In this document: piece after piece, positions 1-33,683 of the stretch
Numbering within the stretch: position 1 is the first letter of the stretch
Layout: the number at the start of each line of letters is the position of its first letter
DNA from: Oscillospiraceae bacterium
Lineage (GTDB): Bacteria; Bacillota; Clostridia; Oscillospirales; Oscillospiraceae
Direction: 5' to 3'
Assembly: GCA_902767395.1 (NCBI GenBank)
Contig: CACXHI010000017.1
Span: forward strand, 1-33,683
Length of the DNA: 33,683 nt
Position numbers and translations under genes: made by a program
The notes under the pieces: generated by a model
Seen by the model: only the letters and a program-made list of their open reading frames with translations
Told to the model about the DNA's origin: nothing
Database searches by the model: none

Positions 1-276
1 AATCAACCGTCCCTCATGGTCCAGCTCCTCCACGCCGACGCCGTAGGCGACGGACAGCGGCGGGTGCTTGGTGAAAACCGCCGTGCCGGAGTAGCCCTTT
101 TTCTCGGCGGAATACCAGAACTGTTGGTAGCCGGGCAGCTCCAATTCCAACTGGCCCGGCTGCATTTTTGTCTCCTGCAGGGAGAAAAAGTCCGCGTCCA
201 GCGCAGCAAAGGCTTCGGCAAAGCCCTTCCCCATGCAGGCGCGCAGGCCGTTGACGTTCCAGGAAATAAATTTCAT
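1..276 (-). CDS. xth: exodeoxyribonuclease III (first 92 codons; gene continues past the left window edge)
   Basis: Absent from the ORF track because it runs off the edge. Reverse complement from ATG 276-274 reads MKFISWNVNGLRACMGKGFAEAFAALDADFFSLQETKMQPGQLELELPGYQQFWYSAEKKGYSGTAVFTKHPPLSVAYGVGVEELDHEGRLI with no stop to base 1. The ISWNVNGLRA...FSLQETK opening is typical of the ExoIII/APE1 family. GGAGG lies 7 nt upstream of the ATG. Confidence 0.85.
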   Translation of the reverse strand, partial: MKFISWNVNGLRACMGKGFAEAFAALDADFFSLQETKMQPGQLELELPGYQQFWYSAEKKGYSGTAVFTKHPPLSVAYGVGVEELDHEGRLI

Positions 277-365
277 AGCAGTTCCTCCAAATGCTTTTTC
301 GCCGTTATCCTATCATATTTTCCTCCGAAACGCAACGAGTTCTGCGCAATTGTGTGAAAATATGG

Positions 366-394
366 TTGTAAAACGGTGGGGTCTGTGTTACAAT
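366..394 (+). promoter_or_regulatory. sigma-A-like promoter for uppP (TTGTAA-N17-TACAAT with TGn extended -10)
   Basis: TTGTAA at 366-371, 17-nt spacer, TG at 386-387, TACAAT at 389-394, about 45 nt upstream of the uppP start. Motif match only. Confidence 0.45.
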
Positions 395-438
395 AACCAA
401 ACGGGGCAAATCCGAACGGCCCCGCCAGAAAGGAGTCG

Positions 439-1278
439 GTGCGTTTGAATTTGTCCCTGCTTGAATTGTTGAAGGTCGTGTTTCTCGGGCTTGTGGAGGG
501 CATTACGGAGTGGCTTCCGGTCAGCTCCACGGGGCACATGCTGTTGGTGGATGAATTTCTTCGGCTCGATGCCTCGGACGCCTTCAAGGAGATGTTTTTC
601 GTCGTCATCCAGCTCGGGGCGATTCTTGCCGTGGTGGTGCTGTTCTGGAATCAGCTATGGCCCTTTGCCAGAAGGCCCGAGGGCGGCGTGCTGCTGAAGC
701 AGAAGACAGTCTCCCTCTGGTGCAAGGTCGTGGTGGCCTGCATTCCGGGGGCGGTTGCCGCCCTGCTGCTGGACGATTACATAGACGCCCATCTCTCGAC
801 CCCGGCTGTGATCGCGGCGGCGCTGATCGTCTATGGCGTGGGCTTCCTTGTGGTGGAGCGCTGGAATCGAAGCCGGGCGCCGCGCGTCGGGAATGTGGAG
901 GACATCTCCTATCCGGTTGCGCTGGGCATTGGCCTGTTTCAGGTGCTGTCCATTATTCCCGGCACGTCCCGTTCCGGTGCGACCATCATCGGCGCGCTGA
1001 TTCTGGGAGTGGCGCGGCCGGCGGCTGCGGCGTTTACCTTCCATCTGGCGGTTCCGGTCATGTTCGGCCTGAGCTTTCTCAAGCTGGTCAAATTCGGTCT
1101 GCACTTCACCGGGCAGGAGCTGATGATTCTGCTGGTCGGCATGGCGGTGGCCTTTGCGGTCTCCATGGCGGTGATCCGCTTCCTGATGGCCTACATTCGC
1201 AAGCACGGCTTTGAAATCTTCGGATATTACCGGATCCTTTTGGGAATCCTGATTCTGGCATATTTTTTAATTCTGTAA
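439..1278 (+). CDS. uppP: undecaprenyl-diphosphate phosphatase (BacA/UppP)
   Basis: 279-aa polytopic membrane ORF with the UppP signature GLVEGITEWLPVSSTGHM near the N-terminus and PGTSRSGATI in the second half. AAAGGAG lies upstream. Start is GTG 439, or alternatively TTG 445. TAA stop. Confidence 0.9.
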   Translation: MRLNLSLLELLKVVFLGLVEGITEWLPVSSTGHMLLVDEFLRLDASDAFKEMFFVVIQLGAILAVVVLFWNQLWPFARRPEGGVLLKQKTVSLWCKVVVACIPGAVAALLLDDYIDAHLSTPAVIAAALIVYGVGFLVVERWNRSRAPRVGNVEDISYPVALGIGLFQVLSIIPGTSRSGATIIGALILGVARPAAAAFTFHLAVPVMFGLSFLKLVKFGLHFTGQELMILLVGMAVAFAVSMAVIRFLMAYIRKHGFEIFGYYRILLGILILAYFLIL

Positions 1279-1292
1279 AGAGGTAGAAAACT

Positions 1293-2111
1293 ATGAGCGA
1301 TTGCACACACGATTGTTCCACCTGCGGGCAGGACTGCGCCTCCCGCTCCGAGGAAAGCCTTCTGGCAAAGCTGAACCCGAAGTCCAAGGTTCGTAAGGTC
1401 TATGCTGTCGTCTCCGGCAAGGGCGGCGTCGGCAAGTCCACCGTCACCTCCATGCTGGCGGTTGCCATGCAGAAGCGCGGCCACCGCACCGCCATTCTGG
1501 ACGCGGACATCACCGGACCTTCCATCCCCAAGGCCTTTGCGCTGGACTCCACGGACGCCTATGAGGACGGTCTGCTGGCGCCTGCCGTCACCCGCACGGG
1601 CATTCAGGTCATGTCTCTGAACCTTCTGCTCGAGAGCGAGACGGCCCCCGTCGTCTGGCGCGGCCCCGTGCTGGCCGGTGCGGTCAAGCAGTTTTGGACG
1701 GACGTGTACTGGGATAACGTGGACTATATGTTCGTCGATATGCCTCCCGGTACCGGCGACGTCCCCCTGACCGTATTCCAGAGCCTTCCCATCGACGGGA
1801 TCATCCTTGTGACCACCCCGCAGGATCTGGTTTCCATGATCGTCGCCAAGGCGGTCGAAATGGCGAATCTGATGCACCTGCCGATCTTCGGAATTGTCGA
1901 GAACTACGCATGGATGACCTGCCCCGACTGCGGCAGAAAGATCGAGGTCTTCGGCAGAAGTCACGTCGAGGAGATGGCCGCCAAGTACGACCTGCCGGTT
2001 CTGGCCCGACTGCCCATCGATCCCAAGGTTGCGGGCTTCATGGACGCCGGCGAGGCCGAGAGCGTTGACACCGCAGATCTGGAGGATGCAGTCAATCTGC
2101 TGGCGAGATAA
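1293..2111 (+). CDS. Mrp/NBP35/ApbC-family ATP-binding Fe-S cluster carrier
   Basis: 272 aa. Cys-rich N-terminus (CTHDCSTCGQDC), deviant Walker A SGKGGVGKST, and a CPDCG motif late in the protein, all typical of Mrp/ApbC. SD aaagagg upstream. Confidence 0.9.
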   Translation: MSDCTHDCSTCGQDCASRSEESLLAKLNPKSKVRKVYAVVSGKGGVGKSTVTSMLAVAMQKRGHRTAILDADITGPSIPKAFALDSTDAYEDGLLAPAVTRTGIQVMSLNLLLESETAPVVWRGPVLAGAVKQFWTDVYWDNVDYMFVDMPPGTGDVPLTVFQSLPIDGIILVTTPQDLVSMIVAKAVEMANLMHLPIFGIVENYAWMTCPDCGRKIEVFGRSHVEEMAAKYDLPVLARLPIDPKVAGFMDAGEAESVDTADLEDAVNLLAR

Positions 2112-2125
2112 TGCAATCTGCGTAA

Positions 2126-2163
2126 AACAACAGGGAACGGAGCCGACTCCGTTCCCTGTTGTT
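2126..2163. terminator. hairpin between convergent genes (bidirectional terminator candidate)
   Basis: AACAACAGGGAACGGAG / CCGA loop / CTCCGTTCCCTGTTGTT gives a perfect 17-bp stem between the mrp stop (2111) and the barstar stop (2163-2165). Confidence 0.7.
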
Positions 2164-2426
2164 TACTTGCGCAGAAGCTTGACGTGACCGCTCTCGGCGG
2201 CGTCTTCCAGCATTCGCAGAAAGCGCTCTGCGTAGTCCCCGAGGCGCTGCGTCAAAAGCGCTTCGTTCTTAATGATCAGGATTCGATCCTTGCCGGGGGT
2301 CGTCAGCGCGTCATAAACCGCATCGAGATTTCTGCCGCAGTCCTCTGAGAGGCACAGCTTCGTCCGCAGAAGGGTGTGAAGGCTCTCCCGGTCTGTGACC
2401 CATTTTCCGTTGATTGTCGCGCGCAT
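2163..2426 (-). CDS. barstar-family ribonuclease inhibitor
   Basis: Small acidic ORF (MRATINGKWVTDRESLHTLLRTKLCLSEDCGRNLDAVYDALT...) with the barstar pattern (NLDALWD-like NLDAVYDAL), directly downstream of a barnase homolog. The track start at 2432 is a TTG. ATG 2426 sits 7 nt after AAGGAGG and is preferred. Confidence 0.8.
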   Translation of the reverse strand: MRATINGKWVTDRESLHTLLRTKLCLSEDCGRNLDAVYDALTTPGKDRILIIKNEALLTQRLGDYAERFLRMLEDAAESGHVKLLRK

Positions 2427-2428
2427 GG

Positions 2429-3049
2429 TCAATCCTCCTTTGGATAGAGCCGCTCAAAGCTCTCATAATGGTCGGCGGTGTAGTAGATCAGCCCGTCGTT
2501 GGAAAAAATGATCCGTTTTGCGCCCCGGCTCTTCGCGCCAAGGGTGTCAACGTCGCACTCCGTCCACTTGCGGTTCTTCGCGTCCGGCAGCCGTCCCTCG
2601 TAGTTGCCAAAGCGGTTGCCGCCGATACACTTCCCGGCAGCGTAGGGCTCCAACGCGCCGCCGGGCCAGCCCAACGCTTCGGCCTGCTGCTTGGTGATGT
2701 AGTTGGAGGGCAGATGCCCGTAGAGGTGGATGTAGAGGGCGACTTCCTCCTTGCTGTCATAGACGCCGTCCTCCGTGACGGTCAGACCCGGCTCCGTCGA
2801 CGCTGCGGCGGTCGTCACGGCATCTGTGGGGGCAGTGGTCTGCTCCGGGCGCTGGGCAGAGGCGTCCGTGGCGGCCTCCGTGGAAGCGAAAGACGCAGCA
2901 ATCTCCGTCTGCGGGCTTTGCGTGGAGGGTGTGGGAGCCTTGGTGACAATGGAAATGTCGATTTCCGCTTCCGTGGGGGTGGCGCGGGGGCAGCCGGTCA
3001 GACCGACCAGAACCAGCACCGACAGCAGCAGACAGAGCAAACGTTTCAT
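2429..3049 (-). CDS. barnase-family (guanyl-specific, N1/T1-type) secreted ribonuclease, predicted lipoprotein
   Basis: The C-terminal roughly 110 aa (VALYIHLYGHLPSNYITKQQAEALGW...GGNRFGNYEGRLP...RKWTECDVD...RIIFSNDGLIYYTADHYESFERLY) follow barnase, including the catalytic Glu (TECD) and His (DHY). Preferred start is ATG 3049 (AAGAGG SD), giving MKRLLCLLLSVLVLVGLTGC with lipobox LTGC, then a roughly 90-aa T/A/E/P-rich linker. The track ORF extends to 3130 with no better SD. Confidence 0.85.
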   Translation of the reverse strand: MKRLLCLLLSVLVLVGLTGCPRATPTEAEIDISIVTKAPTPSTQSPQTEIAASFASTEAATDASAQRPEQTTAPTDAVTTAAASTEPGLTVTEDGVYDSKEEVALYIHLYGHLPSNYITKQQAEALGWPGGALEPYAAGKCIGGNRFGNYEGRLPDAKNRKWTECDVDTLGAKSRGAKRIIFSNDGLIYYTADHYESFERLYPKED

Positions 3050-3080
3050 TGCAATCGCCTCTTTTTTGTTTGATATCCCT

Positions 3081-3109
3081 ATTATAGCAATCCGAACCGC
3101 TGTTTGCAA
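3081..3109 (-). promoter_or_regulatory. sigma-A-like promoter for the barnase-barstar pair (TTGCAA-N17-TATAAT)
   Basis: On the minus strand: TTGCAA (3109-3104), 17-nt spacer, consensus TATAAT (3086-3081), about 30 nt upstream of the barnase ATG. Confidence 0.55.
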
Positions 3110-3138
3110 GAAAGTTTCGTTTTTTTGCAAAAAAAGCT

Positions 3139-3166
3139 TTGCAAATACAAGAGATTGTGGTACAAT
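3139..3166 (+). promoter_or_regulatory. distal sigma-A-like promoter upstream of spo0A (TTGCAA-N16-TACAAT, TGn extended -10)
   Basis: TTGCAA 3139-3144, TG 3158-3159, TACAAT 3161-3166, about 250 nt upstream of the spo0A ATG. Confidence 0.5.
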
Positions 3167-3224
3167 ACCAGAGGATCACAAAATATTGAATTCTGCCGGA
3201 ACCGCACATCTTCCGACTGTTTTT

Positions 3225-3283
3225 TTCGACTGGGTTCGACAAAAGCTGACCGAATCCGACGGAATTCTTCACAAAAAGTCGAA
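3225..3283. promoter_or_regulatory. cluster of Spo0A-box-like heptamers (TGNCGAA / TTCGNCA)
   Basis: TTCGACT 3225-3231, TTCGACA 3235-3241 (exact reverse complement of TGTCGAA; the two are 10 bp apart) and AGTCGAA 3277-3283. Weaker TCCGAC variants occur at 3212 and 3255. The cluster lies between the two promoter-like elements. Confidence 0.5.
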
Positions 3284-3323
3284 AAATGGGGTAAAAAACA
3301 GGGTTAAACCTGGGTTTTTATTC

Positions 3324-3352
3324 TTGAAAAGTTCGGAATTTTGTGATAAATT
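3324..3352 (+). promoter_or_regulatory. proximal promoter-like element upstream of spo0A
   Basis: TTGAAA 3324-3329, 17-nt spacer, TAAATT 3347-3352. A GAAT (3336-3339) in the spacer could alternatively belong to a sigma-H-type -10. Weak motif evidence. Confidence 0.3.
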
Positions 3353-3412
3353 AGATTCGCTGAACAGAGAGATAGCAGCGAATCCCACACAGGTAAGGAG
3401 AGGAAACGAACA

Positions 3413-4186
3413 ATGGAAAAACGCACGACCGTCCTGGTCGCGGACGGAAGCGAGGAGTTCTGCGCACAGCTTTCCGGCGCGCTTCAAAACGGAGGGTATC
3501 AGGTGGTGGGGACGGCTGCCGATGGAAATTCCGCCATAGAGCAGATTCGAGCCGCAGCCCCGGAGGTGGTGGTTCTGGATTTGATGCTGCCCAAGGCGGA
3601 CGGAATCACGGTTCTCAAGTCGCTGCCCCGGGAGGGGCGTCCCAAGATCCTGCTGCTTTCCGCGTTTGCGACGGATTACGTCGCCACTGCTGCGGTTGCG
3701 GCTGGGGCGGATTATCTGATGCTCAAGCCCTGTTCGGCGCAGACCGTCGCGCTGCGGGTAGGGGAAATCTTAGAGGCCGAGCGCGCTGCCGCCAACAAAC
3801 GGCAGAGTCAGGCGCCCGACATCGAGACGCTGGTGACAAACGTGATCCACGAGATTGGCGTCCCTGCTCACATTAAGGGCTACCAATATCTGCGGGAGGC
3901 CATCATTATTGCCGTTGGTGATATGGAGGTCATCAACGCGATTACGAAGGTGCTCTATCCGCAGGTCGCTAAGACCTTCTGCACGACGCCCTCCCGTGTC
4001 GAGCGGGCGATCCGTCACGCAATCGAGGTGGCGTGGGATCGGGGCGATTTGGACACGCTCCAGCGCTTCTTCGGCTATACCGTGTCCAATACCAAGGGCA
4101 AGCCCACCAACAGCGAGTTCATTGCCCTGATTGCCGATCGGCTCCAGCTTCAGCTCCGCAGCAGCGGGATGAAGGCGGCCCGGTAA
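3413..4186 (+). CDS. spo0A: sporulation master regulator Spo0A (response regulator with Spo0A-specific DNA-binding domain)
   Basis: 257 aa. Receiver domain with the phospho-acceptor context [13 protein letters not shown]. The C-terminal domain carries Spo0A-specific blocks [49 protein letters not shown] and [21 protein letters not shown] upstream. Confidence 0.95.
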
Positions 4187-4200
4187 AATGCAGATTACGC

Positions 4201-4240
4201 ATCGGCACCCGCGTTTCGGTTTTGAAACGCGGGTGCCGAT
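4201..4240. terminator. hairpin between convergent spo0A and the LCP gene
   Basis: ATCGGCACCCGCGTTTC / GGTTTT / GAAACGCGGGTGCCGAT, a perfect 17-bp stem followed by a T-rich tract (acgtttgtt). Confidence 0.75.
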
Positions 4241-4261
4241 ACGTTTGTTGGCAGCTTTGAA

Positions 4262-5416
4262 TCAGTCCGCTCGGGTGTAGAAGACCTGAAGCACGGCCTC
4301 AAAAAGGTCGGTTTCGTCGAGATAATAGATCGTACTGCCGTTGTATTTCTCGAAGGAGCCCTGCACCGTGCGAAGGTTGAACTGTGCGCCGTGACTGAGA
4401 AAGACGGAGCTGAGGAAGGTCACGTCGGGAATGTCCAGATTGGTCACGATATAAGGCGACAGGACGGAGAACAGATCCACGGGGAAGGTGAGCTTCTGCT
4501 TCGTGCGTGCGACAGCCAGCTTCGTGAATTCCTGAAGATATTGCTTCTGCCGCTCCATTCGCTTTGCGTTGGCGTCAATGTCGCCGGTTCTGGAGCGGAT
4601 ATAGCGATCTAAACCGTAGCCATGAAGCTCCACCAAATCGCCCTGCTTGACTTTGGTACCGTCCGAAAGACGAAAATCAGTGAGCGATTTCACGGTAACG
4701 CCGCCCACAATCTCATTCGCCTCCGTGATTCCGTCCATGTCGATGGACAGATACGCGCTGATCGGAAGACCGAAGAGCAGGCGGGAAACAGCGCGGACGG
4801 TGTTCTCGCAGCTCGTCTCCCGCCCGTTGCCATAGGCGTAGGCGAGCGTGATCTGTTCAAACCGCGTGCCGAGGAAGCGGTTGCCGATCGAGTAGACGTC
4901 CACCTCAGCGTTGGTCTCCCGGGAAATCTCCAGCAGATTTGTCTCGCCGGTGACGGTGTCCAACCCCGCCAGCAGGATGACGTCGGACTGACCGCCGTTG
5001 CCCGGAAGCGTTTCATTTTGAACGGTGCGGTCAATGCCCAGCAGCAGAACCGTCGTGAGGTTGCGATTGAGCTCATAGACGTGCCCCTGATACACGACGG
5101 TGGTGCCGTTGTTCAGGCTTAAGATGTATTCCTCAGCCGCCGCACCGTCGGGAACCTCCGTCAAAATGGGGATGGACTGGGCCCCGCGCGCGATGGAGGT
5201 GCCGAAATCAACCTTTTGAACGTCGCCATACACCAGCATCCGTCCGCCGCCCAGAAGAACGTCCGCATAGGTCAGCAGCTTGATCGCTTCCGTCCCGATT
5301 CGGGCAAGCACGAGAAGTAGCAGGACGGCAATCGCGGCGCTTCGGGCAGAACGGCGGGGTTGCCTGTCGGCAGTCTGCGCTTCAAATCGACCTCTATTTT
5401 GTTGGCGCATCGTCAA
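4262..5416 (-). CDS. LCP (LytR-CpsA-Psr) family cell-wall polymer transferase
   Basis: 384 aa. Basic N-terminus plus one TM helix, then LCP blocks LLLGIDR...GQSDVILLAGLD and AYLSIDMDG. The start is TTG 5416 (6 nt after AAGGAG) or ATG 5410. It overlaps the sortase stop by about 20 nt. Confidence 0.85.
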   Translation of the reverse strand: MTMRQQNRGRFEAQTADRQPRRSARSAAIAVLLLLVLARIGTEAIKLLTYADVLLGGGRMLVYGDVQKVDFGTSIARGAQSIPILTEVPDGAAAEEYILSLNNGTTVVYQGHVYELNRNLTTVLLLGIDRTVQNETLPGNGGQSDVILLAGLDTVTGETNLLEISRETNAEVDVYSIGNRFLGTRFEQITLAYAYGNGRETSCENTVRAVSRLLFGLPISAYLSIDMDGITEANEIVGGVTVKSLTDFRLSDGTKVKQGDLVELHGYGLDRYIRSRTGDIDANAKRMERQKQYLQEFTKLAVARTKQKLTFPVDLFSVLSPYIVTNLDIPDVTFLSSVFLSHGAQFNLRTVQGSFEKYNGSTIYYLDETDLFEAVLQVFYTRAD

Positions 5417-6272
5417 TCAGCACTCCTTGAATCAGATAGCGGCTGGCGCCGTGTTCGAGACAGGTGCTCAACACCACCAGCTTGTCCTCTGTCGTCACCT
5501 CGACGTCCTTTCGGACGGAACGGATCATGGACTTCGGCTCCAGAATATAGTTTTGAATCCAGTTTTGATACACGCGGTCATCCGAAAAATCGAAGCTGTT
5601 GAGCAGATGCCGCGTGTCAAACTGAATCGCGGCTGCGATTCGATAGGTCAGAAGGTGGCCCGGCGTGTAAATGTAGAAGAACTCATGCTTGTCGAAGAAG
5701 TCGGCGTCTCGGAAGTAGACCAAATTGGAAAACATCGTCCCGTCAAGCATATTATGTCCGTAAACGACGGTGACCCGATCAGAAAAATCCTTGGCGTTGG
5801 CCTTCTGTGTGTAAATACAACCCGCAAAGAGATAATTGCGGTGGATGTCCTTGTGGAGATAGAAGTTGTCGTTATCCTCCGGCCTGGACTGAAGCACGGG
5901 AAGGTCAATATCCGGTTTTTCCGGCCCCATCGGAAGGTAGATCCATGCGTAAACGTCCGGGTTGATTTCCGTCAGGGCGGCGAAGTCCACCGGATTGTCG
6001 GCCAGAGGCGGCTGAGTCGTCTCTGTGCCCGTTTCCGTCTCCGTGGCGGGCAGCGACGTGGCCTGTGCGTCCGCTGGAAGCGTTGTGGTTGCCAGCCCGG
6101 TGGTAATCGAGGGGTAGGTCGTGTGGAATTCGCTGGGATTGAGGCTTCGCTCCCACGGGCGGCGAGAGAGGACCCAATAGATTACGCTGCCGAGCAGGAG
6201 AACCAAAGACAGGACCAGCGCAATGCCCCAAAGCCGCTTGGAGCGTCTGCGTTGTTTGGAGTTGTCAGCCAT
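5394..6272 (-). CDS. srtB: class B sortase
   Basis: 292 aa. N-terminal membrane anchor, catalytic His context VVYGHNM and catalytic Cys context VVLSTC, plus a YAWIY...PVLQ opening typical of SrtB. TAG stop. Confidence 0.85.
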   Translation of the reverse strand: MADNSKQRRRSKRLWGIALVLSLVLLLGSVIYWVLSRRPWERSLNPSEFHTTYPSITTGLATTTLPADAQATSLPATETETGTETTQPPLADNPVDFAALTEINPDVYAWIYLPMGPEKPDIDLPVLQSRPEDNDNFYLHKDIHRNYLFAGCIYTQKANAKDFSDRVTVVYGHNMLDGTMFSNLVYFRDADFFDKHEFFYIYTPGHLLTYRIAAAIQFDTRHLLNSFDFSDDRVYQNWIQNYILEPKSMIRSVRKDVEVTTEDKLVVLSTCLEHGASRYLIQGVLIDDAPTK

Positions 6273-6295
6273 GGGAAAGCCGTCCTTTCTGCGTT

Positions 6296-7741
6296 TTAAT
6301 TTTTTCTCCAGATGCCTGGGGAGAGAGAAATCAGCATGGGATAAATCTCCAACCGGCCGAAGAGCATGGCAAAGGATAGCAGAACCTTGCAGACCGGCGA
6401 GTATCCGGCGTAGCTCGCAGCCGGGCCGACCAAGTTCAGGCCGGGACCGATGTTGTTGTAGCAGGCTGCGACGGCAGTAAAATTCGACACGCCGTCAAAG
6501 CCGGGCTGAAAAGAAAGCAGAAACCAGAATGCGACAAAAAGACCGACGTAAATTGCAAAATAGGTGCTGACGCTGATCAGCGTGCTGCTGTCCACCGGCC
6601 TGCCTTCAAAGCGCACCGAGGTCACGGCGCGGGGATGCAGAAGGTGGCGAATCTCCCGCCGAAAGGTCTTGAACAGCAATACCAGCCGCGACACCTTGAG
6701 CCCGCCTGCGGTGGAGCCGGCGCACGCGCCGATGAACATCAAAAGAACAAGAAGCATCCGGGACAGGGTTGGCCACGTGTCGAAGTTCGCGGTGGAATAG
6801 CCGGTCGTCGAGGAGATCGTGGTGACCTGGAAAAAGGCGTGCCGCAGGGATTCGGAGAAGCTGGGAAACAGCGGGCGGATGTTCCAGCAGATCAACCCGG
6901 TGGCGACGAGCACGATCCCCACGTAGGTCCACAGCTCCTCGCTGCGGAAGGCGGCCCGGAACCGCCGCATGATGAGCAGAAAAAAGAGGTTGAAATTGAT
7001 GCCGAAGAGCATCATAAACACCGCAATCACCCATTGGAGGTAGGGACTGTACCCGGCAAGCGAGTCGGCTTTGATTCCGAACCCGCCGGTGCCCGCGGTG
7101 CCGAAGGTGTGAACGGCGCTGTCAAACAGCGGCATTCCGCCTGCGACCAGAAGCAAAAACTCCAGAACGGTCAGGGCAATGTAGAGCAGATAGAGCAGCT
7201 TTGCGGTATCTCCGAGCTTGGGCGAGAGCTTGCCCATGGTGGGCCCGGGCATTTCCGCGCGCAGGATATGAATGGTCCGCCCGGAGAGATTAGGCATGAC
7301 TGCAACCATCAGCACCAGAACCCCCATACCGCCGATCCAGTGGGTGAAGCTCCGCCAAAAGAGCATCGAGCGGCTCATGACCTCCACGTCGGTGAGAATG
7401 GAGGCGCCTGTGGTGGTGAAGCCCGAGACGGTTTCAAAGAATGCGTCCACAAAGCACGGAATCTCACCGCTGAGCACGAAGGGCAGCGCGCCCAACGCGG
7501 AGACGATGACCCACGCCAACGCAGTGATGAGAAAGCCCTCGCGGGCATAGATTACCTGACTGTCCGGGCGGAATACCTTGATGAAGAGCAAGCCAAGCCC
7601 CAGCGAGAGGGCAATCGTCAGCAGCAGGGGGAGCTGCCCCCCATCCCAGTAGTAGACCGACACCGCAAGCGGAAGGGCAAGCACTGCGCCCTCCAGCAGC
7701 AGAATGCGGCCAATCGTATAGAAGACCATTTTCCGATTCAT
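6296..7741 (-). CDS. trkH: TrkH-family K+ uptake membrane subunit
   Basis: 481-aa polytopic ORF with repeated selectivity-filter-like motifs (SGFTTTGAS, GTAGTGGFG, TTISSTTGYS, GSTAGGLK) typical of TrkH/KtrB. AGGAGG upstream. Confidence 0.9.
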   Translation of the reverse strand: MNRKMVFYTIGRILLLEGAVLALPLAVSVYYWDGGQLPLLLTIALSLGLGLLFIKVFRPDSQVIYAREGFLITALAWVIVSALGALPFVLSGEIPCFVDAFFETVSGFTTTGASILTDVEVMSRSMLFWRSFTHWIGGMGVLVLMVAVMPNLSGRTIHILRAEMPGPTMGKLSPKLGDTAKLLYLLYIALTVLEFLLLVAGGMPLFDSAVHTFGTAGTGGFGIKADSLAGYSPYLQWVIAVFMMLFGINFNLFFLLIMRRFRAAFRSEELWTYVGIVLVATGLICWNIRPLFPSFSESLRHAFFQVTTISSTTGYSTANFDTWPTLSRMLLVLLMFIGACAGSTAGGLKVSRLVLLFKTFRREIRHLLHPRAVTSVRFEGRPVDSSTLISVSTYFAIYVGLFVAFWFLLSFQPGFDGVSNFTAVAACYNNIGPGLNLVGPAASYAGYSPVCKVLLSFAMLFGRLEIYPMLISLSPGIWRKN

Positions 7742-7750
7742 GGAGGCCTC

Positions 7751-9109
7751 CTACAACAAAATGTCCGACAGGGCGTTGAGACGGCGGTGCCCTGCGATGA
7801 CCACCACCCGGTCGCCGGGGAGGATCACGTCGCTGCCGCTTGGAATGATGGCCTTGCGATCCCGGAGAATCCCGGCAATCAGGATGTTCTTCTTCAAACG
7901 AAGATCCTTGAGCGGGACGTGGGTGAAGTCCGCCGCGCTGCAGACGATGAATTCCAGCGCTTCGGCTTTTCCGTCCATGAGCTGGTAGAGGTTTTCGATG
8001 GACGAGCCCTTGGAGGACTCCAGCGCGCGGGCATAGCGCAACACCACATTTACCACCACGTCCTTCGGAGATACGACGCTTTCCAGTCCCATTTGTTCCG
8101 CCATGCGCACCATTTCGTCGCGGTTGATCTTGGCAATGACCTGACTGACGTGTTGGAGTCTGGCGTGGTAGGCCAGCAGCAGATTCTCCTCATCCATCCC
8201 GGTCAGAGAGACGAACGCATCCTGATCGGACAGGCCGGACTCTTGCAGAAGCTCCTGATGCGTCCCGTCGCCGCAGAAGGCGGAAACGCCCGGCATTGCG
8301 TCGGTAAACCGGTGGCAAATGGCCCGATCGGATTCAATGAGAATGACGTTGGAGCCGGACGAGAGCAGCATCTTTGAAAGGTAGAAGGCAATCCGGCTGC
8401 CACCGATGAGCATGACGTTTTTCGCCTGCCGCTTGGCAAGGCCGGTGGCCTTCAAAAGCTTCCACAGCTCCGTGCGGTCGGCAGTCAGACCGATGCGGTC
8501 CCCGCCCTGCAATATGAAATCGCCGCGCGGAATCACAACCTCGGAGTCGCGCTGCACCACGCAGATCAGGAACTTGGCCTTGAAGCGGTCACGCAGATTC
8601 ATCAGCTTCTGCCCGACCAGCGGGGAATCCGCCTTGAGCCGTAGCTCGATCATCTCAAAGTTGCGCCGGGAAAAGGTTTCGATTTTGGATGCGGCGGGGA
8701 GCTTCAGAATATGGAGCAGCTCCTGTGCGGTCAAGAGCTCCGGATTGATGGACATGGAGAGGTCCAATTGCTGACGCAGAAAGCTCAGGGATTTGTCGTG
8801 ATACTGGGGGTTGCGGATGCGGGCAATCGTGTGGGCTGCGCCCATCCGTTTTGACAGATAGCACATGAGCATATTCAGCTCGTCCGAGCCGGTCACAGCG
8901 ATGACAAGGTCAGATCTCTCTACCCCGGCGTCCTGCAAAGCCTCGCAGTCGGCGCCGTTTCCGTTGACGCACATGACGTCAAATTGATTCGTGAGATCGT
9001 CAAGCACCTCCTGTCGATTGTCCATTGCGACCAAATCGTGGCCTTCGGCAACCAGCGCGCTCAGCAGAGCGACACCGATTTTCCCGCAGCCCACAAGAAT
9101 GATTCTCAT
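7751..9109 (-). CDS. trkA: Trk system NAD-binding regulatory subunit TrkA (double RCK)
   Basis: 452 aa with two Rossmann-type RCK repeats (MRIILVGCGKIG... and NVMLIGGSRIA...). The TAG stop lies inside the trkH SD region. Confidence 0.9.
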   Translation of the reverse strand: MRIILVGCGKIGVALLSALVAEGHDLVAMDNRQEVLDDLTNQFDVMCVNGNGADCEALQDAGVERSDLVIAVTGSDELNMLMCYLSKRMGAAHTIARIRNPQYHDKSLSFLRQQLDLSMSINPELLTAQELLHILKLPAASKIETFSRRNFEMIELRLKADSPLVGQKLMNLRDRFKAKFLICVVQRDSEVVIPRGDFILQGGDRIGLTADRTELWKLLKATGLAKRQAKNVMLIGGSRIAFYLSKMLLSSGSNVILIESDRAICHRFTDAMPGVSAFCGDGTHQELLQESGLSDQDAFVSLTGMDEENLLLAYHARLQHVSQVIAKINRDEMVRMAEQMGLESVVSPKDVVVNVVLRYARALESSKGSSIENLYQLMDGKAEALEFIVCSAADFTHVPLKDLRLKKNILIAGILRDRKAIIPSGSDVILPGDRVVVIAGHRRLNALSDILL

Positions 9110-9166
9110 TGCGTTAAAACACTCCTTGCGATGTGAAATGTTGCGTGAATCCGTCCGGGACGCGGT

Positions 9167-9814
9167 TCAGCGGATATGGAAGCACTTCTGAATGGACTTC
9201 CGATCCCCCACGGCGAACACAACGTCGCCGTCTCGGAAGGAATCGTCCGGTCCGGGAATTCTGACCTGCCCGGCCCGGCGCAGGGAAATGACGTTGACGC
9301 CGAACCTTCTGCGGATATCGAGCAGAGGCAGCGTCTTGCCAAACCACTCCGGCGGAACGACAATCTCATAGATCGCGTAACCACCGTCAAACTGAAGAAA
9401 GTCCAGGATTCTTTCCGAAGAGTATTTCGTCGCCAGCCGCAGGGCAACCTGCTTCCCCGGATAGACCACCTCGTCCGCCCCGTTGCGGAGCAGGAATTTC
9501 TCCTGAATCTCGTTTTTTGCGCGGGAGATGACCTGCTTCGCGCCGAGATCCTTCAGCAGAGAGGTCGTTTCCAGCGAGGTCTGGAAATTCTCGCTGATCG
9601 TAACGACGCACAGGTCGTAGTTGTCCACGCCCAGCGTGCGCAGAAAGCTGGGGTTGGTGCAGTCACCGATCTGCGCGTCGGTGACAAAGGGCATGACTGC
9701 GTTAATCAGGTTTTCCCGCACGTCTACGATCATAATTTCGTATCCCTGCGCATTCATCTGTCGGGCAAGCATGGAGCCGAAATTTCCGGCGCCCAGAATC
9801 AGAACAGATTTCAT
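9167..9814 (-). CDS. ktrA: KtrA/TrkA-N family K+ uptake peripheral subunit (single RCK)
   Basis: 215 aa, opening VLILGAGNFGSMLARQM..., with a C-terminal TrkA-C-like segment. GGAGG SD 7 nt upstream. Confidence 0.85.
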   Translation of the reverse strand: MKSVLILGAGNFGSMLARQMNAQGYEIMIVDVRENLINAVMPFVTDAQIGDCTNPSFLRTLGVDNYDLCVVTISENFQTSLETTSLLKDLGAKQVISRAKNEIQEKFLLRNGADEVVYPGKQVALRLATKYSSERILDFLQFDGGYAIYEIVVPPEWFGKTLPLLDIRRRFGVNVISLRRAGQVRIPGPDDSFRDGDVVFAVGDRKSIQKCFHIR

Positions 9815-9865
9815 CTCATTTCCTCCGGTAGCGGCGCACAGCGTGCGCCAAAAAGCAGTATGGGA

Positions 9866-11215
9866 TTATCCCACTGTGACGGTCTCCAGCGGCTTGCGGC
9901 CGGGAGGATTCTTTCCGCCGGGAAGCAGAGCATAAACCAGCGTCAGGGCGCCCACGCGCCCGAGGAACATCAGGAGCATCAGGATGATGCGCGAGGTCTG
10001 GTGCAGGCCGGGCGTGATTCCAAGGGTCAGACCCACGGTGCCTACGGCGGAGCCGGTTTCAAACATACAGGTCAGCAGAGGCAGCCCCTCCACCCGACAG
10101 AGCACCGCAGACCCGGTGGAAAACAGCATCAGATACAGAAAGAAAATGGTACCGGCGTTACGGATCACGTCCTGCCCGATCCGGCGTCGGAAGCACTCCA
10201 CGTCGTCCCGGCGGCGGAAGACGGTGGAACCCGCCAAAAAGAGAACGGCGACCGTCGTGGTCTTCATGCCGCCCGCCGTGGAGCCGGGGGAACCGCCGAT
10301 GAGCATCAGTACGATCATTTGCAGAATGCCCGGCTGGGACATTTGGGTGAGGTCGGTGGTGTTGAAGCCCGCCGTGCGGGTCGTTACGGACTGAAACAGG
10401 GAGAACAGCACCCGCTCTCTGAGCGGAAGCGTCCGGTATTCGAGCAGAAAATTGAGCACGGCGGGAATCAGAATCAACGTCGCTGAGGTGACCAGCACCA
10501 GCTTGGTCTGGAGCCGATAGCGACGTACGCGAAGTCCGTTTGTGCGCAGATCCTCCCAGACGAGGAAGCCGATTCCGCCGACGATAATCAGAAGCATGAT
10601 GACGGCGTTGACCCAAGGATCAGCGGCATAGCCGGTCAGCGAGGCGTATTTCTCCCGCACGCCCATGAGGTCGAAGCCCGCGTTGCAGAAGGCGGAAACG
10701 CTGTGGAACAGACTGTACCAGAGTCCCTTCCAGAAGCCGAAATCCCGCGCAAAGACCGGCAACAGCAAGGCGGCCCCGCCAAGCTCAATGCAAAACGAGC
10801 CTCGAATCAAAAAGCCCGTCCGCCGGACGATTCCACCCACCTGCGGCGCGGAGATGGACTGCTGCATCATGTTTCGCTGGGCGAGACTGATCCGACGTCC
10901 CGAGAGGCGGAAGAAGGTCACGGCAACCGTGATAACACCCAAGCCGCCGATCTGGATCAGCAGAAGGATCACGATCTGCCCCAGCAGCGACCAGTGCGTT
11001 GCCGTGTCGCGGACGACCAGTCCCGTGACGCAGGAGGCGGAGACCGCCGTAAAGAGCGTATCCCCGAATGGCGTCACGGTTCGGTCCCGGCTGCAGGCGG
11101 GCAGCATCAGGATCAGTGCGCCCAGAAGAATCAAGATCAAGAAGCCCACCAGAATGACCTGAAACGAGGAGGTTGTACGGTTTTTGGACTTCCCATGCAG
11201 AAAACCGGGTTTCAA
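9866..11215 (-). CDS. ktrB: KtrB/TrkH-family K+ transporter membrane subunit
   Basis: 449 aa. FTAVSASCVTGL, FCNAGFD, TTRTAGFN and GGSPGSTAGGMK pore-loop motifs. TTG start 8 nt after GGAGAGGAGG. Confidence 0.85.
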   Translation of the reverse strand: MKPGFLHGKSKNRTTSSFQVILVGFLILILLGALILMLPACSRDRTVTPFGDTLFTAVSASCVTGLVVRDTATHWSLLGQIVILLLIQIGGLGVITVAVTFFRLSGRRISLAQRNMMQQSISAPQVGGIVRRTGFLIRGSFCIELGGAALLLPVFARDFGFWKGLWYSLFHSVSAFCNAGFDLMGVREKYASLTGYAADPWVNAVIMLLIIVGGIGFLVWEDLRTNGLRVRRYRLQTKLVLVTSATLILIPAVLNFLLEYRTLPLRERVLFSLFQSVTTRTAGFNTTDLTQMSQPGILQMIVLMLIGGSPGSTAGGMKTTTVAVLFLAGSTVFRRRDDVECFRRRIGQDVIRNAGTIFFLYLMLFSTGSAVLCRVEGLPLLTCMFETGSAVGTVGLTLGITPGLHQTSRIILMLLMFLGRVGALTLVYALLPGGKNPPGRKPLETVTVG

Positions 11216-11254
11216 GGCAGCGGCCTCCTCTCCAAAGCGATGGTGTGTTTGCGG

Positions 11255-12652
11255 CTATGCAAGCTGCTTGGAATGCTCGAAGCCGTGAATCCAGTCGGAG
11301 CGCAGATAATAGATCAGATAGATTACCGAGCTGATGAACCAGGTCAGCGGATAGGCCCAGAAGAGCCAGATGATGTTGTGGTCAATGTGCATGGCGATTG
11401 TGATGTAGGTGATACGAAGCACACACCAGATTGCCAGCATAATAAACATCGGCACAAAGGCCTTGCCCGCGCCGCGGCAGATGCCGGCGATGCAGTGCGA
11501 GAAGGACAAAAGACAGTAGAACAGGGCCTCAATGTGCGCCTGCCGAACGCCAATGGCGATGGATTCCGGGTCCTTGACGAAAATGGAGATCAGCGGCTTG
11601 GCGAAGACGAAGACGACCACGCCGATCAGCTCGGCCATCAGCATGGCCGACCAGATGCCGAAGCGCGCGCCCTGTCTGGCCCGGTCATAGGCCTTTGCCC
11701 CGAGATTCTGCCCAATGTAGGTGGTCAGCGCCATCGAGAAGGAGGTGATGGGAAGGAAGGCGAAGCCCTCGATCTTGGAGTAAGCACCGCAGGCGGCGGT
11801 TCCGACCTTGTCAAAGGTATTGATGTTGGACTGCACCATCACGTTGGCCAAGCCGATCACGGAATTCTGTACGCCGGTTGGCAGACCGTAGCGAAGGATC
11901 TCCCGCAGGGACCAGCGATCCATCCGCAGTTTGGACCAGCTCAGGGCATAGACCGTACCGCGCTTAGAGAGCTGCCGCAGACAGAGCAGAGCGGAGATGG
12001 ACTGGGAAATCGTGGTGGCAATGGCCGCCCAGCGGATGTCCAGCCCCATCGGGCCGAGAAACAGCCAGTCCAAAAAGACGTTGGTGACGGACGAGACAAT
12101 CAAAAAGTACAGCGGCCGTCGGCTGTCGCCCACCGCGTTCATAATGCCCTTGAAGGTGTTGTACATCACAAGGGCGAGAGAGCCGAGAAAATAGTAGCGC
12201 AGATAGGGAATGGCGTAGGGCTGTACCACTGGGTCGAGCCGCATCCAGCCGGGAATGTAGGAGGCCAGCAGCGAGCCCATCAGCGTCAACGTCAGTCCGC
12301 AGATCAGACTGACCAGAACGGCAGTGTGCGTGGCCTGCGACATGCGCGCATGGTTTCCCGCGCCGAAGTACCGGCTGATGACCACGCCCGCGCCCATAGA
12401 GGCGCCGACGAAGAAGCTGATCATCAAAAAGACCAGACTGCCCGAGGAGGTGACGGCGGAGAAAGCCTCGTCTCCCAGATATTTGCTGACGATCCATGCG
12501 TCGGCCGTGTTGTAGAGCTGCTGAAAAAGCTGGCTCAAAAAAATCGGGAAGGCGAAGGCTGTAATCACCTTGCGGGGAGCGCCCTCTGTCAGCAGCGTGG
12601 AATCCCGGTGATGGTGATGCGGTGCGTGAAAGTGTAAAAACTTGTAGGGCAT
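11255..12652 (-). CDS. MATE family efflux transporter
   Basis: Twelve-TM-type ORF with the MATE N-terminal pattern ITAFAFPIFLSQLFQQLYNTADAWIV. ATG 12652 (MPYKFL...) follows a GGGAGAG SD; the track start at 12676 is the alternative. TAG stop. Confidence 0.85.
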   Translation of the reverse strand: MPYKFLHFHAPHHHHRDSTLLTEGAPRKVITAFAFPIFLSQLFQQLYNTADAWIVSKYLGDEAFSAVTSSGSLVFLMISFFVGASMGAGVVISRYFGAGNHARMSQATHTAVLVSLICGLTLTLMGSLLASYIPGWMRLDPVVQPYAIPYLRYYFLGSLALVMYNTFKGIMNAVGDSRRPLYFLIVSSVTNVFLDWLFLGPMGLDIRWAAIATTISQSISALLCLRQLSKRGTVYALSWSKLRMDRWSLREILRYGLPTGVQNSVIGLANVMVQSNINTFDKVGTAACGAYSKIEGFAFLPITSFSMALTTYIGQNLGAKAYDRARQGARFGIWSAMLMAELIGVVVFVFAKPLISIFVKDPESIAIGVRQAHIEALFYCLLSFSHCIAGICRGAGKAFVPMFIMLAIWCVLRITYITIAMHIDHNIIWLFWAYPLTWFISSVIYLIYYLRSDWIHGFEHSKQLA

Positions 12653-12817
12653 GACGAAACTCTCTTTCTCTCCCAAAACAGGCGGCTGCCGCCAGATGGC
12701 AACAGAACTGCAATCATACGATAGTCTTTTTATTCTACATGAAATCAGAGAATTTGTAAAGAGGTTTGCCGCGGATTTCTCAGGTTATTTTGTCGCCGGC
12801 CAACGAACAATTTTTCC

Positions 12818-12846
12818 TTGCCTCCGCTTTGAAATTGTGCTACAAT
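12818..12846 (+). promoter_or_regulatory. sigma-A-like promoter for the DUF1846 gene (TTGCCT-N17-TACAAT, TGn extended -10)
   Basis: TTGCCT 12818-12823, TG 12838-12839, TACAAT 12841-12846, 30 nt upstream of ATG 12876. Confidence 0.5.
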
Positions 12847-12875
12847 GTAAGAGTGTGATAAAGGAGGGAAGGCCC

Positions 12876-14363
12876 ATGCGGAACATGATCGGGTTTGACA
12901 ATCAGATGTATTTAGAGATGCAATCCGCTCGCATCCGAGAGCGGATTGACCAGTTTGGCGGCAAGCTTTATCTGGAGTTTGGCGGCAAACTGTTTGACGA
13001 CTACCATGCGTCCCGTGTGCTGCCCGGTTTTGCCCCGGACAGCAAGATCCGAATGCTTCTTGAGCTGAGGGACTCTGCGGAAGTCGTCATTCCCATCAAC
13101 GCCGCAGCCATCGAGCAGAACAAGGTTCGCGGCGACCTCGGCATTACTTATGATGAGGACGTGCTCCGCCTGATCGACGCCTTCCGCGCCGAGGGCCTCT
13201 TTGTGGGCGGCGTGGTCATTACGCAGTACGCCGGGCAGTGCGCGGCGGACGTGTTCCGCCGTCGGTTGGAGCATCTGGGGATCAAGGTCTATACCCACTA
13301 TCCCATCGAGGGCTATCCGCACAATATTGCCCGGATTGTCTCCGCCGAGGGCTATGGGAAGAACGATTTTATCGAGACCAGTCACCCCCTTGTGGTCGTC
13401 ACGGCCCCCGGCCCCGGCTCGGGAAAAATGGCAACCTGCCTGAGTCAGCTCTACCACCACTACGAGCGGAGCGAGACTGCGGGCTATGCCAAATTTGAGA
13501 CCTTCCCGATCTGGAACCTGCCGCTGAAGCATCCGGTGAATTTGGCCTATGAGGCGGCCACTGCCGATCTCAACGACGTGAATATGATCGATCCCTTCCA
13601 TCTGGCGGCCTACGGGGAAACCACAGTCAACTATAACCGCGACGTGGAGGTTTTCCCGGTTTTACAGGCTATTTTCGAGAAGATCATGGGAAAGTGCCCC
13701 TACAAGTCCCCTACGGACATGGGTGTGAACATGGTCGGCAACTGCATCGTGGAGGACGACGTGGTCTGCGAGGCTTCCCGGCAGGAGATCGTACGGCGCT
13801 ACTATGCCGCCCTGTGCGACCAGCGCAAGGGTACGGGCAGCGACGAGACGGTGTTCAAGCTGGAGCTTCTGATGAAGCAGGCCGGCGTGACGCCGGCCAT
13901 TCGTCCTGTGGTTGCCCGCGCAACGCAGGCCGAGGAGCAGACCGGCGAGCCGGTGGTCTGCATCCATCTGCCAAACGGCGAGTTGGTGGTCGGCGGCACC
14001 TCGGAGCTGATGGGTCCGGCGGCAGCGGCGCTTTTGAATGCGGTCAAGTCATTGGCCCACATCGAGCAGCACCGACATCTGATCGCCCGCAGCGCCATCG
14101 AGCCGATTCAGAGTCTTAAGACCAAGTACCTCGGCGGCAGAAACCCCCGCCTGCACTCCGACGAGGTTTTGATTGCCCTTGCCATTTCCGCCTCCACCGA
14201 CGAGTTTGCGGCCAAGGCGATGAAGAAGCTGCCGCGCCTGCGCGACTGCGAGGTGCATTCCACCGTGATTCTCAGCGAGCAGGACGCCGCCACCTACAAG
14301 CGTCTCGGAATGCGGGTCACCTGCACGCCGAAGTATCAGAGCAATAACCTGTTCCACAAGTAA
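12876..14363 (+). CDS. DUF1846 / UPF0371 family protein (function unknown)
   Basis: The track ORF begins at 12651, but ATG 12876 follows AAGGAGGG. From there MRNMIGFDNQMYLEMQSARIRERIDQFGGKLYLEFGGKLFDDYHASRVLPGF matches the conserved UPF0371 N-terminus, giving 495 aa. Confidence 0.85.
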   Translation: MRNMIGFDNQMYLEMQSARIRERIDQFGGKLYLEFGGKLFDDYHASRVLPGFAPDSKIRMLLELRDSAEVVIPINAAAIEQNKVRGDLGITYDEDVLRLIDAFRAEGLFVGGVVITQYAGQCAADVFRRRLEHLGIKVYTHYPIEGYPHNIARIVSAEGYGKNDFIETSHPLVVVTAPGPGSGKMATCLSQLYHHYERSETAGYAKFETFPIWNLPLKHPVNLAYEAATADLNDVNMIDPFHLAAYGETTVNYNRDVEVFPVLQAIFEKIMGKCPYKSPTDMGVNMVGNCIVEDDVVCEASRQEIVRRYYAALCDQRKGTGSDETVFKLELLMKQAGVTPAIRPVVARATQAEEQTGEPVVCIHLPNGELVVGGTSELMGPAAAALLNAVKSLAHIEQHRHLIARSAIEPIQSLKTKYLGGRNPRLHSDEVLIALAISASTDEFAAKAMKKLPRLRDCEVHSTVILSEQDAATYKRLGMRVTCTPKYQSNNLFHK

Positions 14364-14371
14364 GTGGACGG

Positions 14372-14418
14372 AAAACCGCCCCCTGCGTGAACGCAAACGT
14401 CACGCAGGGGGCGGTTTT
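14372..14418. terminator. bidirectional rho-independent terminator
   Basis: AAAACCGCCCCCTGCGTGA / 9-nt loop / TCACGCAGGGGGCGGTTTT: a GC-rich stem flanked by an A-run and a T-run, between convergent genes ending at 14363 and 14423. Confidence 0.85.
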
Positions 14419-14422
14419 TGGC

Positions 14423-15139
14423 TTATCGAAACACGGCGCCGTCGGCGTCATAGATCTCCAGCCTGCGGCAGCGGACGAGATCCGGCTTGTACGTGGGCAG
14501 GTGGGTTTCAATGGCTGTCGCCAGCAGCAGGGGATTCAGCGTCGGATTCTGCGCGGCAACCACCGCCTCGACGCTCAGCGTGGAGGCGCGTTCCTCCTTC
14601 GTCCTTTCGAGCGAAGCGAGAAATCCGTCTCCCGCGTTCTCTGGCGTCTGCAAAACAGACAAGTCCCGAAGCATCGGGGCGATGTCCATCTCGGTCGGAC
14701 CCTTCTTGCCAAACTTCTCCACGACCAGCGACGGACGGGCAAAGAGGGCCGTCAGCGCGGCCTCCGCATCCGCGGGAACGCCGCCGTCGTAGGTGAGCGT
14801 CAGACGCGCCCGCAGCCATGCGAGCTTGCCGGCCTTCTTCCCGCCCTCGTAGCTCTCCAGCGCCCGCAGTCCGGCGGGAAGCACCGGGGCCATGCGGGCC
14901 GCTACCTCCTTAATGGGGACGGGGCAGCCCTCCGCCAGCGTGAATTCCGCCAGCTCGCACTGGCTCTCCACGCCCACGGACAGGGGCATCAGAATCGACA
15001 GCTCGGGATGCGGCGTGAAGCCCTGACTGTGCTTGAGGTCGATTCCCGCGCGGCGGAAGCAGCGCATCAGGGCGCGCATCAGATCCAGATGGGAGGACCA
15101 GACCGCGACGCCCTCCTTTGTAAACCGCAATCTACCCAT
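14423..15139 (-). CDS. TIGR03936 (DUF2344) radical-SAM-associated protein
   Basis: 238 aa, opening RLRFTKEGVAVWSSHLDLMRALMRCFRRAGIDLKHSQGFTPHP, typical of this family. Its ATG overlaps the TAG stop of the upstream radical SAM gene (ATGGGTAG). Confidence 0.8.
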   Translation of the reverse strand: MGRLRFTKEGVAVWSSHLDLMRALMRCFRRAGIDLKHSQGFTPHPELSILMPLSVGVESQCELAEFTLAEGCPVPIKEVAARMAPVLPAGLRALESYEGGKKAGKLAWLRARLTLTYDGGVPADAEAALTALFARPSLVVEKFGKKGPTEMDIAPMLRDLSVLQTPENAGDGFLASLERTKEERASTLSVEAVVAAQNPTLNPLLLATAIETHLPTYKPDLVRCRRLEIYDADGAVFR

Positions 15140-16979
15140 CGCAGACGCCTCCCTCCAGCAGACAGTTGGCCCCGCAGCCTGCGCAGCCGTGCCGGCAGTC
15201 CGGGGTGATCTCCGAGCGGTAAGCCCGCTCCCGCTCCCGCAGGAGGAAGCTCTTGCGCACGCCGGGGTCGATCGTGTCCCACGGCAGCACCTCGTCGAGT
15301 CCGAAGCCCCGCGTGGTATAGAAATGCCGATCTACTCCGCAGTCCTGCAATGCCGCGATCCACTTGTCATAGTCAAAGTATTCCATCCAGCCGTCGAGCT
15401 TGGCCCCGCGCCGCCACGCGGCCTCGATGACCGCCCCGAGCCGCCGGTCGCCCCGCGCCAGCATGGCCTCCAGCTCGGAAAGCTGGGCCTCGTGGTAGTT
15501 AAACTCCACGCTCTTGTTGTTCAGATGCTCCTTGAGCAGCTTGCAGCGCCGCAGATACTCCTCCGGGGTCGTCTGGGCCTCCCACTGGAAGCCCGTGAAC
15601 GGCTTCGGGACGAAGAAAGCCACGGCGACGTGGATGCGCACGCCCCGTTTCTTGTTCGAGGCATAGTCCTTCCAGGTGTTGTAGATTTTGTAGACCAGCT
15701 CGGCAATGCCCAGCACTTCCTCGTCGGTCTCCGTCGGCAGGCCCAGCATGAAGTAGAGCTTTACGTTGTTCCAGCCGCCCGCAAAGGCGATTTGGCAGGT
15801 TGTCAGGATGTCTTCCTCGGTGACGTTCTTGTTGATGGCGTCGCGCAGACGCTGCGTTCCGGCCTCGGCGGCGAAGGTCAGACCGCTCTTGCGCACCTTT
15901 TGGAGCTTGAGCATCAAATCGCGGGAGAAATTGTCCGCCCGCAGCGAGGGAACGGACATGTTGATCTTCCGCGCGACGCAGTACTCTGTCAGCCGGTCGG
16001 TCAGCGGTTCGAGGTACTTGTAGTCCGAGGTCGAGAGGCTGGAGAGGGTGATCTCGCTGTCGCCGGAAAATTCCAGCGCGTGAACCGCCTGTTCATAGAG
16101 GGTTTCCGGCGTCCGTGGCCGGACGGGGCGGTAGGTATAGCCTGCCTGACAGAAGCGGCAGCCCCGGATACAGCCGCGCATGACCTCCAGATTCATCCGG
16201 TCATGGACGATTTCGGTCATCGGGACGATCGGCTCCGTGGGATACCAGGCCGCGTCCAGATTCTGCACGATCCGTTTCGTCACGGTCTTCGGCGCGCCGG
16301 GCAGGGGCACAATGGCCTCCAGCGTCCCGTCCGGCTTGTAGCGGTGTTCATAGTGGGAGGGCACGTAGACGCCGGGAATCTTTCCAACCTCCCAGAGAAA
16401 ATCCTGCTTGGAGAGGCCCTTCCGCTTGGCCTCGCGGTAGCAGTTGACAATCTCCACCGTGCTCTCTTCCCCCTCCCCGAGGGAGAAGAAGTCCACAAAG
16501 TCTGCCAGCGGCTCCGGGTTGTAGGTGCAGGCGCCGCCTGCAAAGACGACGTGCTGTAAACCGCTGCGCTCCGCTGCGTGCAGGGGGATTCCTGCCAGAT
16601 CGAGCATGGTCAGAATATTGGTGTAGCTCATCTCATAGCCCACGGAAAAGGCGATCATATCGAAGTCCACCACGGGGTCGTGGCTTTCGAGGGCATACAG
16701 GGGCAGACCGGCGGTGCGCATGGCGTCCTCCATATCGCCCCACGGGGTAAAGACGCGCTCACACCAGACGCCTTCCATCTGGTTGACAATGCCGTAGAGG
16801 ATGCGGATGCCCAGATTGGACATGCCGATCTCATAGGTGTCCGGGAAGCAAAAGGCCACGCGGGTATCGACCTCGCGCAGATTCTTCACGGTCTGGTTGT
16901 ATTCTCCGCCCACGTAGCGGGCCGGCTTTTGCACCGTGGGCAGAATGCGTTGGAGCAATTGGTCAATTTGTTCGTTCAT
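15132..16979 (-). CDS. TIGR03960-type B12-binding-domain radical SAM protein
   Basis: Conserved opening VQKPARYVGGEYN, radical SAM cluster motif CIRGCRFC (CX3CX2C), and a Cys-rich tail CRHGCAGCGANC. ATG 16979 (MNEQ...) follows GGGAG; the track start 17048 and ATG 17003 are alternatives. Confidence 0.85.
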   Translation of the reverse strand: MNEQIDQLLQRILPTVQKPARYVGGEYNQTVKNLREVDTRVAFCFPDTYEIGMSNLGIRILYGIVNQMEGVWCERVFTPWGDMEDAMRTAGLPLYALESHDPVVDFDMIAFSVGYEMSYTNILTMLDLAGIPLHAAERSGLQHVVFAGGACTYNPEPLADFVDFFSLGEGEESTVEIVNCYREAKRKGLSKQDFLWEVGKIPGVYVPSHYEHRYKPDGTLEAIVPLPGAPKTVTKRIVQNLDAAWYPTEPIVPMTEIVHDRMNLEVMRGCIRGCRFCQAGYTYRPVRPRTPETLYEQAVHALEFSGDSEITLSSLSTSDYKYLEPLTDRLTEYCVARKINMSVPSLRADNFSRDLMLKLQKVRKSGLTFAAEAGTQRLRDAINKNVTEEDILTTCQIAFAGGWNNVKLYFMLGLPTETDEEVLGIAELVYKIYNTWKDYASNKKRGVRIHVAVAFFVPKPFTGFQWEAQTTPEEYLRRCKLLKEHLNNKSVEFNYHEAQLSELEAMLARGDRRLGAVIEAAWRRGAKLDGWMEYFDYDKWIAALQDCGVDRHFYTTRGFGLDEVLPWDTIDPGVRKSFLLRERERAYRSEITPDCRHGCAGCGANCLLEGGVCDG

Positions 16980-17022
16980 AGCGTTCTCCCGTCCGTGTTC
17001 CATTGGAAACTCTCCTGCTATT

Positions 17023-17598
17023 TTACCAGCCTTCGCCCGGTTTCGCAAGAGGGTTTGGCAGCTTCCAGAGAAATATTCCCGCCAGAAGCACGGGCAGCAG
17101 TCCGTAGTGCAGGACGCAGGTGGCCCAGACGCCGCAGATTACAAGCGAGAAAAGCGTCAGCCAGTGCAGGATTTGACAGACGGTTTCTCCCGTGCTTCCC
17201 AGCCAGCAGGGGAGGAGCAGGGCGCAGAGCTTCCCCCCGTCGAGCATCGAAAGCGGCAAAAGGTTGCAGAAGCCGAGGGTCAGATTGCAGAGACTGAACA
17301 GCGGCCACGCCCTGAAAAAGAGCGCCGCCAGCAGGAGATTGACGCCCGGCCCGGCGGCAATGGCCCAAGCCTCCCGCATCTCCGAGCGGAGCTGTGCCCG
17401 GATGACCGCTCCCCCCGCACGCAGTTCCAGCGCCGACACTGGAACATGCAGCAGGGACAGAACACCGAGGTGCGCTGCCTCGTGGAGGGCCGAGGCCAGC
17501 AAAAAGGGCGGCAGCAGGTCCCACTCGTCCAGTAGCCAGAAGCAGGCCAGCGCAGCCCAAAAACCGCCTGTGGTCGTGACGCGAAAGCCCTTGCTCAT
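17023..17598 (-). CDS. minimal M50 (site-2 protease / SpoIVFB-like) membrane metalloprotease
   Basis: HEAAH (HExxH) and NLLPLSMLDGG (NxxPxxxLDG) motifs in hydrophobic helices. Only about 190 aa, with no CBS or PDZ domain. ATG 17598 forms an ATGA overlap with the upstream small ORF; the track extension to 17778 is G/A/R-rich and unlikely to be coding. Confidence 0.75.
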   Translation of the reverse strand: MSKGFRVTTTGGFWAALACFWLLDEWDLLPPFLLASALHEAAHLGVLSLLHVPVSALELRAGGAVIRAQLRSEMREAWAIAAGPGVNLLLAALFFRAWPLFSLCNLTLGFCNLLPLSMLDGGKLCALLLPCWLGSTGETVCQILHWLTLFSLVICGVWATCVLHYGLLPVLLAGIFLWKLPNPLAKPGEGW

Positions 17599-17801
17599 GG
17601 CTGCGCCTTCCCAAAGACTGCCACGACGTCTGCGTCCGCAGCGTCCCAAAGGGAGAAGCAGGCCGCTTCCACTGCCTGCCGTCCCGCCGATCCCAGAAGC
17701 AGATCCCGCAGCGCCTCCGTCTCCGCCGGGGCCAGCAGCCGCAGAAGGAGGACGGCGGCAAAGAGCCAGAGGCTCCATCGTTGTTTTTTCACATCCATCA
17801 C
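17595..17801 (-). CDS. small hypothetical membrane/secreted protein (68 aa)
   Basis: MMDVKKQRWSLWLFAAVLLLRLLAPAE... has a basic N-terminus and a hydrophobic helix. Its stop overlaps the M50 start (ATGA). No clear SD and no recognisable family. Confidence 0.35.
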   Translation of the reverse strand: MMDVKKQRWSLWLFAAVLLLRLLAPAETEALRDLLLGSAGRQAVEAACFSLWDAADADVVAVFGKAQP

Positions 17802-17855
17802 CGCAACAGCCTATTCCCGCTGTCGCGGCGCTATGACTGGCTCCTTAGGACGACG

Positions 17856-17891
17856 GCAGCCCTGCGCGGCAAATCTGCCGCGCAGGGCTGC
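17856..17891 (-). terminator. 16-bp perfect GC-rich hairpin just after rlmI (terminator-like, no U-tract)
   Basis: GCAGCCCTGCGCGGCA / AATC / TGCCGCGCAGGGCTGC, 5 nt beyond the rlmI stop on the minus strand. No T-run follows. Confidence 0.5.
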
Positions 17892-17895
17892 GAAT

Positions 17896-19074
17896 CTACA
17901 CGATCTGCAAAATATAGCCCTTCAAATACAGGCTGTGCTCCGCGTTCAGCGCGGCGGGATGATCCCGGGACTGCATCAGGGTTTCGATCAGACGCACCGT
18001 ACGACCGGAATCCCCGGCGGCCTCGCGGAGCATCTGCAGGAACAGCTCCGGCGTCATAAATTGGGAGCAGGAGCAGGTCACAAGGTAGCCCCCCGGCGCG
18101 GTGACGCGCATACAGCGCAGGTTCAGCTCCTTGTAGCCCCGGTAGGCCGCCTCCAGCGCCTTTTTGCTCTTGGCAAAGGCGGGCGGGTCACAGATCACGG
18201 TGTCGAACCGTCGGCCGGATTCGTCATAGGCTTTCATCAGGTCAAAGACGTTGGCGGCAACGGTGGTGATCCGCGTCTCCACGCCGTTCAGGGCGGCGTT
18301 GCGGCGGAGCATGTCCAGCGCCGACTCGGACACGTCTACGGCCTCCACGGAGGCTGCGCCGTAGAGCGCGGCGTGGATGGCAAAGCCCCCGGTGTGCGAG
18401 CAGAGATCCAGCACCGTCCGTCCCGGACAGTAGGGCCGAATCCGACCCCGGTTCTCCTGTTGATCGAGGAAATGCCCGGTTTTCTGTCCGCTGGGAACGT
18501 CCACCAGCATCCGCGCTTCATGCTCCACGATCTCCGTCAGATCGGGAACCTCGCCATAGAGAACGCCGGTGGTCTGGGCAAGCCCCTCCTTCTCCCGCAC
18601 GGGCACGTCGTCGCGCTCATAGATGCCCTTCGGCGCAAAAATCTCCGCCAGCGCCGATACCAGCACGTCCTTGATCCGATCCATGCCGAGGCTCAGAATC
18701 TGCACCGAAAGATACGCGCCGAACTTGTCCACGGTCAGCCCCGGCAGACCGTCGGATTCCCCGAAGACCACGCGGCAGGAATTGGAAAAGCCCAGCGTGC
18801 GGCGGTAATCCCACGCGGCCTGCAGACGCCAGCGAAAGAATGCTTCGTCAATGACTTCCTTCCGATCCCGACTCAAAATGCGGACGACAATCTTGGAACG
18901 GGCGTTGAAGAAGCCCCACGCGAGGAAGCTCATGCGGCTGTCAAGGACTTCCACCACGTCGCCGTCCTTGCAGCGGTCGTCCACCCAGTCGATCTCGTTG
19001 TCGTAGATCCACGGCTTTCCGGCCCGAAGCTCCCGCTCCTCGCCCCGTCGCAGGCAGACCTGCCCGCGCTCCAT
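17896..19074 (-). CDS. rlmI: class I SAM-dependent rRNA (cytosine-C5) methyltransferase, RlmI-like (PUA + MTase)
   Basis: GKPWIYDNEI opening, GLPGLTVDKFG, SAM-binding LDLCSHTGGFA and DPPAFAKSK motifs. ATG 19074 overlaps the galE TGA (TGATG); the track start at 19122 would overlap galE. Confidence 0.85.
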   Translation of the reverse strand: MERGQVCLRRGEERELRAGKPWIYDNEIDWVDDRCKDGDVVEVLDSRMSFLAWGFFNARSKIVVRILSRDRKEVIDEAFFRWRLQAAWDYRRTLGFSNSCRVVFGESDGLPGLTVDKFGAYLSVQILSLGMDRIKDVLVSALAEIFAPKGIYERDDVPVREKEGLAQTTGVLYGEVPDLTEIVEHEARMLVDVPSGQKTGHFLDQQENRGRIRPYCPGRTVLDLCSHTGGFAIHAALYGAASVEAVDVSESALDMLRRNAALNGVETRITTVAANVFDLMKAYDESGRRFDTVICDPPAFAKSKKALEAAYRGYKELNLRCMRVTAPGGYLVTCSCSQFMTPELFLQMLREAAGDSGRTVRLIETLMQSRDHPAALNAEHSLYLKGYILQIV

Positions 19075-20081
19075 CAGGCTTCGGAAAGGCGGGTCTGGAT
19101 GAAGTGCCAGGCGTCCCGGCACATGTCGTCCACAGACTTCTCCGCCGTCCAGTGCAGCTCGTCGCGGGCTCTGGCGGGGTTCGCGTAGAACTCTGCCAGA
19201 TCGCCGTCACGCCGTCCGCCGATGACGTAGGGAACAGAAACCCCGTTGACTCGCTGGAAGGAACGTACCAGCTCCAGCACGGAAACGGAGTCGCCCGTGC
19301 CGAGATTGAAGGCCTCCGCGCCGGTGTGCGTCTGTGCATAGTCCAGCGCGCAGAGGTGGCCCTTCGCCAGATCGACCACATGCAGGTAATCCCGCAGGCA
19401 GGTGCCGTCGCGAGTGGGGTAGTCGCCGCCGAAAACGGTCAGATTCGGGAGCCTCCCAGCTGCCACCCGGACGATATAGGGCATGAGGTTATTGGGAATG
19501 CCGTTGGGATCATCGCCCAGCAGACCGGATTCGTGTGCGCCGATGGGGTTGAAATAGCGCAGCAGCACGGCGGAAAAGTCGGGGTTGACGGCGCAGTAGT
19601 CGCGCAGGATCTGCTCAATCATCACCTTCGTCCAGCCGTAGGGGCTTGTGGCGGAGGTGTCCATCCCTTCGACGTAGGGAATCTCGTTCTTGGGGCCGTA
19701 GACCGTGGCGGAGGAGGAGAAGACAAGCTTCGCGCAGCCGTGTCGCTCCATGGTCTCCAGCAGGGTCAGGGTGGTGTCGAGGTTGTTGCGGTAATAGCGC
19801 AGCGGGATCTGGCAGCTCTCGCCCACGGCCTTGAGCCCGGCAAAGTGGATCACGGCGTCGATGTGCTGCGCTGCAAAGATCTGCTCCAGCGCTTGACAGT
19901 CCGCCACGTCCAGCTCGCAGACCTGGGGCTGTTTTCCGGCAATGCGGGCGATGCGCGCCGGAACGTCCCGGCTGGAATTCGAGAAGTTGTCCGCGATGAC
20001 AACCTCACAGCCCTTTTGCAGCAGCTCCACGCAGGTGTGGGAGCCGATATACCCGGCGCCGCCGGTTACAAGAATGGTCAT
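19074..20081 (-). CDS. galE: UDP-glucose 4-epimerase
   Basis: 335 aa. MTILVTGGAGYIGSH Rossmann motif, SSSATVYG, catalytic YGWTK (YxxxK), RYFNPIGAH. Confidence 0.92.
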   Translation of the reverse strand: MTILVTGGAGYIGSHTCVELLQKGCEVVIADNFSNSSRDVPARIARIAGKQPQVCELDVADCQALEQIFAAQHIDAVIHFAGLKAVGESCQIPLRYYRNNLDTTLTLLETMERHGCAKLVFSSSATVYGPKNEIPYVEGMDTSATSPYGWTKVMIEQILRDYCAVNPDFSAVLLRYFNPIGAHESGLLGDDPNGIPNNLMPYIVRVAAGRLPNLTVFGGDYPTRDGTCLRDYLHVVDLAKGHLCALDYAQTHTGAEAFNLGTGDSVSVLELVRSFQRVNGVSVPYVIGGRRDGDLAEFYANPARARDELHWTAEKSVDDMCRDAWHFIQTRLSEA

Positions 20082-20140
20082 AAAGGACCCTCCAATGATT
20101 CATGTTTCGTTTTGTGATTTTGTGGACCTCAGACGGTTGG

Positions 20141-21385
20141 TTATACCTCCCAGCCGGACAGGTAGGCCTCCTGTTCGGGGGTCAGCTTGTCGATCTCCAT
20201 GCCGATGCCGTGGAGCTTCAGCGCGGAAACCGTGTCGTCGATGGACTGGGGAATTTCATACACGTCGTTGGCAAGCTCGCGCCCGTGCGCCTTCATGTAC
20301 TCCAGCGCCAGCGCCTGAATCGAAAAGCTCATATCCATAATCTCTGCCGGGTGGCCGTTGCCGGAGGCGAGGTTGACCAGCCGCCCCTCCGCCAGCAGAT
20401 TCAGCACCCGCCCGTCGCTCAGCTCATAGCCCACGATCTCATTCCGGCGTGGGAAGCTGCGAACCGCCATCCGCGCCAGTTCCTCCCCGTTGACCTCCAC
20501 GTTGAAGTGGCCCGCGTTGGAGAGGAAGGCGTTGTGCTTCATTACCTCGAAATGCCGCTTCACGATCACGTCCCGGCAGCCGGTGGTGGTCACGAACAAA
20601 TCGCCCAGCGGGGCGGCCTGATCCATCGGCATGACGCGCATTCCCTCCATACTGGCCTCGAGGGCCTTGATCGGGTCGATCTCGGTCACGATGACGTTCG
20701 CGCCCATGCCCTTGGCCCGCATGGCAACTCCGCGTCCGCAGTAGCCGTAGCCCGCGACCACGACGGTCTTGCCGGCGACCAGCAGGTTGGTGGTGTGCAT
20801 GATTGCGTCCCAGACAGACTGACCTGTGCCGTACTTGTTGTCATAGTAGTGCTTGCACTTGGCGTCGTTGACGTTCATCATCGGGAAGGGGAGCTTCCCC
20901 GCCTTCGCTCTGGCCTTAAGTCGGTGAATGCCGGTGGTCGTCTCCTCCGCGCCGCCGATCAGGCGGTCGGCCAGATGGGCGCAGGGCCCGGTCAGAAGCT
21001 CCACAAGGTCCCCCCCGTCGTCAATCATGAGATCCGGGTGACAGGAGAGGGCGGCGACGAGAAGCTGCTTGTATTCCTCGTCGCTCACGCCATGCACGGC
21101 GTAGGTCTCCACGCCCAGCGAGGCCAGACCGGCCGCCACGTCGTCCTGCGTGGACAGGGGATTGCAGCCCGTGGCGTGGACCTCCGCGCCGGCTGCCTGC
21201 AGACAGGTGGCGAGGTAGGCTGTCTTGGCCTCCATGTGGATCGACATGGTGATTTTCATGCCGGCAAAGGGCTTTTCACGCTCCATGCGTGCGCGAATCG
21301 CGCGGAGGGCGGGCATGAAGTCCTGCACCCACGCAATTTTCATCCGGCCGGATTCGGCCAGCGTCAGATCCTTTACAATGCTCAT
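20141..21385 (-). CDS. ahcY: adenosylhomocysteinase
   Basis: SIVKDLTLAESGRMKIAWVQDFMP opening, DDGGDL, NAD-binding VVVAGYGYCGRGVA, GHFNVE. ATG 21385 follows GGAGG by 6 nt; the track start 21424 abuts the upstream stop. Confidence 0.92.
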   Translation of the reverse strand: MSIVKDLTLAESGRMKIAWVQDFMPALRAIRARMEREKPFAGMKITMSIHMEAKTAYLATCLQAAGAEVHATGCNPLSTQDDVAAGLASLGVETYAVHGVSDEEYKQLLVAALSCHPDLMIDDGGDLVELLTGPCAHLADRLIGGAEETTTGIHRLKARAKAGKLPFPMMNVNDAKCKHYYDNKYGTGQSVWDAIMHTTNLLVAGKTVVVAGYGYCGRGVAMRAKGMGANVIVTEIDPIKALEASMEGMRVMPMDQAAPLGDLFVTTTGCRDVIVKRHFEVMKHNAFLSNAGHFNVEVNGEELARMAVRSFPRRNEIVGYELSDGRVLNLLAEGRLVNLASGNGHPAEIMDMSFSIQALALEYMKAHGRELANDVYEIPQSIDDTVSALKLHGIGMEIDKLTPEQEAYLSGWEV

Positions 21386-21424
21386 AGCAGCCTCCGTTTT
21401 GAAGTTGATTTCATTTTTGTGCAA

Positions 21425-23212
21425 TCAGAAGTCCATTGCCATTCTGGCCGAGGTCTCCTCGTCCAGCTCGGTCACAGCCTGTCCCATGACCCGATAGACA
21501 CGCTGACAAAGATTCAGAACAGTGGGACGGTGGGTGGTGACGATGCAGGTGCGAGTGGGATTGCGCTCCATGATCCGGCGCAGAACGCGGCGTTCGGTTC
21601 CCACGTCGAGCGCGGAGGTGGCCTCGTCCAGCAGCAGAATCGGCGCGTCCCGAAGGACGGCGCGGGCAATGGCAATGCGCTGGGCCTGCCCTTCGGAGAG
21701 TCCCTTGCCGCGTCGGCCCAGCTTGGTGTTCAGACCGTCGGGCAGCCTCTCCACAAACTCCCAGGCGCAGGCCTCGTCCAGCGCTGAAATCATTTCCTCC
21801 TCTGTCGCGTCGGCCTTGCCCATGCGCAGGTTGTCCGCAATCGTTCCGGAGAGAATCGTATTGCCCTGCGGGACGTAGGAGAACAGCGTGCGGGTGTCGG
21901 CGTTGAGGGGGAACTCGGAGCCGTCTGCGGCCCGGATCAGCGCTTCGCCATTGCCCGGATAGACCAGCGCGAGAATCAGGCGGATCAGGGTGGTCTTGCC
22001 CTCGCCGGACGCGCCAATCAGCGCAACGATTTCGCCCGGGCTGGCAATCAGCCGGGAATCATGCAGCACGGTCCGGTTTTCCACATAGGCAAAGTCCAGA
22101 TCCCGCAGCTCCACGGTGAAGCCTTGCGCCGCCTTTTCGTGCAGCGTGCGGCTCTCCAGAATATGGACCTCCTTGGGCAGCTCCACCAGCTCACGGACAC
22201 GGTGGGCGGAGATGGAGGCGCTCAGGAAATTGGGAATGATGCCGATCAGCTTTTGAAAGGCGGTGGACAGGGCGGAGGTCTGCTGGAGGAAGAGCGTCAT
22301 CGTGCCGTAGGTGATGGCGTGTGTCCAGAGCTTGTACAGGCAGTAGCCGAACGCGCCCATCGAAACGGCGGAGCCTGCCAGTGTCAGAAAGACGTTGGTC
22401 TTGATCGTAAAGAGATTGTAGTCCAGATTGACCTTCTTGAATTTTTCCTGCCAGTCGCACAGGCGGTCGCTGTACTGGTCGGTAATGCCGAAGGACTTGA
22501 TGGTGTCCATGTTGTAAAAGGTTTCCAGCTCAAAGCTCATCACGTCGCTTGCCATCTTGCGAACCAGCTTGCCGTGCTCACGCTGCCGTCGCAGCACCAC
22601 GCGGGAGGCCAGAAGCAGGAACGGTGCGGTGGCAAAGGCGAAGATTGCCATGATCCAGTCGAAATGCAGGATTACAAAGAAGGTGGCCACAAAGCGATAA
22701 ATGGAGACGATGATGGTGGGAAGCCAGCTTACGGCGTTGTTTGCGACCGTTCCGACGTCATTGGAAAAGCGGTTGAGAATGTCGCCGCTCTCAAACTGGT
22801 TCAGGGAGGACCAGTTGGCGTCGATGATTTTGTCGAAGATATCGCGCTGCACATCGTTGTTGATGCGGATGCTCAGCTTCAGAAGAATCCGCCCGAGCAG
22901 ACTGTTCAGCACCAGACCGAGGATCGTGCTGCTCACGGAGACCGTAATCAGCAGCCAGAGCTTGGAGGTTTGATAGCCGGTCACAATGTCGATGGCGTAC
23001 TTGCTCGCCACCGCGCCGACCAGACCGAGCGTCGTGCTGAGAATGCCGAGCAGCACGTAAAAGACAATGGCGCCCTTGTAGCGTTTGGAGTAGGTGAAGA
23101 TCCACTTCCAGTCGTCAAAGATTTCCTGAAAGGTGCCCTCCTTCCAGCGCGATCTCATCGTGCGGAGGAATTCGGAGCCCTTTGGCTTTTGCGGTTGGGA
23201 CGGTGTTTGCAT
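21425..23212 (-). CDS. ABC exporter, fused permease + ATPase half-transporter (MsbA/CydDC-like type I fold)
   Basis: 595 aa. Six-helix TMD, then Walker A GASGEGKTTL, signature LSEGQAQRIAIARA and Walker B ILLLDEATSALD. AGGAGG SD. Starts 30 nt after the ccsA stop. Confidence 0.9.
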   Translation of the reverse strand: MQTPSQPQKPKGSEFLRTMRSRWKEGTFQEIFDDWKWIFTYSKRYKGAIVFYVLLGILSTTLGLVGAVASKYAIDIVTGYQTSKLWLLITVSVSSTILGLVLNSLLGRILLKLSIRINNDVQRDIFDKIIDANWSSLNQFESGDILNRFSNDVGTVANNAVSWLPTIIVSIYRFVATFFVILHFDWIMAIFAFATAPFLLLASRVVLRRQREHGKLVRKMASDVMSFELETFYNMDTIKSFGITDQYSDRLCDWQEKFKKVNLDYNLFTIKTNVFLTLAGSAVSMGAFGYCLYKLWTHAITYGTMTLFLQQTSALSTAFQKLIGIIPNFLSASISAHRVRELVELPKEVHILESRTLHEKAAQGFTVELRDLDFAYVENRTVLHDSRLIASPGEIVALIGASGEGKTTLIRLILALVYPGNGEALIRAADGSEFPLNADTRTLFSYVPQGNTILSGTIADNLRMGKADATEEEMISALDEACAWEFVERLPDGLNTKLGRRGKGLSEGQAQRIAIARAVLRDAPILLLDEATSALDVGTERRVLRRIMERNPTRTCIVTTHRPTVLNLCQRVYRVMGQAVTELDEETSARMAMDF

Positions 23213-23242
23213 GTAGGTTCCTCCTGAATTCGAAAGCTTGAT

Positions 23243-24067
23243 TTACGCATAGCTGTGAAGCCCCGGCAGAAGGGTGTTGACTCCCACGTAGGTGAACAGA
23301 ACGCAGACAAAACCGACCACGGCGAAGATGGCGGCGGTCCGGCCCTTCCAGCCCCGGCGAATCCGCAGATGCAGATAAGTGGCATAGATCAGCCACGTCA
23401 CAAGCGACCAGGTCTCCTTCGGGTCCCACGACCAGTAGGAGCCCCAGGCCTGTTCCGCCCAGATCGCCCCGGTGATGATCGTGAAGGTCAAAAACAGCAG
23501 ACCGAGACAGACGCTTCGGTAGGAGATCAGATCCAGCTTTTCTCTTGCTGGAATGTGCTTGTCCCAGAAGCCCTGATTCTTCATCCGCTCCCGGAGCAGG
23601 AAGATCAGCCCCAGAACCGCGCTGACGCCGAACGAGCCGTAGGCGATGATGGCAGTCGAGACGTGAAAGCCCAGCCAGCTCGAACGCAGAGCGGGCATCA
23701 AAGCCTTGACCTCCCGGCTCTGCATGGCGGCATAGCCGATCAGCAGCAGAATGATCGGGGCGGCGAAGGTGCCGATGACCGGAAATTTGAATCTCCAGAT
23801 GAACACAAGACTTACCAGACAAAGCCCCCACGCGAAGCTGGTGGCGAATTCATACTGGTTGGTCAGCGGAAGCCGCCCTGCGCCGATCCCGCGCAGAATG
23901 AGCGCCGCCGTGTGCAGCACAAGGCCGAGAATCTGAATTGCGGCGGCGGCCTTTCCCAGAGCTTCCTTCTTGACGGTGACGAACAGGAAATAAAAAACGG
24001 TTGCTGCAAAATACAGGCAGATCACGGCATAGAAGAAAATGCCTTCGAGATTCAGCAGATTCGTCAT
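23243..24067 (-). CDS. ccsA: System II cytochrome c biogenesis heme-handling protein CcsA/ResC
   Basis: 274-aa polytopic protein with the Trp-rich WWD-type motif WGSYWSWDPKETWSLVTW and the flanking His in YLHLR. Confidence 0.9.
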   Translation of the reverse strand: MTNLLNLEGIFFYAVICLYFAATVFYFLFVTVKKEALGKAAAAIQILGLVLHTAALILRGIGAGRLPLTNQYEFATSFAWGLCLVSLVFIWRFKFPVIGTFAAPIILLLIGYAAMQSREVKALMPALRSSWLGFHVSTAIIAYGSFGVSAVLGLIFLLRERMKNQGFWDKHIPAREKLDLISYRSVCLGLLFLTFTIITGAIWAEQAWGSYWSWDPKETWSLVTWLIYATYLHLRIRRGWKGRTAAIFAVVGFVCVLFTYVGVNTLLPGLHSYA

Positions 24068-24081
24068 AATCGTACCTTCTT

Positions 24082-25335
24082 TCAGCTTTGAACTTGGTTT
24101 GCCGCCTCGCGGACCTGCTCTGCGAACAGCGCTCCGCCCTTGGGACTGCTTCCGAAGACGGTCCAGCCTCCGTCCGCTTCCCGAATGGCCCAGACACGCC
24201 GGGTCTGGCAGTAGAAGGCGAGGAACAGTCCGAGCAGGGTGATCAGCCCGCCGGCAAGGGCAAGGCGGCTGAAGCGGTCTCGCTTCAACTGGATGAGCGT
24301 ATAGCTCTGCGGCTCGGAAAAGGAGACCTCATAGGGCAGGAAGTCCTGAATCGTCCCGCCCTCGGGCTGGACGTCCATGCCGTAGAACGAATCGTCAATG
24401 TAAATTTGGTAGGCATAGCCGGGGACGGAGCTGCCGTTTGCAGCCTTGTCATGGTCCGCAAGGACGGCGCGAAGCTGTACCTGCAGGGGGGTGTTCAGCA
24501 GGGAGATTTGCTCGCCCACACAGAGGACGGCCTCCTGCACGGTTTCCCCGTCCCTGCGCACGGTGAAATGCGCTGCGTCCCCGGTGGAGTTCTGATAGAG
24601 CTTGAAGCCGAACGCAGAACCGGGGTGGTTGACGCTGGCAGTCGCGTCCTGCGCGAGCACGTCGTCTTCGTTGGAGAGGTCGTACAGCGTCAGCGCCGTC
24701 GTGTACTGCGTCACGAAGCCGTCGGCCTCGCGCTGCAGCTGGAAATCGCGGATTTTCAGGGCGTATTCCGTCCCCTCGATCTGCTTGACCTGCCCGGGAA
24801 CGCCGTAGACGGTGTACTCCTCCTTGGTCATCTGACCCAGCACAAAGCCGAGAATCAGGAGCAGAATCCCGAGGTGGCAGACCCATGCGCCCCAGAGCCC
24901 GGCGCGGTGCTTCACCGCGATGCGCAGCGTCCGTCCCTCAGCGTCGGTGTGCTCGACGGCCTTCGGCATACGGAGCCGGGTCAGAACCGCGTCCGGGTCT
25001 TGGACGCCGCCGACGGTCACGGTCGGCGCCCCCAGATGGGCGGGGTCGCCGGCCTGACGGCTTCGGCGCAGAAGCTGGGGAAGACGGAGCAGGTTGCAGA
25101 GCAGAAGGTTGCCGCACAGAAAGCCCGTCAGCACCAGCACCCACCAGCTGTGGAACACGTCGTCCAGCCGCAGGGCGAGGATCAGACCCGCCGTGCGCTC
25201 CGAGTACAGCGCCGCGTATTCCTCATAGCGCAGACCCTGCGGCAGAAAGCTTCCGCCCGCGCAGGCCAGAGCGAGGACCACCAGAAGCCCAATGGCAAAC
25301 TGCATCGAGCCCAAGAATTTCCAGAGCTTTTTCAT
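24082..25335 (-). CDS. resB: System II cytochrome c biogenesis protein ResB/CcsB
   Basis: From ATG 25335 (AGGAG SD): MKKLWKFLGSMQFAIGLLVVLALACAGGSFLPQG, the typical ResB N-terminus, then a large extracytoplasmic domain and a C-terminal TM. The track start 25422 crosses the upstream hairpin. Confidence 0.88.
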   Translation of the reverse strand: MKKLWKFLGSMQFAIGLLVVLALACAGGSFLPQGLRYEEYAALYSERTAGLILALRLDDVFHSWWVLVLTGFLCGNLLLCNLLRLPQLLRRSRQAGDPAHLGAPTVTVGGVQDPDAVLTRLRMPKAVEHTDAEGRTLRIAVKHRAGLWGAWVCHLGILLLILGFVLGQMTKEEYTVYGVPGQVKQIEGTEYALKIRDFQLQREADGFVTQYTTALTLYDLSNEDDVLAQDATASVNHPGSAFGFKLYQNSTGDAAHFTVRRDGETVQEAVLCVGEQISLLNTPLQVQLRAVLADHDKAANGSSVPGYAYQIYIDDSFYGMDVQPEGGTIQDFLPYEVSFSEPQSYTLIQLKRDRFSRLALAGGLITLLGLFLAFYCQTRRVWAIREADGGWTVFGSSPKGGALFAEQVREAANQVQS

Positions 25336-25356
25336 CGTTGATCTCCTGTAAAGCGC

Positions 25357-25389
25357 AATAGCGGCAGAGCGTAACGCTCTGCCGCTATT
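25357..25389 (-). other. intercistronic 15-bp perfect hairpin between nrfA and resB
   Basis: AATAGCGGCAGAGCG / TAA / CGCTCTGCCGCTATT, located between the rnfB-nrfA stop (25419) and the resB start (25335). No U-tract follows on the minus strand. Confidence 0.6.
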
Positions 25390-25418
25390 GTATCGGTTTT
25401 TAGGAGAATTGTCAATTA

Positions 25419-26750
25419 TCAATTCTCGATGCCGAGCAGATCCATACCCTCGGTAATCTTGCTCTCGGCGGTGTCAAGACAGCGGGTGGCAAGCTCAGAG
25501 TTGTGCGCGCCCTCAGAGTTCTCCACATAGTCAAAGTCGAAGAACCACTGGGCCTCGCGGTAAAGCTTGCGAATGGCATTCAGCTCGTCCTCGGTCTTTG
25601 CTCCGGGCGCGCCCTCCTCGGCGGCCTTCACGGCGTCCGCCAGCGCGTCCTTGAACGCGGAGAGCTTGTTGCCGACCTCCGCCTCCCGGGCAGTGATGCG
25701 CTCCTGAAGCTTGTGTACCATTTCGACCATGTCGGTGTCGCCGTGGCACTGAACGCAGGTGGAGAGGAGGGTTTTGTCGTTGAGCGGGCTGTCGATGTAG
25801 TGGCTGTGATAGATCGTGCCGTCCTCCTCCTGCACGATGGCCATGTGGCAGTCGGCACAGCTCATGCCCATCGCGGCGTGCTTGCCGGAGAGATAGGTTT
25901 CCGTCTCAGGGTGCTGGGCCTTGAGCATGTGGGCGCCGGTGGAGGGCTGAATCCAGTCGTAGAAGCCCTGCTCGCCGTCCTTGTTCTCAATGCTGTCATA
26001 GTAGGCCAGAATCGCCTCGGGCGTCATGGCCTCCACACTGTCATAGGGCATCATGGTTTCGGCGTCGGCTACGGTGAAGTAGTACTCGATGTGGCACTGT
26101 CCGCAGGACAGAGTCGAGGGAGCGATGCGCTCCGCGTTTGCGCCAAGGGCCTTGTTCACGTAGGAATGCGTGATGGTAATCTGCCCCTTGTTTCCAGCGT
26201 CGTTGCCGTGGCAGGTGTAGCAGGAAACGCTCTCCTCCATCTTTCCCATGACCTCTTCAAAGTCCCACTTATAGACCTCCACGCCGTTGTCGTTGACCAG
26301 CTTGGCAAAGTTGGGGGTCTTGCAGGTCAGGCAGTTTGCCATTGGGTGCGGCCGCTCGGTTTTGCCCACGTCGGTCAGGCAGAACGCATGTCCGCGGGCG
26401 GAGCCGTAATCCCTGGCGAAGCCGTAGCCCTCGTAGACGTTGACGAGATACGGATCCTGCTCCAGATAGTCCGCCACCTCGGCGTTGTCGGCATTGGCCT
26501 TCATGCTCTTGGCGATGTAGGGGAAGACGCTCTCCCAGTCCGCGGCGTTCACAGTGCCGTCCTTGCTGCTGGCGACGGGGGCGTCCAGCGTGACGTACTG
26601 AATGTCGCTTCGCGTCAGGGGGCCGAGCTCGCCCCGGTTGCCCAGATGATACATGGTGTTGCCGTTCAGCACACCGCTCAGCAGCAGAACGGCGGCAGCG
26701 ATGATGAGCAGGGCGCACACCACTTTCCAAATAATTGTCTTCTTATCCAT
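25419..26750 (-). other. nrfA: NrfA (cytochrome c552 nitrite reductase) module with its own in-frame SD+ATG and signal-anchor helix
   Basis: AAAGGAG (26762-26756) lies 5 nt before ATG 26750. MDKKTIIWKVVCALLIIAAAVLLLSGVL is anchor-like. The rest aligns with NrfA hallmarks RDY..RGHAF, CxxCK, CGQCH(I/V)EYYF, LKAQHPE, CxDCHM. Confidence 0.85.
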
Positions 26751-27584
26751 CTTGTCTCCTTTTTGGCCGGAGGCCGTTCTTCCGGTGGGCAGGGTAGCTG
26801 CGGTGGTGATGACCTTTGCGGGGCATTTCTCAGCGCACTTGCCGCACTGCACACAGTTTTCGTAGTTGACGTGGGCCAGATTGGTCTGGACGGAAATGGC
26901 GTCATGCTCACACTGGCGGACGCAGAGAGAGCAGCCGATACAGCCGGCGGAGCAGACCTTTTTCACCTGCGGTCCCTTGTCGCGGTTGGAGCACTGAACG
27001 GCCACCTGCTTGCTTTCAGGCACCAGCTCGATCAGTCCCTTGGGACAGGCCTTGGCGCACAGGCCGCAGCCCACGCAGCGGCTGCGGTTCACCACAGCCA
27101 CGCCGTCGCGGACGGTGATGGCGTTTTCCGGGCAGACCTTGATACAGGAGCCGAGCCCCACGCAGCCGTAGTCGCAGTCGGTCAGGGCCAGGCCCGCGCG
27201 AACCGCGCTCGCGCAGTCCGCAATGCCAACGTAGTTGCCCTGGTTGGAGGTGAATTCGCAGGAGCCCTTGCACTTGACAAAGGCGATTTTCCGCGCAACG
27301 TCGCCTGCCTCGGTTCCCATGATCGAGCCGATCTTCTGGGCAACGGGCGAACCGCCTACGGGGCAGCCGTTCACCGGCGCCTCGCCCTTGGCAATGGCGG
27401 CCGCCATTGCGTCGCAGCCGGCGTAGCCGCAGGCGCCGCAGTTGTTACCGGGCAGAACCTCCCGGACGGCGGCCTCGCGCGCATCGACCTCGACGTAGAA
27501 TTTCTTCCCCATGAAGACCAGACCGGCGCCGACAATGATGCCGATTACGGTGATGACCGCAGTGGTAATCAGAATGAGATCCAT
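25419..27584 (-). CDS. RnfB-NrfA fusion: Rnf complex subunit B (polyferredoxin) joined in frame to pentaheme cytochrome c nitrite reductase
   Basis: One uninterrupted frame of 721 codons from ATG 27584 (TAAGGAGG SD; the TAA is the rnfA stop) to TGA 25419. The N-terminal 278 aa are RnfB: TM helix, CGACGYAGC...GCPVGG cluster, four CxxCxxCxxxCP-type motifs. Then come a 19-aa linker, a second TM helix and a 443-aa NrfA with CLTCK (26319-26333), CYTCH, CGQCHIEYYF, CADCH, CVQCH and MLKAQHPE. Confidence 0.85.
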   Translation of the reverse strand: MDLILITTAVITVIGIIVGAGLVFMGKKFYVEVDAREAAVREVLPGNNCGACGYAGCDAMAAAIAKGEAPVNGCPVGGSPVAQKIGSIMGTEAGDVARKIAFVKCKGSCEFTSNQGNYVGIADCASAVRAGLALTDCDYGCVGLGSCIKVCPENAITVRDGVAVVNRSRCVGCGLCAKACPKGLIELVPESKQVAVQCSNRDKGPQVKKVCSAGCIGCSLCVRQCEHDAISVQTNLAHVNYENCVQCGKCAEKCPAKVITTAATLPTGRTASGQKGDKMDKKTIIWKVVCALLIIAAAVLLLSGVLNGNTMYHLGNRGELGPLTRSDIQYVTLDAPVASSKDGTVNAADWESVFPYIAKSMKANADNAEVADYLEQDPYLVNVYEGYGFARDYGSARGHAFCLTDVGKTERPHPMANCLTCKTPNFAKLVNDNGVEVYKWDFEEVMGKMEESVSCYTCHGNDAGNKGQITITHSYVNKALGANAERIAPSTLSCGQCHIEYYFTVADAETMMPYDSVEAMTPEAILAYYDSIENKDGEQGFYDWIQPSTGAHMLKAQHPETETYLSGKHAAMGMSCADCHMAIVQEEDGTIYHSHYIDSPLNDKTLLSTCVQCHGDTDMVEMVHKLQERITAREAEVGNKLSAFKDALADAVKAAEEGAPGAKTEDELNAIRKLYREAQWFFDFDYVENSEGAHNSELATRCLDTAESKITEGMDLLGIEN
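26751..27584 (-). other. rnfB: RnfB module (N-terminal TM, RnfB-type Fe-S domain, 2 x 2[4Fe-4S] ferredoxin domains, linker)
   Basis: MDLILITTAVITVIGIIVGAGLVFMGKKF...LPGNNCGACGYAGCDAMAAAIAKGEAPVNGCPVGG..., then CVGLGSCIKVCP, CVGCGLCAKACP, CIGCSLCVRQCE, CVQCGKCAEKCP. There is no stop codon at its end. Confidence 0.85.
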
Positions 27585-27594
27585 GGCGCCCTCC

Positions 27595-28176
27595 TTAGAA
27601 CGACAGGCCGGAGAAGCCCATGAAGGCAATGGACATGAGCGCCGCTGCAATCAGTACGATGGGCGCGCCCCGCAGGGGAGCGGGGAGGTCGTCCTCGTTG
27701 ATGCGGCTGCGAATGCCCGCCAACAGGACAATGGCCAGAGTGAAGCCCAGCGCGGTGCCGAAGCCGGAGAGAACGGATTCGATGAAGTTGTAGCCGTTCT
27801 GCACGTTGGTCAGAGCCACGCCGAGCACGGCGCAGTTGGTGGTAATCAGCGGCAGGAAGATGCCCAGCGATTTGTAAACGGCGGGGGCAGCCTTTTTGAG
27901 GAACATTTCCACAATCTGCACCAGCGCCGCAATCACTAGAATGAAAACGATGGTCTTCATGAAATCGAGACCCAGCGGTTCCAGCACGTAGGTGTAGAGC
28001 AGGCTCGCCACGGCGGAGGCGATGGTAATGACGAAGATGACCGCGCCGCCCAGAGAAGCGGAGGCCTTCATTTGCTTGGATACGCCGAGGAAGGAGCAGA
28101 TGCCGAGGAACTGGCTCAGAACCACGTTGTTAATCAGCGCGCCGGAAACAATCAGCAGCAGCAAATTGTGATTCAT
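27595..28176 (-). CDS. rnfA: Rnf electron transport complex subunit A
   Basis: From ATG 28176 (GGAGG SD): MNHNLLLLIVSGALINNVVLSQFLGICSFLGVS..., the RnfA/NqrE signature; 193 aa with six TMs. Overlaps the rnfE stop by 4 nt. Confidence 0.92.
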   Translation of the reverse strand: MNHNLLLLIVSGALINNVVLSQFLGICSFLGVSKQMKASASLGGAVIFVITIASAVASLLYTYVLEPLGLDFMKTIVFILVIAALVQIVEMFLKKAAPAVYKSLGIFLPLITTNCAVLGVALTNVQNGYNFIESVLSGFGTALGFTLAIVLLAGIRSRINEDDLPAPLRGAPIVLIAAALMSIAFMGFSGLSF

Positions 28177-28853
28177 TTCGCCACCTCCTTCGAGGCCTCG
28201 CACTGAGAGGCACAGCTGGCGCAGCAGCCGTCGCAGCCGCTCTCTACCAGCTTGCGCTGGCGGGTCTTAATGCCGACGGCGTTCATAATGATGATGAACA
28301 GGGCAATGACCAGAAACGCGCCGGGAGGCTGGATGAAGATACCGATGGGCTCAACGGTCTGCGGCAGGATCTGCACGCCGAAGCAGGTGCCGCTGCCGAG
28401 AATCTCACGAACCGCGCCGGCCAGTGTCAGCGCGACGGTGAAGCCCAGTCCCATACCAATGCCGTCAAAGACGGAGAGCAGGGGCGTGTTCTTGTTGGCG
28501 TAGGCCTCGGCACGGCCAAGAATGATGCAGTTGACCACGATGAGCGGGATATAGATGCCGAGCGCCTCGTAAACCGAGGGCAGATAGGCCTCAATCAGAA
28601 GCTCCGTCACGGTGACCAGCGAGGCCACGATGACGATGTAGGCCGGAAGACGGACCTGATCGGGTATGACCTTTCGCAGCAGGGAGATGACCAGATTGGA
28701 CAGCACCAGAACCGCCAGCGTCGAAAGACCCATGCCAATGCCATTTGCGGCGCGGGTGGAGACTGCCAGCGTCGGACACATGCCCAGCATCAGGACCAGC
28801 GTGGGGTTTTCCTTGATGAGACCGTTGTACAGCCGTTCGAGATATTTGTTCAT
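28173..28853 (-). CDS. rnfE: Rnf electron transport complex subunit E (with Cys-rich C-terminal tail)
   Basis: GLIKENPTLVLMLGMCPTLAVST is the RnfE/NqrD signature; 226 aa. The tail GCDGCCASCASQC is at 28200-28235. Confidence 0.92.
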   Translation of the reverse strand: MNKYLERLYNGLIKENPTLVLMLGMCPTLAVSTRAANGIGMGLSTLAVLVLSNLVISLLRKVIPDQVRLPAYIVIVASLVTVTELLIEAYLPSVYEALGIYIPLIVVNCIILGRAEAYANKNTPLLSVFDGIGMGLGFTVALTLAGAVREILGSGTCFGVQILPQTVEPIGIFIQPPGAFLVIALFIIIMNAVGIKTRQRKLVESGCDGCCASCASQCEASKEVAK

Positions 28854-28854
28854 C

Positions 28855-30396
28855 TTACTCCCCCCTTATCTTTGTGTTGATGAAGTCGAGTCCTGCGTTC
28901 ACCGCGTTGACGACGGCTTTGGAGGTGATGGTCACGCCGGTGATGCCATCCACGTCCTCGCCCAGCGTCAGCTGGTCGGCCTGCTTGCCCGCGAACTGAT
29001 CCATGAATGCAGGCTCCCCGCAGAGCATTCCCTTGCCGGGCGTTTCGTGAAGCTCAGTGAAGGAGATGCCGTTGATCACACCGTCAGTACTGACGCCGAT
29101 GGAAAGGGTCACGTTGCCGTCATAGCCCTCGGCGGAGGTGACGGAGACCGCGTAGCCCACCACGTTTCCGGCGGCGTCCTTGCCAACCAGCGCGTCCTTG
29201 ATGTAGACCCGCCCGTAGCCGGTGCCGTAGACCTCGCCGCCGAGGAACTCCACCTTGTCGGAGAAGGACTCAAAGCTCTCCGCCTCGGGAAGCACCGTCT
29301 TGTAGGCAGCGGCGGCCGCCGCGTTTTTCTGCTCGTCGATGGTGGATTTGGTCATCGAGAAAACGCCGGACAGCGCCAGACCGGAGAGCAGCGCAATCAC
29401 GGACAGGGCGATCACGGGCTTGGGAATCCGCTGTGACAGCGGCTTCTTTGCCTCGCCGCTGCGTATCTTCAGCGCGCGCCTGCGGAAGGCGTAGGGCTTG
29501 TCAACAATGTAGGTGTCGATCAGCGGGACAAAGAGGTTTGCCACAATGATCGAGTAGCTGAACGAGTCGGCGGACTGGCCCTTGATGCGGAACAGAGCGC
29601 CGAGCACGCCGATCAGAACGCCGTAGAAGGTCTGACCCAGACGGCTCATGGGGGAGGTAACGTAGTCGGTGGCCATGAAGAACGCGCCGAGCACGACGCC
29701 GCCGCCGCACAGGTGGGCGGCAAGGAAGCCGGGGTCGAAGCCCTGCCCGCCGAAGAGGGCCATGAACAGGGTGAAGCCTCCGAGCACGGAGAAGCAGATT
29801 TGCCCGTGGATGATGTCAAAGGCCCAGAGCGCAAGACCACCGATCATCAGGCCGAGAATCGAGCCGCCGATGACGCCGTTGGCGCTGCCGAGGAACATCG
29901 AGGTGATGTCCACGACCCGCCCTGCGGCCAGCTCCGCACAGGGAGTGGCGGAGGCCACGCCGTCAATCCCATAGACCGTCATGGCGTTGGGGAAGGAGAT
30001 CAGCAGGAAGCACCGGGCAGCCAGAGCCGGGTTGACGAAGTTCTTGCCCAGACCGCCGAAGGCGCATTTGACGACCAGAATCGCGAAGATAGAGCCAATG
30101 ACCGGCGCGTAGAGCGGCGTTTCGGCGGAGAGCGTCAGCGCCAGCATCAGGCCGGTGACAGCGGCGGAGCCGTCCTTCCAGGAGTCCGGCTTCCCCGTGA
30201 GCTTATCGAAGACCAGCTCCGTGAGCACCGCCGTAATCACAGAGGTCAGAATCACCCAAAGGGCGTGCAAGCCGAAGGTGATAATGCCGATGACGGTGGC
30301 CGGCATCAGCGCCAGCAGAACCATCTTCATAATGAAGGAAGTGGACCAAATGTCTCTTACGTGAGGGCCGGCGGAAAGATTTAATCTCTGATTCAT
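28855..30396 (-). CDS. RnfD-RnfG fusion (both covalent-FMN subunits in one 513-aa ORF)
   Basis: Residues 1 to about 309 are RnfD/NqrB-like (LSAGPHVR, GLGKNFVNPALAAR, flavinylation-type SAT in GVASATP, FMATDYVTSP, VPLID). A basic linker (FRRRALKIRSGEAKKPLSQRIPK, about 29400-29470) and a TM helix follow, then an RnfG/NqrC FMN_bind domain ending DGITGVTITSKAV. No stop and no SD at the junction. ATGA overlap with rnfC. Confidence 0.88.
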   Translation of the reverse strand: MNQRLNLSAGPHVRDIWSTSFIMKMVLLALMPATVIGIITFGLHALWVILTSVITAVLTELVFDKLTGKPDSWKDGSAAVTGLMLALTLSAETPLYAPVIGSIFAILVVKCAFGGLGKNFVNPALAARCFLLISFPNAMTVYGIDGVASATPCAELAAGRVVDITSMFLGSANGVIGGSILGLMIGGLALWAFDIIHGQICFSVLGGFTLFMALFGGQGFDPGFLAAHLCGGGVVLGAFFMATDYVTSPMSRLGQTFYGVLIGVLGALFRIKGQSADSFSYSIIVANLFVPLIDTYIVDKPYAFRRRALKIRSGEAKKPLSQRIPKPVIALSVIALLSGLALSGVFSMTKSTIDEQKNAAAAAAYKTVLPEAESFESFSDKVEFLGGEVYGTGYGRVYIKDALVGKDAAGNVVGYAVSVTSAEGYDGNVTLSIGVSTDGVINGISFTELHETPGKGMLCGEPAFMDQFAGKQADQLTLGEDVDGITGVTITSKAVVNAVNAGLDFINTKIRGE

Positions 30397-30866
30397 TTCC
30401 TACCTCCTGCCTGCGCTGCCCGTTTCCGGGCCAGAATCTCCGCTTTGGTCTGCTTGAACATCTGCGTCAAGGGCCGCCGGGCCGGACAGATGTAGGTACA
30501 CGAGCCGCAGGCGATACATTCCAGACCGTAGAGCTTGGTTTCGTAGCGTTCCCAGTTCTTCATGTTGATGGCGTCGGCCATCAGCGCGGGAACCAGTCCG
30601 TTCGGGCAGATGGTGGAGCAGCGTCCGCAGTGCAGACAGGCGGTCATCTCTTTCTCCGCCTTCTCCACGCGGTCGTCTGCAAGGAGCGTGAGCGCGTTGG
30701 TGTTCTTCTGGATGGGGACGTCCAGACTTGCCACGGCAACGCCCATCATGGGGCCGCCGGAGAGCGCTTTTTTCGGCGTGCATCCGGCTTTGACGCCGCC
30801 GCTGGCCTCCAAAAGCTGCGCAAAGGTGGTGCCGTCTCTGGCAATGAAGTTGGAAGGGGTCTGCAC
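30393..30866 (-). CDS. rnfC: RnfC C-terminal fragment as called in the ORF track (2 x [4Fe-4S] ferredoxin part); alternative representation of the rnfC locus
   Basis: The track ORF starts at GTG 30866 with no convincing SD. The same frame is open back to the TAG at 30906-30908. Confidence 0.5.
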   Translation of the reverse strand: MQTPSNFIARDGTTFAQLLEASGGVKAGCTPKKALSGGPMMGVAVASLDVPIQKNTNALTLLADDRVEKAEKEMTACLHCGRCSTICPNGLVPALMADAINMKNWERYETKLYGLECIACGSCTYICPARRPLTQMFKQTKAEILARKRAAQAGGRK

Positions 30867-30905
30867 GGCCTCGCCGGTGACGGTGAGAACATGTTCAAAC
30901 AGCGG

Positions 30906-31748
30906 CTAGTTCCAAGCCACGGCCCGCCCGATTGCATAGGCCGTGCCCACGTTGAGCACGATGCAGCCGACGTCTGCCGGAAGCATGGACACGGGGAAGT
31001 CCACCCCCGCGACGACGCGGATCAGACTGCGTTCGCCGCCCTGCGGGTATTTCGTGTGCAGGGGCAGCACCCGCATCCGGCGCTTGCCGGCAATCGCCTG
31101 CCGCATCGCGGCAATGGCCTCGGGCTTGTTGTCCTCAATGCCGATGACGCACTCAGCGTTGTCAAAGAGTCGAAGCGCGAGCTCCAAACCCTCCACAATG
31201 CCCGCCGCGTGGCTGCGCATGAGCTGGTCATTGCAGGTGATGTAGGGCTCGCATTCCGCGCCGTTGGCAATGAGATAGCGAATCTGATCCGGCACCTTGG
31301 GTGCAAGCTTGACGTGCGTGGGGAAGCCTGCCCCGCCGAGACCGACGATTCCGGCGTTCCGAACGCGGTCAAGAACGTCCTGATTTGTGAGCTTGTCGAC
31401 CTCCTGCCGCTGTCCGAGTCCTTCAATGGGCGTGTACTGTCCGTCGTTTTCCACGACGACGCACTCGGACATGGTACCGGCGATGGTACGCCGCTTCTCG
31501 ACGGCCTTCACCGTGCCGGAGCAGGAGCTGATGACACAGGCGGAAACGAATCCGTCCGCCTCCGCGAGCTTTTGTCCCACCAGAACCGGATCATTTTTCT
31601 TGACAATGGCTTTTGCGGGTTTTCCGATGTGCTGTGCCAGGGGAAAGACCATCTCGCCGGGAGGCGGGTCGAAGCGATGCAGGGTTGCGTTCCTGCTCAG
31701 CTCCTTCCGTCCCTTGGGATGGACTCCTCCGCGAAAGGTTATGTTCAC
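30906..31748 (-). CDS. rnfC: RnfC N-terminal fragment (barrel-sandwich + NAD/FMN-binding part) ending at the in-frame TAG; alternative representation of the rnfC locus
   Basis: The track ORF 30906-31781 begins at a TTG without an SD. GTG 31748 has an AGGAGGG SD. Confidence 0.55.
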   Translation of the reverse strand: MNITFRGGVHPKGRKELSRNATLHRFDPPPGEMVFPLAQHIGKPAKAIVKKNDPVLVGQKLAEADGFVSACVISSCSGTVKAVEKRRTIAGTMSECVVVENDGQYTPIEGLGQRQEVDKLTNQDVLDRVRNAGIVGLGGAGFPTHVKLAPKVPDQIRYLIANGAECEPYITCNDQLMRSHAAGIVEGLELALRLFDNAECVIGIEDNKPEAIAAMRQAIAGKRRMRVLPLHTKYPQGGERSLIRVVAGVDFPVSMLPADVGCIVLNVGTAYAIGRAVAWN

Positions 31749-31846
31749 TGTGATCGCCCTCCTGGATTGGATGAAAAACAAATTCTGCCGGCGTCATAAA
31801 ATACGGTATGTTATGAATAAAAATGCCGACAGTCCTCCTAACATAT

Positions 31847-31875
31847 ATGATAGCACAGAAAAAATAAAAAGGCAA
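31847..31875 (-). promoter_or_regulatory. sigma-A-like promoter for the rnf-nrfA-ccs operon (TTGCCT-N17-TATCAT, TGn extended -10)
   Basis: On the minus strand: TTGCCT 31875-31870, 17-nt spacer ending TGC, TATCAT 31852-31847. This lies in the AT-rich divergent intergenic region and leaves a leader of about 90 nt before GTG 31748. Confidence 0.4.
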
Positions 31876-31950
31876 TGGAAAAATTACGAATCGTTTTTGG
31901 AAAGATGTTGAATTCTGTGCAAAGTTATACTCGTACTTCTGTGGTTTTTC

Positions 31951-31959
31951 TGATATAAT
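31951..31959 (+). promoter_or_regulatory. extended -10 element (TGaTATAAT) upstream of rlmB
   Basis: TG 31951-31952 and consensus TATAAT 31954-31959, about 35 nt upstream of ATG 31995. No good -35. Confidence 0.35.
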
Positions 31960-31994
31960 AAACTGGATATCGTGAGAAAGTGTGCCTGATTGCT

Positions 31995-32798
31995 ATGAAA
32001 AATGAAAAAAACCGAGTGGATTTCCGAACCGGAAAACGGGAGGATCGCGCCCCGGAGGCGCTGGATGAGGGCTTGATCGAGGGCCGCAACGCCCTGACCG
32101 AGGCGCTCAAGAGCGGACGGACCATCGACAAGGTCTATCTTGCGGAGGGAAACACGGACCGCTCCCTGACCCGCCTCGCCGCACTTGCAAAAGAGGCCGG
32201 CGCGGTCGTCGTGCCGACGGATCGCCGCAAGCTGGATCAAATGAGTCCCACCGGCGCCCATCAGGGCGTGATCGCCGCGGTTGCCGCCCACGCCTATGCC
32301 TCCGTGGAGGAGATTCTGGCGCTGGCCGCCGAGCGTGGCGAGCCGCCTCTGATCGTCATTTGCGACGAGCTTTCCGATCCCCACAATCTCGGCGCGATTC
32401 TGCGAACGGCCGAGTGCGCCGGGGCGCACGGGGTCATTATTCCCAAGCGCCGCAGCGTGGGCCTGACCGCCGTGGTCTCCAAGACCTCCGCCGGCGCGGT
32501 GGAGTACCTGCCCGTGGCGCGGGTCAGCAATCTTGTCAATACGATCCGCACGCTCAAGGAGCACGGCGTATGGGTTTACGGCACGGCCGCCGACGCGGAC
32601 AGTCCGCTCTACCGCACGGACCTGACCGGCCCTGCGGCCATCGTTATCGGTAACGAGGGCGAGGGAATCAGCCGCCTCGTGCGCGAGAGCTGCGACGTGC
32701 TGGTCAGTATCCCTCTGAAGGGAAACATCTCTTCCCTGAACGCCTCGGCAGCGGCAGCTGTGATGCTCTATGAGGCTCTGCGCCAGCGTCAGAAGTAA
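31995..32798 (+). CDS. rlmB: 23S rRNA (guanosine-2'-O)-methyltransferase RlmB (SpoU/TrmH family)
   Basis: IEGRNALTEAL, HQGVIA, DELSDPHNLGAILRTAECAGAHGVI, IVIGNEGEGIS and PLKGNISSLNASAAAAVMLYE are SpoU/TrmH motifs. ATG 31995 or GTG 31980. Confidence 0.88.
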   Translation: MKNEKNRVDFRTGKREDRAPEALDEGLIEGRNALTEALKSGRTIDKVYLAEGNTDRSLTRLAALAKEAGAVVVPTDRRKLDQMSPTGAHQGVIAAVAAHAYASVEEILALAAERGEPPLIVICDELSDPHNLGAILRTAECAGAHGVIIPKRRSVGLTAVVSKTSAGAVEYLPVARVSNLVNTIRTLKEHGVWVYGTAADADSPLYRTDLTGPAAIVIGNEGEGISRLVRESCDVLVSIPLKGNISSLNASAAAAVMLYEALRQRQK

Positions 32799-32910
32799 TT
32801 TGTTCTCACCCTGTTCGGCCCGGCGTTTGGGCCGCCGAATACAGTCGTCAGGAACCGCCTCCCGCAACGCTGTGGGGGAGACGTTCCATCGTTTGGAGTA
32901 AGTTTCAACC

Positions 32911-33683
32911 ATGAACAAGCGCAATCACCCTGAACAACAGAATGCGGCGCAGGAAACAGAACGCCAGCCGACCGCTGCCCCTGCAGCGGCGCAGAGATCG
33001 GCGGAGGACTATGCCCTTCATCTGGAGGAGCTGTTTTCTGCGGAGATCGGCGAGGAGAACGAATCCGAGGGTTCGTCTCTGCGCCGCAGTTCGCCTGCCT
33101 CCGAATCGGAGGACGGAAGGACTGCCGCCGTCCGGGAGGATACGGAAGCCCTGTTCCGCGTCGTGGCGGAGCTGATTGCCGAGGAACCCGATCCGGTGTC
33201 TTCCGCGCCGGAGCCTGTCCCAGCCAGAGGCGGGAAGAAGGGCGCGCCGGGACTGCTTTCCCTGTTTAGGCCAAGGCAGCGCCGCGCGGCGAATCGTCCG
33301 AGCCTCGGGGCGGGGCCAGACGCCACGCCGTTCCCCAGCGCAAGGTCGGAACCGCGTGTGACAAGGCCCGTCAAGGCAATTCGGGCCTCCGCGTCGGCTG
33401 CCCCCGCCGAAGATCGCGGCAAAACCACGCGCGTCTATCTGACGAATTTTGATCACACGCCCTTCTCCGCACCGCAGGACGATCCCACGCTGGAGGAGAT
33501 GTTCGGAACCGTCCCGGAGTCAGAGTCGGCTGTGCCTGAAGTCCAGCCGGTGGAGGAACCGCCCGCGATCCAGCCGGAACCGCCTGCCGTCCAGCCCGAG
33601 GCGGACGCTTCCGTCATGCGGTCGGAGGAAGAAGCCGCTGCGGTTCCGCCCGAGGTGCGGCACGAATGGGAGCCGACCGGTTC
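32911..33683 (+). CDS. hypothetical protein, acidic/Pro/Ala-rich low-complexity N-terminal region (partial, runs off the right edge)
   Basis: Absent from the track because it is open-ended. ATG 32911 opens MNKRNHPEQQNAAQETERQPTAAPAAAQRSAEDYALHLEELFSAEIGEENESEG..., with 257 codons and no stop to the window end. The codon pattern looks coding. The opposite-strand ORFs here (183 and 136 aa) are R/G/S-rich shadows. No recognisable family. Confidence 0.5.
   Translation, partial: MNKRNHPEQQNAAQETERQPTAAPAAAQRSAEDYALHLEELFSAEIGEENESEGSSLRRSSPASESEDGRTAAVREDTEALFRVVAELIAEEPDPVSSAPEPVPARGGKKGAPGLLSLFRPRQRRAANRPSLGAGPDATPFPSARSEPRVTRPVKAIRASASAAPAEDRGKTTRVYLTNFDHTPFSAPQDDPTLEEMFGTVPESESAVPEVQPVEEPPAIQPEPPAVQPEADASVMRSEEEAAAVPPEVRHEWEPTG

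Follow-up and report, generated by a model that had tools for sequence, protein, structure and literature searches.

A clade of rnf operons that includes nrfA, and a putative route for electrons from Rnf to nitrite

Comparison with described systems

The partners of NrfA listed in a 2025 review, namely NrfH, CymA and NrfB/CD, are all quinol-linked, and nrfH normally adjoins nrfA (PMC12285233). In the solved Rnf complexes, the RnfB helix packs on the RnfG helix, the FMN of RnfG is mobile and periplasmic, and ions are pumped at RnfA/E before RnfG is reached (PMC11889175, PMC9588780). A precedent for a cytochrome served by Rnf is found in Methanosarcina acetivorans, where the rnf operon encodes MmcA; this heptahaem, OTR-related cytochrome passes electrons on to methanophenazine, Fe(III) or AQDS and is absent from Bacteria using Rnf between ferredoxin and NAD (PMC11024163). 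A second, outward exit via RnfG-type flavins was proposed for other RNF clusters by Meheust et al. (2021, eLife), who also reported multihaem-containing RnfGs in Christensenellales; NrfA is not mentioned there and nitrite appears in other contexts only (PMC8238504). No paper describing an rnf-nrfA arrangement, or the quinone-free nitrite reduction that it points to, was found in the literature.

The locus considered here is in contig CACXHI010000017.1 of an Oscillospiraceae bacterium (assembly GCA_902767395.1), and the whole stretch analysed, 33,683 nt, is called the window. Running from 31748 to 23243 on the minus strand, it includes rnfC, an rnfD::rnfG fusion, rnfE, rnfA, an rnfB::nrfA fusion, resB and ccsA, identified using Pfam and NCBIfam. 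The six subunits, among them a polyferredoxin RnfB, the Cys ligands of the [2Fe-2S] cluster and the Thr residues predicted to attach FMN are shared with the canonical Rnf of Acetobacterium woodii and Clostridium tetanomorphum, but RnfD and RnfG form one polypeptide throughout the clade, nrfA-resB-ccsA is appended, and the outgroup rnf operons are without nrfA (44 of 44).

The catalytic subunit is that of the NrfHA and NrfABCD systems (and of those using CymA), with the PF02335 domain, one CxxCK and four CxxCH motifs, and the active-site and Ca-site motifs, and, as in nrfHA systems, nrfA has System II maturation genes next to it. Unlike in those systems, no NrfH, CymA or NrfB/CD partner is encoded within 10 kb in 89 loci, and NrfA, encoded behind rnfB, is anchored by an N-terminal membrane helix of its own and has a juxtamembrane motif specific to the family. 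The likeness to Rnf-MmcA is that a gene for a c-type cytochrome, here conserved across relatives, lies inside the rnf operon, with the protein on the outer face and, in the case of NrfA putatively, supplied with electrons derived from ferredoxin via Rnf (PMC11024163). In contrast to MmcA, NrfA is a catalytic pentahaem cytochrome with a CxxCK motif; its gene lies after rnfB and is accompanied by its own resB and ccsA, the protein is held by a membrane helix or fused to RnfB, and RnfC is retained. Hence, NrfA would be an analogue of MmcA in wiring; the number of motifs, the Pfam assignment and the published description of MmcA set the two apart, and homology is unlikely. Neither a plain anchored NrfA after rnfB nor an RnfB::NrfA fusion is described among the clusters of PMC8238504.

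Organisation of the operon and its cofactor sites

The first-pass annotation had placed the operon at 23243-31748 with all ORFs on one strand, and both statements are exact: the span runs from the ccsA stop to the GTG start of rnfC, from which conspecific assemblies call a 451-aa RnfC, and the strand is minus throughout. The junctions were also correctly described (ATGA at rnfC/rnfDG, TAAGATG at rnfDG/rnfE, ATGA at rnfE/rnfA, and TAA, 10 nt and ATG at rnfA/rnfB). The remaining spacers are 83 nt (nrfA-resB) and 14 nt (resB-ccsA). The features are listed in Table 1.

Table 1. Features of the rnf-nrfA operon in the window
Feature	Position	Strand	Remarks
Promoter-like site upstream of rnfC	31847..31875	-	TTGCCT-17-TATCAT with TG extension; consensus match only
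rnfC (NAD(H)/FMN subunit, 2x[4Fe-4S])	30393..31748	-	GTG start at 31748; TAG interrupts at 30908-30906
rnfD::rnfG fusion, 513 aa	28855..30396	-	NQR2_RnfD_RnfE and FMN_bind in one ORF
RnfD flavinylation Thr151 (predicted)	29944-29946	-	Thr invariant, 77/77
RnfG membrane helix in rnfD::rnfG	29359-29418	-	
RnfG flavinylation Thr489 (predicted)	28930-28932	-	Motif [ST]G[AV][TS]
rnfE	28173..28853	-	[2Fe-2S] ligands Cys26 and Cys109; Cys-rich C-terminal tail
rnfA	27595..28176	-	[2Fe-2S] ligands Cys27 and Cys115
RnfB part of rnfB::nrfA	26754..27584	-	N-terminal membrane helix (residues 2-24), FeS and polyferredoxin domain, ~25-residue linker
Retained internal nrfA start (KMDKK)	26739..26753	-	Shine-Dalgarno AAAGGAGA immediately upstream; former intergenic spacer, read through
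Second membrane helix (residues 284-306)	26667..26735	-	NrfA N-terminal anchor; places NrfA on outer face
Juxtamembrane motif GPLTRxDIxY	26595..26624	-	Family-specific (75 sequences); candidate docking segment
NrfA catalytic domain	25419..26594	-	CLTCK (26319-26333) and four CxxCH, RGH, CHIEYYF, KAQHPE
Stem-loop nrfA/resB	25355..25391	-	Stem 15-17 bp depending on tool; -39.4 kcal/mol, z = -7.4
resB (System II cytochrome c biogenesis)	24082..25335	-	ResB Pfam match
ccsA/ccsB (System II haem lyase)	23243..24067	-	CcsB; TIGR03144 268.9 bits (cutoff 187.6)

All six Rnf subunits are encoded in the window, and scores exceeded the curated TIGR cutoffs for rnfD (222.8, cutoff 207), rnfE (246.6, cutoff 213), rnfA (261.5, cutoff 229) and rnfB (104, cutoff 68.7). 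The RnfG part scored 59.8 against a cutoff of 22 for Pfam FMN_bind and 100.9 for TIGR01947, just under the cutoff of 102. RnfC includes the RnfC_N, Complex1_51K and SLBB domains and two [4Fe-4S] clusters (Pfam/NCBIfam). The Thr of RnfD predicted to bind FMN covalently sits in an SAT-P motif and is conserved in 77 of 77 sequences, and the RnfG motif is TGVT in the window, SGAT being the family consensus. The four [2Fe-2S] Cys ligands of RnfA and RnfE are essentially invariant in the family, with C27/C115 of RnfA and C26/C109 of RnfE matching C25/C113 and C25/C108 in A. woodii (PMC11889175). Three structural oddities of the operon had been named previously, and the D::G fusion is the only one of them that is clade-wide. 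RnfD and RnfG are fused in all 76 assessable relatives, and the NrfA-linked Rnf is a distinct clade with D::G fused.

Of the solved structures, E. coli NrfA (1GU6) matches the NrfA module best (E = 6e-48). Five haem c sites are present (CLTCK at residues 418-422, CYTCH, CGQCH, CADCH and CVQCH); the Cys, Lys and His residues of the first four are invariant in 41 sequences and C610, C613 and H614 of CVQCH are conserved in at least 90 % of them. The active-site Arg, Tyr and His and the Ca site (RGH, CHIEYYF, KAQHPE) align with those of 1GU6 and are invariant in the family. On these residues, NrfA looks catalytically competent. It scored 261.5 for PF02335 (cutoff 24.1) and fell below the NCBIfam equivalog cutoffs (222 against 595 for NF008339 and 182 against 692 for TIGR03152), hence it belongs to a divergent clade and is not an E. 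coli-type equivalog. The juxtamembrane segment precedes the part of the protein alignable to E. coli NrfA, and is absent from two tandem NrfAs unlinked to rnf.

The nrfA-resB spacer is strongly structured in 66 of 77 related loci, and in the window a TTGACA-17-TACAAT site overlaps the stem-loop. A comparison of 65 upstream regions revealed no conserved operator palindrome, and a search for expression or regulator evidence for the rnf-nrfA module found none. A resB gene is present downstream of nrfA in 83 of 89 loci. NrfA is the sole visible client of the ResB and CcsA of the operon.

Recurrence of the linkage and the RnfB::NrfA fusion

The order rnfC-D::G-E-A-B-nrfA-resB-ccsA was found in all 80 of the species-level genomes kept by the scan, and in every context look-up, i.e. 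in at least 80 species. Most carriers are Oscillospiraceae and other Clostridia from the rumen or gut, and some are MAGs labelled Erysipelotrichales or Spirochaetes; record titles identify the hosts as rumen and gut fermenters, and a Spo0A-bearing Clostridia genome is among them. The median gap from rnfB to nrfA is 12 nt. Of 44 outgroup rnf loci for which 5 kb or more of sequence downstream was available, none has nrfA. As the eight-gene order is universal in the 80 genomes and nrfA is missing from every one of these outgroup loci, the arrangement is far beyond chance.

In the window, nrfA is both embedded in the rnf operon and fused to it, as the first-pass annotation had recognized, in an ORF of 721 aa that includes FeS, Fer4 and Cytochrom_C552 (E = 1.9e-77) domains. 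The fusion was retained in three further assemblies of the same species from other samples, and down to 84 % identity (P0002). It was not supported as a hallmark of the system, since it is not fixed: among the 88 comparison loci with rnfB beside nrfA, the two are fused in five and are separate genes in 83. Fusions occupy at least three well-separated places on the NrfA tree; the fusion is sporadic and, judging from the tree, has been gained or lost at least three times. At the internal nrfA start, a single nucleotide separates the fused locus L001 (AAA) from the unfused locus L035 (TAA). With fused and unfused forms a single nucleotide apart and most lineages unfused, the fusion itself is weak evidence for wiring. 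The covalent link in this species is a tether that arose when the stop codon of rnfB was lost, and not an electron path; it shows that the two proteins can lie next to each other.

An AF2 model of RnfB::NrfA, a poor single-chain model with a mean pLDDT of 61, includes the helix at residues 2-24 and a linker that is coil (pLDDT <50), and the two membrane helices flank the cytoplasmic FeS domain. Together with the packing in the solved Rnf complexes, the modelled topology fits the electron route proposed below.

A further architecture, P0010 (124 member sequences), lies directly after rnfB and consists of a membrane helix, an FMN_bind domain (flavinylation motif AGAT) and two NrfA domains. As read from sequence, this places a flavin beside NrfA on the outer face, and the extra flavin-binding domain supports the view that NrfA takes electrons from the RnfG flavin. 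P0010 may well be one of the multihaem-containing RnfGs of PMC8238504. The linkage of nrfA to rnf is not absolute, as the tandem NrfA genes P0011 and P0013 are not adjacent to rnf.

Proposed electron route and alternative readings

Of all ORFs of 40 aa or more in the six frames of the window, the fusion ORF alone has a CxxCH motif, hence no NrfH-like ORF is present there, in agreement with the first-pass annotation, which had reported the lack of a small multihaem ORF. No other ORF with three or more CxxCH motifs was found within 10 kb of nrfA in the 89 loci, nor an NrfH-like cytochrome within 10 kb in the 80 species-level genomes, and no men or mqn genes lie within the 33.7-kb window.

We consider that NrfA is probably the terminal module of this Rnf, drawing electrons from the outward-facing RnfG flavin, and put the probability of this at roughly 0.65. 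The eight genes would specify one membrane machine, a complete Rnf (C, D::G, E, A and B) with an anchored pentahaem NrfA on its extracytoplasmic face and with ResB and CcsA co-encoded to attach the haems of NrfA. Reduced ferredoxin would enter at RnfB and its electrons would pass to the membrane [2Fe-2S] cluster of RnfA/E, the step at which Na+ or H+ is pumped in canonical Rnf, and then to the FMN bound covalently in the mobile domain of RnfG, which faces outward. From there, an electron could return inward via RnfD and RnfC to NAD+, or could pass to the haems of NrfA, which would use it outside the membrane to turn nitrite into ammonium. The NrfA exit could also be supplied by NADH, via RnfC and RnfD. 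If correct, this would be a ferredoxin/NADH:nitrite oxidoreductase needing neither NrfH/NrfBCD nor the quinol pool. The first-pass annotation had suggested that the outward-facing flavins of Rnf feed NrfA, and comparative support for this is strong (a gene order kept in at least 80 species, recurrent fusion, the FMN_bind-NrfA variant and cytochrome c maturation genes in the operon). Gene content, cofactor motifs, topology, conservation and the lack of an NrfH gene nearby are established here, whereas flavin-to-haem transfer itself, together with physical docking, the donor and the ion coupling, is what we infer.

The same wiring could serve another purpose, mainly as a valve that detoxifies nitrite, NO, hydroxylamine or sulfite or disposes of electrons on them, in fermenters that reoxidise ferredoxin or NADH and make ATP by substrate-level phosphorylation, with no respiratory energy conservation. 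NrfA enzymes reduce NO, hydroxylamine and sulfite as well as nitrite, and the carriers are rumen and gut fermenters. The charge bookkeeping also favours a valve, as one Na+ would be pumped per electron at RnfA/E while the electron itself leaves the cell (deduced from PMC11889175). The outward electron would thus cancel the charge of one pumped Na+, and the route may be a charge-neutral electron sink and not energy-conserving respiration. No result contradicts a valve, which differs from the preferred explanation in physiological role only, and we hold it as a tentative option at somewhat below even odds.

It is unlikely that the genes are co-transcribed without being wired together, with an ordinary ferredoxin:NAD+ Rnf, nrfA-resB-ccsA riding along, and NrfA reduced by some other route, be it an NrfH/CymA-type quinol dehydrogenase encoded elsewhere, a different membrane donor or shuttles outside the cell. 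No clade-specific insertion that might mark a docking surface was found in RnfD or RnfG and RnfC is kept, so that Rnf shows no sign of having been remodelled for NrfA; the sporadic nature of the RnfB::NrfA fusion (5/88 loci) and the tandem NrfAs away from rnf point the same way. However, nrfA linkage is exclusive to, and universal in, one Rnf clade (80/80 against 0/44), the rnfB-nrfA spacers are very short, RnfB::NrfA fusions have been tolerated repeatedly, the FMN_bind-NrfA variant exists, and there is no multihaem partner within 10 kb in the 89 loci though nrfH would normally adjoin nrfA (PMC12285233).

The window copy of the NAD(H)-binding RnfC is not intact, being interrupted by a single in-frame TAG, and TAG is an ordinary stop in the window, where it terminates five of 25 genes; the N-terminal fragment alone scored 302 against the TIGR cutoff of 246. 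The interrupted RnfC had been counted among the oddities of the operon, and as a design feature this did not hold up. Of 72 relatives, 68 have Glu at this position, and L077, L072 and four assemblies of the same species at 99.6 % identity all have a GAG codon there. Since RnfC is intact in those four assemblies and in 72/72 relatives, the GAG to TAG change is private to the window sequence. That the operon is a decaying pseudogene cluster in this genome is very improbable, as, despite the TAG, rnfC beyond it is undecayed and its protein identical to that of L077, and even a truncated RnfC would spare the ferredoxin-to-NrfA path. The TAG falls within a stretch of 80 nt in which 11 changes (10 synonymous) are clustered and which resembles a strain-mixture or recombination tract, and comparable artefact-like lesions are present in neighbouring assemblies.

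Composition of the operon and the break in rnfC

The operon and the other features with coordinates are collected in the table below. All of the operon genes were assigned with Pfam and NCBIfam scores well over the curated cutoffs, except for the RnfG part, which fell one bit short of TIGR01947 (100.9 against 102) and passed Pfam FMN_bind. The gene junctions are, letter for letter, those of the first-pass annotation (ATGA, TAAGATG, ATGA, and TAA followed by 10 nt and ATG), and the end coordinate that it assigned to the operon corresponds to a GTG that conspecific assemblies also use as the start of a 451-aa RnfC. Its observation that the window holds no NrfH-like ORF was confirmed, as in none of the six frames does an ORF other than the fusion include a CxxCH.

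Features of the operon and of related loci
Feature	Locus	Position	Strand
rnfC, rnfD::rnfG (513 aa), rnfE, rnfA, rnfB::nrfA (721 aa), resB, ccsA, in this order	window	31748..23243	(-)
Plausible promoter, extended -10, upstream of rnfC	window	31875-31847	
80-nt patch in rnfC	window	30888-30969	
Cys-rich tail, RnfE C-terminus	window	28176-28240	
rnfB-nrfA junction	window	26739-26760	
Stem-loop between nrfA stop and resB start	window	25355-25391	
Spo0A gene	window	3413-4186	
FMN_bind-NrfA-NrfA gene (P0010)	L003	10001-12613	
NusG domain II gene (PF07009)	L003	12620-12967	
Tandem NrfA-NrfA gene (P0004)	L004	10001-12436	
100-nt tandem duplication	L077	about 7610-7720	
Aberrant rnfA and rnfB::nrfA calls	L093	12221-14978	

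The remaining genes in the window are housekeeping genes (BacA, Mrp, Spo0A, LytR, sortase, two Trk systems, MatE, GalE, AdoHcy hydrolase and an ABC exporter), and no apbE, quinone-synthesis or nitrate reductase genes were found within it. The presence of Spo0A places the host in an endospore-forming Firmicutes lineage, which fits the labelling of its nearest relatives as Oscillospiraceae.

An interrupted rnfC had been counted among the oddities of this system. However, the in-frame TAG (position 30908) is private to the window and RnfC is intact in 72 of 72 relatives, ruling out interruption as a family trait. The position is occupied by Glu in 68 of the 72, with GAG in the two closest (L077 and L072), and four conspecific assemblies, with 99.6 % identity across the 8.7-kb operon, also have GAG and a 451-aa RnfC. 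Selenocysteine insertion or other recoding was ruled out because the codon is TAG rather than TGA and relatives have Glu/GAG; TAG is an ordinary stop here, terminating 5 of 25 genes. The stop is within an 80-nt patch that accounts for 11 of the 23 window-specific differences from the four conspecific assemblies (10 synonymous changes and GAG to TAG), and this patch looks like a mosaic tract produced by recombination or by a strain-mixture consensus. Lesions were also seen elsewhere. In L077, the nearest species-level relative, a tandem duplication in the linker and membrane-helix region divides the fusion into RnfB-plus-helix and NrfA, and in L093, a conspecific assembly, rnfA and rnfB::nrfA were called at 243 and 662 aa, respectively. 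Both are likely to be assembly artefacts or strain variants.

Conservation, spread and gene fusions

Every context look-up with a homologue of NrfA or RnfD::G returned the order rnfC-D::G-E-A-B-nrfA-resB-ccsA. In a scan of one genome per GTDB species, rnfB was directly 5' of nrfA in all of the best 80 of the 332 relatives found (80/80), and the gap in unfused loci had a median of 12 nt. The control was a set of 80 rnf loci from metagenomes, relatives of an RnfD::G representative with 43 % identity. Of these, 44 have 5 kb or more of sequence 3' of rnfD, and nrfA, resB and ccsA were found in none of the 44. The arrangement is thus a conserved cassette and not an accident. A second ORF with three or more CxxCH was not found within 10 kb in 89 loci.

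The carriers among the best 80 of the 332 relatives are nearly all rumen or gut MAGs, mostly labelled Oscillospiraceae, Clostridia, Ruminococcaceae, Lachnospiraceae or Christensenellales. The cassette was also seen in MAGs labelled Erysipelotrichales (L019, L086 and P0039) and, from another phylum, Sphaerochaetaceae (L049), Spirochaetes (L088) and Spirochaetales (L089). As it is present in other orders and a second phylum, and the three spirochaete-labelled copies group together on the NrfA tree, the distribution suggests that the whole eight-gene cassette has spread horizontally.

The fusion of rnfD to rnfG, a further oddity in the first-pass annotation, is fixed in the NrfA-linked clade (76 of 76 assessable loci, and every homologue down to 63 % identity) but is not unique to it. 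Fused D::G proteins were also found at 34–45 % identity, and an outgroup rnf locus (L126) has the fusion and no nrfA; hence, specificity of this fusion for NrfA linkage is only partly true. Insertions specific to the clade, which could mark a docking site, were not found in RnfD or RnfG when compared with 69 and 39 outgroup sequences, respectively. At its C-terminus RnfE has a conserved tail rich in Cys (GCDGCCxxCxxxC), presumably cytoplasmic given an NqrD-like topology, with 4–5 Cys in 80 of 84 clade members. It was ruled out as a marker of the clade or of NrfA linkage, as 21 of 65 outgroup rnf operons also have it.

The third oddity, the RnfB::NrfA fusion, is genuine in this species, where three more assemblies, each from a different sample than the window, also encode the 721-aa protein, but it is sporadic, with rnfB and nrfA fused in only 5 of 88 comparison loci. 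The 721-aa form is likewise seen in protein clusters P0001 (93 % identity) and P0002 (84 %). On a neighbour-joining tree of NrfA, the fused proteins occupy three or more well-separated positions, next to unfused sisters, and a single base separates the fused L001 (AAA) from the unfused L035 (TAA). The nrfA Shine-Dalgarno sequence and ATG are preserved within the fused genes, and free NrfA may therefore still be produced from them.

The rnfB stop is in frame with the nrfA ATG in 71 of 83 unfused loci (junctions L003-L089), with spacers of 3, 9, 12, 15, 18, 21, 24, 27 or 33 nt. These stops are TAA in 47 cases, TGA in 19 and TAG in 5. Programmed read-through of the in-frame stop was considered unlikely because TAA, generally taken to be the tightest stop codon, dominates (47/71). 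It is more plausible that the unfused state descends from a fused one or toggles with it, and the in-frame stops suggest either a fused ancestor or frequent toggling.

Electron supply to NrfA

From their conserved residues, both NrfA and Rnf look functional. The NrfA part has CLTCK and four CxxCH, and it aligns to Escherichia coli NrfA (1GU6; E = 6e-48) with the active-site and Ca-site motifs RGH, CHIEYYF and KAQHPE intact; these are invariant in 41 relatives. In Rnf, the covalent-FMN Thr of RnfD is retained in 77 of 77 sequences. The RnfG flavinylation motif (TGVT in the window; family consensus SGAT) is also retained, as are the four Cys ligands of the membrane [2Fe-2S] between RnfA and RnfE, counterparts of Acetobacterium woodii C25/C113 and C25/C108 (PMC11889175). 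The fusion consists of a helix (residues 2–24), a cytoplasmic polyferredoxin, a Lys-rich coil linker of ~25 residues, a second helix (284–306) and NrfA, an order that places NrfA on the outside, the site of System II haem attachment. An AF2 model of the fusion (mean pLDDT 61, <50 in the RnfB part) was used for topology alone.

Several variants of NrfA were found. P0010, a cluster of 124 sequences encoded directly after rnfB, combines a membrane helix with an FMN_bind domain, which bears the flavinylation motif AGAT, and two copies of NrfA; this places an extra flavin relay on NrfA. In the locus that represents it, a small NusG domain II gene separates the FMN_bind-NrfA-NrfA gene from resB. P0004 is a tandem NrfA-NrfA in a single polypeptide, an arrangement that mimics the usual NrfA dimer, and tandem copies are ~90–98 % identical by eye. 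Two further tandem NrfAs (P0011 and P0013, in L009 and L098) are followed by resB, lie away from rnf and do not include GPLTRxDIxY. This motif belongs to a family-conserved segment (GPLTRxDIxY...AP.A.SKDGT.NA.DW) that follows the anchor helix and precedes the catalytic core, on the N-terminal side of the region alignable to E. coli NrfA. It is a candidate docking element, although no clade-specific insertions that would match it were found in RnfD or RnfG.

In the solved Rnf complexes, electrons follow a U-shaped path from ferredoxin through the RnfB clusters and the RnfA/E [2Fe-2S] to the mobile periplasmic FMN of RnfG, and onward via the FMN and riboflavin of RnfD to RnfC and NAD+ (PMC11889175; PMC9588780). 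Na+ is moved by RnfA/E when the [2Fe-2S] is reduced and then reoxidized by RnfG-FMN, RnfD being uninvolved, and a helix of RnfB packs with one of RnfG (PMC11889175; PMC9588780). It follows that the flavins of RnfG and RnfD are the only Rnf cofactors within reach of an NrfA outside the membrane, and NrfA would take its electrons from them, as first proposed from the sequence alone. Four findings support feeding of NrfA by these flavins as the likeliest mechanism, namely that the linkage is confined to one Rnf clade and found throughout it, that no other donor gene is nearby, that the RnfB-NrfA tether arose repeatedly and is tolerated, and that P0010 adds an FMN_bind flavin to NrfA. RnfC is still present, so three ports are probable, for ferredoxin, NAD(H) and nitrite. 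By our own charge bookkeeping, an electron leaving outward would offset the charge of one Na+ pumped per electron, making flow from ferredoxin to nitrite roughly electroneutral; flow from NADH to nitrite would dissipate charge yet be strongly downhill. Such a system may act as an electron sink that pays for itself and not as a respiration of high yield.

The three known partners of NrfA given in a 2025 review (NrfH, CymA and NrfB/CD) are all quinol-linked (PMC12285233). MmcA of Methanosarcina is an established cytochrome c subunit encoded in an rnf operon; according to the authors of that work, Bacteria in which Rnf transfers electrons between ferredoxin and NAD do not have it (PMC11024163). 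Meheust et al. proposed that RNF has a second exit, directed outward via multi-flavinylated RnfGs, and reported multihaem-containing RnfGs in Christensenellales, with no mention of NrfA (PMC8238504). These Christensenellales RnfGs may be of the P0010 type. A search of the full-text literature found no paper linking Rnf with NrfA. Hence, this is a known enzyme on a known complex, and none of the papers found describes the manner in which they are joined.

We put at roughly even odds (about 0.5) a joint reading in which Rnf and NrfA form a single complex into which ferredoxin (and NADH) feed electrons, with Na+/H+ pumped at RnfA/E and discharge onto NrfA via the outward RnfG flavin. Rnf would then be a fourth kind of NrfA redox partner, and the first not to depend on quinol. 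It would likewise be the first Rnf in Bacteria to have a cytochrome c subunit, itself a terminal reductase. The same reading has the eight-gene cassette moving between phyla of gut and rumen anaerobes, and the tethered form, from the 71/83 in-frame rnfB stops, as ancestral or repeatedly regained.

If so, direct feeding by Rnf would explain nitrite ammonification by fermentative Clostridia, which are expected often to lack quinones. Bacterial Rnf would also serve as a respiratory or electron-sink platform beyond ferredoxin/NAD+ balancing, a role that, as far as we are aware, is established only for Methanosarcina MmcA. The carriers, in at least 80 species-level genomes, are mostly uncultured Oscillospiraceae and other Clostridia of the rumen and gut, where nitrate feeding, nitrite toxicity and competition with methanogenesis for reducing equivalents are practical issues, and they would be misassigned in surveys that count nrfA and assume NrfH-type, quinone-linked respiration. 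The natural RnfB::NrfA and FMN_bind-NrfA-NrfA fusions offer handles for purification and structural work.

Regulatory signals and RNA structure

Searches for a nitrite regulatory signal (palindromes, Rfam and folding of the rnfC leader) found none. No Rfam family reached threshold in the whole window, the rnfC leader folds no better than shuffled sequences (z = -0.57), and a search for perfect palindromes, a weak method, found no shared operator 5' of rnfC in 65 non-redundant upstream regions. The spacer between nrfA and resB includes a perfect stem-loop with a stem of 15–17 bp, depending on the tool (-39.4 kcal/mol, z = -7.4), overlapped by a site that matches TTGACA-17-TACAAT at 11 of 12 positions. 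This element may serve as an attenuator, a stabilizer or an internal promoter and so set the ratio between structural and biogenesis genes. Strong structure in this spacer was seen in 66 of 77 related loci.

Follow-up and report, generated by a model that had tools for sequence, protein, structure and literature searches.

The operon and the fused reading frame

The window, i.e. the whole stretch of 33,683 nucleotides that was analysed, carries an operon of eight genes in the order rnfC-rnfD::G-rnfE-rnfA-rnfB-nrfA-resB-ccsA, in which rnfB and nrfA share a single open reading frame. The features of the locus are the following:

31847..31875, minus strand: sigma-70-like promoter candidate TTGCCT-17-TATCAT with extended TG (consensus scan, pattern match only)
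30393..31781, minus strand: rnfC, with RnfC_N, Nuo51 FMN-binding, SLBB and 2x[4Fe-4S] domains (Pfam)
28855..30396, minus strand: rnfD::rnfG, a single ORF of 513 aa (PF03116 at residues 7-302, PF04205 at residues 424-503)
28173..28853, minus strand: rnfE (PF02508, E = 6e-67)
27595..28203, minus strand: rnfA (PF02508, E = 6e-61)
25419..27584, minus strand: fused rnfB::nrfA, 721 codons, ATG 27584 to TGA 25419
26805..27584, minus strand: RnfB module, residues 1-260 (Pfam, NCBIfam, solved RnfB chains)
27513-27581, minus strand: TM1 of the RnfB module, a hydrophobic segment at residues 2-24
26751..26804, minus strand: 18-aa linker TTAATLPTGRTASGQKGDK, read from the sequence
26756-26762, minus strand: nrfA Shine-Dalgarno sequence AAAGGAG, inside the linker
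26748..26750, minus strand: internal ATG, the nrfA start codon in all separate-gene relatives
26667..26732, minus strand: TM2, the N-terminal signal-anchor helix of NrfA, VVCALLIIAAAVLLLSGVL (hydropathy peak 3.0)
25449..26540, minus strand: NrfA catalytic domain (PF02335; alignment with E. coli NrfA 1gu6; motifs)
25415-25387, minus strand: candidate TTGACA-17-TACAAT site that overlaps the 17-bp inverted repeat (consensus scan)
25355..25391, no strand assigned: perfect 17-bp inverted repeat in the 83-nt nrfA-resB gap (sequence)
24082..25335, minus strand: resB/ccsB, System II cytochrome c biogenesis (PF05140, E = 3.9e-47; likely start ATG 25335)
23243..24067, minus strand: ccsA/resC, System II heme lyase subunit (PF01578, E = 4.4e-55)

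The first-pass annotation had described a stop-free frame of 721 codons on the minus strand, and both this frame and all coordinates given with it were correct on re-checking; the product is identical to the database protein P0130. The frame is open upstream as far as a TTG at 27650; since the homologues begin at the same MDLILITT, ATG 27584 is the right start. An ORF of 706 aa on the opposite strand can be put down to chance, given the G+C content of 60%; the minus-strand frame has a GC3 of 0.82, and all domain matches fall in it. In the encoded protein, a complete RnfB is followed by the linker, a second membrane helix and a complete pentaheme NrfA, and its only two hydrophobic helices are at residues 2-24 and 285-306. 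The proposed domain content, RnfB and then NrfA, is confirmed by Pfam and NCBIfam, and the profile search returned PF04060 and Fer4 followed by PF02335, just as had been predicted. The topology argued for at that time is also correct: The two helices flank the Fe-S part of RnfB, and the second one precedes NrfA.

In the RnfB module, the PF04060 FeS domain is found at residues 44-76 with 50.7 bits (cut-off 23), and four Fer4 stretches correspond to four ferredoxin-type clusters (Pfam). The RnfB models of NCBIfam span residues 3-259 of the fused protein; the score of TIGR01944 is 104.2 as compared to a cut-off of 68.7, and the module scores under the cut-offs of the equivalog-level RnfB models of this collection. 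The module aligns with the solved RnfB chains 9eri_B (1.9e-70, residues 2-260) and 7zc6_B (1.3e-69). It has the traits of the family, i.e. an N-terminal helix with PF04060, Fer4 domains and rnfC, D, G, E and A as neighbours, and it would serve as the ferredoxin electron acceptor in an ion-translocating complex.

The NrfA module matches PF02335 (Cytochrom_C552) at residues 349-712 with E = 1.7e-77 and 261.7 bits (cut-off 24.1), and the NrfA models of NCBIfam span residues 345-711. The motifs that had been read from the sequence are all in place: the active-site heme motif CLTCK at residues 418-422 (window 26319-26333), the four CxxCH motifs CYTCH 455, CGQCH 494, CADCH 576 and CVQCH 610, and the blocks RGHAF, CGQCHIEYYF and MLKAQHPE, which hold the Arg, Tyr and His residues and the Ca site and are aligned with their counterparts in E. 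coli NrfA 1gu6. Judged by these residues, the active site of NrfA is intact. The scores with the equivalog models of NCBIfam are below the cut-offs (NF008339, 222.1 versus 595; TIGR03152, 182.5 versus 692.5), and the module is therefore a member of the family that belongs to a divergent subfamily. With a signal-anchor-like helix before the NrfA domain and resB and ccsA directly after nrfA, the protein is predicted to be exported, to keep its uncleaved anchor and to receive heme at CxxCK. That System II genes for heme attachment adjoin the fused ORF was likewise borne out by Pfam for both resB and ccsA.

The rnfD::rnfG gene encodes an RnfD membrane domain and, behind it, the FMN-binding RnfG domain, which is extracytoplasmic, with ..VASATP.. 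and ..DGITGVTITS.. as candidate flavinylation sites; almost all related operons share this fusion. For rnfA, ATG 28176 is the likely true start, and it overlaps the stop codon of rnfE as ATGA. In the rnfC gene of the window, an in-frame TAG at 30906-30908 breaks the reading frame where a Glu codon (GAG/GAA) is otherwise conserved; of the 32 motif-search loci, a count that includes the window, 30 have this codon. The NADH branch may thus be broken in this window, or the contig may contain an error. The promoter candidate at 31847..31875 lies in an AT-rich gap upstream of rnfC.

Conservation of the operon and recurrent loss of the rnfB stop codon

Among 80 GTDB genomes, all loci that were long enough have the order rnfC-DG-E-A-B-nrfA-resB-ccsA, and the hosts are Clostridia, Lachnospiraceae, Oscillospiraceae, Solobacterium and seven Spirochaete MAGs. 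Judged by gene order, the conservation of the operon extends over Clostridia, Erysipelotrichales and Spirochaetes of the ruminant gut. The nrfA gene directly follows rnfB in 36 of the 39 contigs with an RnfB of at least 66% identity and in about 78 genomes. Alternative occupants of the slot after rnfB are TM-FMN_bind-NrfA-NrfA (P0010/L090), a tandem NrfA-NrfA and a TM-anchored FMN_bind protein (L120/L121). Neither NrfH or NrfB nor any second ORF with at least two CxxCH motifs was found in the window or in 89 related loci when about 10 kb on either side of each locus were searched. All-against-all clustering of the neighbouring ORFs revealed no conserved flanking gene (regulator, ApbE, hcp); the only clusters obtained were shadows of the operon genes in alternative frames and a scatter of ABC transporters. 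According to Pfam, ApbE is also absent from the rest of the window, which contains housekeeping genes, e.g. Spo0A, Trk and BacA.

Each of the 78 species-representative genomes with both rnfB and nrfA has them as separate genes, and a scan of metagenome contigs from the RnfB side found them separate in 34 of 36 cases and fused in two (L133 and L134); the fused architecture is thus not common to the orthologues of the clade. The gap between the two genes has a median of 15 nt among the 78 species genomes, and the rnfB stop codon is often located inside the ribosome-binding site of nrfA and often in frame with its ATG. Since the genes abut in most relatives and the stop codon lies in or near this site, often in frame, a single base change is sufficient to fuse them; 22 of the 78 genomes are only one such change, i.e. 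a single in-frame stop codon, away from a fusion. In relatives without the extension (e.g. L004 and L010), the rnfB stop codon is found shortly past a conserved KVIT. The sequence that spans the junction of the fused polypeptide is ..TASGQKGDKMDKK.. The fused ORF consists of the rnfB and nrfA genes of the conserved operon, joined through a missing rnfB stop codon.

The database search for proteins with both domains that had been suggested along with the first-pass annotation identified, besides the window allele, four other fused lineages in independent assemblies, with fused proteins at 93, 84, 67, 64 and 65% identity. The window allele, P0130, occurs again in identical or near-identical form in P0124, P0133 and P0127, and further fused lineages are P0001, P0002/P0137, P0005, P0006, P0156 and P0162, with the P0137 allele on 19 contigs. 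The fused locus L005 and the separate-gene locus L066 share 98% identity over 9.5 kb, and their junctions differ solely by AAA versus TAA. Fused loci are intermixed with unfused ones in the NrfA tree, and fused and split alleles fall into the same 90% clusters. Our analysis shows that the stop codon between rnfB and nrfA was lost at least three times and that fused and unfused forms coexist within species. The fusion is therefore a sporadic, recurrent stop-loss allele rather than a fixed architecture. Separate genes in close orthologues had been named as an outcome that would speak against the fusion, and nearly all relatives are indeed split; the fused alleles nevertheless recur independently. 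The fusion is encoded in real DNA and recurrent, and relatives with flanks that are 98-100% identical are still split.

A single ancient fusion as the origin of these alleles was ruled out for the 705-aa clade, in which TAA and AAA alleles are intermingled on the tree. In the 721-aa clade, fused and duplicated-helix haplotypes each occur in several lineages, and in one background of about 100% identity the two differ only in a tract of about 130 nt. These patterns point to a possible recombination of junction haplotypes in this clade.

The free-standing NrfA proteins P0007 (MDKKTI..) and P0009 (MDKRTI..) start exactly at the internal ATG, and the Shine-Dalgarno sequence and the ATG of nrfA are kept in every fused allele examined. 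Free NrfA is probably still made from this internal site beside the fused chain, and because all fused alleles keep it, none of them proves that the fused polypeptide alone supplies the NrfA activity. In the duplicated-helix alleles, the superfluous copy of the Shine-Dalgarno sequence and ATG has decayed, and this suggests that the retained copy is still in use. The fused polypeptide of about 80 kDa may be a working form and is regarded here as a candidate. The AF2 model of the fused protein was built from an alignment of 33 sequences (mean pLDDT 60.5, with a poor RnfB half) and was used just for the two helices and the unstructured linker; in this low-confidence model, TM2 appears as a helix at residues 281-302, and residues 254-280 are without secondary structure.

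A putative path of electrons from Rnf to NrfA

The reading that we favour, with moderate confidence, combines a recurrent stop-loss fusion with a flow of Rnf electrons via the FMN of RnfG to NrfA, with the fusion as a tether. The N-terminus of the fused polypeptide would be outside the cell, TM1 would cross the membrane inwards, and the iron-sulfur domains of RnfB would be located in the cytoplasm. A flexible Lys-rich linker would then lead to TM2, the uncleaved signal anchor of NrfA, and the pentaheme domain would reside outside, where the co-encoded CcsBA would attach the hemes. Reduced ferredoxin could donate electrons via RnfB and the RnfA/E cluster, and NADH could do so via RnfC and RnfD; these electrons would pass through the extracytoplasmic FMN of RnfG to the hemes of NrfA, which would reduce nitrite to ammonium without an NrfH or NrfB partner. 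The transfer from RnfG to NrfA is deduced from the gene order, the lack of NrfH nearby and the fusions between the partners; as the search for a partner covered about 10 kb on either side of each locus, NrfA may instead draw on a donor encoded farther away or on menaquinone. The covalent link would be a tolerated tether that holds NrfA beside Rnf and would be unable to carry electrons itself. Such a system would be a quinone-independent electron sink and a nitrite detoxifier. The export of electrons would run against the membrane potential built by the ion pumping of Rnf, and this bears on net energy conservation.

A second view, which we consider unlikely, takes the fusion as a neutral or mildly harmful read-through: The DNA would be real, but the long chain would be poorly inserted, degraded or inactive, working NrfA would come only from the internal start site, and the fused chain would be the sole source of working RnfB, if there is any, so that the fusion would be functionally uninformative. 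The retention of the internal start site in all fused alleles fits this view, as do the rarity of these alleles and their occurrence beside unfused ones in DNA that has 98-100% identity beyond the junction; moreover, with so many genomes one mutation away from a fusion, such alleles must arise constantly. However, an inactive long chain would cost the cell RnfB, an essential subunit of Rnf, and yet the fused alleles span about 15% nucleotide divergence (window versus L009), and their linker is still in frame despite the accumulated substitutions. One lineage is even dominated by fused alleles (P0002, P0136, P0137, P0138 and P0140 on at least 25 contigs). Finally, in the L011/L001 alleles the genes are split again, and RnfB still keeps a C-terminal copy of the helix.

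It is clearly less probable that NrfA and CcsBA use the rnf operon for their expression only. The donor of NrfA, a quinol dehydrogenase or another cytochrome, would then be encoded elsewhere, and Rnf would act solely as a ferredoxin:NAD+ oxidoreductase. More distant relatives, with an RnfB of less than 66% identity, have the same type of Rnf including the D::G fusion but without nrfA, as would be expected for a housekeeping Rnf, and our partner search was limited to the local flanks. On the other hand, the eight genes travel jointly across phyla with flanks that vary, resB and ccsA are missing wherever nrfA is missing, and the short gap between rnfB and nrfA indicates translational coupling. 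The fusions of RnfB or FMN_bind to NrfA in the same slot and the lack of a multiheme partner near any of the 89 loci speak against mere co-expression as well.

An assembly or sequencing artefact that deleted the rnfB stop codon, for which the close relatives with separate genes, the suspicious TAG in rnfC and a 112-113-nt tandem duplicate that distinguishes the L011-type allele from the fused one and that an assembler could in principle collapse might be cited, is highly improbable and was rejected, since the fused junction recurs across independent samples and assemblers (megahit k87 and k141, SPAdes NODE, and JGI, NCBI and Logan records), the AAA allele is common to L005 and L006 from two samples, and the two copies of the L011 duplicate are only about 75% identical, so that the fused junction is no simple collapse of them.

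Taking the favoured flow of electrons from Rnf to NrfA one step further, we tentatively propose, at slightly less than even chances, that Rnf and the membrane-anchored NrfA form a quinone- and NrfH-independent respiratory supercomplex with the activity of a ferredoxin/NADH:nitrite oxidoreductase, that its eight-gene cassette has spread as a unit and is a major route of nitrite ammonification, and that the fusions are snapshots of subunit contacts. The spread meant here is that among ruminant-gut Clostridia, Erysipelotrichales and Spirochaetes, and the fusions are RnfB-NrfA, FMN_bind-NrfA and NrfA-NrfA.

Relation to known systems and physiological implications

The NrfHA systems of Wolinella and Desulfovibrio and the NrfABCD system of E. 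coli have the same pentaheme catalytic subunit as the window, with CxxCK and the Arg/Tyr/His and Ca blocks, as well as the extracytoplasmic location, which is predicted for the window NrfA, and adjoining cytochrome c biogenesis genes. Unlike these systems, the locus has no NrfH, NrfB or NrfCD nearby (window, L005 and the 89 loci), and its NrfA has a membrane anchor of its own and is encoded inside an rnf operon. Their donor is a quinol-oxidising cytochrome, whereas that of the window NrfA would be a flavin (RnfG). With the Rnf complexes of A. woodii (9eri) and C. tetanomorphum (7zc6), the window shares the six subunit types, the clostridial order C-D-G-E-A-B and an RnfB that aligns over its full length with the solved chains; in contrast to them, RnfD and RnfG are one polypeptide, RnfB extends into a second membrane helix and NrfA, and the operon runs on into nrfA-resB-ccsA.

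A precedent for a cytochrome fed by Rnf is MmcA of Methanosarcina acetivorans, a multiheme c-type cytochrome encoded in the rnf operon that takes Rnf electrons at the outer face of the membrane (PMC11024163). The window likewise has a cytochrome c gene within the rnf operon, and a similar electron transfer may occur here. MmcA is an OTR-family heptaheme protein with methanophenazine or Fe(III) as its electron acceptor, whereas the cytochrome of the window is the terminal reductase NrfA; moreover, MmcA is archaeal, encoded by the first gene of its operon and devoid of a membrane helix, whereas the NrfA described here is bacterial. The survey of flavinylated extracytosolic electron transfer by Meheust et al. 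(2021) describes partial NQR/RNF-like clusters with RnfD-NqrF fusions, and NapH-like clusters with NirS (PMC8238504). The systems covered there follow the same logic, in that cytosolic electrons reach an extracytosolic reductase by way of an FMN-binding domain with ApbE-type flavinylation, and cytochrome and FMN modules are interchangeable (PMC8238504). In a text search of this survey, a complete Rnf with a coupled NrfA did not come up. Natranaerofaba carboxydovora, a Gram-positive, quinone-free anaerobe, has an NrfA with a single membrane helix and no NrfH, and the membrane electron donor of this NrfA is unknown (PMC8359318). Its nrfA adjoins napAGHDF outside an rnf operon, and no link to Rnf was proposed there. 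No description of an Rnf-NrfA operon or an RnfB-NrfA fusion was found in a search that covered open-access papers and bioRxiv. The fusion had been regarded as a possible novelty, and no paper on this architecture came to light; the robust novelty, however, is the conserved rnf-nrfA-ccsBA operon without NrfH and not the fusion.

NrfA is thought to depend on a quinol-oxidising cytochrome partner, NrfH or NrfBCD, and Rnf to move electrons solely between ferredoxin and NAD. A direct supply of NrfA by Rnf would call for an extension of both views: Fermentative, probably quinone-free gut anaerobes would possess a respiratory-type electron sink for nitrite, and Rnf of bacteria would serve in general to export electrons across the membrane, as MmcA suggests for Methanosarcina. 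The feeding of nitrate to ruminants lowers methane emission, and its toxicity comes from the accumulation of nitrite. Since the Rnf-nrfA operon is common in genomes from the ruminant gut, its hosts could set the rate of nitrite clearance. The natural fused, split and duplicated-helix alleles provide ready material to address whether RnfB and NrfA sit together.

The fused reading frame and its operon

The reading frame that runs from ATG 27584 to TGA 25419 on the - strand is open throughout its 721 codons, and all features that the first-pass annotation had described for it are present where it had placed them. As was expected there, a domain search with the 721-aa product finds the RnfB domains in the N-terminal part (in Pfam, the PF04060 Fe-S domain at residues 44-76 and four 4Fe-4S stretches), followed by Cytochrom_C552 (PF02335, residues 349-712, E = 1.7e-77); the claimed heme motifs, one CLTCK and four CxxCH, are also found. 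Residues 3-259 are matched by the RnfB models of NCBIfam and residues 345-711 by its NrfA models. Over its entire length, the RnfB half can be aligned with the structurally solved RnfB chains 9eri_B (Acetobacterium woodii) and 7zc6_B (Clostridium tetanomorphum); E. coli NrfA (1gu6) can be aligned with the NrfA half, the RGHAF, CxxCK, CGQCH(I/V)EYYF and MLKAQHPE blocks included. The catalytic half scores above the Pfam cut-off but below the NCBIfam equivalog cut-offs. Judged from these matches, it is a genuine but divergent NrfA. The Rnf half is of the regular clostridial type. The protein has exactly two hydrophobic helices (residues 2-24 and 285-306); its structure model is of low confidence. 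In public annotation, the fused proteins are named merely nitrite reductase. A 706-aa ORF is also present on the opposite strand, since a G+C content of 60% gives such frames by chance; GC3 is 0.82 in the - strand frame, and every domain match falls in this frame.

The fused ORF is gene 5 of a tight - strand operon:

Genes of the operon in the window
30393-31781, - strand, rnfC, operon gene 1
28855-30396, - strand, rnfD::rnfG (fused), operon gene 2
28173-28853, - strand, rnfE, operon gene 3
27595-28203, - strand, rnfA, operon gene 4
25419-27584, - strand, rnfB::nrfA, operon gene 5
24082-25335, - strand, resB/ccsB, after rnfB::nrfA
23243-24067, - strand, ccsA, after resB/ccsB

No second ORF with at least two heme-binding motifs was found in the window or in the 20-kb related locus L005, and thus neither encodes an NrfH or NrfB. 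The presence of Spo0A in the window indicates a spore-forming Firmicute as the host; the nearest genome is a sheep-rumen Oscillospiraceae MAG with about 88% nucleotide identity.

Two further observations concern this operon. The window rnfC contains an in-frame TAG (30906-30908, -) in place of a conserved Glu codon (GAG/GAA; 30 of the 32 motif-search loci, window counted among them), resulting in RnfC pieces of 291 and 157 aa. The TAG stems either from a nonsense mutation or from an error in sequencing; if it is real, the Rnf subunit on the NADH side is truncated in the window. Moreover, a perfect 17-bp inverted repeat (25355-25391) is present in the 83 nt that separate the resB ATG from the nrfA stop; it is overlapped by a near-consensus TTGACA-17-TACAAT (25415-25387, -). 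The repeat is not a clear terminator because only three T follow the stem on the coding strand; this region could form a hairpin that stabilises the mRNA, or act as a promoter for the ccs genes within the operon.

Stop loss at the rnfB-nrfA junction

The rnfB-nrfA fusion is real. A search of 5.8 billion proteins identified fused relatives at 93, 84, 67, 64 and 65% identity (P0001, P0002, P0005, P0006 and P0008), on contigs from different samples and different assemblers. In cluster look-ups, the protein of the window itself was found as P0130, its allele recurred with one or two substitutions on further contigs (P0124, whose contig has 73 kb, P0133 and P0127), and the fused allele P0137 was seen on 19 contigs, and an independent metagenome scan from RnfB yielded two more fused contigs (L133, L134). 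With the window's clade counted, fusion has occurred independently at least three times.

The fusion had been regarded as an architecture of its own, and of this view the real, recurrent fused ORF stands, but the species-representative loci are split. Our NrfA-alignment scan of GTDB with one genome per species gave 80 loci, nearly all from ruminant-gut MAGs (taxonomic labels as given); all loci of sufficient length share one eight-gene operon, in which rnfB and nrfA are always split. The two genes are separated by a median of 15 nt (at most 30 nt in 63 of 78), and the nrfA Shine-Dalgarno sequence (TAAGGAG) often contains the rnfB stop. In 22 of 78 genomes, this stop is in frame with the nrfA ATG with no intervening stop, so that a single-base change would be enough to fuse the two. 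The stand-alone NrfA proteins P0007 (84% identity) and P0009 (82%) start exactly at the junction Met of the fused ORF, each with a distinct rnfB gene immediately upstream. Thus, close relatives do have separate genes, a state that the first-pass annotation had named, for all close orthologs and together with proteomic detection of separate polypeptides only, as speaking against the fusion; yet fused alleles recur across samples. In the 705-aa clade, the fused locus L005 and the split locus L066 are 98% identical over 9.5 kb and differ at the junction by a single base (gcggagAAAggagag vs gcggagTAAggagag); a Lys occupies the former stop position in all of the four different linkers of this clade. 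Fused and split loci are interleaved in the NrfA tree. By these comparisons, the fusion in the 705-aa clade arose by one-base stop loss, and the fused ORF represents a stop-loss allele that is real, has recurred and is apparently tolerated, rather than a new, fixed protein family.

In the window's clade, the junction has three forms:

Junction forms in the window's clade
Plain split: L004, L010; rnfB ends in ..KVITPPVEP or ..KVITPPAEP before the stop
Fused: window, L008, L009
Duplicated: L011 (tandem copy at about 7605-7716), L001 (about 530-641), L002 and L003 (likewise); tandem copy of the SD-ATG-anchor helix segment between linker and nrfA

The tandem copy comprises 112-113 nt and is diverged (about 75% identical). 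As it copies the nrfA anchor segment, RnfB gains a C-terminal membrane helix ending in ..LNGSV, after which nrfA restarts as its own gene. In rnfA, rnfB and nrfA, the fused L008 and the duplicated L011 share about 100% identity except for a junction tract of about 130 nt, which in L008 resembles the window; therefore, two junction haplotypes circulate in one species background.

Every fused allele has kept AAAGGAG with an ATG 5-7 nt downstream, and none without this internal start was present among the fused alleles found. In the duplicated alleles, the first-copy SD-ATG signal has decayed to ..aaggccaagccgGAC.., as would be expected of a copy that is no longer needed. The kept signal in the one form and the decayed signal in the other suggest that the internal SD-ATG of the fused genes is still under selection, and NrfA is probably also produced in free form, beside any fusion protein. 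The long chain of about 80 kDa is a predicted product that may or may not suffice on its own, as all fused alleles found retain the internal start.

The rnf-nrfA-ccsBA module and its proposed working

Across the loci, the conserved unit is the whole operon. Its hosts are Clostridia, Oscillospiraceae, Lachnospiraceae, Solobacterium and seven Spirochaete MAGs. RnfA is 80-89% identical across the host groups and the operon flanks are unrelated, which suggests transfer as a cassette. In the RnfB-side scan, nrfA is the next gene in 36 of the 39 contigs with an RnfB of at least 66% identity. More distant relatives have the same Rnf, including the D::G fusion, without nrfA and ccsBA; nrfA-ccsBA thus looks like an add-on to the housekeeping Rnf. 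No multiheme partner was found near any of the 89 loci (about 10 kb inspected on each side).

In solved Rnf/Nqr structures, the route of electrons across the membrane leads via the RnfA/E cluster to the FMN of RnfG, which faces outward. We suggest that NrfA taps this flavin, held at the membrane by its own N-terminal helix. Since this helix (TM2) carries no cofactor, the RnfB-NrfA link cannot conduct electrons and would be a tether. That the tether is tolerated implies that the C-terminus of RnfB lies in the cytoplasm, as does the N-terminus of NrfA, and that the NrfA helix is not cleaved off. Physiologically, the system may provide a nitrite sink driven by ferredoxin/NADH; a net energy gain is uncertain, as electron export would oppose the potential built by Rnf pumping.

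An adjacent redox partner is the defining feature of the NrfHA and NrfABCD systems, whereas the rnf-nrfA loci are without one. The nearest functional precedent is MmcA, a heptaheme cytochrome that relays Rnf electrons and whose gene comes first in the rnf operon of Methanosarcina acetivorans (PMC11024163). Natranaerofaba has a membrane-anchored, NrfH-less NrfA with unknown donor (PMC8359318), but its nrfA adjoins nap genes, unlike the nrfA of the rnf operons. In their survey of flavinylation, Meheust et al. describe partial NQR/RNF-like and NapH-NirS clusters; a text search of it gave no mention of Rnf coupled to NrfA (PMC8238504). A full-text search of the open-access literature found no description of the operon or of an RnfB-NrfA fusion. 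The value of the fused ORF is that it draws attention to the widespread, NrfH-less rnf-nrfA-ccsBA module, of which no published description was found in that literature.

Variation at and around the position behind rnfB

RnfD and RnfG are one polypeptide of 505-528 aa (PF03116 + PF04205) throughout the group (window 28855-30396 (-), L005 7139-8725, most loci L010-L159), also in relatives whose rnf operon is without nrfA; more distant human-gut relatives (L163, L165, L169) have separate rnfD and rnfG genes.

Directly after rnfB, L090 (10001-12613) encodes P0010, an 870-aa protein with the order TM anchor-FMN_bind-NrfA-NrfA (124 sequences in its 90%-identity cluster), followed by a NusG_II-domain gene, resB and ccsA. 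Two complete tandem NrfA domains also follow rnfB in a Solobacterium MAG (L027, 9983-12433); such polypeptides of 774-817 aa with a single anchor helix include P0003, P0004 and P0011-P0013. Because NrfA is a homodimer in solved structures, the tandem proteins look like covalent dimers. In L120 (4771-5397) and L121 (2664-4385), NrfA is replaced by a membrane-anchored protein with two FMN_bind stretches and the motif DVITGASLKFS. It may be that the operon position following rnfB serves generally as a slot for extracytoplasmic electron acceptors. In L092, rnfB is followed by a 36-aa ORF (4040-4147) that encodes the NrfA anchor helix alone (MDKRTIVWKLICSVLIVAAAVLLLSGVLGGDVIYMG), beyond which come a simple repeat of the GGGATCA type and unrelated genes; either nrfA was lost here and the ORF is what is left of it, or the contig is chimeric. 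Finally, the Eubacteriaceae MAG RGIG8324 carries two rnf-nrfA-ccs operon copies on different contigs (L056 and L065); the operon may truly be duplicated, or the bin may contain more than one strain.
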